64,000 nt of DNA from Cyanobacteriota bacterium (GCA_033764955.1 JANRIL010000011.1:82638-146637); one strand, 5' to 3'. Counted from the first letter of the stretch, positions 1-64,000 are shown. Numbers and translations: made by a program. Notes: generated by a model not told the origin, from the sequence alone.

Positions 1-29
1 TCCACATCGACACCCCCGCCGCAGGACTG

Positions 30-203
30 TTAATCATCTCCCAGTAATCGAGTCATGAAATTGAACAGCTTCTCGCCGGAATCAGAATCCGAATCATCCA
101 ACGTAAACACCGCCATGCGCCTAGGGCACGCTAGCGCGAACACTACATTCACGTCTTCATCCACATAGTAGATTTCTGGGGATCCGTTCTCTTGATCTGA
201 CAT
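30..203 (-). CDS. Small acidic hypothetical protein (57 aa, MSDQENGSPEIYYVDED...)
   Basis: Paralog of 53881-54054; ATG 39 nt after an array motif; contains a 24-bp SDR-like insert. Confidence 0.7.
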   Translation of the reverse strand: MSDQENGSPEIYYVDEDVNVVFALACPRRMAVFTLDDSDSDSGEKLFNFMTRLLGDD

Positions 204-355
204 TTCATCGACCTTCACTGACGTCACCCACTCCTTAGGACAGCCTAAACCTTTCTTTAGAGGGAGATGGGGTCTGGGGAACGCGCAGGGGAAGGGTGGG
301 GTAAGTTCCCCAGTGGAGAGGTAAAAAAAGGGGATCTCGGGATCCCCAACTTGAT

Positions 356-529
356 TTAGCGGCTGACGGCGACGTAGATGTTGCCCCACTTGGACTTGGC
401 AACACGGGCACCGGGATAGTGAGTGGAGAATGCCAGAGCCGTGTTGATGTCCTTAAAGTGGGCGATGTAGGCATCAGGGGTCAGGACTGTACGGGTGGCA
501 CCCCAGAGACGGGCAAAGTTGAAGCACAT
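356..529 (-). CDS. Small hypothetical protein (57 aa, MCFNFARLWGATR...), below the ORF-track cutoff
   Basis: Open frame ATG529-TAA356; same position as 53394-53678 in element 2. Confidence 0.45.
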   Translation of the reverse strand: MCFNFARLWGATRTVLTPDAYIAHFKDINTALAFSTHYPGARVAKSKWGNIYVAVSR

Positions 530-1090
530 AGGAAAAACCTCTTAACGATGCCAGCACAAAGATCCCGCCCCTCTCCTGCAAGCAAGGCTCAGGCACCTTG
601 GAATATCGCAGGGACGAGAATATGCCGAGAAAGGCATGGACGACTCTTGCAGTCCGGCTGTTCGCGCCAGTGTGCCCAAGGCGCAATCAGTTGGTGGTTT
701 TGGGTGGGACACGGTGCCGTGGCAGTGGAGAGGGATCCGCTGTGCCGCTTGACTCCCGACCTGGTGCCTCCCTATTCCTGTTCGGTCTAGATGCCGTCAA
801 CATTTGGGACATCAACATCTCAGGCACATCAACTTCTGGTGTGGGAGGGGAACGGAGTGCTGGTGGGTGGGGCGAATTGAGGGATCCCTGGGGAGAACGG
901 GGGTATGGGGGAATGCGGCGGGTGGGTGGGTCAAGTTCCCCCATTGTGAGGTGGACAAGCTCTGTTGGACACGTCACCTGAGCAAGAGTCCCGACGTGCG
1001 GCAGCGGGTCGGTTCCATAGCCGGGTTTAGGGATCCCTTGGCTTAAGGAATAAGAACTGGGGAGAATAAATCCCCCCAGCCTTGTCAGAC

Positions 1091-1513
1091 TTAGATAGCT
1101 CGATTGAACCGGGCAGCACTGCGTTCTGCATTCAACGCCAAGAGGCTTTCGAGGTCATGCTGGTAGTGCTTGTGGGCAAATTCCACCAATTCTTCCAGAC
1201 TGGCTTTGATGAATCCTCGGTCGAATTCGTCTTTGAACTGTTCCCAGGCTTCTGCATAGAGCTGTTTGATGGCTGCCGGGTCATATTCCGGGCGGCTGTA
1301 GGATCCATCTTTTAGGCGGACAGGAGGGGCAATGGGATCCAAGGTGCCATCATCTACTGCATCTTTGAAAATGCGTCCTTTGGACTCTTCCCAGACTAGG
1401 GACCGCAGGGTGTAGAAGACGGCTTGCTGTTTGCGAAAGGTTGATTGTTCGTCACGTTCACGGGTGGTGAGAGGGCGGAACTTGCTAGAGAGGGCTGACT
1501 TTTCAATGGACAT
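1091..1513 (-). CDS. Conserved hypothetical protein (140 aa, MSIEKSALSSKFRPL...)
   Basis: Nearly identical to 52291-52713; the upstream extensions in the ORF track differ in frame between the paralogs. Confidence 0.8.
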   Translation of the reverse strand: MSIEKSALSSKFRPLTTRERDEQSTFRKQQAVFYTLRSLVWEESKGRIFKDAVDDGTLDPIAPPVRLKDGSYSRPEYDPAAIKQLYAEAWEQFKDEFDRGFIKASLEELVEFAHKHYQHDLESLLALNAERSAARFNRAI

Positions 1514-1947
1514 AGGACAAACTCCAAAATCGATAACCCCGTGCCAGGGAGCAAGGCCAGAAGACGGAAAGGGGCGACGGCAACCGTAGGGCTTGTTCGC
1601 GCCAGCGTGCCCAAGGCGCAAGTTTTTCCGACCTGCCTTTTTAGGAAAAAGTTTTGACGGCGTACATTTCACCCCTTGGAGTCTGAGTCGCCGCAGATCC
1701 TACGCTCAGGGGTCGATTTCTGGGGTGTCTGTTTGTCCACGAAGTTTGCCATAAGCAGGGGTTCGCTTTACTGCTGAACTGGATGAACGGATTTTCATTG
1801 GGGAGTGGAATGGCGGCGCGGTGGTGGGTGGGTCAAGCCGCTTCATCATTAGGGATCCCTAAAAGTCAATAGGTTCTAGGGATCCCCTAAAACAAAGGGA
1901 TCCCTCAAAACAACGAGATAGTGCTACGCACACACAAGGTCAGTTCC

Positions 1948-2109
1948 TCAAAATGGCCAGTCAAAAGGTAGGGATCCCCATTCTTCCATCTCCCATAATT
2001 CCCGCTCTGCTTCACGGAGTTTTTCTCGCTGGTCAATTTCTAAATCGAGGGATCCCCATTCGGCTTGAGCCACGAGGAAATCAACCATTGGGTCGCCACT
2101 TCTGTACAT
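1948..2109 (-). CDS. Small acidic Trp-rich protein (53 aa, MYRSGDPMVDFLVAQAEWG...)
   Basis: Same length and sequence family as 51672-51833; ATG 37 nt after an array motif. Confidence 0.7.
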   Translation of the reverse strand: MYRSGDPMVDFLVAQAEWGSLDLEIDQREKLREAERELWEMEEWGSLPFDWPF

Positions 2110-2125
2110 AATCAACACTCATCAA

Positions 2126-2458
2126 CTACACCCGCTCCGTAGGACTGTTGACACTTGCCAAGATTTGCTCTTGTTGCCGTTGAATAACTTTTAGGGAGGA
2201 GACTCTATGGCAGATTGCAGTTTTTATATCTTCCATTTGGTCAAGTAAGTAGCCGTATGCTTCACCAGCACCATTTTCAGGTAGAGCATCAAAGGCAGCG
2301 CGTAATGAGAAGTAGACCTTGAGTTTGTTTTTCAGCCATTGCGCTTGAGATTCTAGTTCTGCTAGTTGGATAGAATCGGGATTTCTGGCGTTCATTAACT
2401 CCAGGATTCGTTGCTCTAATTCGGTCAAATCAGAACTTAATTTCTGTAAGGCGGTCAT
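2126..2458 (-). CDS. Internally deleted, chimeric Gp157-like protein
   Basis: N-terminus matches 50890-51414 with a 46-codon deletion; C-terminus (LASVNSPTERV) matches the end of 51452-51655. Confidence 0.65.
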   Translation of the reverse strand: MTALQKLSSDLTELEQRILELMNARNPDSIQLAELESQAQWLKNKLKVYFSLRAAFDALPENGAGEAYGYLLDQMEDIKTAICHRVSSLKVIQRQQEQILASVNSPTERV

Positions 2459-2560
2459 CGTTAAGTCTCCACATTTTCACTCCTTTCCGTAGGACTATTT
2501 GGTTTGGGTTTATTTGTTGCGTGGGATAGGGATCCCTTGACTCTGTGACGGTGGACAGGG

Positions 2561-2604
2561 AACTGATATGGATTTGATATGGATTTAATACGGAACTAAT
2601 ACGG
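2561..2604. repeat. Four tandem 11-bp repeats
   Basis: AACTGATATGG ATTTGATATGG ATTTAATACGG AACTAATACGG. Confidence 0.8.
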
Positions 2605-2709
2605 ATTATCGATTATGCCTTTGGCACGCTTGCGCGAACACTTGCCTAGTCATGTGCCCAGGTCTTCAAAGGACTCTGTGATACGGTCGGAATAGGGGGG
2701 ATGTGAAGT

Positions 2710-2883
2710 ATGGACAAAGGCAAGATCAAGCAACTGCGCCTCTCTCTGGGGATGACTCAGGAACAATTTGCGGCGGCTTTGGGGTGTACTACATCCACCG
2801 TTGTGCGCTGGGAAAGTGGCAAATCTTCTCCCTCCCCGTTGGCGCAACAATCCATGTTCAAACTGGCTCCTGCGTTTGCCTAG
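2710..2883 (+). CDS. XRE/Cro-like HTH protein (57 aa), not in the ORF track
   Basis: MDKGKIKQLRLSLGMTQEQFAAALGCTTSTVVRWESGKSSPS is a typical HTH_3 pattern. Confidence 0.85.
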   Translation: MDKGKIKQLRLSLGMTQEQFAAALGCTTSTVVRWESGKSSPSPLAQQSMFKLAPAFA

Positions 2884-2949
2884 TCATCTGCTCTGGAGAA
2901 CTGAATTCACCCTGAATATCGTGGTCATAAATGGACTTAGGGATCCGAT

Positions 2950-3660
2950 ATGGCACGAAATAAAGGGATTATTCAACTGCAAGGAACGGTAGGGGGTTTG
3001 ACCTTCAAACGGGATGGCACGATTAGTCAGGCGGTGGGATCCCGTCCGGTGACGGCGGAACGAACGAAGGAAAATAACACTGAATTTGCCATTGCTGCCA
3101 AGCAAGCCAAGGTGATCCGGGATGCCTTGCGGGGCTTAGATGTAGGCGACCGCTTTCTGGCAGGGCGGATGGTGAAGGTGGTGCGCTCTGGGGTGGCGTT
3201 GGATCCCGATAATGAGCGGGGTAAACGGATCTTGTCGAATAACGAGGCGCGGCAGGTGTTGCCTAAGTTTGAGTTGAACGGCAATGCCAATCTGACTTCG
3301 GTGGCTCCGCTGGCGTGGGTAGTGGCAGGAGATGCGCTGACGATTACCAAGATGGGGGGCGGGGTGCTGACTCCTCGGGATATTTATGCTCCAGCGGGGA
3401 CTACGGATATCTCGGTGATGGCGTTGGTGGCGACTGTGAATTTGGATCCTGATGTGTTGAGCGTGGTGGAGGCGGGAATGACGGCGTTTCCGGTGGTGGG
3501 AAATCCGGGTGCGGCTGAGTGGAGTGTGCCGTTGCCGGAAGATCCAAACTTGCTGACTTTGGGGGCAGTGGGGGTGAAGTTCTTTCAGCGTGTCAACGGC
3601 GAGTTGTATTCGCTGCGGAATGGATCCTATGACGTGGCTCAGATTGTGGTGGTGCGGTAA
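2950..3660 (+). CDS. Hypothetical protein with basic N-terminus and beta-rich C-terminus; candidate structural or DNA-coating protein
   Basis: 236-aa ORF heading the operon that ends in lysis genes; recalls a Bacteroidota hypothetical family (from memory). Confidence 0.75.
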   Translation: MARNKGIIQLQGTVGGLTFKRDGTISQAVGSRPVTAERTKENNTEFAIAAKQAKVIRDALRGLDVGDRFLAGRMVKVVRSGVALDPDNERGKRILSNNEARQVLPKFELNGNANLTSVAPLAWVVAGDALTITKMGGGVLTPRDIYAPAGTTDISVMALVATVNLDPDVLSVVEAGMTAFPVVGNPGAAEWSVPLPEDPNLLTLGAVGVKFFQRVNGELYSLRNGSYDVAQIVVVR

Positions 3661-3672
3661 GCCGGGGGTCAC

Positions 3673-3942
3673 ATGGAGAGTGCATTTCAAACGGTGAAGG
3701 GTTGGCTGACGGATGGCAAGGTGTTCCAGGGTCTCATGGTGGCGGGGCTTATTAAGCTGGTCAGCTTGGGCTTTGGTTTGCAGGAACAGGCTTTGCAAAC
3801 GCAGCATCAGTTGACGGTTATTTCCGATGATCTGGTGGTGTTGAAAGGGGATGTGGATCAACTGAACCGGGTTTCAGCGGCTAATCAGGTTCACACCCAG
3901 TATTTTCTGGCACGGCTGGACAAGTTGGAGAAAAAGCAGTGA
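3673..3942 (+). CDS. Small membrane-anchored coiled-coil protein (lysis-module accessory)
   Basis: One hydrophobic segment then a heptad-like tail; overlaps the next gene. Confidence 0.65.
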   Translation: MESAFQTVKGWLTDGKVFQGLMVAGLIKLVSLGFGLQEQALQTQHQLTVISDDLVVLKGDVDQLNRVSAANQVHTQYFLARLDKLEKKQ

Positions 3943-4127
3943 ATCATGGGGTGCTTTGTCTAATTGTGATCATCTTTGCGGCGGGATCCCTGGGTTTGGC
4001 GGCGGTGGATCCCGAGTATCGTCCTCGGTTTGCGGATTTGGCGCAGATGGGGCTGAGTGGGTTCTTGGGGTATTTGGTGCCGTCGCCACTGGCTAAGAAA
4101 AAGGATGAGAAAGGAGTGGGGGAATGA
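3939..4127 (+). CDS. Putative holin-like 2-TM protein
   Basis: Two hydrophobic segments and a charged tail; homologous to 50650-50853 (VDPxxRPxFADLA); adjacent to a peptidoglycan hydrolase. Confidence 0.6.
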   Translation: MNHGVLCLIVIIFAAGSLGLAAVDPEYRPRFADLAQMGLSGFLGYLVPSPLAKKKDEKGVGE

Positions 4128-4573
4128 ATAGTGTGCAGGTCAGCGTGGCGGAGCCAGATTGGAATAATCCGGCGGCTCGATTATCGACGTATTTCCGGGT
4201 GGGGGAGATGACTTTGGGGGATCCCAGACGGATTCCACTGGATCCGGTGGTGAAGGCACGGATCGTGAGGTTTGCCCAGGAGTTGAATAAGGTACGAGCG
4301 GCGTGGGGGAGTGGGTTGGGGGTGACGAGTTGGTATCGCCCTTACTTGGTGAATCTGGCGGTGGGGGGTGTCCCTAACAGTCAGCATGTGTTGGGCTGGG
4401 CGGCGGATGTCTATCCGGTCAATGGCAAGATCTCAGAGTTTCAGACCTGGATTGACCTGCGATGGTCGGGGGGGTTGGGCTATGGGGCGCAGAAGGGTTT
4501 TGTGCATCTGGATGCGCGGGATGGGTTTCCCTGTTTTGGGGATAGGAAGAGGGGTGTACGTTGGATTTATTGA
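4124..4573 (+). CDS. Peptidase M15A family endolysin-like protein
   Basis: SWYR...N..VGG..NSQH..G.AAD and FVHLDAR motifs. Confidence 0.85.
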   Translation: MNSVQVSVAEPDWNNPAARLSTYFRVGEMTLGDPRRIPLDPVVKARIVRFAQELNKVRAAWGSGLGVTSWYRPYLVNLAVGGVPNSQHVLGWAADVYPVNGKISEFQTWIDLRWSGGLGYGAQKGFVHLDARDGFPCFGDRKRGVRWIY

Positions 4574-4698
4574 TGGGGTAGAGGGATCCCTGACCTGCTC
4601 TTACCTCTAAATCCAGATAACGCCGCGCTCTGCGGCAAATTTGGAGTGCAGCGGAAAAATTGTCCGGCAGCAGCGCTTTGTTAAGCATGCCAAGCTCA

Positions 4699-5649
4699 CT
4701 AGTAACTTTTAATTTTCGGTGTTGCAAAGTTCGAAAATCCTGAGAAATCCGGGTAGATCGTTGAATGCCTGTAACCAAAGAGCTTATCTAGTCTTCGGCG
4801 AATATCCTCTTTTGCTTGCGCTTTAATTCTGAACGTATACAGGGCACCAGATCCAGCGCTTTTTCCCTTAACTGGTTAAAACACATGAGGTCTTGCTGCT
4901 ATGCAGCACGCTTTTCTCCCTTCTTCAATCGTCCACCAACCGTCTTTATAGTTGGGAGACTTCGGAAATTGGAATTTCTTATTATCGGGCTTATTTGACG
5001 CAGGCACACCACCAAATAAGAAGCCCCCATTTTGGGCTGCGATTCGTGCGTCTAAATTGGAGGGTTTCCAAGCAAAAACCGACGTAGTCCATGCCTTCTT
5101 ATCTATTCCATCTTCTCCGCCAGACTTCCATGGTTTGCTAAAATCGTCTTCCCATAAACGAAAAATATCATTCTCGTTAATTAGCCGATCGGTCACGTCA
5201 AATGCGAATAGTCTTGCGTCCTTATCTTCGTGAACTCGAACTCCGTTGTTCCATTTTTCTTCAACCGCAAACCATACACCCACCCAAGCATTGAAAGTGA
5301 TATCTATTAAGCGTGTAGGCGCACCATAATGTTGAAGCATTGCAAGCTGATTTAGTATAGAAAGCCGTCCCGTCTGGGAGGATGAGTGCAGCCCCCATCG
5401 GTGCAACTCAGCGAGAATATCTTTCTCTTCTTTCGCAATGTCATCTTCAGTAAGAACCTTACCTTTTGTAAGATTCATCCTTCGATACAAAGAACTATGA
5501 AGCGCCCAACTTGCGTCAATCTGACCTCGCCAAGCAAACTTAATATTCTTGCTTACGGCCTTTTCCATAACTTGGTTGATGACTGTAAGCAATCCATTAA
5601 AGTCGGCAATCTCTTTTTCAAAGGGCTTCCAGAAATCTTCAGCACTCAA
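4699..5649 (-). pseudogene. FRG-domain protein with an in-frame TAA at 4876-4878
   Basis: WRGQ and QHYGAPTRLIDIT motifs; the frame continues 58 sense codons past the stop with the typical tail (LDKLFGY..STIYPDFSGF). Confidence 0.8.
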
Positions 5650-6207
5650 AATATGCTTCCTTTTCGCTTAATCCGTGATTAAACTGCAGTGGGAGGTCTC
5701 CATGCGGATCTATCACTCAAATTGTAATGATAAACGGCATAAAAACCCAAGTTCTATTTGAATGCTAGAATTGTATCTGAAAAGGACTATCAGGTCAAAT
5801 TATATTAAGTTCCAAGAAGCTCACAGAGGGCTATGGATAATATGCGTATTGTTTGGATAATCGGCATAATCCATGAGCAACTTCCCAGCGGTGAACCCCA
5901 GGTTCGACAAAGTAAAGTACCCTTCCCACCACACCAAAATCCTGCGAGGGGATCATCCCGTAAATTAGCGGAAAGGGTTTGTTCATCTGGATGCGTGTGC
6001 TGGGATCCCGTGTTTTAGGGAATAGGTAGTGCGGAACCCGGGGGATTTGTTGAGGGGGATAGAGGGATCCCATGTGGTCATTGGCTCCAGGCTTTTGCTT
6101 AAGATATCTCAGAGATTGAAGCCGATTTATCCCCAACACCTATTCACATAAATTTTGCTTCTTAGTATCTAGTAACTTGGTGTAAGTAGTTTCCTCAAAT
6201 TTACTAT

Positions 6208-6648
6208 CTATACTAGATTCTTTACAGAAGCATTAGAGATCATGCACAACTCATTTGCCACCTGGACTCTATGACAGCGGCTTGGATCCAATTCGGCGCA
6301 AAGTAAAACTACATTATCAGTTTCGACAATTTTTGAGATTTCCCTCAGGATTAAATCTGCATTTTTAAGATCAGGTGGAACCCATTTATTGGTTTTAGTA
6401 GTATTTCCTAAAGCAGTTGCTGAAATATACTTTACACCAATTGATTTGCAAAAATTTTCTACTTCATCTCGATACCATATTCTGCTCCAAGCTTTGGGAG
6501 AAAGTCTCACATCAATTAGGTATTTAAGATCATATTGCAAGAAATAGCTTCCTAATTGAGAATAGGAAGTTCGGTTGCCGTAACCGAAAGTAAAAATTAC
6601 TTTTTGACTTAGTAGATCATCATCCATCTTTTTTCCTAATTGACTCAC
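6208..6648 (-). CDS. DUF488 family protein
   Basis: IFTFGY, LIDVRLSP and LLCAE.DP.RCHR motifs. Confidence 0.85.
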   Translation of the reverse strand: MSQLGKKMDDDLLSQKVIFTFGYGNRTSYSQLGSYFLQYDLKYLIDVRLSPKAWSRIWYRDEVENFCKSIGVKYISATALGNTTKTNKWVPPDLKNADLILREISKIVETDNVVLLCAELDPSRCHRVQVANELCMISNASVKNLV

Positions 6649-7418
6649 CCTAAAGGTGGGTAGAACAGTCCAATAATCATAAAAGTGTTTTTATGATTCT
6701 TAAGATTCCCTACTATAAAGTGTAACTCCTTTTTGTACATAAACTCATTCTCTAGTTTTAGTCGGACTTTCTCGAGAGCTTCAGATTCCTTTCCAAGGAT
6801 ATCTTTAGCTTGTGATTTCAAACGACAATTTCTATACAATTGCATAATCTCCCAATCGCTTATTGTGAAATTGTGAAGCGTATTGTCTGTTTCGAGAAAT
6901 CGATAGCCAAACTGATAAGGTATTTTCTCCAAATTCGAAGAAGGCTCAAACATATCCATTTGATCAAGTATAGCTTCTTGCCTTGGACTCCACTCCCTGC
7001 TAGTTTCTTTGTGAAAGTATTTAAGAATTTGTTTTGGCTTTATCATCCCTAAAGATTTATTTAAGGACTTTATTTCACACAAAGTTTGAGATTCAAGAGG
7101 ATATAACAGGGATTTTCTCTCTGCCCAACTATTTTTAGTGTCAATTTTTCTTATGACCCTTATCGACTGATCGTCGATCCGATAACTTTCGACTCTGTAA
7201 TCCTTGTCGTTCCGCTCGATGTCTGCTTCAATAATTGACCATCGTGGATATTGCTGATCAATACTAAGGTCGCGGAATCGGATTGGATAAATGCGGATCC
7301 ATTCTATTGGCTGATCGTTATTATCAAGGAGAACTCCAGCAGTGCAGACAGTCTCTTTATATTTTCTGCTTATAGATGGATAGGTTTTTGTTGCAATCAG
7401 TATTCTCTTCCTTTCCAT
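6645..7418 (-). CDS. DUF488-associated hypothetical protein (possibly OB-fold)
   Basis: KTYP..S.KY.ETVCTAG...WIRIYP; AT-rich; overlaps the DUF488 gene. Confidence 0.75.
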   Translation of the reverse strand: MERKRILIATKTYPSISRKYKETVCTAGVLLDNNDQPIEWIRIYPIRFRDLSIDQQYPRWSIIEADIERNDKDYRVESYRIDDQSIRVIRKIDTKNSWAERKSLLYPLESQTLCEIKSLNKSLGMIKPKQILKYFHKETSREWSPRQEAILDQMDMFEPSSNLEKIPYQFGYRFLETDNTLHNFTISDWEIMQLYRNCRLKSQAKDILGKESEALEKVRLKLENEFMYKKELHFIVGNLKNHKNTFMIIGLFYPPLG

Positions 7419-7513
7419 GATTTCATTATTGCCCTATAGATTAACGTTGACTCTGTTTAAAGAATTATCACCTCACATGGGAGTTTTGGCGAATTTGCTT
7501 AAAATTCGCTGCA

Positions 7514-8167
7514 TTAGTGCGCCCGAAACGACCACAGCACTCGCCCGACTACCGCAAAATCCTCGGGTGGGTTCCGTAAATCAATCTGAAATGGTTCATA
7601 GGCAGGATTATCACTCATCACCCGCAATTGCCGCCCTGGCAGTAGATGCAACCGCTTCACCAACAGCGTCTCATCCAACCGCAGCACACTAATCCCTTCC
7701 ACCACCTCACGCGGCTTCGTATCCACCAAAATCAGATCCCCAGAACGCAACGTCGGTTCCATCGATTCCCCCCGCACCGAGATCAGATTCAACCCCTCAG
7801 GACTGGTGTGGCAGTGCAACCGGATCCACCCCTCACTAAAGGCAATCACCTCTTCCGGATCAACCTCTTCCACAAACGTGCCCAACCCTGCCCCGGCACT
7901 GATGTCATAAATCGGGATCCGTACCAACCGATCTTCTGACGGTGGCTGAGGCATCTTGCGAAACATCGGACCCTCACCACTCACCAACCAATCCACACTC
8001 ACCCCCGAACAGCGGGAAATCAACGCCAACCGATCCGCCGTCGGCTGGGATCCCGACATATATTTGCGGAGCGTACTATCCGGCAAGCCACAGCGATTGG
8101 CGAAATGAAAGACCGTTTCTTCACCCAACAGCAAGCGCAGACGGTCTTGGATGGTTTGTTTGGACAT
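7514..8167 (-). CDS. CI-like repressor (HTH plus S24 peptidase)
   Basis: AG cleavage site, GESMEP catalytic Ser, LVKRL Lys. Confidence 0.92.
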   Translation of the reverse strand: MSKQTIQDRLRLLLGEETVFHFANRCGLPDSTLRKYMSGSQPTADRLALISRCSGVSVDWLVSGEGPMFRKMPQPPSEDRLVRIPIYDISAGAGLGTFVEEVDPEEVIAFSEGWIRLHCHTSPEGLNLISVRGESMEPTLRSGDLILVDTKPREVVEGISVLRLDETLLVKRLHLLPGRQLRVMSDNPAYEPFQIDLRNPPEDFAVVGRVLWSFRAH

Positions 8168-8244
8168 GGCATAGCCCCAAGCACTATTGACACTGTATCA
8201 GAAGAGGGGAGTAAACTCTTATGATAGTGAGAGCAATATTACCA

Positions 8245-8260
8245 GTTTTACTAGTAAAAC
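8245..8260. promoter_or_regulatory. Putative operator GTTTTACTAGTAAAAC (second copy at 8557-8572)
   Basis: Perfect 16-bp palindrome between the divergent regulators and again before the primase gene. Confidence 0.75.
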
Positions 8261-8322
8261 GCTAGATGTCAAGGTGTTCTCTCTGTAAAACTTACCTAAT
8301 CTGATGACAAGGAGCGAAACCG

Positions 8323-8538
8323 TTGAATCGAGAGGATATCAAGGCTGTGTTGCGGAAGCAGGGATATACCCTGTCCCATGCGGCAAGAGAGCTAGGAGTC
8401 AGTAAGCAGGCGTTGACTATGGTTCTGTCTGGCAAGCGTTCATCACGGATTGAGGCATGGATTGCCGAGCAGTTGGCGATGCGACCAGAAGAGGTGTGGC
8501 CGGAACGATACTCACAGGATGAAGCAGGTGAATCTTGA
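8323..8538 (+). CDS. Ner/Nlp-like HTH regulator
   Basis: IKAVLRKQG.TLS...IAEQL...PEEVWPERY. Confidence 0.85.
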   Translation: MNREDIKAVLRKQGYTLSHAARELGVSKQALTMVLSGKRSSRIEAWIAEQLAMRPEEVWPERYSQDEAGES

Positions 8539-8581
8539 GAGCATTCACACTATCTGGTTTTACTAGTAAAACGGAACGGCT

Positions 8582-10756
8582 ATGTTTGACATCCGAGAAC
8601 GCATCGAGTTTGACCGCAATGGACGGGCGTTCTGTCCCAGTTGCGAGATTAAGAAGGGGCGCAGACCGAGGCAGAAATCGCTGGCGGTGGTGCCGGGATC
8701 TGGTGGTGCTTACATCTGTCATGCTGGATGCACGGTGGACGAGATCCGGGCGGCGGTGGGTCAGCCTAAGTCCTCATCCATGCCTTTCTCGCATCCACAA
8801 CGACCACACGAGCAGGATCCACCTTTCTACACAGAATCTCAGGTGATGAAGAATGTCGGGATCCTGGTGAATGGTAAAACTCCTGATGCAGTGGCTGCTC
8901 GACAGTGGCTGGAAAAGCGCGGCTTCACCACGGACATGATCCTGCACAACAGGCTGGGTTTATTGGGATCCCATCTGCAAATCCCCATCCCCACGGATGA
9001 TTCCAATTCCCAATTTCACCTCAAGAGCCGCATCGCCCCTTGGACAGGGAATACGGCTTGGGCACAGAAAGGGATCCCAGCGATGGTCTTCTTTACGCAT
9101 AAACCAGAAGGCGCAACCCAAACCTGGCTATGTGAAGGGGAATGGGATGCCCTGCTCTTGGGTTGGAAAGTCAGAGAAGCTGGGATCCAAGATATCGCAG
9201 TGGCTACCTTTACCTGTGGCTGCAACGCTATCCCGATGCAACTGGAATTGGAGCGGTTGGTGGGAGAGGTGATTATTTTCTACGACCGTGACCAGCCGGG
9301 GCAAAACGGATCCGAGAAGTTAGCCAAAAAACTTGGATCCTGTGCCCGTATCGCCCAGGTGCCTGCACCGGATATTTTTCCTAAGGGCTGGGATGTTTCT
9401 GATGCGCTTAATGCTGGTTTCACTCTAAGAGATCTGCAACAAGCTGCTAACCAATCCACTCCCTATTTGGGGGATAAAAGTCCTGCCCAGGAAGTGTATG
9501 GAGATCTCCTTTCTCGACTGGAACGAGCCTATCAATTGGAGTCCGCTTCAGAGCGGATTTATCATCTGGAATTGCTCAGCCGGGAAGTGCGGATCCCAAC
9601 TCCCCGCCCGGCCTCGATGTGGATGAACCATATTGCGGAAAAGGACACCAAGGATCCGCTGGAAGTTCACCAGTTTGTGGATAAATCGCCCGAGCGTCGT
9701 CCCTTCTTGATTCCTGGTTTTCTCCCCACCGGAACGATTGTGGTGTTGGTGGCGGATGGCGGCACCGGGAAAACCTTGTTAGCAAACAACCTCTGTTTGT
9801 CGATAGCCAAAGGCGGATCCTGGAATGGTAAGCCTGTGAAACAAGGACGGGTATTGATCATCCAATCGGATGAACCAGAACTGGAATGTGCGGCGCGTCT
9901 ACGAGATGCCAATTTTCCAGACTTGGATCCTGGATGGGTTTATGTCAAAACTAACTGGCAGTTCTCGCAATTGCCATTGTTGAAGAAGTGGTTGCAGCAA
10001 TACCAGCCTGCACTGGTGATGATTGACTCGCTGACGGCCACCAATCGCCACAGCGAAGCGGAAGAACGAGACACCGCTTATGGGCTGGTGCTTTATGAGC
10101 TACGGGATCTAGCCAATCAATATGGGACAACATTCTTGGTGCTGCACCATACCAACAAGCTAGGGATTGAACGAGGCACCACCGCGATCCGTGACAACGT
10201 GGGAGAAGTCTGGTTACTCAAGCACGGAGACAAAGGGGATCCGAGCAACTTAGAACGCAAGCTGGTCATCGACAAATCCCGCACCGGATGTAATGACACC
10301 CACACCCTGGAACTCAACGATGAGGATTTCTCTTGGATCCTCAAACCAAAGGATCCGAATCAAGAGGGCAAAACTCCTTTGGAAGATCGCTTGCTGGATT
10401 TTATGGAGCGGACTGCCGGGATCCCGCGTGAGATTGAGGAGATTGCCCATGAGTTTCATGTCAGTTGGAGCAGTGCCCGTCGTGCTCTCAAAAAGTTATG
10501 GCGACTGGGGTATGTCAATGAAGAGACTGTGCAATCTGGATCCGTGGGTAAACCGAAGAAGGTCTACACCCACCCCCTCGTGACTAATATTCCAAACCCA
10601 AGCCCAGAGCCGGATCCGAATATTATTCATCTTTCCCCTGATTCTGAATATTATTCCCAACCCAGTCCTGGAGAGGCTTCCGAATATTATTCAGGCTCCG
10701 CCTCGCTGACGCGAACACCAACTACTCCTGTGTATAACCCTGCTCGACCCTTCTGA
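8582..10756 (+). CDS. Primase-helicase (Zn finger, TOPRIM, AAA, wHTH)
   Basis: CPSC, CEGEWD, YDRD, ADGGTGKT Walker A, VMIDSL, LHHTNK. Confidence 0.9.
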   Translation: MFDIRERIEFDRNGRAFCPSCEIKKGRRPRQKSLAVVPGSGGAYICHAGCTVDEIRAAVGQPKSSSMPFSHPQRPHEQDPPFYTESQVMKNVGILVNGKTPDAVAARQWLEKRGFTTDMILHNRLGLLGSHLQIPIPTDDSNSQFHLKSRIAPWTGNTAWAQKGIPAMVFFTHKPEGATQTWLCEGEWDALLLGWKVREAGIQDIAVATFTCGCNAIPMQLELERLVGEVIIFYDRDQPGQNGSEKLAKKLGSCARIAQVPAPDIFPKGWDVSDALNAGFTLRDLQQAANQSTPYLGDKSPAQEVYGDLLSRLERAYQLESASERIYHLELLSREVRIPTPRPASMWMNHIAEKDTKDPLEVHQFVDKSPERRPFLIPGFLPTGTIVVLVADGGTGKTLLANNLCLSIAKGGSWNGKPVKQGRVLIIQSDEPELECAARLRDANFPDLDPGWVYVKTNWQFSQLPLLKKWLQQYQPALVMIDSLTATNRHSEAEERDTAYGLVLYELRDLANQYGTTFLVLHHTNKLGIERGTTAIRDNVGEVWLLKHGDKGDPSNLERKLVIDKSRTGCNDTHTLELNDEDFSWILKPKDPNQEGKTPLEDRLLDFMERTAGIPREIEEIAHEFHVSWSSARRALKKLWRLGYVNEETVQSGSVGKPKKVYTHPLVTNIPNPSPEPDPNIIHLSPDSEYYSQPSPGEASEYYSGSASLTRTPTTPVYNPARPF

Positions 10757-10767
10757 GGATCCGCATC

Positions 10768-12894
10768 ATGGCAACAGCAACCAAGCTCAGAACCCCTAGA
10801 AACAAATCCGCCGAGGTGGAATGGAGCCATTACCAAGAAGCCATTTTTGATTGGGCAGCTCACGGATCCGGTCATGCCCTGGTCAATGCCGTGGCGGGAT
10901 CCGGCAAGACTCAAACCCTGCGCGGGCTGGTCAGTCGGATCCCTTCTGACAAGAAGGTGGCTGTCTTAGCTTTCAATAACCACATGGCGGCGGAGCTGGC
11001 AGCTAAACTACCCAAGCGGATTACCGTCAGCACGATCCACCGGATGGGAATGTTTATGCTGACTCGCTACTTTCGGTCAACCTTCCAATGCAACGAGTCG
11101 AAGTATCACGATCTGGCGACGGCTGCGGTGGAGCAGTTACGACCCAACTTCGCCTCTCTGCCATCCAAGGAGTTAAAAGCAGTTGAACGAGAATGTCGGG
11201 GATTCCTCAAAGAGATTATCCACTACCTGCAAATCACCCTGACAGATCCGACTGAGGAGAACATCCACCAATTGATTGGACACTTTGGACTGGAGACACC
11301 AGATCCTGCATTACTGGAATTGCTCCTTCCTTTACCTGCCAAACTTCTCGACCAAGGCAAAGCGTTAGGGGTGGTTCGCGCCAGCGGCGACTTGTCGCAT
11401 CAACAAAATATCGGGCTGGATGATCTGCTCTGGCTGCCGCATGTGTTAGACCTGCAACCTGTCCAGAAAGACTGGGTGCTTGTAGATGAAGCCCAAGACT
11501 TGAGCCGTGCCCAGTTGGAATTGGTGCTGAAACTCCCCTCTGAAACAGGACGGATGGTGTTTGTGGGGGATCCCCATCAAGCCATTTTCGGATTCGCGGG
11601 GTCGGACGATCAATCTTGGGAACGGATCCGTGAAGCAATCCAGCCCAAGGAATTTCCCCTTTCCATTACTTATCGCTGCCCCACATCCCATGTGGCACTG
11701 GCATCCCGCCTAGTTCCCCAAATCGAGGCTAGACCGAATGCCCCGGCGGGGACGATTTCCGTGATCCATCCTGGCAGCATCAAGCACCAGGTCAAGGTGG
11801 GAGATTTGGTCATCTGCCGCTTCATGGCTCCCTTAATTGCCCTGTGCCTGAAACTGGTCATAAACAGTGGGATCCCTGCCAAAGTGAGGGGACGAGATCT
11901 AGGTAAGATGCTCATTTCCTTGACCAAAGATGTGGCAGACCATTTCCCCCATAACTTCTTGTCTGAACTGCGAAATCACGTTGCTGCCAAGGTGGAAATC
12001 TACCAGCGGGATGGGAAGGAATCTGCCATTGAATCCATCCATGATCGATCCCTGGCATTGGAGTCTTGTTTTGAGGCATTCGGGCTGAAGTGTCGCACTG
12101 TCCAAGATTTCTGCCAACGGATTGAGGGATTATTTGATGATGATGCCCCGTTAGCCAACCATGTCATCCTAGCCACGATCCATCGGGCTAAAGGAGACGA
12201 AGCAGAACGAGTTTTTCTACTTAAATCCGACTCGATGCCTGCCACATACTTAACTATAACAAACTGGCAAACCCAGCAAGAACTGCATCTGCTTTATGTA
12301 GCGCTGACTCGCTCGAAGGGATCCCTATTTCTGGTGCCCATGCCCAAGAAGGTGGATCTGATGGATGAGTTGTTGGTGGATCCGTTTGGTGGGATCCAGT
12401 TTCCTAAAAGTCCTCTCTCTATTCCAGAGCCAATTACTCCACCCGCTGTAGAGCAATCTGCTCTAGTCATTTCTGATTTTGACATTGAGGTGGATGCTCT
12501 GTACCAGGCCATGAGAAAGATGCTCTTGGAGTTTGTTGAGGTCGCTCAGGTTTGGCAAGCAGATTTCCCAGAGCAAATGAAAGTCGTTTGGGTGCGGTTG
12601 GGATCCGAACTTAAAGGATCCAACTGGGGGATCCCCTTCCGTTTTCACCTGGAACAACCAGAACCGAAATCCCGCTCACCAGCTAAATTTCTACCGTTTC
12701 TAAGGGTAGGGGATATCTGCCGTTACATTGGGCCAGATGGAGCGATGAGAGTAACCTGCCAGGGGCGGGATCTCAAGGTGCTTGAGGTGAAAGGATCCAT
12801 AGCCACCGTCAAGGCCATAAAAGATTACTTTCACCACCACGAGTGGATCCGTCCTTATGACATTGAGATCCAACATTTAAGAAAGAAATCTTGA
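10768..12894 (+). CDS. UvrD/Rep-like SF1 helicase
   Basis: AVAGSGKT, VDEAQD, GDPHQAIFGF, TIHRAKG, YVALTR. Confidence 0.92.
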   Translation: MATATKLRTPRNKSAEVEWSHYQEAIFDWAAHGSGHALVNAVAGSGKTQTLRGLVSRIPSDKKVAVLAFNNHMAAELAAKLPKRITVSTIHRMGMFMLTRYFRSTFQCNESKYHDLATAAVEQLRPNFASLPSKELKAVERECRGFLKEIIHYLQITLTDPTEENIHQLIGHFGLETPDPALLELLLPLPAKLLDQGKALGVVRASGDLSHQQNIGLDDLLWLPHVLDLQPVQKDWVLVDEAQDLSRAQLELVLKLPSETGRMVFVGDPHQAIFGFAGSDDQSWERIREAIQPKEFPLSITYRCPTSHVALASRLVPQIEARPNAPAGTISVIHPGSIKHQVKVGDLVICRFMAPLIALCLKLVINSGIPAKVRGRDLGKMLISLTKDVADHFPHNFLSELRNHVAAKVEIYQRDGKESAIESIHDRSLALESCFEAFGLKCRTVQDFCQRIEGLFDDDAPLANHVILATIHRAKGDEAERVFLLKSDSMPATYLTITNWQTQQELHLLYVALTRSKGSLFLVPMPKKVDLMDELLVDPFGGIQFPKSPLSIPEPITPPAVEQSALVISDFDIEVDALYQAMRKMLLEFVEVAQVWQADFPEQMKVVWVRLGSELKGSNWGIPFRFHLEQPEPKSRSPAKFLPFLRVGDICRYIGPDGAMRVTCQGRDLKVLEVKGSIATVKAIKDYFHHHEWIRPYDIEIQHLRKKS

Positions 12895-12937
12895 GATCGT
12901 AGTTCTTCAATCAAACCCTTGGCTTTGAAAGAGGTAA

Positions 12938-13168
12938 GTGATGAAAAAGATCAGACCCAAATTAGACCAAAACTGGATCTCAACCCTACAACTGGCTAAA
13001 GCTTTAGGTGTTTGCACCAAAACTCTCTACCGACTCAAAAATAGTGGTGCCCTTAAACCTGGGAAGCACTACATCATTGTCAGCGTCTCATCGGCTATCA
13101 GACCTACTTTTCGTTGGCATCTCGAAAGGTGCGAGTTGGCAATGGGAATCACCTTAGAAAAACGCTAA
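12938..13168 (+). CDS. Excisionase-like HTH protein
   Basis: Small basic HTH protein convergent with the integrase; paralog at 16921-17145. Confidence 0.75.
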   Translation: MMKKIRPKLDQNWISTLQLAKALGVCTKTLYRLKNSGALKPGKHYIIVSVSSAIRPTFRWHLERCELAMGITLEKR

Positions 13169-14458
13169 TCAGAAACCCAGATCGGGCACCGAAACTGTCT
13201 CAACCTTGCCTGCATAGTGACGATGAATCACTTCCGGTTTATTCCCAACCCATTCAGATACTTGTCTGTAAGTGGCATCCTTCCGCTCAATACAATGGCT
13301 AATAAAGGTATCCCGCATCGCATAGGGTTCACGATAATGGCTAACCTTGCCTTCTTCGACCAACTTGGTCACAATCCCAGGAACAAGGGTTTTATGGCGA
13401 TTGGTATATCCCTTCCATGCCCTTCTGAGAAAATTACTGTGATTGAGTTGCTGACCTTCTTTACTTTTAAATACTGGATCCTCAGGCTGAAAGTCCCTAG
13501 GTTTGATTGATTCCAGCAATTGTCGTAATAAGTCATTAATTGGGAATATTCTAGACTGATGATTTTTCGGTGCCTTGCGAATATTAAATCCCGTATTTAC
13601 AGCCTCTTCAAACTTGATCACTCCTGTCTTCAAATTGATATGTTTCCATTGCAGACCCACTGCATCTTCTGGACGAGCCCCTGTGAGAAAGAGAAACTTT
13701 ACGTAGGGATAGTAATAGCCGTAGCGTTTGTGGATACGAAAGGCTTCTAGAATAGCCTGAGCTTCTTCTCGGGTAAACGGATCCGGTTTGGATTCAGAGC
13801 GCACCTTGAGTTGCTTAGCTAATCCGGAAAAGGGATTGTAGTCTACCAATCCACATTCCATTGCCCATTCATAACAGGCGTTGAGCTGTACCAGGTATTT
13901 ACGAGCCGTTACAGGCTTGCAGCCATCCACAAAGCAGAAATCTCTAAACTCAATCGCCCCCAGTCGGTCAGAAATAGTGTGGCCAAATTTGACCAATTTG
14001 CAACGGGTGTTGCTATAGGTCGATCTGATAGTGGTGACCTCAACGCTGGGAGCCTTATAGCTTACGTATCGATCCCACAGATCCAGTGTGGGAACAGTTG
14101 GCTTGTCTGACTCAGCATTCTCCAGTTCTGGCAGGTGGTACTTCTTTAGATAAGGCAGCCAGGAGAATTCCTTGTTCTCAATCAGGGATCCCACCTTTCG
14201 GGCTTCCTTTTCAGCAACACTGACCCCTGCTGGGTTGGCTCTGGCTCCAATAGCAATTTCTTGCTGATGGGGCTTGTCGTGAGGGGATCCAGGTTTAGGG
14301 GGCAACATGGCTCTCAGGTAGAGCTTCAGCCCGCGATGACGAATCACAACCCCCACATTGCCAGCTCTTAGCCTTCCATTGGCTTGAGCTAGCCGTTCTT
14401 GGGTCACTTTGTCCAGATTATCCACACCAGCGGGTTTTGAGGGGGTGAGAGTTTTCAT
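13169..14458 (-). CDS. Tyrosine recombinase/integrase (element 1)
   Basis: TGARPED, K, YAMRDTF, VGN and HY catalytic motifs; adjacent to att. Confidence 0.93.
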   Translation of the reverse strand: MKTLTPSKPAGVDNLDKVTQERLAQANGRLRAGNVGVVIRHRGLKLYLRAMLPPKPGSPHDKPHQQEIAIGARANPAGVSVAEKEARKVGSLIENKEFSWLPYLKKYHLPELENAESDKPTVPTLDLWDRYVSYKAPSVEVTTIRSTYSNTRCKLVKFGHTISDRLGAIEFRDFCFVDGCKPVTARKYLVQLNACYEWAMECGLVDYNPFSGLAKQLKVRSESKPDPFTREEAQAILEAFRIHKRYGYYYPYVKFLFLTGARPEDAVGLQWKHINLKTGVIKFEEAVNTGFNIRKAPKNHQSRIFPINDLLRQLLESIKPRDFQPEDPVFKSKEGQQLNHSNFLRRAWKGYTNRHKTLVPGIVTKLVEEGKVSHYREPYAMRDTFISHCIERKDATYRQVSEWVGNKPEVIHRHYAGKVETVSVPDLGF

Positions 14459-14552
14459 GGCTATTACTTGCCTTACCTACGGGCTTACCTAAAAGTGGTG
14501 TCCGATCCAGACCCTTTTAGTCCCTATCTGTCCACATTGGGTGGTGAACACA

Positions 14553-14588
14553 GAAAAAAGAAAATGGCTCAGATCCTTGACCTGAGCC
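14553..14588 (-). terminator. Probable intrinsic terminator downstream of the tRNA 3' fragment
   Basis: GGCTCAG/CTGAGCC stem followed by a T-rich run on the minus strand. Confidence 0.55.
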
Positions 14589-14608
14589 TATTATAGCCTA
14601 TTTAGTTT

Positions 14609-14658
14609 GGATGCCAGGAACCAGACTTGAACTGGTGACACGAGGATTTTCAGTCCTC
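14609..14658 (-). repeat. att site: 50-bp duplicate of the tRNA-Phe 3' part
   Basis: Identical to 56868-56917; identity ends at the anticodon stem. Confidence 0.97.
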
Positions 14659-14742
14659 AAGTTAAACCTCTGAAAGTCTGACTCAGACTGGCTTTCCGCT
14701 CTCTAAAAATCAGTTAGACTACTTCTGAACTAAGGGTAGAAA

Positions 14743-15993
14743 ATGATCATGTTAGAGAGACTTCGTGATACATCCAGCGACATTCAGCTACGTCTAAATC
14801 AATCGAATGAACGCTTAAGGCTATCAAATGTTGGAGTAAAGATCGAGCAACGAGGAAGCCGTTTGGCCATTCGGGGAACGTTTCCCCCTAAACCAGGATC
14901 CGGACAGTCAAAACCCAGTCAACAAAGGGTTTATCTGGGGATCCACGCCAACCCATCTGGTTTGAAGGTAGCTGAAGCTAAAGCACGGGAGATTGGGGCG
15001 CAACTGGATCTGGGGACTTTTCGCTGGGAACCTTACATTGCGGAACAGGATGGGACGATCCCTGGCTTGACTCCCCTGGGGTTATGGGATCGATACGCTA
15101 CTTACCGAAAACCCAGCATTGCTGAGACAACTCTACGGAGCACCTACGCCCGTACCCGCAAGAAGTTAGCCCGTTACAACAAATCCATTTCAACGCGGTT
15201 AGAGGCAATCGAGTTCCGAAATTGGTTGCTCCAAGAATGCCGTCCTATAACCGCCAAAAAATATCTGACCCAAGTGAACGCTTGCTACAACTGGGCTATG
15301 AATTGTGGGTTGATCCAAAAGAATCCTTTTGTCGGCATGGCGAAAGAACTGAAAGCACATTCGGATCACAAACCGGATCCCTTTACTGCTAATGAAGTGA
15401 TAGCGATTCTAGGAGCATTTCAAGCCGACAAACGCTACCACTACTACTTGCCTTATGTGAGCTTCCTCTTTCTGACTGGAGCTAGACCTGAAGATGCTGT
15501 GGGTCTGAAGTGGAAACATATCAACTTGCTTAGAGGGGAGATCGAATTTTGTGAGGCTGTGGATACAGGATTTGGTATTCGCAAAGACACCAAAACACAT
15601 AGCTCCCGATGCTTTCCTCTCAATGAAGAACTGAAGACGATGCTCCTACAACTTAAGCCTGAAAAATGGGATCCTGAAATGCCTGTATTCAAAAGCCGTG
15701 AAGGGTGCCAACTAAATCACGCTAATTTCACCCGCCGTGCATGGTATGGGTATAAGAACCGACACAAGACTTTTGTCCCTGGAATCGTAACTCGATTAGC
15801 AGAGACAGGAGAAATTGCCCACTACCGAGAGCCATACGCGATGCGTGATACTTTCATTTCCCACTGTCTGGAAGAAGGGATTAACCCTGTCCAGGTAGCG
15901 CAATGGGTCGGAAATAGCCCTGAAGTGATTCATCGACACTATGCTGGACTGGTGCGCCGAGCATCTGTGCCAGAATTAGGGTTTAGCGCCTAA
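14743..15993 (+). CDS. Tyrosine recombinase/integrase (element 2)
   Basis: Same catalytic motifs; paralog of 13169-14458. Confidence 0.93.
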   Translation: MIMLERLRDTSSDIQLRLNQSNERLRLSNVGVKIEQRGSRLAIRGTFPPKPGSGQSKPSQQRVYLGIHANPSGLKVAEAKAREIGAQLDLGTFRWEPYIAEQDGTIPGLTPLGLWDRYATYRKPSIAETTLRSTYARTRKKLARYNKSISTRLEAIEFRNWLLQECRPITAKKYLTQVNACYNWAMNCGLIQKNPFVGMAKELKAHSDHKPDPFTANEVIAILGAFQADKRYHYYLPYVSFLFLTGARPEDAVGLKWKHINLLRGEIEFCEAVDTGFGIRKDTKTHSSRCFPLNEELKTMLLQLKPEKWDPEMPVFKSREGCQLNHANFTRRAWYGYKNRHKTFVPGIVTRLAETGEIAHYREPYAMRDTFISHCLEEGINPVQVAQWVGNSPEVIHRHYAGLVRRASVPELGFSA

Positions 15994-16106
15994 GCGTGCC
16001 CAGTAGCAGAATGCCTTACCCTGAGAGCAACCAAGGGGACAAGGCACCTCAGCGCATAGGCAGGCCAAAGGCCACGTTTTGCAAGTGGGTACTACGGAGA
16101 AAGAGC

Positions 16107-16382
16107 ATGGAAGCTGCGACTATACAATTAACCGTTCCCTATGATCTGTTGGTCGGTGCCGTCTCTAGTTTGGATGTTGAACATAAGATCCAACTTCATC
16201 AACTGCTGAGCAAACAAATAGCTCGTGAACAGGTTTTACCTCGACCGAAGCCGATTGAGGAAGGTAGGGCAGCCGTTGATGCTTTTGCCAAGGCTGTGGA
16301 GAGAGCACTCCAGGAAAGTGGCATGACTGAGGATGAGCTAGCAGAAGCTCTTGCTCCTCATAAATCCTCACACCTCAAATGA
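16107..16382 (+). CDS. Putative antitoxin
   Basis: Small gene overlapping the start of a PIN toxin gene. Confidence 0.65.
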   Translation: MEAATIQLTVPYDLLVGAVSSLDVEHKIQLHQLLSKQIAREQVLPRPKPIEEGRAAVDAFAKAVERALQESGMTEDELAEALAPHKSSHLK

Positions 16383-16825
16383 TTCTTGTTGTTGATGCCA
16401 ATGTCTTAATTGGTGAATCCCTGCGACAACGGGGGCAGCAATTAATTAAACATGCCAGCCTCACAATTCATGCTACTGAGAAGGTATTAGATGAGGCTGG
16501 ATATGAACTGCCGCTTCGGATTCAACAAATGATTCTTAGAAATCGTATCACTCAAGAGACTGGCAACCTCATTTTGCAACGAGGTATAGCCTTGATCAAT
16601 ACCAATGTTTCAGCGTATTCAAATGACTCTTTGCTTAATCTGGAACTAGAAGCTAAAGAACGGATCCCTAGAGATCCCGACGACTGGCAAACAGTTGCTC
16701 TTGCTATAGTACTGGGAGCAGCAATATGGACTCTGGATTCAGACTTCTTGGGATGTGGAATCCCCACCTGGACAACAGAAACATTGATCAGTCACTTAAA
16801 CCGTTATACATCTACTGAGATTTAA
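16379..16825 (+). CDS. PIN-domain (VapC-like) toxin
   Basis: VVDANVLI...RDPDDW..VALA...IWT.D.DF. Confidence 0.88.
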   Translation: MILVVDANVLIGESLRQRGQQLIKHASLTIHATEKVLDEAGYELPLRIQQMILRNRITQETGNLILQRGIALINTNVSAYSNDSLLNLELEAKERIPRDPDDWQTVALAIVLGAAIWTLDSDFLGCGIPTWTTETLISHLNRYTSTEI

Positions 16826-16920
16826 TTAGGTTTTCTGCTTCAGAAAAACGACCTCAGTGAAAAACTCGCACCAATGGTGCGAGAAATATTTTGATGTAGA
16901 GTTTTTGGCCTTCACGGTTG

Positions 16921-17145
16921 CTACCCTCTTCTTTCTAGGGGAACCTCAAAATAAGCAGAACAGTTGCCCAAGTGCCACCGATATTGCGGACGAATGGCTT
17001 GTGGTGAACTAATAATTCGATAATGTTTGCCAATCTTGAGCAAGCCTTCATCCCGACGACGGTAGAGAGTATGGCGGGAGATTGCTAGAGCATTGAGTAA
17101 TTCTGGCGTAGTTACCCAATCTGATGGTGGAAGTATGCGAGTCAT
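16921..17145 (-). CDS. Excisionase-like HTH protein
   Basis: Paralog of 12938-13168. Confidence 0.75.
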   Translation of the reverse strand: MTRILPPSDWVTTPELLNALAISRHTLYRRRDEGLLKIGKHYRIISSPQAIRPQYRWHLGNCSAYFEVPLERRG

Positions 17146-19256
17146 GTCTTTCTCCTCAAATGTCGAATTTCAATGTCATAGGACTGGATCCACTCATGGT
17201 GGTGAAAGTAATCTTTCATGGCCTTGACGGTAGCAAGGGATCCTTTCACCTCAAGCACCTTGAGGGTCCGACCCTGGCAGGTTACTCTCATTGCTCCATC
17301 TGGCCCGATGTAACGGCAGGTATCTCCCACTCGTAGGAAAGGCAAGTATTTTCCTGGAGAGCGGGATTTAGGTTCCGGTTGTTCCAGGTGAAAGCGGAAC
17401 GGGATCCCCCAGTTGGATCCCTTGATCTCATCACTGAGCTGGATCCAGACCACCTGCATCTGCTCAGGGAAATCGGCTTGCCAAACCTGAGCCACCTCAA
17501 CAAACTCCAGCAGCATTTTTCTAGCAGCTTGATGTAGAGCATCCACCTCAATTTCAAAATCATTTCTGAGTGTCGCCGTTTGCTCTAGCACATTGATCTC
17601 TGGCTGTGGGAGTGATAGTGGGCTTTTGGGAAACTGGATCCCACCAAACGGATCAGTCAGCAGTTCATCCATGAGATCTGCTTTCTTAGGCATGGGCACT
17701 AAAAATAGGGATCCCTTCGAGCGGGTCAGTGCGACATAAAGCAGATGCAGTTCTTGTTGGGTTTGCCACTCTGTCGTAGCTAAGAATGTGGCAGGCATCG
17801 AGTCGGATTTGAGTAGAAAAACTCGCTCTGCTTCATCTCCTTTAGCCCGATGGATCGTGGCTAATACGACGTGGCTGGCAAGGGGTGCATCGTCGTCAAA
17901 CAATCCCTCAATCCGGTGGCAGAAATCTTGGACAGTGCGACACTTCAGACCGAATGCCTCAAAACAGGACTCTAGGGCGATAGAACGGTCATGAATGGAC
18001 TCAATTGCAGACTCTCTACCATCTCGCTGGTAGATTTCCACTTTGGCAGCAACGTGATTTCGCAGTTCAGACAAGAAGTTATGGGGGAAATGGTCTGCCA
18101 CATCTTTGGTCAAGGAAATCAGCATCTTACCCAGATCCCGACCCCGTACCTTGGCCGGGATCCCACTGTGAATGACCAATTTCAGGCATAAACCAATTAA
18201 GGGAGCCATGAAGCGGCAAATCACTAAATCTCCCACTTTGACCTGGTGCTTGATGCTGCCAGGATGGATCACGGAGATCATTCCCGCCGGGGCATCCGGT
18301 CGAGCCTTGATTTGAGGAACCAAGCGGGATGCCAGTGCCACATGGGATGTGGGGCAACGATAAGTAATGGAAAGTGGGAATTCCTTGGGTTGGATCGTCT
18401 CACGGATCCGTTCCCAGGATTGGTCATCAGATCCCGCGAATCCGAATATGGCTTGATGGGGATCCCCCACAAACACCATCCGCCCTGTTTCAGAGGGGAG
18501 TTTCAACACCAACTCCAACTGGGCACGGCTTAAGTCCTGAGCTTCATCCACCAAGACCCAATCTTTCTGCACGGGTTGCAGATTCAACACATGGGGTAAC
18601 CACAGCAGATCATCCAGTCCGATATTTTGTTGATCCACCCCTAAAGCTTTGCCTTGATCAAGGAGTTTGGCAGGTAAGGGAAGGAGTAATTCCAACAACG
18701 AGGGATCCGGTGTCTCCAGTCCAAAGTGTCGAATCAACGAGAGGATATTCTCTTCAGACGGATCCGTCAGGGTGATTTGCAGGTAGTGGATGATCTCTTT
18801 GAGAAATCCCCGACATTCCCGCTCGACTGATTTAAGTTCTTTGGGTGGGATGGATGAGAAATTGGGTCGTAACTGCTCCACCGCAGCCGTCGCCAGGTCG
18901 TGATACTTCGACTCGTTGCACTGAAAAGCTGACCGGAAATAGCGAGTCAGCATGAACATTCCCATCCGGTGGATCGTGCTGACGGTGATCCGTTTGGGTA
19001 GTTTGGCTGCCAGCTCTGCCGCCATGTGATTGTTAAAGGCGAGCACAGCCACTTTTTTGTCGGAAGGGATCCGACTCACTAGCCCGCGCAAAGTTTGCGT
19101 TTTACCGGATCCCGCCACCGCATTGACCAGGGCATGACCGGATCCGTGGGCTGCCCAGTCGAAAATGGCCTGTTGATAGTGGCTCCACTCCACCTCTGCA
19201 GATTCGTTTCTGGGGGTTCTGGTTCTGGTTGCTGTTGCCATGATGTGGATCCTCAA
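17142..19256 (-). CDS. UvrD/Rep-like SF1 helicase
   Basis: Close paralog of 10768-12894; real start probably MATAT. Confidence 0.92.
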   Translation of the reverse strand: MRIHIMATATRTRTPRNESAEVEWSHYQQAIFDWAAHGSGHALVNAVAGSGKTQTLRGLVSRIPSDKKVAVLAFNNHMAAELAAKLPKRITVSTIHRMGMFMLTRYFRSAFQCNESKYHDLATAAVEQLRPNFSSIPPKELKSVERECRGFLKEIIHYLQITLTDPSEENILSLIRHFGLETPDPSLLELLLPLPAKLLDQGKALGVDQQNIGLDDLLWLPHVLNLQPVQKDWVLVDEAQDLSRAQLELVLKLPSETGRMVFVGDPHQAIFGFAGSDDQSWERIRETIQPKEFPLSITYRCPTSHVALASRLVPQIKARPDAPAGMISVIHPGSIKHQVKVGDLVICRFMAPLIGLCLKLVIHSGIPAKVRGRDLGKMLISLTKDVADHFPHNFLSELRNHVAAKVEIYQRDGRESAIESIHDRSIALESCFEAFGLKCRTVQDFCHRIEGLFDDDAPLASHVVLATIHRAKGDEAERVFLLKSDSMPATFLATTEWQTQQELHLLYVALTRSKGSLFLVPMPKKADLMDELLTDPFGGIQFPKSPLSLPQPEINVLEQTATLRNDFEIEVDALHQAARKMLLEFVEVAQVWQADFPEQMQVVWIQLSDEIKGSNWGIPFRFHLEQPEPKSRSPGKYLPFLRVGDTCRYIGPDGAMRVTCQGRTLKVLEVKGSLATVKAMKDYFHHHEWIQSYDIEIRHLRRKT

Positions 19257-21436
19257 AAAGGACGAGCAGGGTTATATACAGGGGCTGCGGATGAATAGTG
19301 ACCAGAAGTGTCTTCAGGCAAGGATCCTGGTCGCTCTTCAGAATTGAGGTCAAGTTGAATAGTGACAACACTTGGCTCCAGGCAAGGATCCTGGTCACTA
19401 TTCAGCAAGCGTGGGTATGTGAAGACCTTCTTGGTGGTTTTGCCACCCCGACCGTTATGGTTGTCCACCGCCAGGGTTTCTTCGTTGACATAACCCAGTC
19501 GCCACAACTTTTTCAGGGCACGACGGGCACTGCTCCAACTGACATTGAACTCATGGGCAATCTCCTCAATCTCTCGCGGGATGTCAGGACTGCGCTCCAT
19601 GAAATCGAGCAGCCGATCTTCCAGAGGGGTCTTGCCCTCTTGATTGGGATCCTTAGGTTTGAGGATCCAGGAGAAATCCTCATCATTCAGTTCCAGGGTG
19701 TGGGTGTCGTTGCAGCCAGTGCGCGACTTATCAATCACAAGCTTGCGTTCCAAGTTGCTCGGATCCGTTTTATCCCCGTGCTTGAGCAACCAGACTTCCC
19801 CCACGTTGTCACGGATAGCGGTGGTGCCCCGCTCTATGCCCAGTTTGTTGGTGTGATGCAGCACCAGAAAGGTCGTGCCGTATTGGTTCGCCAGATCCCG
19901 TAGCTCATAAAGCACCAGGCCATAAGCGGTATCTCGCTCTTCTGCTTCACTGTGGCGATTGGTCGCAGTTAGGGAGTCGATCATCACCAGTGCAGGCTGG
20001 TATTGCTGCAACCACTTCTTTAACAATGGCAATTGCGAGAACTGCCAGTTAGTTTTGACATAAACCCACCCCGGATCCAAGTCAGGGAAGTTGGCATCTC
20101 TCAGTCGGGCAGCGCATTCTAGTTCGGGTTCATCGGATTGGATGATCAACACCCGCCCCTGTTTTACAGGCTTGCCATTCCAGGATCCGCCTTTGGCTAT
20201 GGACAGACAGAGGTGATTTGCTAATAAGGTTTTTCCCGTGCCACCATCCGCCACCAACACTACAATCGTTCCGGTGGGGAGAAAGCCAGGGATTAGGAAA
20301 GGACGACGCTCAGGCGATTTCTCTACAAACTGGTGAACTTCCAGCGGATCCTTGGTGTCTTTCTCCGCAACATGGTTCATCCACATCAAGGTGAGACGAG
20401 GCGTGGGGATCCGCACCTCACGGCTGATCAATTCCAGATGGTAGATCCGCTCTGAAGCTGACTCCAGTTGGTAAGCCCGTTCCAGTCGGGAGAGCAGATC
20501 TCCATAAACTTCCTGGGCAGGGGATTTATCGGCAATGAAGGGCATGGCTTGATTCGCGGCCTTTTGCAGATCTTCCAGGCTAAATCCACTATTGAGAGCA
20601 TCGGAGATGTCCCAGCCCTTCGGGAAGATATCCGGTGCAGGCACCTGGGCGATGCGGGCACGGGATCCCAGCTTTTTGGCTAACTTCTCGGATCCGTTTT
20701 GCCCCGGCTGGTCACGGTCATAGAAGATCATCACCTCTCCCACCAACCGCTCCAATTCCAATTGCATCGGGATGGCATTGCAGCCACAGGTGAAGGTAGC
20801 GACTGCGATATCTTGGATCCCAACCTCTCTGACTTTCCAACCCAAGAGCATGGCATCCCACTCCCCCTCACATAGCCAAGTTTGGGTTGCGCCTTCTGGT
20901 TTGTAGGTAAAGAAGACCATCGCTGGGATCCCTTTCTGTGCCCAGGCTGTGTTCCCTGTCCAGGGTGCAATGCGGCTCTTGAGGTGATAGCTGGATCCCG
21001 CATCATCTGTGGGTATGGGAATTTGCAGATGGGATCCAAACAAACTCAGCTTGTAGTGGAGCATCATGTCAGTGGTAAAGCCGCGCTTTCCTAGCCACTC
21101 TCTGGCGGCCACGGCATCAGGTGTTTTGCCATTCACCAGGATCCCGACATATTTCATCACCTGTATTTCGGTGTAGGCAGGCGGATCCTTCGCTTCGGAT
21201 GGTGATGCCAGACTAGGCTTACGTAGAACAGAATCTACAGCTTTGGGTTTGGGCTGACCTACTGCCTCACGGATCTCTTCCACCGAACACCCCGCATGGC
21301 AAAGATAGGCACCGTCGGATCCCGGCACGATAGCCAAGGATCGTTGCCTGGGTCTACGACCTTTCTTGATCTCGCAACTGGGACAGTAAGCGCGTCCATT
21401 GCGGTCAAACTCAATATGTTCACGAATGTCAAACAT
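19253..21436 (-). CDS. Primase-helicase (Zn finger, TOPRIM, AAA, wHTH)
   Basis: Close paralog of 8582-10756. Confidence 0.9.
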   Translation of the reverse strand: MFDIREHIEFDRNGRAYCPSCEIKKGRRPRQRSLAIVPGSDGAYLCHAGCSVEEIREAVGQPKPKAVDSVLRKPSLASPSEAKDPPAYTEIQVMKYVGILVNGKTPDAVAAREWLGKRGFTTDMMLHYKLSLFGSHLQIPIPTDDAGSSYHLKSRIAPWTGNTAWAQKGIPAMVFFTYKPEGATQTWLCEGEWDAMLLGWKVREVGIQDIAVATFTCGCNAIPMQLELERLVGEVMIFYDRDQPGQNGSEKLAKKLGSRARIAQVPAPDIFPKGWDISDALNSGFSLEDLQKAANQAMPFIADKSPAQEVYGDLLSRLERAYQLESASERIYHLELISREVRIPTPRLTLMWMNHVAEKDTKDPLEVHQFVEKSPERRPFLIPGFLPTGTIVVLVADGGTGKTLLANHLCLSIAKGGSWNGKPVKQGRVLIIQSDEPELECAARLRDANFPDLDPGWVYVKTNWQFSQLPLLKKWLQQYQPALVMIDSLTATNRHSEAEERDTAYGLVLYELRDLANQYGTTFLVLHHTNKLGIERGTTAIRDNVGEVWLLKHGDKTDPSNLERKLVIDKSRTGCNDTHTLELNDEDFSWILKPKDPNQEGKTPLEDRLLDFMERSPDIPREIEEIAHEFNVSWSSARRALKKLWRLGYVNEETLAVDNHNGRGGKTTKKVFTYPRLLNSDQDPCLEPSVVTIQLDLNSEERPGSLPEDTSGHYSSAAPVYNPARPF

Positions 21437-21447
21437 AGATCACCCCC

Positions 21448-21735
21448 TCAAAACAGCGGGATTTGCTTGTCAGGTGGCGGATATCGTTCCGGCCAGACTT
21501 CTTGCACAGACTTTCCCAGCAGCGCCGCAATCCCTTCTTCCACCCGCCGCGAGCGTTTGCCGTGCAGCACCCGCGAAACAGTTTGCTTGCACACTCCCAG
21601 ATGCTCTGCCACTTTCACCACCGACCAGCCCAGCATTCGCAGCTCAGACTTAATCCGCTCAACACGGAGATAGGAGTCCGCTACAGGAACCGATCCAGTC
21701 AATGGCATCTTTGAGCCAAAGTAGCTATCCGTCAT
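21448..21735 (-). CDS. Ner/Nlp-like HTH regulator
   Basis: IKSELRMLG...VWPERY; start codon uncertain. Confidence 0.8.
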   Translation of the reverse strand: MTDSYFGSKMPLTGSVPVADSYLRVERIKSELRMLGWSVVKVAEHLGVCKQTVSRVLHGKRSRRVEEGIAALLGKSVQEVWPERYPPPDKQIPLF

Positions 21736-21776
21736 ATCTGACGAACCTATTTAGAAATAGGGTTAGCGAACGAGTG

Positions 21777-21830
21777 GTCAGACAAGTCTGACTGAGTTTT
21801 AACTTTTCTCGCTGGTCAGACTTGTCTGAC
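21777..21830. promoter_or_regulatory. Two putative operators GTCAGACAAGTCTGAC and GTCAGACTTGTCTGAC
   Basis: 16-bp dyads at 21777-21792 and 21815-21830 between the divergent regulators. Confidence 0.75.
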
Positions 21831-21930
21831 TCGTATCTATGAGTTATGCTATTCATCAAAAGATGGAATAATGCTGGATGGCTAGACTATATCTCAGTCT
21901 TTTGCTCATCCTCAAGGGGTATCTCTGCTT

Positions 21931-22629
21931 ATGTCACGAACTTCGGTGAATCACCGCCTGGAAAATCTTCCCCCTGGAACCCTCCGCTACCGTCTGCGCC
22001 AGATCATGGGAGAAGGAACGATTCTGCATTTCGCTCAACGAGCTGGGATCCCAGACAGCTCCCTACGAAAGTATTTGGATGGAGCGCAACCTACCGCAGA
22101 TCGGTTGGTGGCTCTCTCAGAACAAACTGGGGTGAATTTGCATTGGCTGTTGACGGGTGAGGGATCCCAGTATCTGGAAACAGAGCCAGTCCCAGAACCG
22201 GAATCCGATGTGGTCTCTATCCCCCTGCATGATGTGGAAGCCAGTGCCGGATCCGGTGCGTTGCTGGATGCACCTGTGGAAGAGTTGGAGCGGATCGATT
22301 TTCAGCGCAGTTGGTTACAGCGGCAATTCCATACCAGTCCGGTAGGGTTGGTGTTGATCTATGTGCGGGGGGAATCGATGGAACCCACCCTACGCTCAGG
22401 GGACATTATTCTGGTAGATCGGAAAGTAACGGAGCCACGGGAAGGGATCTTTGTAGTGAGGTTGGATGGATCCCTGTTGGTGAAGCGGTTGCAGGTTTAC
22501 CCTGGACGGCGGATTGAGGTGTGTAGTGATAATCCGGCTTACAAGCCGTTTGAGTTGAATGTGAGGCAGCCGCCAGATGATTTTGCTGTGATTGGGCGGG
22601 TGTTGGGATCCATTCGCAGTCATATTTAA
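21931..22629 (+). CDS. CI-like repressor (HTH plus S24 peptidase)
   Basis: ASAGSG, GESMEP, LVKRL; paralog of 7514-8167. Confidence 0.92.
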   Translation: MSRTSVNHRLENLPPGTLRYRLRQIMGEGTILHFAQRAGIPDSSLRKYLDGAQPTADRLVALSEQTGVNLHWLLTGEGSQYLETEPVPEPESDVVSIPLHDVEASAGSGALLDAPVEELERIDFQRSWLQRQFHTSPVGLVLIYVRGESMEPTLRSGDIILVDRKVTEPREGIFVVRLDGSLLVKRLQVYPGRRIEVCSDNPAYKPFELNVRQPPDDFAVIGRVLGSIRSHI

Positions 22630-22633
22630 TCAC

Positions 22634-22761
22634 TGGTTCTCCCCGAGCGCAGCGAGGGGAGAATGCGGCGCTGAGCGGCTCGTACCTGGTTTCTCCTCGC
22701 TCCGCTTCGGGAGAACCAGGCACTCGAACAGATGCCCTACGGGTACCGCTTAGCGCCGCAT
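22634..22761. repeat. Nested inverted-repeat element (MITE/SDR-like)
   Basis: ATGCGGCGCTGAGCGG...CCGCTTAGCGCCGCAT and TGGTTCTCCC...GGGAGAACCA. Confidence 0.6.
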
Positions 22762-22821
22762 CATGCCGCTAATCTTTGGTGGAGGAAGTGTCCTGAAGAT
22801 CACTTATTGGAAGAGCGACGG

Positions 22822-23628
22822 TTATTGATACCACTGCTGATACCATTGCTGCATTTGGTTGATTTCAGCCGTTTGAGTATCGATCATCGTTTGCGCTAAT
22901 TTCTGAATTTCTGGACGATCGCTATTAGCCAACACCATTTGTGCCATCATGACACCCATCTGATGATGGGGAACCATCTCCTCAATAAAAGCACGATCAA
23001 AATCTGAGGCATTTTGTAGGGCTACCGTATTACCCAGCATAATTCTCATGCCCATACAACCCATACCAGTTTGCCACCCAGATTGAGCCATTCGTTGTCT
23101 AGGCTGCCCCCAGTTGTGGTGCATTCCCACATCAGGCATCCGTTTACTCGGTTGCAATGACCAATTTTGATCCCACTGTGACCAGTCTCTATTCCACCCC
23201 CCCATTCCCATTCCAGAAGTCCACTGTGGCACATCAGCACCGTACCACTGTCGATACCAACTCTGCATTTGCTCAATTTCTTGGGTTTGAGTCTTTTTGA
23301 TGGATTCTGCCAAGGCACGAACTTCAGGACGTTGCGATCGCTCTAGGGCTAAATCTGCCATTGCGATCGCCCCTTGGTGGTGGGGAATCATCATGACAAT
23401 AAAGTGCTGCTCTGGGTAGTTCATCATCCCTGGCATCATGGGAAACGCAGTGCCGGGAGGTGAGTTTTGCGGAGAAGAAGTCTGAGCTTGGGCTGCTGAT
23501 ATTGTGTCAGGGGAAAAGATAACTTTCAGGCTGGTATTAGATGCAGACACCATGACTAAAGCTGTAGCCACGCTACCCGCGAAAAGACCAGTCAGACTGT
23601 AAGCCAGCAATTTTCGGTAGTGCATCAC
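22822..23628 (-). CDS. DUF305 CopM-like metal-binding protein; 5' end interrupted by IS1
   Basis: Two M(I/V)PHHQ repeats, Met-rich, signal peptide; native ATG at 24410. Confidence 0.85.
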   Translation of the reverse strand: MMHYRKLLAYSLTGLFAGSVATALVMVSASNTSLKVIFSPDTISAAQAQTSSPQNSPPGTAFPMMPGMMNYPEQHFIVMMIPHHQGAIAMADLALERSQRPEVRALAESIKKTQTQEIEQMQSWYRQWYGADVPQWTSGMGMGGWNRDWSQWDQNWSLQPSKRMPDVGMHHNWGQPRQRMAQSGWQTGMGCMGMRIMLGNTVALQNASDFDRAFIEEMVPHHQMGVMMAQMVLANSDRPEIQKLAQTMIDTQTAEINQMQQWYQQWYQ

Positions 23629-24395
23629 AAAGTAATGATATCATGAAGCAGATTTTATACCATTAGATGAAATGAGCCTAATTACCTGTCCTGATTGCCA
23701 GTCATCAGAAGTTGTTAAATACGGAAAAATTCACTCAGGCAAACAAAGATATCGATGCCATTCTTGTCATCGTCAATTTGTGCTTAAACCAAATAGGATA
23801 AAAGTCTCAAGTCAAGTAAAAGCTTTCATAGATAAATTACTCCTTGAGAGACTTTCTCTGGCTGCAATAGCGAGGGTGATTGGCGTCTCTCTCACATGGC
23901 TGCAAAAATATGTCAATCGTAAGGCTCTCTTCACTTCGGAAATCATGGATATTCCTCCCACAAAACCCACTAACTTAACCCTGCAATGTGATGAGATGTG
24001 GTCATTTGTTGGGTCTAAAGCTAATCAAAAATGGGTGTGGCTAGCAATTGATGCAGATACTGGATATGTTCTTGCTGGCTACATCGGTGACAGAACGAGA
24101 AACAGTGCTCTTTGTTTGTGGAATAGGATCCCTGTTTCTCATAGGAAACACGCTCAAGTCTATACTGATTTTTGGGATGCATATCAAGGCGTTATCCCCA
24201 AAAATCAACATCATCCCGTAGGCAAAGAAACTGGAAAAACGAATCGTATAGAGCGCTTCAACAATACCTTAAGGCAGCGTATTGGTAGGCTGGTTCGTAA
24301 GGCCCTTTCCTTCTCCAAGAAGACGGAAAATCACATTTCAGCAATCTTCGGTTTTCTTCATCACCATAATGAGTCATTACTTGTGTAGGACTACC
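23616..24395 (+). mobile_element. IS1-family element, 780 bp, with 8-bp target duplication CAATTTTC
   Basis: GGTAGT...AGTAATGA terminal IRs; TSD at 23608-23615 and 24396-24403. Confidence 0.93.
23672..24388 (+). CDS. IS1-family transposase (InsAB in one frame)
   Basis: CPDC...CHSC Zn ribbon, DEMWSFVG, YTDFW, IERFNNTLRQR. Confidence 0.92.
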   Translation: MSLITCPDCQSSEVVKYGKIHSGKQRYRCHSCHRQFVLKPNRIKVSSQVKAFIDKLLLERLSLAAIARVIGVSLTWLQKYVNRKALFTSEIMDIPPTKPTNLTLQCDEMWSFVGSKANQKWVWLAIDADTGYVLAGYIGDRTRNSALCLWNRIPVSHRKHAQVYTDFWDAYQGVIPKNQHHPVGKETGKTNRIERFNNTLRQRIGRLVRKALSFSKKTENHISAIFGFLHHHNESLLV

Positions 24396-24530
24396 CAATT
24401 TTCTGTCCATAGTGGCTTATCAAGGCTACATGATCACCTTATCAGCATCTAGTGAAATGATGATAAGTCAGAAAGATATCTTTACCGTATTCTGATGCTC
24501 CTTAATACTCAAGCTCAATCCACTAGTCTG

Positions 24531-25325
24531 GGTAGTGCTAGCCGGATAAGGATGCATTGTAATGATGCAAAAAATTAAAGATCGCTCCTATATGGTTCTC
24601 TAACTTTTTGGAAAAGGACAGTCCGCGTCTCACCAATCTCGATATTCTTTGTCTAAGCGTGTTATTGAAGTGCTCAATCATATTCGTTTTTCCAGTGGTT
24701 TTGTCAACTTGCCTTAACTGTTTTTTAGACATCACTCCTCTATAACTTTTCCAGTGATCCGTGTAAAAAATTGATTGTTTACGATAAGATTTTGGTAATA
24801 GTTTCCATAAGGTCTTCGCTGACTTCTTAGAACGATCACCAACAAATACCGCCACAACTTTACGAGTTGAAGTATCCATTGCTAGCCAGATCCACTGCTC
24901 ATTTTTTTATTCCCAACAATGCTCCACATCTCATCACACTGCAGGATTGATAGGCTGACAGATCCAGGATTTTCCGGTTCTTTCTCGAGGATCCAAGCAG
25001 TCCACATATACTTGTGATTGACATAATTTTGTAGCCACTTGCTAGAGATGCGCAAAGCTCGACTTATTCCTGCTAAAGAGAGTCGTTCTAATAAGAGTCG
25101 ATCCACAATCTCAATAGTTATAGGAGAAACAGTCTGAGGTTAAGGATTTTCAATAAACTGGCGAAGGGATGCGCAACACTTATGATTTTATTTGCCGTTA
25201 TGAGTTTTACCATTCTTAACTACATTAGAAGATCCACATTGAAGGCAGGTAAGCATAGGATATAATCCAATCTTCAAGAACAGAATAATCTGTCATTTTA
25301 CTATCCTAATCCCGACATGGCTACC
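24531..25325 (-). mobile_element. Degenerate IS1-family element (transposase pseudogene about 24538-25256)
   Basis: GGTAG ends; fragmented frames with DEMWS and NNTLRQR; no target duplication. Confidence 0.85.
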
Positions 25326-25398
25326 CATACCAACGGATCCCGTTATTCTCAGAAAATTGCCAAATAAATTTACCTGGCGACGAAAGATCAATCCCAAA

Positions 25399-26946
25399 CT
25401 AATCCAAGCCATAAGTTCTCCTGTTGGTCAGAGCAATAAATCCCAAACACAAAGTGATCAGTCCTGTCACTCGAATCAAATAGTCTCCCCAGATTTGATA
25501 CACGGTGATCTCTTCTCGCACAAAGATCTTTCCAACAACCACACCTTGTTGAAAGATTTCGCCCTGCTGTTGGATCCGTCCACTGGGATCCACAATTAGG
25601 TTGCCGCCTGTGTTGTTGACAAAGACAAAACTTCGCCGATTTTCGATAGCACGAAATACTGAGAGGATCCCGTGCAAGTGAGGCCAGTTGCTATTGCCAA
25701 ACCAAATGTCATCGGAGATAGCAATGAGTAACTGAGCACCCGCATCAACCAAGTTTCTACTCGCATTAGGCAGCACGCTTTCTAAGCAGATCATCAAGCC
25801 TAACTGCCCAAACCTGTCACCCTTGAGGGGACGATAGCTATCTGGAGGGGGGATGTAACGTTGAGTCTCGAAGTAGGGAAAAAGCCACTGCTTACCGTAG
25901 CGATCTTGAAATTGACCTGTTGCATCGTAGAGCAAAGCCGAGTTGTTGAATTTCTTGGACTGATCAGGAGCATGGACATCACGAGGATCCGGTTCGGCGG
26001 CTCCGGTGATCCAGGCTCCAGTTGGGGGCAAGATCTGCTTGAGCCCCGCCAGTAGATAGGGTTCTAGGGGTGTGTTTTGCAGTCGCCCTCGCAATGCCCC
26101 TTCCGGCCAGATGATCAGTTCGGCTCCTTGTTCAACACCTTTTTGCGAGAGTGCCAGCAACTCTTGATATCGCTGGGTTCGATACTCTTGAGTGTAGGGA
26201 GATGCGGCATCGAACCAAGCAACGGGCTGCACCGCCGCAACCATGAAGAAGGGATCCGTCAGGTGAGAATACATATCCAGCCGGATCAGACCATACCCCA
26301 GCACGAGGCTCCATACCCCCAATCCGACTCCCCCTGTCATGGCGATCTGAGCGCGCCAAACACGGGGATCCCTGAACCCATTTCTCCGTTGCCGCATCAG
26401 AGTCGCCAGAGCAGCTAATGTGGCATTCATCAGCACCGCCACAAAAGTCACTCCCCAGATCCCTGTCAGGTCAGCGATTTGGATCCCTAAAGGCCAGTCG
26501 TAGAGCAAAGATCCCCAATGAAAGGGAATCGGAAACCAGACTAAACCCAGGATCCCGTCTAGCCCAGTCCAAACAGTGGCAATAGCCAATGGACGAATCC
26601 ACAAGGGGACAACCCTCGTCAATGCCAGACTGAGAACAGTAGCTGTCACATAAAATAAAGGCACGATGGGGGCAATAGCGATCCCACCCAAGATTTCCCA
26701 GGCTTCCAGCACTTTCACCGAAAAGAGATCCGGCAAAAAGACGAAGGCACAGAAGATAAACCAGACCCCAAAGCTCCAGCGCACCTGACTCCAAAAAGGG
26801 AGATTCCAAGAGAGCAATAAAAGGGGCGAAATGCCAATCAAGGCAGCCGGATAGAGATGTAACCAACGATTGGGGGATCCCAACACCAGCAGCACAACCG
26901 CCAACCCTGCCAACGCTAGGGATCCTTTGGGATGGGGGATCCTCAT
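25399..26946 (-). CDS. lnt: Apolipoprotein N-acyltransferase
   Basis: Multiple TM segments plus nitrilase domain (WPE, K, ICLES, RAIENRR). Confidence 0.88.
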   Translation of the reverse strand: MRIPHPKGSLALAGLAVVLLVLGSPNRWLHLYPAALIGISPLLLLSWNLPFWSQVRWSFGVWFIFCAFVFLPDLFSVKVLEAWEILGGIAIAPIVPLFYVTATVLSLALTRVVPLWIRPLAIATVWTGLDGILGLVWFPIPFHWGSLLYDWPLGIQIADLTGIWGVTFVAVLMNATLAALATLMRQRRNGFRDPRVWRAQIAMTGGVGLGVWSLVLGYGLIRLDMYSHLTDPFFMVAAVQPVAWFDAASPYTQEYRTQRYQELLALSQKGVEQGAELIIWPEGALRGRLQNTPLEPYLLAGLKQILPPTGAWITGAAEPDPRDVHAPDQSKKFNNSALLYDATGQFQDRYGKQWLFPYFETQRYIPPPDSYRPLKGDRFGQLGLMICLESVLPNASRNLVDAGAQLLIAISDDIWFGNSNWPHLHGILSVFRAIENRRSFVFVNNTGGNLIVDPSGRIQQQGEIFQQGVVVGKIFVREEITVYQIWGDYLIRVTGLITLCLGFIALTNRRTYGLD

Positions 26947-27215
26947 GGCTGTCCTTTCAGATAGCGGTGATCGTCAAAGTTTGGAGAAGGGAGAATGGGT
27001 GGAGAGAGATCCTGCTGGCGGCTGATCCAGATCAAACAACTGGTGAGAAAAATGCCTGTGAGCAGAGTCAGCAGAAATCGCGGGTTTGGCGGATCCGGCT
27101 TGATTTTTGTCTCGATTCGGTTATCGAGGTATGGGATCAAAGATTGGAACTGAATTAAACGCACTTCATCACCCAAAAACACAACAAAAGAGTGCAGCAG
27201 CCAATTAACCCGCAC
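26943..27215 (-). CDS. Small membrane hypothetical protein
   Basis: One TM segment; overlaps the lnt start; start uncertain. Confidence 0.4.
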   Translation of the reverse strand: MRVNWLLHSFVVFLGDEVRLIQFQSLIPYLDNRIETKIKPDPPNPRFLLTLLTGIFLTSCLIWISRQQDLSPPILPSPNFDDHRYLKGQP

Positions 27216-27230
27216 AGCAAGAGATGACTG

Positions 27231-27443
27231 TCAGAATTCTTGGTCAAGATGAAGGATCTGATCGTTGAGACTGGCTTCTACAAATTGCTCCAGAATTTTG
27301 AGATCAGTGTCGTCAAACAGCCCTTGCTCCAACAAACGCCAGAGATGTCTTTCTTGCCCAACAGAGAGGAGTCCTGTTCGCAAAGCCTCTTCACAAATGT
27401 CCTGGATGCTCCAGTTTTCCATGCAGTCCAGCACCATCCGCAT
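27231..27443 (-). CDS. Small cyanobacterial hypothetical protein
   Basis: IQDICEEALRTGLLSVGQE..LWRLL pattern; position within the operon. Confidence 0.55.
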   Translation of the reverse strand: MRMVLDCMENWSIQDICEEALRTGLLSVGQERHLWRLLEQGLFDDTDLKILEQFVEASLNDQILHLDQEF

Positions 27444-27494
27444 CGATCCGCTACGACAGGGATCAGCGTAGCCGTCAACGGTGGCAAAGTCGGG

Positions 27495-28829
27495 TCAGGA
27501 TCGAGCAGCATTCTTGACCACTGGACTGGAAGCAAGCGGTATCCGCACGCGGAAACTACTGCCCACTCCCACTTGACTACGAACCGAGATCTCACCCCCA
27601 TGCTGCTGGGCAATCGCTTGAGCAATCGCCAGCCCCAAGCCTAGTCCCCCATTCTGAAGCGAGCGAGCTTTATTCGTTCGCCAGAAGCGATCAAAAATGT
27701 GCGGGAGATCGCTGGCAGCAATGCCAACTCCGGTATCGGTGATAATTATCCAAACATTGCGCCCCAGGTAGGCATGACTTTCTAGCTTCAGGCTCAATGA
27801 GACGGATCCGCCTTTGGGTGTGTATTTCAGGGCATTTTCCAGCAGATTACTAAACAGACGCACAAGCTGACTGGCATCCCCCATGACAACCACGGGAACG
27901 AGAGGTGAAGCGATCAAGGTGATCTCTTTGGCTTGAGCCTGTAACTCTAAAGTTTCACCCAACTCACTCAGCAGTTCATGCAAAGGGATCCGTGTGGTTT
28001 CTTGTAGCCTTGGATGAATATCAGTCCGAGCCAGCAGCAGCAAATCTTCCACCAAACGGGTGATGCGGGCAGTGGCTCTAGTGACAGCTATTAATTTCTT
28101 GCTGTCTTGGGGGTGAACCCGTTCTGGATGCTTGAGGATGACCCCAACCGAAGTTTTGATCACCGTCAACGGACTGCGCAATTCGTGAGAAGCATCCGCC
28201 GTAAATTGTTGTAGTCGTTGGTAGCTATGAGCCAAGGGTTCAGTAGCTTTACGAGCCAGCCACAATCCCCCCATTCCACTTACCCCCAGCGCCACCGTCC
28301 CACCCAAGGCAAGACCCCAACGGAGTTGGCTGAGGATCTCTTCCACGGCTTGATCGGAAACGCTGGCACGGATATACCCCAGTAATTGCCTACTATTTTG
28401 AGGGCTGTAAACAGGGATGACGGTAACATGAAGGTTTTGCACAGAATCCGGCAAGGATTGTCGAGTCTGCCGTTGCAACTGGGATCCCGTAGGGAAAGGC
28501 AACTGGGTAAAAAGGGATCCTTCGCGGGCGAGTAGGATCCCTTCGGCATCAAACCATTCCAAACTCTGGCGGCGATGGCTGAGGTTGCGCCAAGGGGTAT
28601 TTTCGGGTAGTCCCTGGAGTCCTCGTTGAGCAATGGTTTCTAGGGCTGGAGCGGCAGTTTCTGCCAGAGTGATCAACTCATCTTTAACCTGTAGGTGCAT
28701 ACTGCGGCTGAAGAACCCATACATGGCGGTCGCCGAGGATCCCACAACAATGCCCACAACCACCAGATACCCAGAGAGTAGCTGCCAGTGCCAATAGCGA
28801 TCCTGTCGGTGAGAATAACGCATAGACAC
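27495..28829 (-). CDS. Sensor histidine kinase (CopS/NrsS/RppB-like)
   Basis: Two TM segments, DASHELRSP H-box, N and G boxes. Confidence 0.92.
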   Translation of the reverse strand: MSMRYSHRQDRYWHWQLLSGYLVVVGIVVGSSATAMYGFFSRSMHLQVKDELITLAETAAPALETIAQRGLQGLPENTPWRNLSHRRQSLEWFDAEGILLAREGSLFTQLPFPTGSQLQRQTRQSLPDSVQNLHVTVIPVYSPQNSRQLLGYIRASVSDQAVEEILSQLRWGLALGGTVALGVSGMGGLWLARKATEPLAHSYQRLQQFTADASHELRSPLTVIKTSVGVILKHPERVHPQDSKKLIAVTRATARITRLVEDLLLLARTDIHPRLQETTRIPLHELLSELGETLELQAQAKEITLIASPLVPVVVMGDASQLVRLFSNLLENALKYTPKGGSVSLSLKLESHAYLGRNVWIIITDTGVGIAASDLPHIFDRFWRTNKARSLQNGGLGLGLAIAQAIAQQHGGEISVRSQVGVGSSFRVRIPLASSPVVKNAARS

Positions 28830-28837
28830 AGGTGAGA

Positions 28838-29515
28838 TTAAGAGAGGGGCTTGAGCCGATACCCTAGACCATACACGGTCTCAATCAGATCAGCTGGGGA
28901 TCCGGCTAAGCTCAGCTTCTGACGCAACCGCTTGATGTGAGACTTGACCGCTTCGGCTTCTGGTGGATCCTCGGACGACCAGAGGTGATCGAGAATGGCG
29001 TTACGGCTCAGCACTTGGCGACTATGGCGCAAGAATAGTTCCAGCAAATGATATTCCTTAACGGTGAGCTGCAGAGGATGACCTGCATAAGTGACACTAC
29101 AACGACTGGGATCCAGGTGTAGCTCTCCCCACTGCAATATGGGAGGAAGTGGGGATCCCCCGCGCCTCAGCAAGGCTCGCACACGAGCAGCCAATTCCTG
29201 AAGTTCAAAAGGTTTCACTATATAATCATCGGCTCCGGCATCCAAACCTAAAACTTTATCGGTGAGAGAATCACGGGCAGTCAACATCAAAACAGGCGTG
29301 TGATAACCGTGGGCGCGCAGTTGCTGACACAAACGGATCCCGTCTAGCTTGGGCAGCATCACATCCAGCAAGATAAGGTCATACTCAAAGGCTTGGATCA
29401 GTTGCCAGCCCTGCCAGCCATCGCTAGCGATCTCCACGATGAAACGCTGCTCACTCAGATCTTCGGCAAGAGCCTCAGCCACTTCTTCTTCGTCTTCTAC
29501 CAAGAGAATTTTCAC
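28838..29515 (-). CDS. OmpR-family response regulator (CopR/RppA-like)
   Basis: Receiver domain plus wHTH (ETVYGLGY). Confidence 0.93.
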   Translation of the reverse strand: MKILLVEDEEEVAEALAEDLSEQRFIVEIASDGWQGWQLIQAFEYDLILLDVMLPKLDGIRLCQQLRAHGYHTPVLMLTARDSLTDKVLGLDAGADDYIVKPFELQELAARVRALLRRGGSPLPPILQWGELHLDPSRCSVTYAGHPLQLTVKEYHLLELFLRHSRQVLSRNAILDHLWSSEDPPEAEAVKSHIKRLRQKLSLAGSPADLIETVYGLGYRLKPLS

Positions 29516-29570
29516 AGTGTTCGCCAGCCCTAAAGCCCTTTGCTAGTATTGCTGATGATGGCAAGAAGTT

Positions 29571-29587
29571 ATGAAAACCAGATGAAA
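29571..29587 (-). promoter_or_regulatory. CopR-type box TTTCAT-N5-TTTCAT (also at 37200-37216 and 40492-40508)
   Basis: Three exact matches, each upstream of a cargo gene or operon. Confidence 0.7.
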
Positions 29588-29676
29588 TGAGTGCTAGCTA
29601 CACTTGTTAAGTCAAACCGCATCTATCCGTGCTAAGGTGAGCGACTGGCAGATCCACAAATTAGGGAGCTAGTGCC

Positions 29677-30150
29677 GTGTTAAGCTGCTTCGATATTGCT
29701 AACTACTTTATCTGGCTTGCTAACGAGACTGGCTCGTTTGTCTCTAATCTCAAGCTGCAAAAATTAGTGTATTACACTCAGGCTTGGCATTTGGGGATCA
29801 ACGGCACTCCTTTGTTTGATCAAGATTTTGAAGCTTGGATCCATGGCCCTGTCATCCCTGCTCTTTATGATCGCTACAAAAGCTTTGGTTGGAAGCCGAT
29901 TGTTCAAGAGATTCCTAAACCACAGTTCTCTGAAGATCTCCATCAGTTTTTGCAGTCAGTGACTGATGTTTATTTTGCTTGTGATGCTTACGAACTGGAG
30001 CGGATGACATATGTAGAGGATCCCTGGCGGCTGGCACGAGGCAATCTGCCGATGGATGCTCCATCCCATGCCATTATCTCCAAAGAGTCTATGCGAAAGT
30101 TTTTTGCCGCCCGTGCCGAAGAAACCGAAGAAAACCTCACTGCCGCTTAA
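29677..30150 (+). CDS. Panacea (DUF4065/SocA-like) antitoxin
   Basis: SNLKLQKLVYY, FEAWIHGPV. Confidence 0.9.
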   Translation: MLSCFDIANYFIWLANETGSFVSNLKLQKLVYYTQAWHLGINGTPLFDQDFEAWIHGPVIPALYDRYKSFGWKPIVQEIPKPQFSEDLHQFLQSVTDVYFACDAYELERMTYVEDPWRLARGNLPMDAPSHAIISKESMRKFFAARAEETEENLTAA

Positions 30151-30541
30151 GGCAGCCCCGATTAAGGCAACTGCACCGCCATCTTTCCAAGGTGTCAGTT
30201 TCTCTTTTCGGTATTTGGATAGTCATCACCCCAAATTCTCTGTTAACCACAAAGACATCCACTATCTGATTGCTTTACTTGAGAGATGGAGATCTCTTTG
30301 TAGTCAAACCGCCCTTGAGTTAAAGCAGAGTCGCAGCCCTGCCCTCAGATGCCATCCGATTGATTGGGACGATCCTAAAGTCTCTGAATCTAGCTTTGGC
30401 ATACCCAATCAGGAACAACTGGTAGATATTCCCTATCAAATTGCTATTTCTGCTAATGAACACGGCAGACTGCATGGATTCTTTATTAAAGAGGTCTTTT
30501 ATGTAGTCTGGATGGATCCAGATCACAATCTTTATCCCTAA
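30056..30541 (+). CDS. Putative toxin partner of the Panacea antitoxin
   Basis: Overlaps the antitoxin; GRLHGF...FYVVW.DP.H.LYP RelE-like tail; real start probably later. Confidence 0.65.
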   Translation: MLHPMPLSPKSLCESFLPPVPKKPKKTSLPLKAAPIKATAPPSFQGVSFSFRYLDSHHPKFSVNHKDIHYLIALLERWRSLCSQTALELKQSRSPALRCHPIDWDDPKVSESSFGIPNQEQLVDIPYQIAISANEHGRLHGFFIKEVFYVVWMDPDHNLYP

Positions 30542-30673
30542 CATTGAAAGTTGGATTGGGACAAAGCTGAGTCTCGGCGGTGATGCTTTGACCCGACTTC
30601 GCCACTTTTACTGACTACTCTGTATCCCTGACTGTCGAGCTTGCTTGCGTTGACACGGGATCCAGCCTTGCCC

Positions 30674-32458
30674 ATGCGCTTAATTCTCCCTACTCATCCT
30701 TCAGAATCTTCAACAGCTCAGAGAACAGAGGCGGCTTTCTACCGGATGGGGCGAACGGTTATTTTGATCGCCATCACCTCTTTGTTATTAGGGATCCTGG
30801 GGATCCGGCTATTTTTTCTCCAAATCATCGAGGGCAGTAACTATCAACAACTGGCTGATCAAAATCGCATTCGTCTGATCAGAGTGCAGCCAGAACGGGG
30901 CAAAATTTTGGATCGGCAAGGCAGAGTCTTGGCAAGCAGCCGTCTGTCTCACTCCCTCTTCATCTGGCCCCTGGCTCAGAAATTTGATCAATGGTCAAAG
31001 ATACTGCCACAGCTATCCCAGTGGGTCGGGATCCCTGTGGCTGATATGCAGGAGCGGCTGGAAAGAGCTGGACATGGATCCCCTTATCTGGTAAGACTTG
31101 CCCGTGATTTGGATCCCCAACAGGTGACCACCCTGATGGAGCGGGCTGAAGGGATTCCTGGGGTGCAGGTGCAAGCAGAACCGATCCGTGCCTACCCCTA
31201 TGGAGATTTATGGGCACATGTGCTGGGATATGTGGGCGAGATCAATGACGTGGAGCTAGAGCGACTCCAAGATCAGGGCTACCGCTTGGGAGACATTGTT
31301 GGCAAAGCAGGCATGGAATCGGTTTTAGACCCTCAACTGCAAGGACAACTGGGGGGACAACAAGTTGAAGTGGATGCCACAGGTCAAGTGGTCAAAACGT
31401 TGGGAGAGATCCCACCGCAGCAGGGTCAAGATGTTCGGCTGACTCTTGATCTGGATCTGCAACGAGCGGCTCAAGCTGCCTTAGACAACCATAACGGAGC
31501 CATCGTCGCTCTGGATCCGCGCAATGGAGAGGTGCTAGCCATGGTCAGCAATCCAGGCTTTGATCCCAATTTATTCACCAAGCCGATCACCCCTGAAGCA
31601 TGGCGCACACTCCAGTCTAGAACCTATCCTTTTCTGAATCGAGCACTCCAAGGCTATCCCCCTGCTAGCACCTTCAAAGTGATCACCACCACCGCCGCTC
31701 TAGAGTCAGGTCTGTTCCAACCGGATGAAATACTACCCACAACCGCTTACATTCAAGTGGGCGGGATCCGCTTCTGGGATTGGAACCGCGCCGGATTTGG
31801 CTCACTGGGATTTGTGCGGGCGATGGGGCTGAGTAGTGATACCTTCTTTTATCAAGTAGCGATGAAAATAGGCGAGCAACCCATCATTCAATGGTCGCGC
31901 CAATATGGGTTGGGTCAAAAAACAGGGATCGAGCTAGAGCGGGAAGAAGCCCCAGGACTGATACCGGATCCGATCTGGAAACAAAACCAGTTGCAAGAAC
32001 CCTGGTATATCGGCGACACGATCAATATGTCAATTGGGCAGGGCTTCTGGCAGGCAACACCTCTGCAATTAGCCGTGATGTTGGCGGTACCCGCCAATGG
32101 GGGTTATCGAGTGCGGCCTCATTTGATCCTCAATGCGGGTGAATTGCCCCAGCGGATCTCACTCAAACTTCAGCCAGAAACCTTGAGGATCCTGCAACAA
32201 AGTCTGAGAGATGTGGTGGTGGAAGGAACAGGAACCGTCTTGAATGTGGCGGATATTCCCCCTGTAGCGGGTAAAAGTGGCACGGCTGAGGATTTTTCTC
32301 GCCCTTCCCATGCCTGGTTTGGAGCCTATGCGCCTGCCGAGCAACCGGAGATCGTGGTGGTGGCCTTCGCTGAAAACTCTGGCGGCGGGGGTGGCAGCAT
32401 AGCTGCGCCGATGGTCTTGGATGTGCTTCGGGCTAAGGTGTGCTGGGGACAATGTTAG
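30674..32458 (+). CDS. mrdA: Penicillin-binding protein 2
   Basis: TM anchor, STFK, SSD and KSG motifs. Confidence 0.9.
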   Translation: MRLILPTHPSESSTAQRTEAAFYRMGRTVILIAITSLLLGILGIRLFFLQIIEGSNYQQLADQNRIRLIRVQPERGKILDRQGRVLASSRLSHSLFIWPLAQKFDQWSKILPQLSQWVGIPVADMQERLERAGHGSPYLVRLARDLDPQQVTTLMERAEGIPGVQVQAEPIRAYPYGDLWAHVLGYVGEINDVELERLQDQGYRLGDIVGKAGMESVLDPQLQGQLGGQQVEVDATGQVVKTLGEIPPQQGQDVRLTLDLDLQRAAQAALDNHNGAIVALDPRNGEVLAMVSNPGFDPNLFTKPITPEAWRTLQSRTYPFLNRALQGYPPASTFKVITTTAALESGLFQPDEILPTTAYIQVGGIRFWDWNRAGFGSLGFVRAMGLSSDTFFYQVAMKIGEQPIIQWSRQYGLGQKTGIELEREEAPGLIPDPIWKQNQLQEPWYIGDTINMSIGQGFWQATPLQLAVMLAVPANGGYRVRPHLILNAGELPQRISLKLQPETLRILQQSLRDVVVEGTGTVLNVADIPPVAGKSGTAEDFSRPSHAWFGAYAPAEQPEIVVVAFAENSGGGGGSIAAPMVLDVLRAKVCWGQC

Positions 32459-32526
32459 AATATGGTTCCAATGGGATCCGCAGGATGATGGGGTCTGACA
32501 TGGATCGATCAATTGTCCAACTCCTC

Positions 32527-32558
32527 TTGACTCTCAAGTGGACTAGAGGGTTTATCCT
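32527..32558 (+). promoter_or_regulatory. MerR-type promoter TTGACT-N20-TATCCT with a dyad in the spacer
   Basis: Long spacer containing CTCTCAAGT/ACTAGAG(G) dyad; a MerR-family gene lies downstream. Confidence 0.8.
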
Positions 32559-32616
32559 ACCTATAGTTTCCTCAAGAAACGCTTCTGTCCTTTCCTTTAG
32601 AGGCTAAAAACCCATC

Positions 32617-32757
32617 ATGAAAACAACTTTGATCCAACGGCTTTCTCTCCTAGCTGCTTCGACCGTACTCCTCACATTTGCTGTAGGTGGATCCGTTTGG
32701 GCTTTCTCTTGTCCACCTGCGGACTGTAATGACTGTCCACCTGCGGATTGCGACTAA
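32617..32757 (+). CDS. Unannotated 46-aa secreted Cys/Asp micropeptide (two CPPADC repeats)
   Basis: MKTTLIQRLSLLAASTVLLTFAVGGSVWA-FSCPPADCNDCPPADCD; GAGG RBS; first ORF after the MerR promoter. Confidence 0.75.
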   Translation: MKTTLIQRLSLLAASTVLLTFAVGGSVWAFSCPPADCNDCPPADCD

Positions 32758-32844
32758 TCATAGCCAGAGACCAGTCATTTAGTGAACCCAATGAGCTTAA
32801 ACCTTGATGGGGAATAGCTTGTTGGGTTTTTATTTGGAGATTTC

Positions 32845-33306
32845 ATGGATCATTGTGCCAAGTCTGCCCTTAAAAGTCTAAAAATCGGGGATCTGTCCAA
32901 ACAAACGGGGGTAGCGGTAGCAACCATCCGTTACTACGAATCATTAGGGTTGCTGGATCCTGCTGAAAAGGCTGAAAACGGCTATCGTTACTACACTAAG
33001 CAGGCCATTAAACAATTGCGGTTTATCAAACAAGCTCAAGCACTGCGATTTTCTCTGGCTGAAATTCAACAGGTGATGAGTATTCGGTCTCAAGGCAACC
33101 CCACTTGTCCTTTAGTAAAAGACCTAGTAGATCGCAAAATCGCTGAGTTAGAGCAAGGGATCCAGCAGGCTCTGCTCCTCAAAACGGAACTGGAAACCTA
33201 TCGTTCTAGTTGGGCCAATCAACCTTTGGATGATCCTGGCCAAGAACAAATTTGTAGCCTCATTGAGGGAGTCACGGTTAGATCAACTTTGCACTTGCAG
33301 CAATAA
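32845..33306 (+). CDS. MerR-family heavy-metal-responsive regulator
   Basis: IGDLSK..GV..ATIRYYE..GLL, GYRYY, Cys in CPLV and CSLIE. Confidence 0.92.
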   Translation: MDHCAKSALKSLKIGDLSKQTGVAVATIRYYESLGLLDPAEKAENGYRYYTKQAIKQLRFIKQAQALRFSLAEIQQVMSIRSQGNPTCPLVKDLVDRKIAELEQGIQQALLLKTELETYRSSWANQPLDDPGQEQICSLIEGVTVRSTLHLQQ

Positions 33307-33321
33307 CACCATACGGTCGAT

Positions 33322-34419
33322 TCAGTTGGCTGATCTTAAAAGTGCTCGCCGGATCCAAAACCCCGCCCCCATGCCCAAAGTCAGGATCCCCAGCAAATAG
33401 CTCATCACGATCAGGCGAATGGACAAGGGGGGAGCTATGCCCTCAACCTCAATGATCTGACTCACCTGCAAAGGAGAAGACGGGATCCGGGCTGCGATGC
33501 GATGGGGCGCACCATCAAAAAAGTGCTGCTGCCAGGTGAGATCTGCAGATCCCTGGTAAGCAAAAGCTGTCCATCCATGCTCCAATTGGGTGGAACGAAT
33601 CTCTAGATCTTGATCAGGAAGGGACTGGCCCGTCTGAAGATCTCGGACTTTGACTGTCAGGGCGAGCGGTTGCCCTACCACGGCACTGGGATCCCCCTCT
33701 AGGCTCAGTTCCCGCCCCTCAGCCTGCATCACTGGAGCCTGCTTGGTTGGGGAAATCGGCATCTCGGCAGGGTGAGTTTCAGCCCATCCTGCTTTGAAGT
33801 TGATCACAAGCAATACCACAATCGCCACCCCCGCCGCTCCACTCAGCAACAGCCGCACAGACTCGGATAGCCCATCCCCTGCTGCAGGATCCCCAATGAT
33901 CCATGCCCCCAGGATCCCCACGCCGAACAGCACTATAACCAGGATCCCTAAAAACACATATTTAATGGGAGCTTCTGTCACAAAGAAATCAAGATTTTCT
34001 TGAAAAGATTCAGCGGGACTTTTGACCGTGATCTGCAAACGATAGGATCCCCGAATGGGCAACATTTGCTCAAACTGCACGGGATTAAGAGCTTCCAATT
34101 CCAACAATTGGGATCCTTCTGCCCAAGGGAAATCGGTCGGCAACCAGATATTGCGCTCAGGCGTTTGTAACACTAGATGGATCCTTGCCAGTTGCAAAAG
34201 ATCCCCCTGCTGATCCAAAGCTTGCAGCACAAATTTCACAGGGTACTGCTCAGAAGTCGCCTCCGCCTCAAAAGGTCGGATCTGTTGTAGCGGCGGATCC
34301 GTGAGCAACTGAATCCTAGGGTTAGCCGCTAGAGTCGGGATCCTCTCGCTAGGGATCCCGAAGATAACCAACACTCCCATCAGCAGACTGAGGAGCGCGA
34401 TGAATTGGATCGGGCGCAT
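33322..34419 (-). CDS. Membrane protein downstream of cbtB
   Basis: Signal peptide and three TM segments; coupled to cbtB. Confidence 0.75.
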   Translation of the reverse strand: MRPIQFIALLSLLMGVLVIFGIPSERIPTLAANPRIQLLTDPPLQQIRPFEAEATSEQYPVKFVLQALDQQGDLLQLARIHLVLQTPERNIWLPTDFPWAEGSQLLELEALNPVQFEQMLPIRGSYRLQITVKSPAESFQENLDFFVTEAPIKYVFLGILVIVLFGVGILGAWIIGDPAAGDGLSESVRLLLSGAAGVAIVVLLVINFKAGWAETHPAEMPISPTKQAPVMQAEGRELSLEGDPSAVVGQPLALTVKVRDLQTGQSLPDQDLEIRSTQLEHGWTAFAYQGSADLTWQQHFFDGAPHRIAARIPSSPLQVSQIIEVEGIAPPLSIRLIVMSYLLGILTLGMGAGFWIRRALLRSAN

Positions 34420-34420
34420 A

Positions 34421-34609
34421 TCAGTGACAGCCGATCAATAAAGTGTGATGGCGCAACGAGTGAGCCGCATCATGCACCGCCGGATAGGTGCTGAAATAGA
34501 TCGTCCAGAGGGTTAGACCACAGAGCGATAGATAAAGACCCGCCTGAACCGGAACCGAAAGCGTCAAGCCAATCGCTCGCCGCTCCAAACCTTGACTATG
34601 AGCTTTCAT
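34421..34609 (-). CDS. cbtB: CbtB-like cobalt transporter subunit
   Basis: One TM segment plus VHDAAHSLRH..GCH; follows a B12 riboswitch. Confidence 0.8.
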   Translation of the reverse strand: MKAHSQGLERRAIGLTLSVPVQAGLYLSLCGLTLWTIYFSTYPAVHDAAHSLRHHTLLIGCH

Positions 34610-34640
34610 CTTGTGCCTCGCAGATGAGAACAACGGGATC

Positions 34641-34790
34641 CTGGTTGGCGGGCATCCTGACTTAGAGGCATCTTCCTCATCACAGTTGCGGGACAGCGAT
34701 GGATTTACACCACACTTTCCCCCTTTTCGGGGATCCTTAGAGATCCATCCAAAAAGTCCAGCGACTGCTCCTCGCTAGAACCAGCAGGTG
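34641..34790 (-). ncRNA. Cobalamin riboswitch
   Basis: GGGGAAAG..GGTGTAAATCC..CGCTGTCCCGCAACTGT...AAGTCAGGATGCCCGCC; ends approximate. Confidence 0.9.
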
Positions 34791-34984
34791 ACATCACCCT
34801 ACCATCGGATCCCAATTTTTGCGAGTCAACAGGATCCAAATCTTGACGCTACAGGTCATGGCTTATGAACACCCACCCCAGACGGATCCGGCTTGTGTGT
34901 ATCATGGCACAGCCGTATAGTTCAGGGACTGCGTGAAAAATTCATTCTTTAACTGTGTCAAGACCACCAGCATGAACCTGAGTT

Positions 34985-36133
34985 TCAAACCAACAAAGCG
35001 GTGGCATACATGATCCCCAAACCCAAGCTGAATCCGGCCAGACCAGGGATCGTTAGCCAGGATCCCCTTGGCTCGTTCAGCCGTCTGACATAGGATCCCA
35101 CCTCCACCATCACCTGCAAAATGGCACCCGATCCAATGCCCAGAAACAACGCTGCCCACTGAGGGGAATAGGCAAATGCCCCCAGCCAGGATCCCAGTAC
35201 CGCAGGTAATCCCGCCAACGCCGCCAAACTGACAAAAACCCATAGACGCGGTTGCAGCCGGATCAGAGGTGCAGCAATGCCGATTCCTTCGGTCAGGTTG
35301 TGCAGCGTGAAGCCTACCACTAACAAAGATCCCAGTCCCGCCTCACCCACAGCAAAGGCGGATCCAATCGCCAGCCCTTCGCCTAAATTGTGCAAGCCGA
35401 TTCCTAAAGCTAAGTAAGTGGCCAATGCCATTCCTTCCGGCACGTTGCCACCCCGACGACTGATCATCAGCAACGTCAAGAAAGCCGTGGCAGCACTCAA
35501 CCACACCAAAGATCCCCCTTGAAACACACTGGCTGCCTCGGTTGCCAACTTTACTCCTTCTTGCAACGAATCCACCAGCAAAAAAGCCAGCAATCCCAGC
35601 GTTAAGGTCAAAATGAACTGGATCCCTTGATTACCTAACGTTTTCAGATAGGGGAAAAACAACATCCCCAAACCGACAGGCACCACCCCCACAAAGATCC
35701 CCAGCCCGCCATAGTGAAGCAGTCGCGCCGGATCCGCATCGGGGGTGGGTAGGGCTACATCAATGCTGTAATCAAAGGTCAAGCCTGTGGCCGTGAGAAC
35801 TTTGATGTGATGGGTTTCCCCTTCCATCCAGGGGTAGGGAATCTCTATCTGTACCGATTTCAGACGGGAGATCTCTCCAGGTGGATCCTGCTGAAATTGC
35901 CAGTACGCCCCATCCACTTGCACCTGGGCGATCTGAACCGGATCTGTGCCATTGCCTCTGATCAATAACCGGATTGGCTCATCCGATTTGAGTACGGCCC
36001 GCTCGATCTGAATTGACTCGACGGGGGGAGCGGATCCCACCAACACTTGTAAGGGATTCAAGCGCAGAAATACAGCAATCAGGATCCCTAAGATCGTCAG
36101 GGGCAAAACCGCCCAGAGCCAAGATCGCTTCAT
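34985..36133 (-). CDS. ZIP-family metal transporter with a soluble N-terminal domain
   Basis: LHNLGEG and LHNLTEG motifs. Confidence 0.88.
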   Translation of the reverse strand: MKRSWLWAVLPLTILGILIAVFLRLNPLQVLVGSAPPVESIQIERAVLKSDEPIRLLIRGNGTDPVQIAQVQVDGAYWQFQQDPPGEISRLKSVQIEIPYPWMEGETHHIKVLTATGLTFDYSIDVALPTPDADPARLLHYGGLGIFVGVVPVGLGMLFFPYLKTLGNQGIQFILTLTLGLLAFLLVDSLQEGVKLATEAASVFQGGSLVWLSAATAFLTLLMISRRGGNVPEGMALATYLALGIGLHNLGEGLAIGSAFAVGEAGLGSLLVVGFTLHNLTEGIGIAAPLIRLQPRLWVFVSLAALAGLPAVLGSWLGAFAYSPQWAALFLGIGSGAILQVMVEVGSYVRRLNEPRGSWLTIPGLAGFSLGLGIMYATALLV

Positions 36134-37179
36134 GCCACCACCTCAAAAGCACTCATCCAACCCAATTCCACAAACTCCGATTGATGAGCATGAAACATAT
36201 ACAAGCCAGGTTCATGTTCGGCAAAACTCAACTCCAGGATCCCTCTCTGAGCTTGACAAAGCATGACGGTATCTACAGTTTTGTGGGTAGGGGTAAGCGT
36301 AGTGCCATGATCAAAATAATCAAAAAAGTTAGCGTGCAGATGGAAGGAATTGATGGGATCAAACTCCGTCACATTCACCAGATAGATCCGCACCGGACGA
36401 TCTCGCTGGATCCGAATCGGTCGTTTCATCAACTCATGGGCAATGGTGTTGACCGCGTAAAACTCGTTTTCCTCATCAAAGTTGGTATCGAAGGCATTCA
36501 TCACCATCAACAATTCTTGCCAACGAGCATTTTCACGGGATCCCAAGACTCTGGATCTCGCCACAGCTTCTTGCTCAGGATGACGTTTGGGATTTGGATC
36601 GACCACAAACACCCCATATAAACCCTTGTGTAAATGCCGTTTGAAGGGAGCCGAATGGCAATGATAGAGATGACAGCCAAAGGGTTTAGCCTCAAACTCA
36701 TAGACCACTTCCTGACCAGGCATTGCTTCCAAGGTTCCAGGCACGCCATCCACCCGCGCCTGATGGATCCCGTGAAAGTGCAGGGTGTGGGCGTGGGTGC
36801 TGCGATTGCTGAATCGAATCCGGACTCGATCTCCTTCGGTCACCCGAATCGTGGGGCCAGGGATCCGTCCGTTATAGGTCCAAGCTGGATACATCACCCC
36901 AGGGGCAATCTCAACCAGGCGATCTGCAGCATCGATGTCATACTCTCTCAGGGTTTGCCCATTGGATAACTGGGAGACTTGGCCTGGATCCCAATCGGTC
37001 AAGAGGGCGTAGGGATCAAAACCATTGCGGGCATGATCTACCTCTCCCACTGAAGTCAGCCCGCCGTGGATTCGCAGCGAGTGAGTCATAGTCTGTTCAG
37101 ATGCCATCGCCGGACGGGAAAGCAGGGATCCCAGCCCCCCTAATCCCAAAAGAGAGCGGCGCGATAGGCTGAATTTCAT
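36130..37179 (-). CDS. Tat-exported small multicopper oxidase
   Basis: SRRSLL Tat motif, HTLHFH, YHCH, FHLH, FHAH. Confidence 0.9.
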   Translation of the reverse strand: MKFSLSRRSLLGLGGLGSLLSRPAMASEQTMTHSLRIHGGLTSVGEVDHARNGFDPYALLTDWDPGQVSQLSNGQTLREYDIDAADRLVEIAPGVMYPAWTYNGRIPGPTIRVTEGDRVRIRFSNRSTHAHTLHFHGIHQARVDGVPGTLEAMPGQEVVYEFEAKPFGCHLYHCHSAPFKRHLHKGLYGVFVVDPNPKRHPEQEAVARSRVLGSRENARWQELLMVMNAFDTNFDEENEFYAVNTIAHELMKRPIRIQRDRPVRIYLVNVTEFDPINSFHLHANFFDYFDHGTTLTPTHKTVDTVMLCQAQRGILELSFAEHEPGLYMFHAHQSEFVELGWMSAFEVVA

Positions 37180-37394
37180 GGTTAGATCTCGAACTTGGCT
37201 TTCATAATTATTTCATATTCTTGTCTCGAACCTATCAGGTAATAGAGGGTGCGTCAATTGTGATCGACTGCCGGATAACTTCTGGTTTGTGGAATAGCTA
37301 CTCTGCCGGGGGATCTCCGGTTGCTTGGGTTGACAAGTCTCTGTCCTCTGATTTGGGATAGGAGTAAACTCAGTTAACCCGTCTGTGCAAACTA

Positions 37395-37721
37395 ATGCAA
37401 ACATTTTTGTATTTCTTACTAGCTGCTCTAGGAGAACTTTCTGGATGCTATGCTTTCTGGGCGTGGTTAAAACTTGGTAAAAGCATACTCTGGATCATTC
37501 CAGGTATTCTAAGCTTGATTGTTTTTGCTTATGCGCTAACCCGAATAGATACCTCAAATGCTGGAAGAACCTATGCTGCCTATGGGGGTATCTACATTCT
37601 TGCGTCACTCACTTGGCTATGGTTAGTTGAAGGAGTCAAGCCAGGTACATGGGATTTAGTAGGCATTGGCATCTCACTTTTAGGAACAACTATCATTATG
37701 TTCGGATCACACCGACCCTAA
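37395..37721 (+). CDS. YnfA family membrane protein
   Basis: [12 protein letters not shown]. Confidence 0.88.
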
Positions 37722-37796
37722 CAACTTAAAAACTCGCTCCATTTTCACTTTTGTCGATTTTAGAGTTCGATCTACTCAACCGAGTCCTTTTTCTCT

Positions 37797-38183
37797 TTAA
37801 GATTCCCGGTCAGACAATTGATCAGCGACTTCCCGATAAAGGATACTCACCCGATTGTCAGCCAAGCGGTAGTAAACCATCCGACCTCGCTTTTCGTAGC
37901 TGACTAGCCGCATCGACCTTAGCACCCGCAATTGATGTGATACCGCCGACTCTCCCATCTTCACCACCGCCGCCAGATCGCAGACACATAATTCCTGGTT
38001 TGCCAGTGCCGACAGGATCCGCAACCGATTGGGATCCGCTAGCAACCCAAACAACTCGGCCATCTGCTGTGCTTTTTCTATGGGCAAGACTTCCGGCTGC
38101 ACTTGGCGGACATGCTCTAGATCCACGAGATGCTGATCACACACAGGGGCATCTGCAGAGTCAGAGCGAGCAAGACTAGACAT
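37797..38183 (-). CDS. ArsR/SmtB (ZiaR-like) repressor
   Basis: ELCVCDLA, SAVSHQLR; divergent from the ATPase gene. Confidence 0.92.
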   Translation of the reverse strand: MSSLARSDSADAPVCDQHLVDLEHVRQVQPEVLPIEKAQQMAELFGLLADPNRLRILSALANQELCVCDLAAVVKMGESAVSHQLRVLRSMRLVSYEKRGRMVYYRLADNRVSILYREVADQLSDRES

Positions 38184-38228
38184 GAAAGGGTTCAGAAGGG
38201 ATCGTCTAGCCCAGTATAAATCCTGGAA

Positions 38229-38261
38229 TGAGAATCATTATAAGTCTGAATATCTATTCAG
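38229..38261. promoter_or_regulatory. Fur/Zur-like box next to an SmtB-type operator
   Basis: TGAGAATCATTATAA (38229-38243) and CTGAATATCTATTCAG (38246-38261). Confidence 0.65.
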
Positions 38262-38303
38262 GTGTTGTGATATTCTGGCGAAGACTTACAGGCAGGGATC
38301 CCT

Positions 38304-40487
38304 ATGCTCTCCTCTCAGAGAAAGACCCAGCGATTTCAGATCAGCGGCATGGATTGCGGCAGTTGCGCAGCAAAGATCGAAGATGCCATCCAGAAACTGG
38401 CTGGGGTGAGTCAGGTGTCGGTGAGTTTTGCCACTGAGCGAATGCAGGTGGGTTATGACCCGACGCAGGTGAGCGAAGCAGCCATCCAAGAGCGGATCCA
38501 GTCACTGGGGTATCGAGTCACAGATCCAGAAGATCTTGTTCGCGCCAGCGTGCCACAGCATTCCCACGATCATCAGAGTCACGATCACAATGATGAGGAT
38601 CATGGGCATAGCCGCGGCGATCCGGAAGCCTTTAGCCTCAAACAAGAGATCGCGGTGGTTGTTGGGGTGGTGGTGCTGTTTCTGGTGGGCTTTATTTTTG
38701 AGGATCCCCTGCACAACACGCCCTACTCGATAGCGGAATACTTGGTGTTTATCCCGGCCTATTTACTGAGTGGTTGGGGAGTGCTCTACAGTGCTATTCG
38801 TAATCTCTATCGCGGCAGAGTTTTTGATGAAAACTTTTTGATGTCAATTGCTACCTTAGGCGGGATCGCTGTCCATAAACTGCCGGAAGCAGTGGCGGTG
38901 ATGTTGTTCTACCGAATTGGCGAATTGTTTCAAGAAGCTGCTGTTAATCGGTCACGCCGTTCGATCAAAGCGTTGCTGGAAGTGCGTCCTGACTATGCCA
39001 ATTTACAAACCGCCACTGGGATCCAAAAAGTAGCTCCAGACACAGTGCAAGTAGGGCAGATCATCAGCGTCAATCCTGGGGAAAAGATCCCGCTCGATGG
39101 GGACGTGATCTCTGGACATTCGTTTTTGGATACTTCAGCTTTGACGGGCGAATCTGTACCGCGTGAGGTGCAGCCTGGTGAAACCGTTTCAGCTGGGATG
39201 ATCAACCAATCAGGGGTGATCACGATCAAGGTTTCCAAACTATTTGGCGAGTCATCGATCTCCAAAATCCTCAGCCTGGTTGAGAATGCCACCACCCGTA
39301 AGGCAGAAACCGAGAAGTTTATCAGTCAGTTTGCCAGGATCTACACTCCAATTGTGGTAACTCTGGCAGTGGCAGTGGCGATTGTGCCGACGTTGCTGAT
39401 CCCTGGGGCGATATTTTCGGAGTGGGTGTATCGTGCCTTGATCTTGCTGGTAATCTCCTGTCCTTGTGGATTGGTGATTAGCATTCCGTTGGGGTATTTC
39501 GGGGGAATTGGAGCCGCTGCTAAGCGTGGGATCCTGGTCAAAGGATCTACTTTTTTGGATGTGCTGACTCAAGTCAAAACGGTAGTGTTTGATAAGACGG
39601 GAACACTCACGAAAGGAAACTTTATTGTTACTCAGATCATTCCTTATCAAGGGTTTGATAGAGATAAATTGCTTCGGATCGCGGCTCAAGCAGAAGCCAG
39701 TTCTAATCATCCAGTAGCGAAATCGATTCGGGCAGCTTATGGTCAGCCTGTCGATCCCTCACTCAATGGGAGCTATCAAGAGATTCCTGGACACGGGATC
39801 CGCACCTGGATCGATGGCTTGGTGGTGTTGGCAGGTAATGATCGCTTGCTTCATCGAGAAGGGATCCCTCATGACACTTGCAAAAGGGAAGGTACAGTGG
39901 TTCATATTGCAATTGGTGCTCAGTATGCAGGCTATATCCTGATTGCCGATGAACTCAAATCTGATGCGGCCCAAGCGATTCGAGATCTGAAAGCAGTGGG
40001 TGTTGAGAAAACAGTGATGCTCACTGGAGATAACCAACTCACCGCCAAGCAAGTGGCAGCCACGTTGGGGTTGGATGAGGTTAGAGCCGATCTTTTGCCC
40101 GAAGGAAAGGTAGCGGCATTAGAAGAAATTCTCAAGGCCGCAGACCCAAATTCTAAAACTGTTTTCGTGGGGGATGGCATTAACGACGCGCCCGTGATCG
40201 CTCGTGCCGATGTGGGCATAGCCATGGGGGGGTTAGGATCCGATGCAGCGATTGAAACGGCAGATGTGGTGATCATGACGGATGCGCCATCCAAAGTGGC
40301 AGAAGCGATCCGAGTCAGCCGCAAAACTCGTCACATTGTGGTGCAAAACATTGTGCTGGCAATGACGGTGAAGGGGCTATTTATCCTACTGGGATCCTTT
40401 GGATTAGCTTCGTTATGGGAAGCGATTTTTGCCGACGTAGGGGTGGCGTTGCTAGCTATCTTGAATGCCGCTCGTGTGATGAAGTAG
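38304..40487 (+). CDS. P1B-type Zn/Cd-exporting ATPase (ZiaA/CadA-like)
   Basis: GMDCGSC, His-rich linker, CPC, DKTGT, GDGIND. Confidence 0.95.
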   Translation: MLSSQRKTQRFQISGMDCGSCAAKIEDAIQKLAGVSQVSVSFATERMQVGYDPTQVSEAAIQERIQSLGYRVTDPEDLVRASVPQHSHDHQSHDHNDEDHGHSRGDPEAFSLKQEIAVVVGVVVLFLVGFIFEDPLHNTPYSIAEYLVFIPAYLLSGWGVLYSAIRNLYRGRVFDENFLMSIATLGGIAVHKLPEAVAVMLFYRIGELFQEAAVNRSRRSIKALLEVRPDYANLQTATGIQKVAPDTVQVGQIISVNPGEKIPLDGDVISGHSFLDTSALTGESVPREVQPGETVSAGMINQSGVITIKVSKLFGESSISKILSLVENATTRKAETEKFISQFARIYTPIVVTLAVAVAIVPTLLIPGAIFSEWVYRALILLVISCPCGLVISIPLGYFGGIGAAAKRGILVKGSTFLDVLTQVKTVVFDKTGTLTKGNFIVTQIIPYQGFDRDKLLRIAAQAEASSNHPVAKSIRAAYGQPVDPSLNGSYQEIPGHGIRTWIDGLVVLAGNDRLLHREGIPHDTCKREGTVVHIAIGAQYAGYILIADELKSDAAQAIRDLKAVGVEKTVMLTGDNQLTAKQVAATLGLDEVRADLLPEGKVAALEEILKAADPNSKTVFVGDGINDAPVIARADVGIAMGGLGSDAAIETADVVIMTDAPSKVAEAIRVSRKTRHIVVQNIVLAMTVKGLFILLGSFGLASLWEAIFADVGVALLAILNAARVMK

Positions 40488-40553
40488 TCAATTTCATCTG
40501 GATTTCATCAGCGAATTGTCTAATTTAAGCTTTGAAGAAGTTGAGGAACTGAG

Positions 40554-41393
40554 ATGACCTATTCCTATTTGAATGAACCGGATCCCTGGCTATATTCATA
40601 CACTCGCCGGATTGTAGCGGTGTTATCGGCTCTGGGTGGATTGCTCACAGCCTATCTGACCTTGAGCAAGCTGACCGAACAGAAGGTAGCTTTTTGCACC
40701 AACAATGCCGGATGCGATCTGGTGCTGTCGAGCAAATGGGCTTGGTTTCTGGGAATGCCCACAGCCGCTCTGGGATTTTTGGGATTTACGGCGGTGTTTT
40801 TGCTAGCGGTGTTGCCCGATGGGATCCCGTTTCTGAAGCGATGGCGTTGGCCAGGGTTGTTTGCGACTACTACCTCGATGGCGGCTTTTGAAGTGTATAT
40901 GCTCTACCTGATGGTGGGGGTGCTGAAGCAGTTTTGTATGTATTGCACGGCAGCTATCCTTCTGGTGGCAGGATTGTGGTTGGTGACACTGCTGGGTCGG
41001 CGCTGGATTGATTGGGGGCAATTGGCATTCAGTGGAACGATCATAGCGCTAGCAACATTAGTTTTTACCGTGGGGGTTTATGCCACCCAAACTCCACCCC
41101 CCAGCCCATTGGCAAAAGGCTTAGCACTCCACCTGCAACAGACAGGCGGCACGATGTATGGAGCCTATTGGTGTCCCCACTGTGCGGAGCAAAAAGAGCT
41201 ATTCGGATCCGCGTTTAAGGATGTGCCTTATGTAGAATGCTCTCCCAACGGCCCTGGCACTCCCCAAGCTCAGGAATGTATCGATAAAGGAGTGGAAAGC
41301 TATCCCACTTGGTTCATCGGCGACAAGGTTTATCGAGGCGTGCAATCGTTAGAAAAACTTTCAGCCGCGTCCGGGTTTCAGGGAGCACCCTAG
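40554..41393 (+). CDS. VKOR-thioredoxin fusion (disulfide formation)
   Basis: VKOR Cys pair, CMYC, CPHC. Confidence 0.9.
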   Translation: MTYSYLNEPDPWLYSYTRRIVAVLSALGGLLTAYLTLSKLTEQKVAFCTNNAGCDLVLSSKWAWFLGMPTAALGFLGFTAVFLLAVLPDGIPFLKRWRWPGLFATTTSMAAFEVYMLYLMVGVLKQFCMYCTAAILLVAGLWLVTLLGRRWIDWGQLAFSGTIIALATLVFTVGVYATQTPPPSPLAKGLALHLQQTGGTMYGAYWCPHCAEQKELFGSAFKDVPYVECSPNGPGTPQAQECIDKGVESYPTWFIGDKVYRGVQSLEKLSAASGFQGAP

Positions 41394-41406
41394 CGGGAAA
41401 GCCATC

Positions 41407-41885
41407 ATGAAAAATCAGGGATTTTGGTTGGCAGCAGGGATTGGTATCTTGTTGGATGTTGCGACTAAAGAGTGGGCGATTCGGGGGTTGAAAACTGGCT
41501 CAGAGATTGTACTTTGGCCTGGGGTTTTTCACCTAACCTATGCTGAAAATCGTGGGGCAGCTTGGAGTTTATTTCGCGAGTCAGGGGGATTTCTGAAATG
41601 GATCTCACTCTTAGTATCCCTAGGGCTAATCAGTCTGGCACTCTGGGGAAGACCCTTGGGACGCTGGCAACAGATCGGCTATGGCCTGATTTTAGCGGGG
41701 GCAGTTTTGGCAATGGATTAGATCGTTTCTTGAAAGGGTATGTGGTCGATTGGCTGAATTTTACCCTGATCAACTTTCCTGTTTTTAATCTGGCAGATGT
41801 TGTCATTAATATAGGAGTGATTTGTTTACTCATCGGCCTCAGAAGCAAGCAATTGATAACTCAATCTCAGGAGATTCAATCATGA
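41407..41885 (+). pseudogene. lspA: Lipoprotein signal peptidase II with a frameshift near 41697-41710
   Basis: NRGAAWS in one frame; GN..DR, VVDW and FNLAD in another. Confidence 0.85.
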
Positions 41886-42655
41886 AAAACTTGACCCTAT
41901 TCTCATGGATCCTCATGCTAGGTACGCCTGTTGTATTGATGGGGTGTAACACTTTGGCTCAACAAAAACCAGTCCTGGATCCTGATCTAGAGTCGAAGGT
42001 TTTGCAGATCATCAAGAACAATCCCCAAGTGATCTTCGACTCCCTACAAGCCTATCAAAAAGAACAGCAAGACAAGCTCAAACAAGCTCAACAAAAAATC
42101 TTGCAGCAGATGCAAACCAATCCCCAATCGCTGATCGGCGACTCACCCACCAAGGGATCCATTGATCAAAAGATCATCCTGTTTGAATTTGCTGATTTTC
42201 AATGCCCTTTTTGTCAGAAAGTTAGCCCCACTGTCAAAGAGTTCTTGGCGAAAAATCCTGAGGTGGCCCTGGTTTATAAACACTTGCCTTTGGTTCAGAT
42301 CCATGAACAGGCCATCCCTGCTGCACTAGCATCCTGGGCTGCTCAACAACAAGGTAAATTCTGGGAGTATCACGACGCACTTTATCAAAATCAGAAAGAT
42401 CTGGGCGAAGCCACTTATCTCAAAATCGCTCAAGATCTTAAGCTTGATCTGGATAAATTCAATAAAGATCGAGCCAGCAGTGTAGCAAAAACAGCTATCC
42501 AGAACGATACCGAACTAGCTGAGAAGATCGGGTTACAGGGAACTCCCGCCTTTTTTCTAAATGGGGTTTCTCTAACAGGAGCACAACCTCTGGCTGCATT
42601 TGAAGCTGCCCTAGCTCAAGCTAAACAACTCAAGCCTGCTGCCAAAAAGCCCTAG
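41882..42655 (+). CDS. DsbA-family lipoprotein
   Basis: Lipobox-like LMGC, DFQCPFC, GTP. Confidence 0.9.
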   Translation: MKNLTLFSWILMLGTPVVLMGCNTLAQQKPVLDPDLESKVLQIIKNNPQVIFDSLQAYQKEQQDKLKQAQQKILQQMQTNPQSLIGDSPTKGSIDQKIILFEFADFQCPFCQKVSPTVKEFLAKNPEVALVYKHLPLVQIHEQAIPAALASWAAQQQGKFWEYHDALYQNQKDLGEATYLKIAQDLKLDLDKFNKDRASSVAKTAIQNDTELAEKIGLQGTPAFFLNGVSLTGAQPLAAFEAALAQAKQLKPAAKKP

Positions 42656-42661
42656 ATCAGC

Positions 42662-43966
42662 ATGACAAAATTTTCTGATCCTCAACCTCATAGGATCTCA
42701 CGTCTGCGTGGGGCAGGGTGCTGGCAGTGGGGATTGTCAGTATTAGCAGTTCTAGCAGGGGGAACAGTCCCCTGGATCGGATCTTGGCTATCTCAAGCGA
42801 TCTTGTTCCGAATGAGTAGGCTACGAGTTTGGTTGATTGGGATCCTTTGTTTAGCCATTCTATTTGTCTCACCCATTGGATCCGTTTTTGGGCAAACTGT
42901 AGATTCTCTAAAACAACAGCAAGAGCAAATTCGTCAACAGATGGATACTGTCAAAAATCGGTCTGAGGCTTTGCAGCAAAAAGAGACCCAAGCCCAACAA
43001 AAATTAGGGGCAATTCAGCAGGGAATTGATGTCACTGATACTCGGATCCAAGATAATCTATTTCGCCTCAAGAAAGCAGAGGAAGCCTTGGATCAACTAG
43101 GAAGAAAACTTCAAGAATCTGAAGCTAATCTTGCTCGACAAATAGCAGGCACAGAAGCTCGCCTACGCTACTTACAAAGACAGGGATCCGAAAAATGGTG
43201 GGCTTTATTATTAACTAGTAAAGATCTGAATCAGTTTTTTGATCGGCGCTATCAGATGAAGCTTTTGCTCGAAGCAGATCGGAGATTGATTACTCAGTTG
43301 CAAGAACAATCTCAGGACGTTACTGAGCAACGCATTAAAGTACAGGAACAAAGAAATGAGATTGCTTTACTCAACCAAGAATTAGAGATCCAACAAAATC
43401 AATTGGAGCAGCAAGCAACCACCCAACAGCAATTGATTAGTCGCCTAAAATCTGAGCGAACCGCCTATGAAGCCGCTCAACGGCGTTTAGAAGCAGACTC
43501 TGGACGGATTGAGCAAATGATCAACCAATTAATTCAACAGATGGCTGCTCAGCCATCTCAACAGGGGATCCCCGTGCGAGGCACCGGACAATTTCAGTTT
43601 CCTATCGCCGCGAGAGTGACCAGTCCTTTTGGAATGCGGATTCACCCAATTTATGGGATTCCTAAAATGCACAACGGTATCGATTTTGGCGCAGGATCCG
43701 GTGTACCTATCAAAGCCGCAGATCGAGCAACAGTTCTCTACGCAGGTTGGTATGGCGGCTATGGCAATACGGTGATCCTGAATCATGGCAATGGGTTGAC
43801 AACATTGTATGCCCACAACAGTTCCCTGGCTGTCAGCACAGGACAAGTAGTACAAAAAGGCCAGATGATTGCCAGAGTTGGATCTAGTGGCCTCTCGACA
43901 GGGCCACACGCTCATTTTGAAGTGCGGCAACGGGGGCGACCTGTCAATCCATTGTCGTATCTGTAG
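42662..43966 (+). CDS. EnvC-like coiled-coil M23 peptidase
   Basis: HNGID, YAH, HAHFE; real start probably later. Confidence 0.88.
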   Translation: MTKFSDPQPHRISRLRGAGCWQWGLSVLAVLAGGTVPWIGSWLSQAILFRMSRLRVWLIGILCLAILFVSPIGSVFGQTVDSLKQQQEQIRQQMDTVKNRSEALQQKETQAQQKLGAIQQGIDVTDTRIQDNLFRLKKAEEALDQLGRKLQESEANLARQIAGTEARLRYLQRQGSEKWWALLLTSKDLNQFFDRRYQMKLLLEADRRLITQLQEQSQDVTEQRIKVQEQRNEIALLNQELEIQQNQLEQQATTQQQLISRLKSERTAYEAAQRRLEADSGRIEQMINQLIQQMAAQPSQQGIPVRGTGQFQFPIAARVTSPFGMRIHPIYGIPKMHNGIDFGAGSGVPIKAADRATVLYAGWYGGYGNTVILNHGNGLTTLYAHNSSLAVSTGQVVQKGQMIARVGSSGLSTGPHAHFEVRQRGRPVNPLSYL

Positions 43967-43989
43967 TAGTCCCACTTGTAGTATTTGTA

Positions 43990-45366
43990 GTGTTTGTTAA
44001 CGTTGCGTGTGAGGAAAGAGTATTGACTCGAAACCTATTGATCCGACCAGACAAGGATCTGATCCAAGAATCTGCTGAAGCTAAATTCCCACCACCCCAG
44101 CCTTTGCCATCCTTAAAATTTCAGATGATCGCTTTGATCTGCTTGTTTCAGATGGCAAGACCCATGTCACAGCAGGATCTGACGGCAGTACTGGAGCCTG
44201 AGGATAGCGCTTCAGATCAACACTCATCAGATTCATCCCCTCATCGACCATCAGTTTTGATTACAGCCATCGCTGCCGCGCTTGGCCTCTCTGGGGGAGT
44301 GGTATTGATACCTGATACTCCCACCGAAATGATTTCTCCATCTTCCGAAACCTTGACAGCAGTTCTACAACAAAATTATCAAACCAAGCAGATCCAGGCA
44401 GAAGCCTTTCTAGAGTCGGGATCCCTGACACCGCTACCAGGGATCCGCCAACACACCCTTCAAGCAGGCGAAACTCTCTGGGCGCTAACTCAGATCTATC
44501 AAGTCGATGCCGCCGCCATTGCGGTTGCCAACAACATCACCGCTCAAACCTCTTTAGAACCTGGACAGATCCTTGCTATTCCGACCCAACCAGGCATCAT
44601 TTATACGGTCAAGGCTAGAGATACCTTAGAAACAATTGCTCAGCGATTTAAGGTGGCTCAAACAGACATCATTCAAGCCACACCTCTAACCACGCCCAAT
44701 TTCTTGCAGATTGGACAACAACTGCTAATTCCTGGTGATGTCAAACAACTCCTCACGCTGCAACGTGAACCTCAACCCATGGCCACCCAGCCCCAGCCCA
44801 TTCAAAAATCCCCTTTTACGCATACTGTTCAGGCAGGAGAAACAGTAGAGCGGATTGCCTCGCTCTATGGTGTGACCCAGCAGGCGATCATCCAGGTCAA
44901 TCAGTTAGCCAATCCAGGCTGGTTGTCGCTAGGACAAAAACTGACGATTCCTGATCCAGTCACCCAAATTCCCCCTTTTGCCCAGGCTAATTCAGGATTT
45001 ACCTGGCCTGTAGCGGGTCAAATGACCTCTCGATATGGTTGGCGGTGGGGGCGAATGCACACCGGAGTAGACATTGCAGGAGCAGTGGGATCTCCTGTAG
45101 CCGCAGTCATGGCAGGAACCATAATTTTCGCAGGGGATCAAGGAGATGGATATGGTCAACGAGTCGATATTCAACATGCCAACGGGTTGATCACTCGCTA
45201 TGCCCACGGCAATCAGATCTATGTATCACTTGGGCAGCACGTGCAACAAGGTCAACCCGTGATGAGTCGCGGCACATCCGGCTTTGTCACAGGCCCTAAC
45301 CTGCATTTTGAGGTGCGCTCCGCTGCCAATGTGGCGCTTAATCCCAGCGAGTACCTCAACCGATGA
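43990..45366 (+). CDS. LysM-repeat M23 peptidase (NlpD-like)
   Basis: Three LysM repeats, HTGVD, NLHFE; start uncertain. Confidence 0.88.
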   Translation: MFVNVACEERVLTRNLLIRPDKDLIQESAEAKFPPPQPLPSLKFQMIALICLFQMARPMSQQDLTAVLEPEDSASDQHSSDSSPHRPSVLITAIAAALGLSGGVVLIPDTPTEMISPSSETLTAVLQQNYQTKQIQAEAFLESGSLTPLPGIRQHTLQAGETLWALTQIYQVDAAAIAVANNITAQTSLEPGQILAIPTQPGIIYTVKARDTLETIAQRFKVAQTDIIQATPLTTPNFLQIGQQLLIPGDVKQLLTLQREPQPMATQPQPIQKSPFTHTVQAGETVERIASLYGVTQQAIIQVNQLANPGWLSLGQKLTIPDPVTQIPPFAQANSGFTWPVAGQMTSRYGWRWGRMHTGVDIAGAVGSPVAAVMAGTIIFAGDQGDGYGQRVDIQHANGLITRYAHGNQIYVSLGQHVQQGQPVMSRGTSGFVTGPNLHFEVRSAANVALNPSEYLNR

Positions 45367-46166
45367 ACAGGATTGCCCAATGGCCTGCCCCGATCCGGAT
45401 TGGCCTCTTTTTGTTCGGGCTATTGATCCTATGGTTGCCTGTGGTCGGGATCCTTTATGTACTGGGTGGGGAAGCCGCCGCAACGTCTTTGGGATCAGTG
45501 GTGATCTTGTATGGCGAGTTTGTAGGACTTATTGGGGTGTGGGATCGGTGTGTGTATAAAACCCCTCAGCCATTCATCCAGCATGGGTTGGTCTTTAACT
45601 GCACAAACGGGTTGGAGTTTCTGTTTGGTTTGGGGCTAGGCATGATCAGCCTAGTTTGTCTCTTCGCAACTGAAGGAGTCATGGGTTGGCTGACTTGGCA
45701 AGGGATCCCTTCTACTCAGGTGATCCTGGAGGGCTTGCTCGTGTCAGTAGGGGTAGCCTGGGCGGAAGAATTGCTGTTTCGCGGTTGGTTGCTCGATGAG
45801 TTGCGACGGGATTATCAAGGGGCGGTGTGGATCAGCAGTAGTCTTTACGCGCTCCTGCATTTCATCAAACCTTGGGAAGAGATCATTCGTACTCTCCCTA
45901 GTTTCCCAGGCTTGCTGCTGTTGGGATTGTTGCTAGGTTGGGCAAGACAGCAACAGCAAGGACGATTGGGGTTAGCCATCGGGATCCATGCCGGATTGGT
46001 GTGGGGCTATTACCTGATCCAGGTGGAAGACCTAGTGCGTTATTCGGGTGCTGTGCCGACCTGGGTAACCGGGATCGATCACAATCCTCTGGCGGGTGGG
46101 GTGGGACTGGTATTTCTCGCTCTGCTGAGCCTGATCGTCACTAGAGGGATCCGATGGTTGGCATGA
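45363..46166 (+). CDS. CPBP/Abi intramembrane protease
   Basis: EELLFRG, YALLH, GIHAG. Confidence 0.88.
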   Translation: MNRIAQWPAPIRIGLFLFGLLILWLPVVGILYVLGGEAAATSLGSVVILYGEFVGLIGVWDRCVYKTPQPFIQHGLVFNCTNGLEFLFGLGLGMISLVCLFATEGVMGWLTWQGIPSTQVILEGLLVSVGVAWAEELLFRGWLLDELRRDYQGAVWISSSLYALLHFIKPWEEIIRTLPSFPGLLLLGLLLGWARQQQQGRLGLAIGIHAGLVWGYYLIQVEDLVRYSGAVPTWVTGIDHNPLAGGVGLVFLALLSLIVTRGIRWLA

Positions 46167-47662
46167 AAGGGATCCACCGAATTGGACTGCTGGTGCTATC
46201 CATCGTATTGCTTTGCTTGGGATCTCCTAACCGTTGGATCCATTGGTTCCCTGGAGCTTTGCTGGGCATTGCCATTCTATTTCTAGTTATCTGGCAGATG
46301 CCTTTCTGGGCAAAAGTCCGTTATAGCTTTGGGGTCTGGTTCCTATTTTGCTTGTTCCTTTTCTTGCCAGATCTCACTTCCGTAAAAGTGCTGGGAGTTA
46401 GGGAGATCATCGGAGGAATCTTGATCGCTCCGGTTCTGCCGATATTTTACCTAGCTGCAACTGTATTAAGTCTGGAGTTCACAAAAAAATGCCCTCTGGG
46501 GATCCGACCCTTGGCAATGGCAACTGTCTGGACTGCATTGGATGGATGGTTGGGGCTAATCTGGTTTCCCATCCCGTTTCACTGGGGGTCGTTGCTTTAT
46601 GACTGGCCTTTAGGGATCCAGATTGCTGACCTATCAGGCATTTGGGGCGTGACTTTTTTTGCGGTGCTTGTGAATGCTTCCTTGGCAAGTTTAGTCGTGG
46701 GATTCCTGCAAGGTCTGAGGGGTATTCGCTGGGTGAGTGGGATCTTGATAAGCTTCACTGTTGCCGTGGTAGGGTACGGATCCGTTCAGCTTTGGCACTA
46801 TGACAGGCCAAGCGAATCCTTAATTCAAGTGGGAACTGTGCAACCGATGGCTTGGTTCGAGACCGAGGATCGCAGTTGGACTTATCGAGAACAGCGGTAC
46901 AAGGATCTATTGAAACTCTCCCAGCAGGGTGTTGCTCAGGGGGCTGAATTGATCATTTGGCCGGAAGGAGCTTTACGAGCAAAGTTAGTGAATACTCCTT
47001 TGGAACCCTATTTGCTCAATCAACTGAAGCCGATTCTCTCCCCTAGCGGATCCTGGATCACAGGCGCTGCTGAGCCGGATCCTCGTTATAGCCAGTTGTC
47101 AGAGCCAGAACAGAAATTGAACAATGCAGCTCTTCTGTACGATGCTACAGGCCAGTTGCAAGATCGCTTTGGTAAGCAGTGGTTGTTTCCTTTTTTCGAG
47201 ACGCAACGCTACATCCCTTCTGTGGCGGGCTACCAACCGATGCGTGGATCCGCTGCATGGGGAGTGATGATCTGTCTAGAAAGCGTTTTGCCTTCTCCTA
47301 GTCGCCAGTTGGTCAAAAATGGTGCTCAAGTGTTGATCGCTATTTCCGATGACAGTTGGTTTGGTAATAGTCATTGGCCTAAGCTGCATGGCATCCTGTC
47401 GGTGTTTCGTGCTATCGAAAATCGCCGTAGTTTCATCTTTGTCAACAATACAGGAGGCAATCTGATCGTCGATCCATCGGGTCGGATCCAGCAGCAGGGT
47501 GAGATCTTCCAACGGGATGTGGTTGTAGGTCAGGTGGTAGCGCGAGATGAAATCACGCTTTTTAATCAGGTGGGGGAAGGCTGGATCCTGTTGGCGCTAA
47601 GCAGTGGACTTGCTTGGAGTTGGATGCAGTATGGTTCCTTAAGGAGAAGTCACTCAGGATGA
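46154..47662 (+). CDS. lnt: Apolipoprotein N-acyltransferase (second copy)
   Basis: Paralog of 25399-26946. Confidence 0.88.
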   Translation: MVGMKGIHRIGLLVLSIVLLCLGSPNRWIHWFPGALLGIAILFLVIWQMPFWAKVRYSFGVWFLFCLFLFLPDLTSVKVLGVREIIGGILIAPVLPIFYLAATVLSLEFTKKCPLGIRPLAMATVWTALDGWLGLIWFPIPFHWGSLLYDWPLGIQIADLSGIWGVTFFAVLVNASLASLVVGFLQGLRGIRWVSGILISFTVAVVGYGSVQLWHYDRPSESLIQVGTVQPMAWFETEDRSWTYREQRYKDLLKLSQQGVAQGAELIIWPEGALRAKLVNTPLEPYLLNQLKPILSPSGSWITGAAEPDPRYSQLSEPEQKLNNAALLYDATGQLQDRFGKQWLFPFFETQRYIPSVAGYQPMRGSAAWGVMICLESVLPSPSRQLVKNGAQVLIAISDDSWFGNSHWPKLHGILSVFRAIENRRSFIFVNNTGGNLIVDPSGRIQQQGEIFQRDVVVGQVVARDEITLFNQVGEGWILLALSSGLAWSWMQYGSLRRSHSG

Positions 47663-48318
47663 GGATCTCGATGAGTCAGAGCGCAATCTTTAGAGAAGCC
47701 ATAGTCTGGTTCAGTTGTTTTGCCATGTCTTCGATCCCGATGACCGCTCAAGCCGTGGAATCATCTGCTCCAGGCTTTGAGGAGATTCCGATCACCCTCA
47801 TGGATCGTTCCACAGGCATGAAGATCATCATCACCTCAGATGATCGGATTCAGATTGAGGATCCGCTGGCTGTTATTGCTCCGGTACCTACTCAACCCAT
47901 TCCCATGACTTCTGAGAAACCCCGCTTTCCGCTACCGAAGTCTGCCCCCATTACCTCTGCTGTGGGAATCCGAACGGATCCCTTTACAGGCCAGCCCCGT
48001 GTTCACCAAGGATTAGATCTCGGTGCGCCTCAAGGAACCCCTGTGCTGGCAGCCATGTCCGGTCAAGTGATCTTGGCAGGTGACAATGGCAACTTGGGCA
48101 TTGCTGCCGTGATTGCCCATGCTGGAGATCGGCGCACTCGCTACGGGCATATGTCTGAGGTAGTGGTGGCATCCGGCCAAACCGTTACGCAAGGAGAAGT
48201 GATCGGGTATGTCGGATCCACAGGTCGCTCGACTGGCCCCCATCTACACTTTGAACTATGGCAACGTTCTTCAGGATCCAATTGGACAGTGGTGGATGGA
48301 TCCACATTGATCCGGTGA
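47659..48318 (+). CDS. M23 peptidase
   Basis: HQGLD, YGH, HLHFE. Confidence 0.85.
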   Translation: MRISMSQSAIFREAIVWFSCFAMSSIPMTAQAVESSAPGFEEIPITLMDRSTGMKIIITSDDRIQIEDPLAVIAPVPTQPIPMTSEKPRFPLPKSAPITSAVGIRTDPFTGQPRVHQGLDLGAPQGTPVLAAMSGQVILAGDNGNLGIAAVIAHAGDRRTRYGHMSEVVVASGQTVTQGEVIGYVGSTGRSTGPHLHFELWQRSSGSNWTVVDGSTLIR

Positions 48319-48483
48319 ACAGATCTCACCTGAAACTGCTCTTGCCTTAGCGGTAACTTTGTCTTGTCTCATCTCCTCTACCGCAATTAACTGATGACAC
48401 GCCCTAGTCTTTTTCCACCATTTCATAGGTGCTGCTGGGCGTTAGTCCGCCGCTTCGAAAATTATTCCGTGATATCGGAGAGT

Positions 48484-48822
48484 TCAGAGCCTTGGCCAGT
48501 ACATGATCACAGACACGCCTATTAGGGCAATTGCCGCTCCGATGAGATCGTATCTGTCGGGAGTAACCTTGTCGACCTGCCATCCCCACAGCAATGCAAT
48601 TGCTATAAAAAACCCGCTATAGGCGGCCTGAATTCGCCCATAGTTTGAAGGCTGTTGGGTATGCATGAAGCCATAGGCAACCAGAACAACCGCTCCCAAG
48701 AGACCCAACCAGGCGGATCTCCCGTCTTTGAGCCATAGCCATATCAGGTAAGCTCCTCCAAGTTCGCAAAAGCCTGCGAGCGTAAAGAAAAGCACCGACT
48801 TACCGAGCACTGCCAGATCCAT
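48484..48822 (-). CDS. YnfA family membrane protein
   Basis: GRIQAAYSG, PDRYD. Confidence 0.85.
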   Translation of the reverse strand: MDLAVLGKSVLFFTLAGFCELGGAYLIWLWLKDGRSAWLGLLGAVVLVAYGFMHTQQPSNYGRIQAAYSGFFIAIALLWGWQVDKVTPDRYDLIGAAIALIGVSVIMYWPRL

Positions 48823-48825
48823 TAT

Positions 48826-49065
48826 TTATCGCTCCTCAAGATTCACTACCAACAATTCAATAAATGGGTAGGCTTTTCCATAGAGCTGGAAGCATTTGGT
48901 CACCAAATCGTATTTCTCAAAGCTGTTGGCAAACGCATTCACATCCATGAGCTTGAGTGAGGCCAGCATCGACAGAAAAATGCCCATGAAACCTGTCATT
49001 CCTAACGAAGTAGCGAGAGTCACCAATCCAGCCCAAAGAGTATCGTAAAGTTGAAGCCAATCCAC
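48826..49065 (-). pseudogene. Fragment of a MauE/DoxX-like membrane protein
   Basis: LKLMDV.AFA.SF.KYDL...YPFIEL, truncated. Confidence 0.55.
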
Positions 49066-49114
49066 ATGTTAGCATTAGAAAGTGGGATCAGACTTGGAGC
49101 GGGAGTGATGATAT

Positions 49115-49459
49115 ATGCACCGGATCCGCAGACGAGCCAAAACCAGCATCTTGCGTGACCAGGTGAAACGCCTGCTACCCAAACTCAGCTATATCAGTGA
49201 CGCGGATGAGCCTGTGCAACTGGCTCAAGTTCCCTTACCCAAAATCTGGGAGCGGCTGGCACAAGGAGATCCCTGTGAGTGCATTCCTGGAGAGCAATTC
49301 TTCGAGCCATTGATCTTGGATCCCTACTGGTCAAGACTGTGGCGGATCCTCAAGCAATGGCCTTCTGATACAAGAGTTTTGAAGCTAGGCAACTCAGAAC
49401 AAACTATCTTCATCATCACCGACTCGCTGGTTCTGGAAACTGAAGCGGTGGAAACATAA
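49115..49459 (+). CDS. NuiA-like nuclease A inhibitor family protein
   Basis: L.YISDADEP and a C-terminal VET. Confidence 0.6.
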   Translation: MHRIRRRAKTSILRDQVKRLLPKLSYISDADEPVQLAQVPLPKIWERLAQGDPCECIPGEQFFEPLILDPYWSRLWRILKQWPSDTRVLKLGNSEQTIFIITDSLVLETEAVET

Positions 49460-49510
49460 AACCTGCCCCAGGGGGATCCCCAGAGCAGGTATTTTTTACT
49501 AAAGGGGTTA

Positions 49511-49774
49511 TCAGCTCACAACAATGGTAGAGAGATCCACACGACCCGTGAGGGTCGATTTCACCGCACCGCTCTCGTTAATGGTGGTGGCAAAACGATT
49601 GATCCGGTCATCTCGTCCACGGGACTCGTTCAGTTTGGCTTCCACACGAGAGGCATGAAGAATCACATCGTAGATATACTGCTCCAGAGCATTTTCATCA
49701 GCGGGATCCAGATTTGCTGGCAGAGTAGGAGCAGAGATGTCAGGCAAGGCAGAGACAAATTCATCGACACGCAT
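49511..49774 (-). CDS. Hypothetical protein
   Basis: ORF with a GAGGTG RBS, divergent from the lysozyme gene. Confidence 0.6.
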   Translation of the reverse strand: MRVDEFVSALPDISAPTLPANLDPADENALEQYIYDVILHASRVEAKLNESRGRDDRINRFATTINESGAVKSTLTGRVDLSTIVVS

Positions 49775-49896
49775 AGGAATCACCTCAAACAGTTCATTTC
49801 TATGGTGGATCCTTGTCAGAAGTAGATTGCTGGATTATCCAGCAGTCAGACAGTTTTGACTGGCTAGGGTGACAGTGAGGTAGATGATTTTGTGCC

Positions 49897-50427
49897 ATGA
49901 GTACTACAACTGACCCCTTCAAAACCGCCATCGCCTTCACTCAGAAATGGGAAGGTGGTTTCGTTGATCATCACTATGATCCTGGTGGACGCACTAACTT
50001 TGGTATCACCCAATCCACCTACAATCAGTGGCGGAAACAAAAGGCTTTACCACTCCAAGATGTAAAACTGATTCAGTCTCAGGAAGTGGAATTGATCTAC
50101 CGAGATTTGTACTGGATCCCTGCACATTGTTCCCAGATGGTGTTGCCATTAGCAATTGCCCACTTTGACACTGCTGTGAATTTTGGTGTGATGGGATCCG
50201 TCAAGTTCCTGCAATCTGTCCTCAAGGTTAGCGTAGATGGGATCTGGGGACCGATCACTCAAGCTGCTTTTGTGAAAGCCAACAGCAAACATACCGCTCA
50301 ACTTTTGGTGGAAGCACGGATCCAGTATCGCCATCAACGGGCACGGCAAAACCCCACACAGCAAGTCTTCCTACAAGGCTGGCTGAACCGTGACAACGCG
50401 CTGCTGTCTCTGATCACTCGCTTGTGA
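49897..50427 (+). CDS. Glycoside hydrolase family 108 lysozyme
   Basis: EGGFVDH..DPGG.TNFGIT, FD.AVN.G, GWLNR. Confidence 0.92.
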   Translation: MSTTTDPFKTAIAFTQKWEGGFVDHHYDPGGRTNFGITQSTYNQWRKQKALPLQDVKLIQSQEVELIYRDLYWIPAHCSQMVLPLAIAHFDTAVNFGVMGSVKFLQSVLKVSVDGIWGPITQAAFVKANSKHTAQLLVEARIQYRHQRARQNPTQQVFLQGWLNRDNALLSLITRL

Positions 50428-50437
50428 GGGGGATTCG

Positions 50438-50653
50438 ATGGAAATGATGTCAATGATTTTAATGACCGGATCCCTGATGACCATGATTGAGTTGAGTCGT
50501 CACTTTGCCAATCTGGGGAAACTCTACTCCGATCTGAATCAAGAAGTAGGGATCCTGAGAGAAAAGGTTGCTTTTCTGGAATAGGAACTGCTCAGTTGTC
50601 AGACAGAAGTGGAGATCTGGCGGGACAAATATATGAGAGGACGGAATGGATGA
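50438..50653 (+). pseudogene. Small TM/coiled-coil lysis-module gene with an in-frame TAG at 50582-50584
   Basis: The frame continues to a TGA that overlaps the next ATG (ATGA). Confidence 0.55.
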
Positions 50654-50853
50654 ATAAGCCACTCATTGTGCAATTCACGCCACTGGTGTTGATGGTTTTG
50701 TTGGCAGGGGGATCCCTGGCTATTGCCATTGTGGATCCGAGTTTTCGCCCTCTGTTTGCAGATCTTGCCAAGGTAGGGCTGGGGGGCTACCTTGGACAAT
50801 TGATCCCGCAAATGCAGAGACAGAAAGCAGACGATGAGTTTGGACATAAGTGA
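50650..50853 (+). CDS. Putative holin-like 2-TM protein
   Basis: Homolog of 3939-4127. Confidence 0.6.
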   Translation: MNKPLIVQFTPLVLMVLLAGGSLAIAIVDPSFRPLFADLAKVGLGGYLGQLIPQMQRQKADDEFGHK

Positions 50854-50889
50854 GTCCTACGGTGAGGGTGTAATGATGGAGATAAACCC

Positions 50890-51414
50890 ATGACCACCCT
50901 ACAGAAATTAAGTGATGAATTGAATGAACTGGAGACACAGATACTGGAGTTAGTGGGTGAGGGGGATCCGGATCCCAATCAACTGGCAGAACTAGAATCT
51001 TTGCTGGAAAGCAATGCGACTGAGCGGGACAAGAAACTGGAAGCCTACGCCAGTGTGATTAGCCTATTAGAAACCCGTGCTGCATGGCGCAAAGCAGAAG
51101 CTAAACGCTTGAGTGACCGTGCTCAAATCGATGAATCTCAAGCTCAATGGCTCAAAGAAAATCTGAAAGGGTACTTCTCCAGACACCAGATCAAAATAGT
51201 GGAAACCAACCGCTACCGAATCACCCTGGCTGCCAACGGTGGCAAAGCTCCGTTGATTATCGATGTGGATCCGATTGACCTGCCAGAGGAATACACAATC
51301 ACGGAACTGATTCATAAACCTGACCGTGAAGGGATCCGTACCGCCCTAGAATCTGGTCAGACCTTACCCTTTGCGCGATTAGGAGAACGCGGATCCACTA
51401 TCCGAATCAAGTAA
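50890..51414 (+). CDS. Siphovirus Gp157 family protein
   Basis: KLEAYA...EAKRL, LPEEY...KPDREGIR.ALE.G...A.L......IRIK. Confidence 0.85.
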   Translation: MTTLQKLSDELNELETQILELVGEGDPDPNQLAELESLLESNATERDKKLEAYASVISLLETRAAWRKAEAKRLSDRAQIDESQAQWLKENLKGYFSRHQIKIVETNRYRITLAANGGKAPLIIDVDPIDLPEEYTITELIHKPDREGIRTALESGQTLPFARLGERGSTIRIK

Positions 51415-51451
51415 CAGTCCGTTGGTCAGGGTGATGAGTTGGTATTGACCG

Positions 51452-51655
51452 ATGAATATCCTGACCGGATTATGTAATGCTGCCTGGGATCTCAACTATG
51501 AGCAGTTTTGTGTTTTGTGTGGCTGGGATCCCGACCGTGCCTATGCCGAACAGAAATGGGCAGCCTTCCAACAAATGACCACCTTGATCAACCAGTTTCA
51601 ACCAGAAGTGTTGGAAAAGTTGGCAAGTGCAAACAGTCCTACGGAGCAAGTGTAG
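51452..51655 (+). CDS. Small hypothetical protein
   Basis: ATG 36 nt after the motif. Confidence 0.65.
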   Translation: MNILTGLCNAAWDLNYEQFCVLCGWDPDRAYAEQKWAAFQQMTTLINQFQPEVLEKLASANSPTEQV

Positions 51656-51671
51656 TTGACCCCTGTTGATT

Positions 51672-51833
51672 ATGTACAGAAGTGGTGATCCGATGGTTGA
51701 TTTCCTCGTAGCCCAAGCCGAGTGGGGATCTGTAGAGTTGGAGAGTAATCAGCGAGAGGAGTTGCTGGAAGCAGAATGGGAATTGTGGGAAATAGATGAG
51801 TGGGGATCTCTACCTTTTGACTGCCCATTTTGA
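51672..51833 (+). CDS. Small acidic Trp-rich protein (53 aa)
   Basis: Paralog of 1948-2109. Confidence 0.7.
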   Translation: MYRSGDPMVDFLVAQAEWGSVELESNQREELLEAEWELWEIDEWGSLPFDCPF

Positions 51834-52290
51834 TAGCTGAGGGGGTGCGTTACTTGCCCACCCCCCTTCCCCCGCCCCGCCTGTGGCGACTTTTCTAGGT
51901 ATTGAGGGCTCTCTTCCAGAATTTTGCTGCCCTTGGCTGTCTGATAGAAAAGTGTAGCCAGCCAACCCCAGCACCCCACCCAGCGGCTTGACCCACCCAC
52001 CACCGCGCCGCAACTCCACTCCCCTGATGGAATCCGTTCATCCGTTTCGGAAGAGAATCGGATCCCTGCTGATGGCAACCTTCATGGACAACCAGACAAC
52101 CCAGAAATCGACCCCTGAGCATGGGATCTGCGGCGACTCAGACTTCAAGGGGTGCAAGCATGAACGCCGTCAAAACTTTTTCCTAAAAAGGCAGGTCGGA
52201 AAAACTTCTAGCCCTATGGGTTGCCGTCGCCCCTTTCCGTCTTCTGGCCTTGCTCCCTGGCACGGGGTTACCGATTTTGGAGTTTGTCCT

Positions 52291-52713
52291 ATGTCCATTG
52301 AAAAGTCTGCCCTCTCCAGTAAGTTCCGCCCTCTCACCACCCGTGAACGCGATGAACAGTCAACCTTCCGCAAACAGCAAGCCGTCTTCTACACTCTCCG
52401 TTCCCTGATCTGGGAAGAGTCCAAGGGTCGCATTTTCAAAGATGCTGTGGATGATGGCACGTTGGATCCCATTGCTCCCCCTGTTCGCCAGAAAGACGGA
52501 TCCTACAGCCGACCCGAATATGATCCGGCTGATATCAAGCAGCTTTATGCCGAGGCTTGGGAACAGTTCAAAGATGAGTTCGACCGAGGCTTCATCAAAG
52601 CCAGTCTGGACGAATTGGTGGAATTTGCCCGCAAACATTACCAGCATGACCTGGAAAGTCTGTTGGCTTTGAATGCTGAGCGCAGTGCTGCACGGTTCAA
52701 TCGAGCCATGTAA
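52291..52713 (+). CDS. Conserved hypothetical protein (140 aa)
   Basis: Nearly identical to 1091-1513. Confidence 0.8.
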   Translation: MSIEKSALSSKFRPLTTRERDEQSTFRKQQAVFYTLRSLIWEESKGRIFKDAVDDGTLDPIAPPVRQKDGSYSRPEYDPADIKQLYAEAWEQFKDEFDRGFIKASLDELVEFARKHYQHDLESLLALNAERSAARFNRAM

Positions 52714-53393
52714 GTCTGACAAGACTGGGGGGATCCCTTTCTCCCCAGTTTTTCTTCCCTGAGCCAAGGGATCCCTAAACTTGGATATCGTTTCGACCCG
52801 CTACCGCACGTCGGGCTTATGTTTGTGGTGACGCGGGATCCGCCTCACCAGTGGGGGAACTTGACCCACCCACCCATCGCATTCCCCCACACCCCCGGCT
52901 ATCGCTCTCCCCAATCAGGGATCCAGCCGACCCAGCAATGAGGCACAGAGCACTTGCCCTTCTGACACACCAGAACTGTTGAACTCAGCGAGGATCCCAA
53001 AGGTAGAGCCTACGGCACGCTACGCGAATGATATGAAGCGGCGGCCACCCCATAGTGACACCACGAGATCCGACTCCACTAGTGACACCTATCAGCAACT
53101 CTGCCTTTCAGAGGATCCATCTCTGCCCCATCCAGTTGAATCCGGTAGCGATATCAGCACAGAAGATCCAAGTTGAGGCGAGAAAGGTTGGCCTTGAATC
53201 CAGGGAAACCTGAATCCCACACGCTGGCACCATGCCACTGCCAACAGCCCACAGGCAAAGCGCTGTGAATGCAAGAGTCGTTCCCAACTTTCGCGGCATA
53301 TCCTTGTTCCTGCGGTATTCCACGTTTGGGATCCTCGCTTGCATTGGGATCCGCAGTGGCTAATAACAAGCCATCGTGATTCAGGTTCTTCCC

Positions 53394-53678
53394 ATGTTCA
53401 AGTCCGTTCTTTTCTCTGCTCTCCGCCTTGGTTCTCAATCCATGCTGGTGCGTCGCTCTACCAACTCGTACACAGGGTGGGTGGCTGTGTTCCGGTTCCC
53501 GACAATGGCAGACGCCGCTTACTTCGCTCGTCGCTGGGGTCGTCCGGCTCATGGGGGCTGTGTCATCCGTGAGTTAGGCTCCTTCTTCCAAGTGTCGGTG
53601 CCTGTAGCAGGCTTTCCCCGCCAGTTCTGCTCACAGCCTTGGTTGAGTCTGGGTCGGGCGGCGGCGCTGACGCGCTAG
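53394..53678 (+). CDS. Basic hypothetical protein
   Basis: ORF in the array orientation. Confidence 0.55.
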   Translation: MFKSVLFSALRLGSQSMLVRRSTNSYTGWVAVFRFPTMADAAYFARRWGRPAHGGCVIRELGSFFQVSVPVAGFPRQFCSQPWLSLGRAAALTR

Positions 53679-53880
53679 TTCCTGCTGGGGGTCGGCTGAC
53701 CCCCTTCTTTTCATTCCGCCCCAGGATTCCAAACCATTTGGATAGTGGATCCGCAATTGGCGGACTTACCCACTGGGGAACTTACCCCACCCACCCTGCG
53801 CGTTCCCCAGACCCTATCTCCCTGCTGAAATAGGATCCGACTGTCCTATGGTGCGGGTGAATTTGATAAAGGTGAATGAA

Positions 53881-54054
53881 ATGTCAGATCTACAGGACGG
53901 ATCCAGAGAAACCTATTACGTGGATGACGACGGGAATGTAGTGTTCGCGCTAGCGTGCCCTAGGCGCATGGCGGTGTTTACATTGGATGACGCAGATCCC
54001 GATTCCGGCGAGAAGCTGTTCAATTTTATGACTCGATTACTGGGAGATGATTAG
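53881..54054 (+). CDS. Small acidic hypothetical protein (57 aa)
   Basis: Paralog of 30-203. Confidence 0.7.
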   Translation: MSDLQDGSRETYYVDDDGNVVFALACPRRMAVFTLDDADPDSGEKLFNFMTRLLGDD

Positions 54055-54092
54055 CAGTCCTACGGCGTGGGTGTCGTTGTGGAGACACACCC

Positions 54093-54242
54093 ATGCTCAG
54101 TTCACAAATTGTCGAATGTCTAATGTCACAAGCTCTGGTCTGGATCGCTGAACATTTCCCTGATAGTCAACCAGAGGAAGTTCAGATCTATCAAGAGGTC
54201 TATGTGAACCGGATCCTCAATAAGGTAGCCGAAGAGCTGTAA
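54093..54242 (+). CDS. Small hypothetical protein (49 aa, MLSSQIVECLMSQALVW...)
   Basis: Exactly fills the space between two motif copies; GGAGA RBS. Confidence 0.65.
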   Translation: MLSSQIVECLMSQALVWIAEHFPDSQPEEVQIYQEVYVNRILNKVAEEL

Positions 54243-54276
54243 GTCCTGCGGTAGGGGTGTCGTTGATAGAGAGTTT

Positions 54277-54630
54277 ATGCTCATCACTCATCCCTGTCGT
54301 GTGGCAGTTGTAGGATCCCGCACCTACTGGAATCTCAAAGCCGTGCGGGACTTCATTGCTCAGTTGCCGGCTGGTTGCACCGTCATTTCTGGTGGAGCCA
54401 GAGGCGTTGACCAGACTGCGGAACAAGCCGCCAGAGCAAAAGGGATCCCTGTTCAAATCTACCCAGCCGACTGGCATCAACACGGAAAATTCGCAGGGAT
54501 CCGACGCAACCACGACATTATCCAATCTGCCGATGTAGTCGTCGCCTTCTGGGATGGATCCAGTCCTGGCACTGCTCACAGTATTCAACTTGCCAAGTCG
54601 ATGAATAAACCTATCCAGATCATTTACTGA
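54277..54630 (+). CDS. SLOG-family (DUF2493/YspA-like) protein
   Basis: VVGSR, ISGGARGVD, AGIRRN, FWDGSSPGT. Confidence 0.85.
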   Translation: MLITHPCRVAVVGSRTYWNLKAVRDFIAQLPAGCTVISGGARGVDQTAEQAARAKGIPVQIYPADWHQHGKFAGIRRNHDIIQSADVVVAFWDGSSPGTAHSIQLAKSMNKPIQIIY

Positions 54631-54668
54631 CCAGTCCTACGGCTTGGTTGTAGAGAAGGAGTTTCACC

Positions 54669-54989
54669 ATGTCTAATTCGCAAGCAATCGCTCATCTCAA
54701 TGACGAGTTCCGCAAGTCTCAGAGTGCCTATATTGTCATCACTCCAATGGTGCAATCATTGGGATTTAATATCTCAGGCTTACTCCAATTAGTCAGACAG
54801 TTTAGTATCTTCAACGAAGACAATGATCCTTATGGAGAGCATGACTTTGGATCCATTGACTATAATGGAGAAAAGTATTTCTGGAAAATAGATTACTACG
54901 ACCAGAGCTTAAAATATCTCTCTCCAGATCCATCAGATCCAACCCAGACAAGAAGAGTCATGACAGTGATGCATTCAAGTGAGTATTAG
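54669..54989 (+). CDS. DUF3768 protein
   Basis: IA.LND.FR, NDPYGEHDFG, FWKIDYYD. Confidence 0.9.
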   Translation: MSNSQAIAHLNDEFRKSQSAYIVITPMVQSLGFNISGLLQLVRQFSIFNEDNDPYGEHDFGSIDYNGEKYFWKIDYYDQSLKYLSPDPSDPTQTRRVMTVMHSSEY

Positions 54990-55024
54990 TCCTACGGAAT
55001 GGGTGAAGTCAAGAGGGCTAAACC

Positions 55025-55435
55025 ATGATGACCAAAGAGAAGATGTTGTATTCCCGCACTGCTGCCAGCCGGATCCTGGGAGTCATGCCTCATCACGTTC
55101 AGATCCAAGTCTGGCCTAAAGTTGTCCTGGCTCAGGTAAAGGGATCCCGTCCCCGCTTCCTGTCTCGTAAAACCTTCCACCAAGACTTTGTAGAAACTCG
55201 TAGATCTGCTGCGATGGATCTGCATTGCAAGCTAATTTCCCCAGGTAGATATGTCGTTTTCAATTCAGAGAATGGGCATCGGCATCAAGTCTTACTCCAT
55301 GATTCTGGATTACATTGCACTTGTGACGATTATCAGAATCAGAAGACATTTCTCAAACAGGCTTGTTGCAAACACTGCTATGCAGTTTTGTTTGCCAGTG
55401 GCTACCATAACTTGCAAGAATATATCAATGCCTAA
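55025..55435 (+). CDS. SWIM zinc-finger protein
   Basis: CTCDD...CKH. Confidence 0.8.
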   Translation: MMTKEKMLYSRTAASRILGVMPHHVQIQVWPKVVLAQVKGSRPRFLSRKTFHQDFVETRRSAAMDLHCKLISPGRYVVFNSENGHRHQVLLHDSGLHCTCDDYQNQKTFLKQACCKHCYAVLFASGYHNLQEYINA

Positions 55436-55507
55436 CAATCAAAGTTAGCTGGCTAACTCAGTCCTTTGGTGATTGTGTAATCAAGTTTCTCAAAAGGAGA
55501 AATCATC

Positions 55508-56035
55508 ATGTTTGTGAATGCGTTTGCTACCCCAGATCTGAAAGGGATCACCTACATTCCTGGTCGCCCTTGTCAGTATCGTGGTGACTGTAAATCTGGT
55601 GTGTTCAAAATTGGCGAATCTAAGTTTGTCGGATCCACATTGGCAATGGAGATCCTGTCTTGGCGGACTTTCGAGGATCAGCTCTTCGACTATCCCCATC
55701 AGACTTGGCTGGAAATTCTGTTTGTGGATCCGCGCAATGTCGTCAGCCACATCCTGTTCAAGACCCAGAGCCTGGATAACTTCCTCGATTTCATGCTGGA
55801 TCTGGCATCCCAGGGCAAAGCCATCGGCCAAGGCGTGACCACCGCCAAAATGTCTAAACGCTCCGGTGATCTGGGTGTGTACTACGCGGTGGAGTTTGAG
55901 TGGAAAGAGTCGAGCAAGAAGCGAGTAACCGAACTGCAAGCCTTCGCCAGTGAGCAGGATCTCTATGCTTCCCGCCTAGCCGATGTCCGGCATCTCAAAG
56001 ATGCAGAAGCCCATCCTCTAGAGCTTCCTGCATAG
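55508..56035 (+). CDS. Hypothetical protein
   Basis: 175-aa ORF with an AAGGAG RBS. Confidence 0.75.
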   Translation: MFVNAFATPDLKGITYIPGRPCQYRGDCKSGVFKIGESKFVGSTLAMEILSWRTFEDQLFDYPHQTWLEILFVDPRNVVSHILFKTQSLDNFLDFMLDLASQGKAIGQGVTTAKMSKRSGDLGVYYAVEFEWKESSKKRVTELQAFASEQDLYASRLADVRHLKDAEAHPLELPA

Positions 56036-56132
56036 ATCACATGGGGAACCTCACCCTGGGGATCCCTTTCCTTTGTCGCCCTTCCGCCTGGTGAAGTAGT
56101 GTACCAGGCTGCACCCCGACACCCCACCCATC

Positions 56133-56420
56133 ATGAACAAACGAACTATTGATTGTGGAACCTGCACCCTTACTACCATTCCAGATCCACTGGATCCAGT
56201 GATTGAGCATATTGTTGTCCAAGCCAAACCAGGGTGTCACGTCCTGGTCAAGGTCAATGGTCAAGTTGCAGGCTGCACCACCAATCCTATCCAGATGGAA
56301 GGATATGACCAGCGCCACCATCGCAGAAAGGTCACGGCGAAACGAGCTAAGCAACACGCCCAAAGGTTGGATAAGTTAGCTGATAAGCGAGAAGAGCAGT
56401 TTGCGCCAGGGGATCGTTAG
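56133..56420 (+). CDS. Basic hypothetical protein
   Basis: 95-aa ORF in the array orientation. Confidence 0.55.
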   Translation: MNKRTIDCGTCTLTTIPDPLDPVIEHIVVQAKPGCHVLVKVNGQVAGCTTNPIQMEGYDQRHHRRKVTAKRAKQHAQRLDKLADKREEQFAPGDR

Positions 56421-56424
56421 GACA

Positions 56425-56583
56425 TCCAAATCGCTCACCGTCCATGTCTCCGCCCTAGATTAACTGGATCCCTTACTGAGCCTCTACGAAAGCTGTACCA
56501 GCCCAACCATTGGCAGATCGGAAGGGGCCAGCCTAGTCAAATTCCACAGCCGCCAACCCAAGATCGCCTACCTCTTTTATCCA
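56425..56583 (+). pseudogene. Fragment resembling a DNA phosphorothioation-associated methyltransferase
   Basis: SLTVHVSALD*LDPLLSLYESC...LVKFH..QPKIAYLFYP; family recalled from memory. Confidence 0.55.
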
Positions 56584-56870
56584 ACAGATGAAATCCTGGG
56601 CTAAAGGCTGGCTGCAAACCACCTATATCGATGACCGTAGTGGATTGTCATCAATGGCCCTGAGCCTTTAAGCCCTACTGCACTAACTGAGCAGGGGAAG
56701 CTGTGCCCCCAGCCCCAAAACCTGGACTAAAGCTGGACTAAATTTTGCCCTACATCGGGCGACATCAAGCAACATCCAGCGACATTACCCTCGCCAAGTT
56801 AGCCAACATTCAGCCAGCCAAAAGCTTGCCCAGAAAGGTTTCCGGACGTTAGAATGAGGCTTGGAGCGGA

Positions 56871-56943
<73 letters not shown>

Positions 56944-57044
56944 TCTACAGGAAATATATCTTAAGCGATAACACCCCCTTACGCAATACTCTCTCACCGA
57001 TTGATACACTAACCTCAGGCAGACTTCACACTCAGGGATCCCGC

Positions 57045-59156
57045 TTGATATTCTCACAACACCTTTCTGGTTGGGTTTTGAAGCACGACGACCTGTTCTT
57101 ACTCACCGACAAATTAGGGATGATCCCAGCGGGATCCTCTCATCAGCTTGGGCTTTATAGCCAAGACACCCGTTTCTTAAGTGAGATGGAGTGGCATCTG
57201 GAGGATGGAAACCCTTGGTTGTGGCAAACCCAACAAAGCCAACCCGATCACCTCACCCTCATAGGAACCTCCAGCAACGGGATCCCTACCCCCCAAATCA
57301 CCCGACATCTCCTGCTGCGGGGAGGATTATTTGACCAGATGCAGATCCATAATCCCTATGCCATCCCCCTCCCCCTGACGGTTCATTTTGCTGTTGCCAG
57401 CGACTTTGTAGATCTATTTGAAGTGCGCGGCTGGCGGCGTTCACAGCGGGGGGAACAACAGCCTCTGCAACAGGATGGCTCAATATGGCAGCTGAGCTAT
57501 CACGGCTTGGATCAGATGCTCCTCAAGGTCACGATAGAGTTTTCTCACCTCCCCACCCCAACCACCCCCCTCACCTGGATCTTTACCCTGCCACCCGAAA
57601 GCCTTCTCTCTTTTGGCTATCGCTTGCGATTAGAGCAAAACGAACGCTCGGTTCCTCGCCTCCCGCCACCTGCCACCTACTGGCAAGCCCTCCAGTCCAA
57701 CCAGGATGACTTCCGCCGATGGCAACAGGAGATCACCCAGATTCAGTCAGACCATCCCCCTTTCCAACCCATTTTGCAACAAGCTCTCCAGGATATCTAC
57801 GCCCTACGGCAAACCTTCCGGCGCAAAAACGGATCCCGGGCAACTGTCCTGGCCGCCGGCATCCCTTGGTACTGCACGCTGTTTGGTCGTGATGCTTTGA
57901 TTGCTGCCCGACAAACCCTCATCCTGGATGCAAGGCTGGCTCGAGACACCCTTACCCTCCTAGCCGACTATCAGGGGCAGCAGCAGGATGACTGGCGAGA
58001 AGAAGCCCCCGGCAAAATTCTGCACGAGTTGCGGATGGGAGAAATGGCCCGCTGCCGGGAAATTCCCCATACCCCCTACTACGGTAGCGTCGATGCAACC
58101 CCCCTCTGGCTGATGCTGTTGGGCGATTATGTTAACTGGACGGAAGATCTCATTACTCTACAAGCTCTTTGGCCTCACGCCCTGGCCGCTATGGGGTGGA
58201 TTGATCAACAGAGTCAAGCCAGCGGCTATCTCACCTATCAAGCGGGGAGCAGTCTCCACAATCAGGGTTGGAAAGATTCCAGCAACTGCCTGGTGGATCG
58301 AGAAGGAAGGCTAGCCTCACCACCCATTGCCCTCGCCGAAGTGCAAGGCTATGTTTATGCTGCCAAACTGGGTATGAGCCAACTGGCAATGCGCCTGTCG
58401 CTTCCCAGCCACGCTCTACTCTGGCAAGAGCAGGCGGAGGCTCTGAAAACCCGTTTTAGCCGCGACTTTTGGATGCCCAAACAGGGATATTGTGCCCTTG
58501 CCTTGGATGGAGCAGGCAACCAGGTAGACAGCATCACGTCTAACCCTGGACACTGTCTACAAACTGGCATTTTTACCCCTAGCCAAGCTGATCAAGTGGC
58601 ACAACGGCTCATGAGTGATGACCTGTTCAGTGGCTGGGGCATCCGCACCCTCAGTTGCCTGTCCCCCGCCTACGATCCGCGCAGCTACCACAATGGCTCC
58701 GTTTGGCCTCACGACAATAGCCTGATTGCGCTAGGACTGCGGGCAGTGGGGCAAGTGGAATTAGCCGGTCGGCTGGCGAATGCCCTGGTTGAGATGACCC
58801 AGGAGCAACCCCTAGGTCGCCCACCCGAACTCTTTTGTGGCTATGGTCGGGGAGAGTGTCCGCAACCCGTTCCCTACCCAGTGGCCTGTTCTCCACAAGC
58901 CTGGGCAACGGGCAGCTTGTTTCACCTCATGGAGATGGCGTTGGATCTCCAGCCTAGGATCCTGACTACAGCCCTAAAAAACCTTCCAACCCAGACCCGT
59001 TCTGATCAGGCTCTGGGCTGGGGAGAACCTCTTGATTTGCCCGCTATGGGTCACCTGACGCTCAGCCAACTTCGCTTGGGTTCGGGGGTGTGGCAGGTGG
59101 ATGGCGGATCCCAGACGGCTTCGGTTGATACTGGTGTTGATATGGGTGGCTTGTGA
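57045..59156 (+). CDS. Amylo-alpha-1,6-glucosidase / glycogen debranching family protein
   Basis: AGIPWY.TLFGRD, PGKILHE, NQGWKDS, YHNGSVWPHD. Confidence 0.9.
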   Translation: MIFSQHLSGWVLKHDDLFLLTDKLGMIPAGSSHQLGLYSQDTRFLSEMEWHLEDGNPWLWQTQQSQPDHLTLIGTSSNGIPTPQITRHLLLRGGLFDQMQIHNPYAIPLPLTVHFAVASDFVDLFEVRGWRRSQRGEQQPLQQDGSIWQLSYHGLDQMLLKVTIEFSHLPTPTTPLTWIFTLPPESLLSFGYRLRLEQNERSVPRLPPPATYWQALQSNQDDFRRWQQEITQIQSDHPPFQPILQQALQDIYALRQTFRRKNGSRATVLAAGIPWYCTLFGRDALIAARQTLILDARLARDTLTLLADYQGQQQDDWREEAPGKILHELRMGEMARCREIPHTPYYGSVDATPLWLMLLGDYVNWTEDLITLQALWPHALAAMGWIDQQSQASGYLTYQAGSSLHNQGWKDSSNCLVDREGRLASPPIALAEVQGYVYAAKLGMSQLAMRLSLPSHALLWQEQAEALKTRFSRDFWMPKQGYCALALDGAGNQVDSITSNPGHCLQTGIFTPSQADQVAQRLMSDDLFSGWGIRTLSCLSPAYDPRSYHNGSVWPHDNSLIALGLRAVGQVELAGRLANALVEMTQEQPLGRPPELFCGYGRGECPQPVPYPVACSPQAWATGSLFHLMEMALDLQPRILTTALKNLPTQTRSDQALGWGEPLDLPAMGHLTLSQLRLGSGVWQVDGGSQTASVDTGVDMGGL

Positions 59157-59160
59157 GAGC

Positions 59161-59343
59161 CTAGAGTTGCACCTCTGGCACGGGGGTGGGTTGCGACCAT
59201 TGCGCCTCAACGCGGCTGATCACGCTCACCAAACTGAGCGCTACCACCATCACCAAAACCGATTGCACAAAGACTCGACTGACATCAAAGTTGAGATCAA
59301 GGTTGAGATCCTGACCGGAACTGGAAGAGGTGGGGGTATGCAT
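59161..59343 (-). CDS. Small membrane hypothetical protein
   Basis: 60 aa with one TM segment. Confidence 0.4.
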   Translation of the reverse strand: MHTPTSSSSGQDLNLDLNFDVSRVFVQSVLVMVVALSLVSVISRVEAQWSQPTPVPEVQL

Positions 59344-59484
59344 AGTTGGTCACCGTTGAACCTTGACATCTATGATCGTGACAGAATTACCCGAGAATGG
59401 TATGAGCAAGATCACAGAAGTATATTCGGTTACATCACCTTAGTTTTTCCGTAAACCTCCGCATTCTCTTCAGGAGATCACCCC

Positions 59485-61677
59485 TTGCATCCCTTCAGCC
59501 TAACTCTACGACCGGCTCAGCAGGAGGCATTGCGCTATCAGGGAGGGGCGTTGGGTATCTCAGCCGTACCCGGCAGTGGCAAAACCTTCACCCTAGAGCT
59601 ACTGATCAGTGACTTGATTTTGCGACGGGGGATCCCGATGGATCGGGTGGGGGTTTTTACTTATATGCGATCCGCCAGAGCCAACCTGATTAACCGCGTC
59701 AACCAACGGCTCAAGGAGCATGGGTTAACCGGACGCTTTACCCAAGCCTTTACGTTGCATTCTCTCTGTCTACGGATTTTGAAAACCTACGCTGTCCGTT
59801 TGGATAGTGAAGGGATCGCCGTCTTAGAGCAGTATGAACAGGATCGCTTGACCAGCCGCTTCGCACGACTCTGGCTCAAACACCACATCAGCCAGTGGCA
59901 GTCGCTGTTGCCCAGGGATGAATCGGCTTATCACCAACGCCAGCAGCAGACTCGCTTTTCCAATAGTTTTCAGCAGATGTGTCGAGCAGTCATTCAAACT
60001 GCCAAAAACTATCAGCTAACCCCCACCCAACTCACCCCTGCCACCGATAGCTATCTTGATTGGGCGAAGCAGGTTTATCAGGCTTATCAGGCGGAATTGA
60101 AAACTCTGGGCAAAGTGGATTATGACGATTTGGGCTGGTCTGCCCTCAATTTGTTGCGCCGGGATCCCGATGTGCGGGCGGAGGTGCAGAGCTGGTATGA
60201 CTATCTGTTTGAGGATGAATCGCAGGATAGCTCCCCCTTGCAGGAGGATTTGCTGCACATGATGAGTGGGCGAACCCAGAACCTAGTGCGGGTAGGGGAT
60301 CCCAACCAAAGCATTATGGGCACCTTTACCACCGCCGAACCCCGCTTCTTCCGAGAATTTTGTCGGCGCAGTCAGCCGATTATGCTGAATGAGTCCAGCC
60401 GCAGTGCGCTACGAATTTTGTCGCTGGCCAATGGCTTGGTGGATTGGGTAAACCAAGACCATCCGCTTAGTGCCTTAAGGCAAGCTTTGGCACCCCAACA
60501 CATTCAACCCGCCTCCTCTGGGCCTGCCAATCCGCCCGATGCCGAGGCCGCGATTGATTTCTTGCGGGTGAGCGGATCGCCGGAGGAAGAGTGGATGAGG
60601 GTGGCTGACTTAGCTGCCCAAGCCGTGCAAAATCGCCCCCAGTCAACAGTGGTGGTTTTGGTGCCAACCAATGAGGCTGGAGCCAAGTTGCTGTTACAAC
60701 TGCAAGGATTGGGGTGCTCTTTGGTGATTGATTTGCTGCGGAACAACCCCAGCCAACGCCGCGTCATCCAAAAGCTCAAGCTAGCGGCAGATTATCTGGC
60801 GCAACCCTCCTCAGTGGTTCGCTTAGCCGCTGTGGTGGAAGGGCTGGCTGACTGGGCCAAACTAGCGGGGGGAGAAACCCGTGAATCCCTGAAAAGTTGG
60901 ATTCAGACTTGTCGCCCTGAGGATTTGCTTTTTCCAGGACAAGGAACGTTGGCCGCTCCTCGCCTGCCGGATCCACTCCGTTCCCAGCAGGATCCCTTGA
61001 ACCACCTCCTGAGAACCTTGGCAACCTGGCTGGCCGCCGCCCGCTCCCCCTGGCCAGAAACCCTTAACCTGATGGTGCAAACCCTTTATCACACCTCCGA
61101 TGAGTTATTTATTGGGCATTATTTGGCTGACCAACTGGAGCAAGTTCTCGATAAACAGCCCACAACAGACTGGCAGGATATTGCCGATGAAATTCAAGCG
61201 GTTTTGGATGGACGGATGAACAATTTGCCTTCGGACATTCATGCGTTTTCTGCTGCGGCGGGATCCATTACCGTCACGACTCTGCACCGCTCGAAAGGCT
61301 TGGAGTGGGATGAGGTGTTTATTGTTGGGTTGTCGGCCTATGACTATCCCGTTTTGCCTCAGGAGCGGATCATGGGTCTGCGCTTTTTGGAGGGAGCTGA
61401 TATGCAGGCGGAGGCAATTGCGGAGCTGAAACAGCAGGTGGGCAGCTATATCAGTGAGGGATCCCCAACTGAGCAAGCCTTCTTGGATCTGGCTGCCGAA
61501 AAATTACGCCTACTCTATGTGGCGATAACCCGTGCCAAACGCCGCCTCACCTTCTCGGTGTCTAGCAAAAATCCCTTTGGCTCTGATCAAAAACCCTCCG
61601 CCCTGTTTGAGGTTTTGCAAGCTTTGGATGGCAAGTTTTTGCAGAAGCGTCCCCAGCCGGATCTCAGCCGGAAGTGA
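59485..61677 (+). CDS. UvrD/REP-family helicase (host)
   Basis: AVPGSGKT, EDESQD, GDPNQSI, TLHRSKGLE, YVAITRAK. Confidence 0.9.
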   Translation: MHPFSLTLRPAQQEALRYQGGALGISAVPGSGKTFTLELLISDLILRRGIPMDRVGVFTYMRSARANLINRVNQRLKEHGLTGRFTQAFTLHSLCLRILKTYAVRLDSEGIAVLEQYEQDRLTSRFARLWLKHHISQWQSLLPRDESAYHQRQQQTRFSNSFQQMCRAVIQTAKNYQLTPTQLTPATDSYLDWAKQVYQAYQAELKTLGKVDYDDLGWSALNLLRRDPDVRAEVQSWYDYLFEDESQDSSPLQEDLLHMMSGRTQNLVRVGDPNQSIMGTFTTAEPRFFREFCRRSQPIMLNESSRSALRILSLANGLVDWVNQDHPLSALRQALAPQHIQPASSGPANPPDAEAAIDFLRVSGSPEEEWMRVADLAAQAVQNRPQSTVVVLVPTNEAGAKLLLQLQGLGCSLVIDLLRNNPSQRRVIQKLKLAADYLAQPSSVVRLAAVVEGLADWAKLAGGETRESLKSWIQTCRPEDLLFPGQGTLAAPRLPDPLRSQQDPLNHLLRTLATWLAAARSPWPETLNLMVQTLYHTSDELFIGHYLADQLEQVLDKQPTTDWQDIADEIQAVLDGRMNNLPSDIHAFSAAAGSITVTTLHRSKGLEWDEVFIVGLSAYDYPVLPQERIMGLRFLEGADMQAEAIAELKQQVGSYISEGSPTEQAFLDLAAEKLRLLYVAITRAKRRLTFSVSSKNPFGSDQKPSALFEVLQALDGKFLQKRPQPDLSRK

Positions 61678-61686
61678 GGTGACGGG

Positions 61687-63720
61687 ATGCGCGCCGATCT
61701 CTTCGCCCTAACCCCTGATGCCCTAGAAGTGCTGAGCAATCGCGGCTTGGTCAAACGTGCCCAAAAGGAATGGGAATCGGGATCCTTTTCCTGGCAGATT
61801 CACGAGGACGAAGCGGGATCCATCACTGTGCAGTGGTCGGATGGGGTGGAGTGTCTCTTGCCCGCCCAGAAAACCCTCAGCCAATCCACCTGTAGCTGTG
61901 CTTCTACTACCCTCTGCCGCCATCTCTTGCGCTCGGTGTTGGCCTATCAACACCACCATGTTGCCCCCCCGCCACCCGAATCCAGTCAGGGGGAGTCTGC
62001 CCCGCCACCCGCCCCAGCGCCCACCCCCTGGGATCCCGGAACCATCAGCGATACGCACCTCAGCCAAGTGCTCAGCAAGTCCACGCTTCTGCGTAGTCAA
62101 CAGCTTAGCCAGTCCCCCCATTTGCTGGAATTAGTCCGCAGCCGCAAACCAACCTGTACCATTCACACCCTGGCCTGTCGGGTGCGCTTTTTGGTGCCAG
62201 GGGATCCCCGCTATACCTACTGCGACTGTGCGGAGCCGGATCCCTGTAGCCATGTGCCCTTGGCGATCCAAGCCTTCCGATTGTTGGATCCCGCTCAAAA
62301 AAGTGGCCTGATTCACTGGGGAGACTGGACGCTGCGGATCCCGGAAGGGGTTTTGGCCGCTACCGAGCAAGAACTCCAATCCCTCTGGCAGATCGGGCTA
62401 GCTGCCATCACCGACCTGCACCTAGAACGCCTTAAAAGGCAAGAAATAGCCTGCCGCTCCGCAGACTTAATTTGGCCTGCCGACATTTTGAGTGACATCC
62501 GGCACGAGATCGAACGCTATCGCCAACATGATGCGCGGTTTTCCCCAATAGCCCTGGTGGAGCAGATAGGGGAATGGTGCATTCGCCGCGATGCCATCTG
62601 TTATGCCAACCAGCCTGTCCCACAACTGTTTATCCGTGGGTTACCCAGTGATCGTCCCACTGATGTGGGATCCGCCCGTTTGATTGGACTGGGCTGTGGG
62701 GTCGTGCAGCACCGTCAGGGGGTAGAACTCTCCGCCTATCTGCAAGACATGGACTCAGGAGTGGTGGTGGCGGTTTGTCGAGAGTTTGCCGATCCGCCCC
62801 CCCCAGACAAACCCCGCCACTTTGGGCAACTGGCGCAAACTCCCGCCTTCAAAGGGATTTCCTTAGCCACCCTCGCCTCCGGTCAGGTGATGGTCAAGGG
62901 GGGGAAACGCACCAGTAATGGTCAGTTTTTGCCGGGACGCTCGGCAGCCCATGCCCACCCACAATCCTTTCAATGGGAGCATCTGCAATCGAGTATTTTG
63001 GCGGAGGACTTTGCCGAAGTGGTGGCTCGCCTAGCAACTCAACCACCCAGATGCCTAGGCCCGCGCCGCCTCACCTATCAGTTGGGGGTTTGTCAGGTCA
63101 AAGGGATCAGCGAGGTCGCTTTTTGGGAGGCGGAACAAGCGGTATATGCTAACCTCCTCGATACCCAAAACCAAACAGCCCTGTTGCGGCATCCCTATAC
63201 CTCCCGCAGTGCCGCCGGAACGGAAGCCCTCTTGACGGCTCTCCGCACAAGGGGCGAGCAACTTTGTTTTGTCGCTGGACAATTTAGCTACCGCTCGGAT
63301 GGTCTACAACTGTCTCCAATCGCTTTGATTTTTGAGGAGGGAGGGCAGCGGACGATGCTGCAACCTTGGATTGAACAGGGAGAAGTCAAAGCATTTTCCT
63401 CTGCGATTGCGGATATGGCCTGGCGGGATCCCCGCCGTGATTTTCCGGGAGCCGTGATCGAAGCCCTAGGCGAACTGCTAGTGCTGGGTTTAACTCGCCT
63501 GGGATCCCGTGAGGTTGAGGTATGGCGGCAGCTTTGCCAGCAGGGATCCGCGTTGGGTTTTGTGCGGTATCTAGCCCCCATGACTTACCTGGCGGACTTG
63601 CTGGAGCAAAAAAGCAAAACCCTCACCTGGGATCCCCAGCCTGCCTTGCCAGTGATTTTGCAAATCGTTGTCCTCAGCCGTCTTGCTCAGGAATCTTTGA
63701 TCGGAAACCAATCTAGGTAG
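61687..63720 (+). CDS. SWIM zinc-finger protein
   Basis: CSC...CRH and CDC...CSH. Confidence 0.8.
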   Translation: MRADLFALTPDALEVLSNRGLVKRAQKEWESGSFSWQIHEDEAGSITVQWSDGVECLLPAQKTLSQSTCSCASTTLCRHLLRSVLAYQHHHVAPPPPESSQGESAPPPAPAPTPWDPGTISDTHLSQVLSKSTLLRSQQLSQSPHLLELVRSRKPTCTIHTLACRVRFLVPGDPRYTYCDCAEPDPCSHVPLAIQAFRLLDPAQKSGLIHWGDWTLRIPEGVLAATEQELQSLWQIGLAAITDLHLERLKRQEIACRSADLIWPADILSDIRHEIERYRQHDARFSPIALVEQIGEWCIRRDAICYANQPVPQLFIRGLPSDRPTDVGSARLIGLGCGVVQHRQGVELSAYLQDMDSGVVVAVCREFADPPPPDKPRHFGQLAQTPAFKGISLATLASGQVMVKGGKRTSNGQFLPGRSAAHAHPQSFQWEHLQSSILAEDFAEVVARLATQPPRCLGPRRLTYQLGVCQVKGISEVAFWEAEQAVYANLLDTQNQTALLRHPYTSRSAAGTEALLTALRTRGEQLCFVAGQFSYRSDGLQLSPIALIFEEGGQRTMLQPWIEQGEVKAFSSAIADMAWRDPRRDFPGAVIEALGELLVLGLTRLGSREVEVWRQLCQQGSALGFVRYLAPMTYLADLLEQKSKTLTWDPQPALPVILQIVVLSRLAQESLIGNQSR

Positions 63721-63796
63721 GGCTGCCCTCAAACCACTGCAGAAGATCTTGTGGGGAATGAAAGTCGAGCAGACTCTCACTTAGCCTACTCGGCGG

Positions 63797-63999
63797 GAAG
63801 CCCCGCACCGTAACCGATAGGGTCGGTGTCGGGATGATAGCCAGGGTCGGCGTACTCCGCACAATTTGGACTAGCCGACCAACTGTTGCTATGGTGTTTC
63901 CAAGTGGGGTTGGGCGTCGCCTCACTATAAAACGCGAAGTCCTGAAAAGGATGGAGAAGCCCACACTGTATGTTTGCATCGGTGATGGGAGTACGTCAC
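63797..63999 (+). mobile_element. IS200/IS605/IS607-type right-end (omegaRNA-like) remnant
   Basis: Two related hairpins GAAGCCC..CAC.GTA...TCGGTG..GGGA; the second ends in GTCAC. Confidence 0.5.
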
Positions 64000-64000
64000 G

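Follow-up and report, generated by a model that had tools for sequence, protein, structure and literature searches.

Results

The window analysed here, a 64,000-nt stretch of a Cyanobacteriota bacterium genome (G000; GCA_033764955.1 JANRIL010000011.1:82638-146637), carries arrays of small genes that belong to two mobile elements. Both are members of a family of tRNA-integrating cyanobacterial elements, whose gene content comprises an integrase, helicases, an S24 repressor and small DNA-metabolism genes in arrays. Element 2 is integrated at a tRNA-Phe gene (56871..56943, minus strand), and a 50-nt repeat at 56868-56917 is identical to 14609-14658. The arrays adjoin restriction-modification, helicase-methylase and CRISPR-Cas loci.

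On the plus strand of element 2, a short conserved box precedes one small gene after another. The first copy (50853..50870) lies ahead of a Gp157 gene (50890-51414); it is followed by a degenerate copy (AGTCCGTTGG..GGGTG; 51416..51433) ahead of a 67-aa ORF (51452-51655), and by a copy with AAGTG as its second block (51635..51652), through which the upstream ORF reads, ahead of a 53-aa ORF (51672-51833). Sub-array 2 begins 137 nt downstream of a terminator-like hairpin with the box at 53842..53859, ahead of a 57-aa ORF (53881-54054). Further copies stand ahead of a 49-aa ORF (box 54056..54073; ORF 54093-54242), a SLOG/YAcAr gene (box 54242..54259; gene 54277-54630), a DUF3768 gene (box with GGTTG, 54633..54650; gene 54669-54989) and the gene of a small SWIM-type protein (box 54988..55005; gene 55025-55435). 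A variant box (AGTCCTTTGG TGA TTGTG; 55460..55477) is found 48 nt ahead of a 175-aa gene (55508-56035), whose protein model weakly resembles OB folds. Element 1 is inverted and bears its boxes on the minus strand: at 11..28, where the gene leaves the window at the left edge; at 225..242, ahead of a paralogue of the 57-aa ORF; at 2129..2146, ahead of the ORF at 1948-2109; and, with a 4-nt spacer, at 2478..2496, ahead of a 110-aa ORF derived from Gp157 (2126-2458).

Two further plus-strand genes in this part of element 2 are unboxed. One encodes p140, a 140-aa all-helical protein (52291..52713), and has its own upstream region and its own terminator, a terminator-like hairpin with a T run (52727..52745). 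The other is a 100-aa ORF (53376..53678) between a C-rich repeat and a second terminator-like hairpin (53687-53704). This C-rich sequence (GGGGAACTTGACCCACCCACCC) is a second element-specific repeat; it is found after terminators, and in both G000 and the Waterburya locus a copy precedes the first box. One plus-strand copy in the window (52854..52875) lies upstream of the 100-aa ORF; another (53775..53796), set within a 9-bp inverted repeat (CTGGGGAAC..GTTCCCCAG), precedes the box that opens sub-array 2 by 67 nt. An Rfam 15 scan of the window reached threshold for tRNA and a cobalamin riboswitch only, and within the array nothing at E <=1 appeared except a chance-level sRNA match.

The pattern AGTCCTRCGG-N3-GGGTG matches the window 10 times when up to two mismatches are allowed; shuffled sequences averaged 0.09 matches, and none of 100 shuffles reached 10. 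Three degenerate copies (51416, 55460 and 2478-2496 on the minus strand) were added by reading the sequence, so that all 13 copies listed in the initial annotation are present, nine in element 2 and four in element 1, and each is co-oriented with its downstream gene, as had been claimed. When sites were scored over 11 informative positions, 12 of the 13 window sites with at least 10 of them fell within the arrays. The reported spacing also holds, with the start codon 35-40 nt after the box start and 48 nt in one copy, as does the overlap or adjacency with the preceding stop codon at 50853, 51416, 54056, 54242, 54633 and 54988. The box also predicted small ORFs at 51672, 54093 and 1948-2109; these are genuine and have been conserved in the paralogues.

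The conserved element is longer than first described, reaching to about position 25, and forty sites give the consensus AGTCCTnCGG-N3/4-nnGTG-AAnTTnA. The box is thus an asymmetric, bipartite cis-element some 25 nt long, with a spacer of 3 nt (4 nt in three sites) and block centres about one helical turn apart. Its second block varies by lineage, being GGGTG in G000 and TTGTG, GAGTG or AAGTG elsewhere. The 3' end lies 14-30 nt ahead of the ATG, with a separate GGAG-type Shine-Dalgarno sequence (SD) in between. Leaders are typically 17-21 nt long and reach 30 nt; that of the 175-aa gene is 27-30 nt in four lineages, against 17-21 nt for other genes.

Elements 1 and 2 have paralogous arrays, 83-87% identical, so only the roughly ten within-array copies ahead of unrelated genes are independent: the count of 13 stands, while copies ahead of the same gene in the two elements are paralogous. 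Over 37 pairs of paralogous units, which are themselves not independent, block 1 differed in 13 of 333 site comparisons (3.9%) and block 2 in 19 of 185 (10.3%), compared with 37 of 111 (33%) in the spacer and 14 of 37 (38%) at position 7. Flank divergence in the same pairs was 36% over the upstream 30 nt and 25% in the leader. Judged by this divergence pattern, both blocks are under selection.

A scan of the whole genome (3.8 Mb) found 29 sites at up to two mismatches. Paralogous arrays on contigs C14, C10, C25 and C11 hold 22 of these; the seven elsewhere comprise six with two mismatches and one on C40 with no gene after it. The box is biased to the arrays rather than spread genome-wide, and its reported absence from cargo and host genes was borne out. 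Among 401 sampled cyanobacterial genomes, 399 were at background (exact matches: 16 in G000, two in G013 and one in each of nine genomes; a reversed control pattern gave six single matches). In G162 all six exact matches lie within one array, and two congeners have none. Related tRNA-integrating elements from four or more cyanobacterial lineages also carry the box, as do metagenome contigs, and it is on the gene strand throughout. Across 34 loci, the strict pattern matched the plus strand in six loci and the minus strand in none.

Such a strand lock could also be expected of a polar DNA signal unrelated to expression, serving transfer, packaging, uptake or protection and tolerated only in intergenic gaps, while the constant distance to the ATG would simply follow from how tightly the genes are packed. 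Because the array genes are all co-oriented, a fixed orientation towards the genes is indistinguishable from one towards the element ends, and the G162 element does encode a HerA/FtsK-like ATPase. Yet the box is never found inside the long genes, cargo or replication modules of the same elements, it flips together with the genes in the inverted element 1, and an FtsK-like gene was not found in the G000 elements. We regard this explanation as very improbable.

Gene order and content differ between lineages in box-carrying units, which would suit a crossover point, either site-specific as in integrons or based on short homology as at the PeSLs of T4-type phages (PMC2839356), that moves cassettes of box plus ORF. 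In G000 the SLOG and DUF3768 genes, three small ORFs and the unboxed 100-aa ORF lie between p140 and SWIM, an insert missing from the Xenococcaceae and Waterburya loci; G162 has two additional boxed ORFs between SWIM and the 175-aa gene; and one boxed gene precedes p140 in L157 and L160 and follows it in L158. Homology between L158 and L162 even begins exactly at the first base of the box. Most breakpoints, however, miss it. Among recent paralogues, breaks fall inside genes or away from the box, including the junctions of the Gp157/67-aa deletion and of the C11 remnant and the point of divergence 100 nt after the stop codon of the 175-aa gene, and the junctions in L157, L158 and L160 lie 29-39 nt or about 200 nt from a box, beside other repeats. 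The box has no inverted repeat and no attC-like fold, and the elements no integron integrase: in Pfam scans their integrases were phage-type only, at the tRNA-distal end some 36-40 kb from the array. Against an integron attC array also stand the asymmetry of the box, the lack of a common fold in 19 leaders and the lack of internal complementarity in the logo. The proposal of a cassette junction is thus not supported, and we give recombination at the box very little credence.

A second proposal, that the box is an RNA-level signal, is kept as a rival. The array would then be transcribed from upstream promoters, for example at the C-rich repeat, and the box in each leader would be a single-stranded binding site for a protein or RNA, controlling translation initiation, re-initiation or processing per cistron, by analogy with the start-associated sequence (SAS) of Cluster K mycobacteriophages. 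It is consistent with this that the box always lies between an upstream stop codon and a good SD and ATG, usually 17-21 nt from the latter, that block 1 is mostly unpaired in predicted folds, and that SAS offers a precedent as an asymmetric repeat in one orientation at non-structural gene starts and not in the host (PMC3203893). Moreover, the conserved C-rich repeat ahead of the first box in G000 and the Waterburya locus may itself be the promoter, in which case the box would be transcribed rather than start transcription. RNA structure, covariation and rRNA complementarity were nevertheless not found. The 19 leaders share no fold (mean z -0.40), and the sole candidate helix (GUCC/GGGU) is broken, without compensation, where block 2 is TTGTG or AAGTG. 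Pairing with the 16S rRNA of a relative (-11.5 kcal/mol) was equalled or beaten by 71% of 300 shuffles (-12.5 +/- 1.7), and the distance to the ATG ranges from 14 to 30 nt.

Evidence for a start of transcription at the box itself comes from L165: downstream of the p140 stop codon lie a hairpin (-21.9 kcal/mol) and a T6 run directly abutting the box, and after the box come the SD and ATG; this is one of 54 candidate sites, the other 53 having no adjacent terminator. Such an arrangement leaves no space for another promoter and would starve the leader of transcripts from upstream, which argues against an RNA signal. Also in favour of a promoter, sub-array 2 of the window opens downstream of a terminator-like hairpin, and no sigma-70 match was found from 53704 to 53880. 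That leader length is gene-specific likewise fits a promoter better than a fixed translational spacing. Taken together, we consider the RNA-level explanation possible but doubtful.

Many asymmetric, orientation-locked sites in short gaps that overlap stop codons are also what would be seen if an element protein, a monomer with two domains, bound the box and halted RNA polymerase during elongation in one orientation, so that the array would stay silent in the integrated state. The sites of L5-type repressors are of this kind, being asymmetric, orientation-locked and present in many copies in short intergenic spaces (PMC9283540). The bipartite 10+5 layout would suit such a monomer and the elements encode repressors, but no homologue of a two-domain repressor of this kind was identified, L5-type sites double as operators at promoters, and neither G000 nor G162 has a box, degenerate copies included, in its repressor or early-promoter regions. 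Nor do the repressor or integrase regions of these genomes hold a site with at least 9 of 11 positions and a full GTG block; the boxes are confined to one gene array instead of being spread over the element. The element repressors are moreover S24/CI-type, a class that binds symmetric operators. We therefore judge this kind of silencing unlikely.

Discussion

We have described a conserved box that accompanies unrelated small genes in a family of cyanobacterial integrative elements. It is most likely a private gene-expression signal, with a compact promoter as its probable form, rather than a recombination site of the integron kind. The initial annotation had offered a compact promoter or activator site, with a likeness to SigF promoters, as one of three readings. 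We retain an element-specific compact promoter or activator site as the best reading of the sequence, at a probability of roughly 0.4. Speaking for it are the selection on both blocks, the distance of about one helical turn between their centres, the strand lock, the restriction of the box to the elements, the terminators ahead of the box in L165 and of sub-array 2, and the gene-specific leader length. The SigF part does not survive. The promoters of SigF, a group 3 sigma factor, have TAGGC at -32 and GGTAA at -12 (PMC2532724), and the GGGTG of G000 does fit the GGGT[A/G] pattern used to search for the -12 element in Synechocystis (PMC2532724). However, the upstream block of the box is different and ends 3 nt before the GTG block, block 2 varies, and no TAGGC-like -32 element lies at the right distance. 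Placing T17 at -12 would, furthermore, put the start site within or after the SD.

Canonical -10 and -35 elements are also absent: with -35/-10 hexamers 16-18 nt apart, an A at -11 and a T at -7 as criteria, no match to the sigma-70 consensus overlaps any box. If a -10 element is positioned to keep the SD in the transcript, the logo after GTG does not fit it. Genes for a sigma factor or RNA polymerase were not found in the elements either. These absences count against a promoter. We infer that the box most likely acts on double-stranded DNA as a compact, element-specific promoter or an activator-dependent internal promoter, at which the host RNA polymerase and a specificity factor encoded by the element would start transcription just downstream of the GTG and A-T-rich part. 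Each boxed gene would thereby receive its own short leader, typically of 17-21 nt and up to 30 nt, with its own SD. Genes newly entering the array would need a box for expression, which would explain the units of box, leader and ORF.

Candidates for the specificity factor are p140, which is unboxed and separately terminated, and the small SWIM protein, both of which travel with the box. Among 34 loci with a 175-aa homologue, which are related and so not independent, plus-strand boxes occur in seven of the eight with a SWIM homologue and in none of the 26 without one, and all four with a p140 or p140-like gene carry boxes. p140 has no box in the three lineages inspected and adjoins boxed genes in other lineages. 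No solved fold matched its model (best Foldseek E 0.79), and the role proposed for it is therefore conjectural. It may even be that p140 or SWIM redirects the host RNA polymerase to a 25-nt promoter devoid of hexamers, a form of private transcription in which, as each gene has its own copy, modules of box plus ORF could be reshuffled between elements; this more specific proposal is tentative, and we would not call it likely.

Similar arrangements are known from phages. SAS and ESAS of Cluster K are likewise short asymmetric repeats in one orientation upstream of unrelated non-structural gene starts, with occasional stop-codon overlap, absence from the host and conservation across sub-lineages (PMC3203893). 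SAS, however, measures 13 bp, includes the SD core and is 3-7 bp away from the start codon (PMC3203893), whereas the box is about 25 nt, has two blocks around a free spacer, ends 14-30 nt before the ATG upstream of a separate SD, and is carried by cyanobacterial integrative elements instead of mycobacteriophages. Cluster A operators and stoperators share with the box their asymmetry, more than 20 copies per genome or element family, short intergenic positions, orientation with transcription and a design suited to one protein with two DNA-binding modules (PMC9283540), but are 13-mers that occur also at the early promoter and genome-wide (PMC9283540), while the box is missing from the repressor region and keeps a near-constant distance to the start codon. 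The PeSLs of T4-type phages, too, are small regulatory repeats flanking small non-essential genes in plastic regions, where units differ between relatives (PMC2839356). PeSLs join a stem-loop terminator to an early, sigma-70-like promoter (PMC2839356), whereas the box lacks sigma-70 hexamers and directly follows a terminator at one of 54 candidate sites, that in L165. Integron cassettes, finally, also form arrays of co-oriented unrelated small genes with a recurring sequence between them, but attC sites are hairpins downstream of the ORF, whereas the box has no imperfect inverted repeat or hairpin, lies upstream and is not adjoined by an IntI-type integrase.

The box represents a second, phylogenetically distant case of the unexplained phenomenon of start-associated sequences. 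Many anti-defence and host-takeover functions come from arrays of uncharacterised small genes in mobile elements, and a short, portable and highly specific signal at each gene would help to find them, and the elements that carry them, in genomes and metagenomes of cyanobacteria. The signal would also point to an undescribed regulator, p140 and SWIM being the candidates, and, if it is a promoter, could serve as an orthogonal expression part for cyanobacteria. Should private transcription prove true, accessory or anti-defence genes would have, in box and ORF, an expression unit that can be carried between elements, and this family of tRNA-integrating elements, not described before, would use a specificity factor of a new kind.

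Results

The box consists of two conserved blocks, AGTCCTnCGG (block 1) and nnGTG (block 2), separated by a spacer of three or four nucleotides and followed by AAnTTnA, and it precedes genes of paralogous small-gene arrays in two tRNA-integrating elements. The pattern AGTCCTACGG-N3-GGGTG was matched ten times in the window at two or fewer mismatches, against 0.09 times in shuffled sequences (ten was reached in 0 of 100 shuffles), and 12 of the 13 window sites matching at least 10 of the 11 informative positions lie within the arrays. Reading the sequence itself added three degenerate copies (51416, 55460 and, on the minus strand with a 4-nt spacer, 2478-2496), giving the nine copies in element 2 and four in element 1 that the initial annotation had counted. 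As it had also described, the box always shares its strand with the gene it precedes, the preceding stop codon overlaps it or falls within 2 nt (six of nine element-2 copies), and the genes that follow are unrelated. About ten different families each have a box: Gp157, ORFs of 67, 53, 57 and 49 aa, SLOG/YAcAr, DUF3768, a small SWIM-type protein, a 175-aa protein and one extra element 1 ORF. The distance from box start to start codon was 35-40 nt rather than the 35-39 nt proposed, and the exceptional 48 nt of the 175-aa gene was borne out. Positional bias held genome-wide, 22 of 29 sites (two or fewer mismatches) falling within small-gene arrays of contigs C14 (two arrays), C10, C25 and C11. 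By eye only, GGATCC and GGGATCCC are strikingly frequent at 50700-55600, both within and between genes, and look like a palindrome that is highly iterated in the host genome.

With 83-87% identity over 2.4 kb the arrays are paralogous, so that the box copies are not all independent and the independent evidence is the roughly ten boxed gene families. A contig break seems to have divided a single array between C25 and C10; on C11 there is an array remnant. Among 37 non-independent pairs of paralogous units, differences amounted to 13 of 333 site comparisons in block 1 and 19 of 185 in block 2, compared with 37 of 111 in the spacer, 14 of 37 at position 7, 36% in the upstream 30 nt and 25% in the leader. 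Both blocks are thus strongly conserved, in contrast to the spacer, position 7 and the flanks. The logo of 40 sites (A G T C C T n C G G t r w k k G T G A A r T T n A) extends conservation to position 25 and leaves position 7 free. In the C10 array (L002, 624-1840) SLOG is broken (67 aa versus 117) and so is SWIM (no ORF of at least 40 aa), and both boxes are intact.

The two integrative elements are related and meet head to head; their integrases occupy 13169-14458 (minus strand) and 14743-15993 (plus strand). Element 2 (about 42 kb) is bounded by a 50-nt direct repeat of the 3' part of tRNA-Phe, at 14609-14658 and, inside the tRNA, at 56868-56917; from its integrase end it encodes the integrase, a PIN protein, a UvrD-like helicase, an AAA_25 primase-helicase, HTH_35 and an S24 repressor, and next come metal-resistance cargo, a GH108 lysozyme and the array. 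On the minus strand at 34630-34767, this cargo contains a cobalamin riboswitch (Rfam RF00174, 43.3 bits). Element 1 is inverted, its array extending left of the window, and past the array (L001, 294-13500) it encodes an SNF2 protein, a 2378-aa DEAD/UvrD helicase and an MmeI/Eco57I-like methylase. On C10 the array (L002, 2531-11904) borders a type I restriction-modification cluster that includes Fic and an AbiEii-like ATPase; the C11 remnant (L004, 7858-13731) borders a WYL regulator and type I-E cas3/cse1/cse2. In all, defence loci adjoin three of the paralogous arrays (L001, L002 and L004). Neither a sigma factor nor an RNA polymerase nor an integron integrase was found among the genes of the elements, and the small array proteins matched no NCBIfam or PHROGs family. 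A repeat of about 220 nt at 63781-64000, with copies 96-99% identical at the ends of many of the assembly's contigs, is probably an assembly-breaking insertion sequence.

Of 401 sampled cyanobacterial genomes, 399 had the exact box at background level, nine having one exact match each compared with six matches of a reversed control; only the studied assembly (16 exact matches) and G013 (two exact, and five in one array at one mismatch or fewer) stood out. In viral contigs the exact box occurred at 52 loci, as single matches at chance level, and the array was found in no phage. A protein-led search showed that the box is both more widely spread and more degenerate than the pattern first described. 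In G162, a genome of another family, an integrative element of about 26 kb carries 9-10 co-oriented copies of (A)GTCCTTCGG-N3/4-TTGTG/GGGTG/GAGTG before SLOG-neighbouring ORFs, DUF3768, a UvrD-like helicase, SWIM, the 175-aa homologue and Gp157; these genes are ordered differently there, and no copies occur elsewhere in that genome or in two congeners. This element (C19, 32280-58600; L116, L113 and L117) also encodes a HerA/FtsK/TrwB-like ATPase, an SNase, DUF4417 and a YdjM protein, without capsid genes, and another conserved leader, (A)CTCATTAGGAGACA, is common to some unboxed genes of its array. Xenococcaceae- and Waterburya-titled loci (L120, L122 and L123) have 3-5 boxed genes apiece, and more than 20 further boxed genes were reached on metagenome contigs via p140, a gene for a 140-aa protein.

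Two genes inside the array have no box, p140 (52291-52713) and a 100-aa ORF, and both are followed by a terminator-like hairpin and T run. The box is absent from p140 in all three lineages inspected, and the terminator 3' of it recurs in the studied assembly, Waterburya, L163 and L165. Ahead of every transcription unit that follows such terminators, namely the 100-aa ORF and sub-array 2 (from 53842), stands a second, C-rich repeat, GGGGAACTT(G)ACCCCACCCACCC and then CGC(G/A)TTCCCC, at 52854-52875 and 53775-53796 on the plus strand, 290-311 and 920-941 on the minus strand, C10 182 and C25 15665. It is specific to the elements and lies inside a 9-bp inverted repeat, CTGGGGAAC..GTTCCCCAG; a loose genome scan was too permissive, the meaningful matches being only the six long ones inside arrays. 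The Waterburya locus L122 has a similar C-rich stretch (8330-8360) 3' of the p140 terminator. This repeat may be the real promoter or operator, and an ECF-type promoter is one conceivable reading, by likeness to the -35 motif of that class.

The 175-aa protein (gene 55508-56035, plus strand) belongs to a family restricted to cyanobacteria, in which each of the 37 clusters carries a hypothetical annotation. Modelled with confidence (pLDDT 84.5), it had no significant structural match, the best weak ones (E 0.008-0.06) being ssDNA binders with an OB fold, among them PrgE of plasmid pCF10 and RPA, and on these grounds a sigma-like factor was rejected. A fold search with the confident, all-helical p140 model likewise gave no informative match to solved folds. 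Among 34 related loci with a 175-aa homologue, plus-strand boxes were present in 7 of the 8 that have a SWIM homologue versus 0 of the 26 that do not, and strict-pattern matches on the minus strand in 0 of 34; boxes were present in all four loci, again related, having p140 or a p140-like gene. This co-occurrence with SWIM and p140 suggests that one of these proteins might act as a trans factor for the box. In the Xenococcaceae and Waterburya loci p140, SWIM and the 175-aa gene stand side by side; in the studied assembly and G162 extra genes, mostly boxed, are inserted among them.

Discussion

The evidence points to a box that a protein would recognise sequence-specifically, with duplex DNA as the simplest substrate: its two conserved blocks lie about one helical turn apart across a free spacer of 3-4 nt, a conserved A/T-rich tail follows the GTG, and it is confined to the elements, with block 1 conserved across distant hosts. 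Our leading, still tentative reading is a candidate promoter or activator site (probability roughly 0.4), with a mechanism inferred from genomic sequence. Promoter function is favoured by three observations. In L165 a strong hairpin (-21.9 kcal/mol) and T6 come after the p140 stop and directly abut the box, a Shine-Dalgarno sequence and ATG; in the window, sub-array 2 starts past a terminator-like hairpin, and its box is preceded by no sigma-70 match; and leader length is gene-specific rather than fixed, the 175-aa gene having 27-30 nt in four lineages. The compact promoter or activator site of the initial annotation remains the leading reading, without the likeness to SigF: the box fits neither a SigF nor a sigma-70 promoter in hexamers and layout.

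What chiefly weakens the promoter reading is the C-rich repeat that precedes the first box and could be the true promoter; the box would then be inside the transcript, like the start-associated sequences of Cluster K mycobacteriophages, a reading that we regard as rather unlikely. The closest known counterparts are those sequences, the stoperators of Cluster A phages and the PeSL cassettes of T4-type phages, with which the box has its logic in common, not its sequence, size, position or host; it misses at least one defining feature of each. A stoperator-like role is the more improbable of the two alternatives, and an immunity-repressor operator was rejected, the repressor and integrase regions of the studied assembly and G162 being free of copies.

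A signal for RNA processing or translation re-initiation, also proposed initially, found neither structural nor rRNA support: z averaged -0.40 over 19 leaders, which had no fold in common, nothing in Rfam matched the box, and its pairing with the 16S rRNA of the relative G001 (the studied assembly being without 16S) was no better than that of shuffles. A GUCC/GGGU hairpin and the UNCG-like look of CCTnCGG were both rejected for want of a stem partner and of compensation; the helix of the former, the only one conceivable, breaks uncompensated where block 2 is TTGTG or AAGTG.

The evidence speaks against the integron-like cassette junction: the box has no hairpin, IntI was not found, and the three rearrangements among paralogues of the studied assembly all map away from the box. 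At least the left break of a Gp157/67-aa deletion is inside a gene, as is the C11 junction, and the third is a divergence point 100 nt past the 175-aa stop. On related metagenome contigs a boxed gene shifts position relative to p140, and one homology block begins exactly at the box; other junctions are 29-39 or about 200 nt away, beside other repeats.

Among the literature matches listed, those to the box sequence on either strand were only unrelated primers, and those for DUF3768 or YAcAr did not treat these arrays. The family of cyanobacterial elements that carries the box is apparently undescribed.
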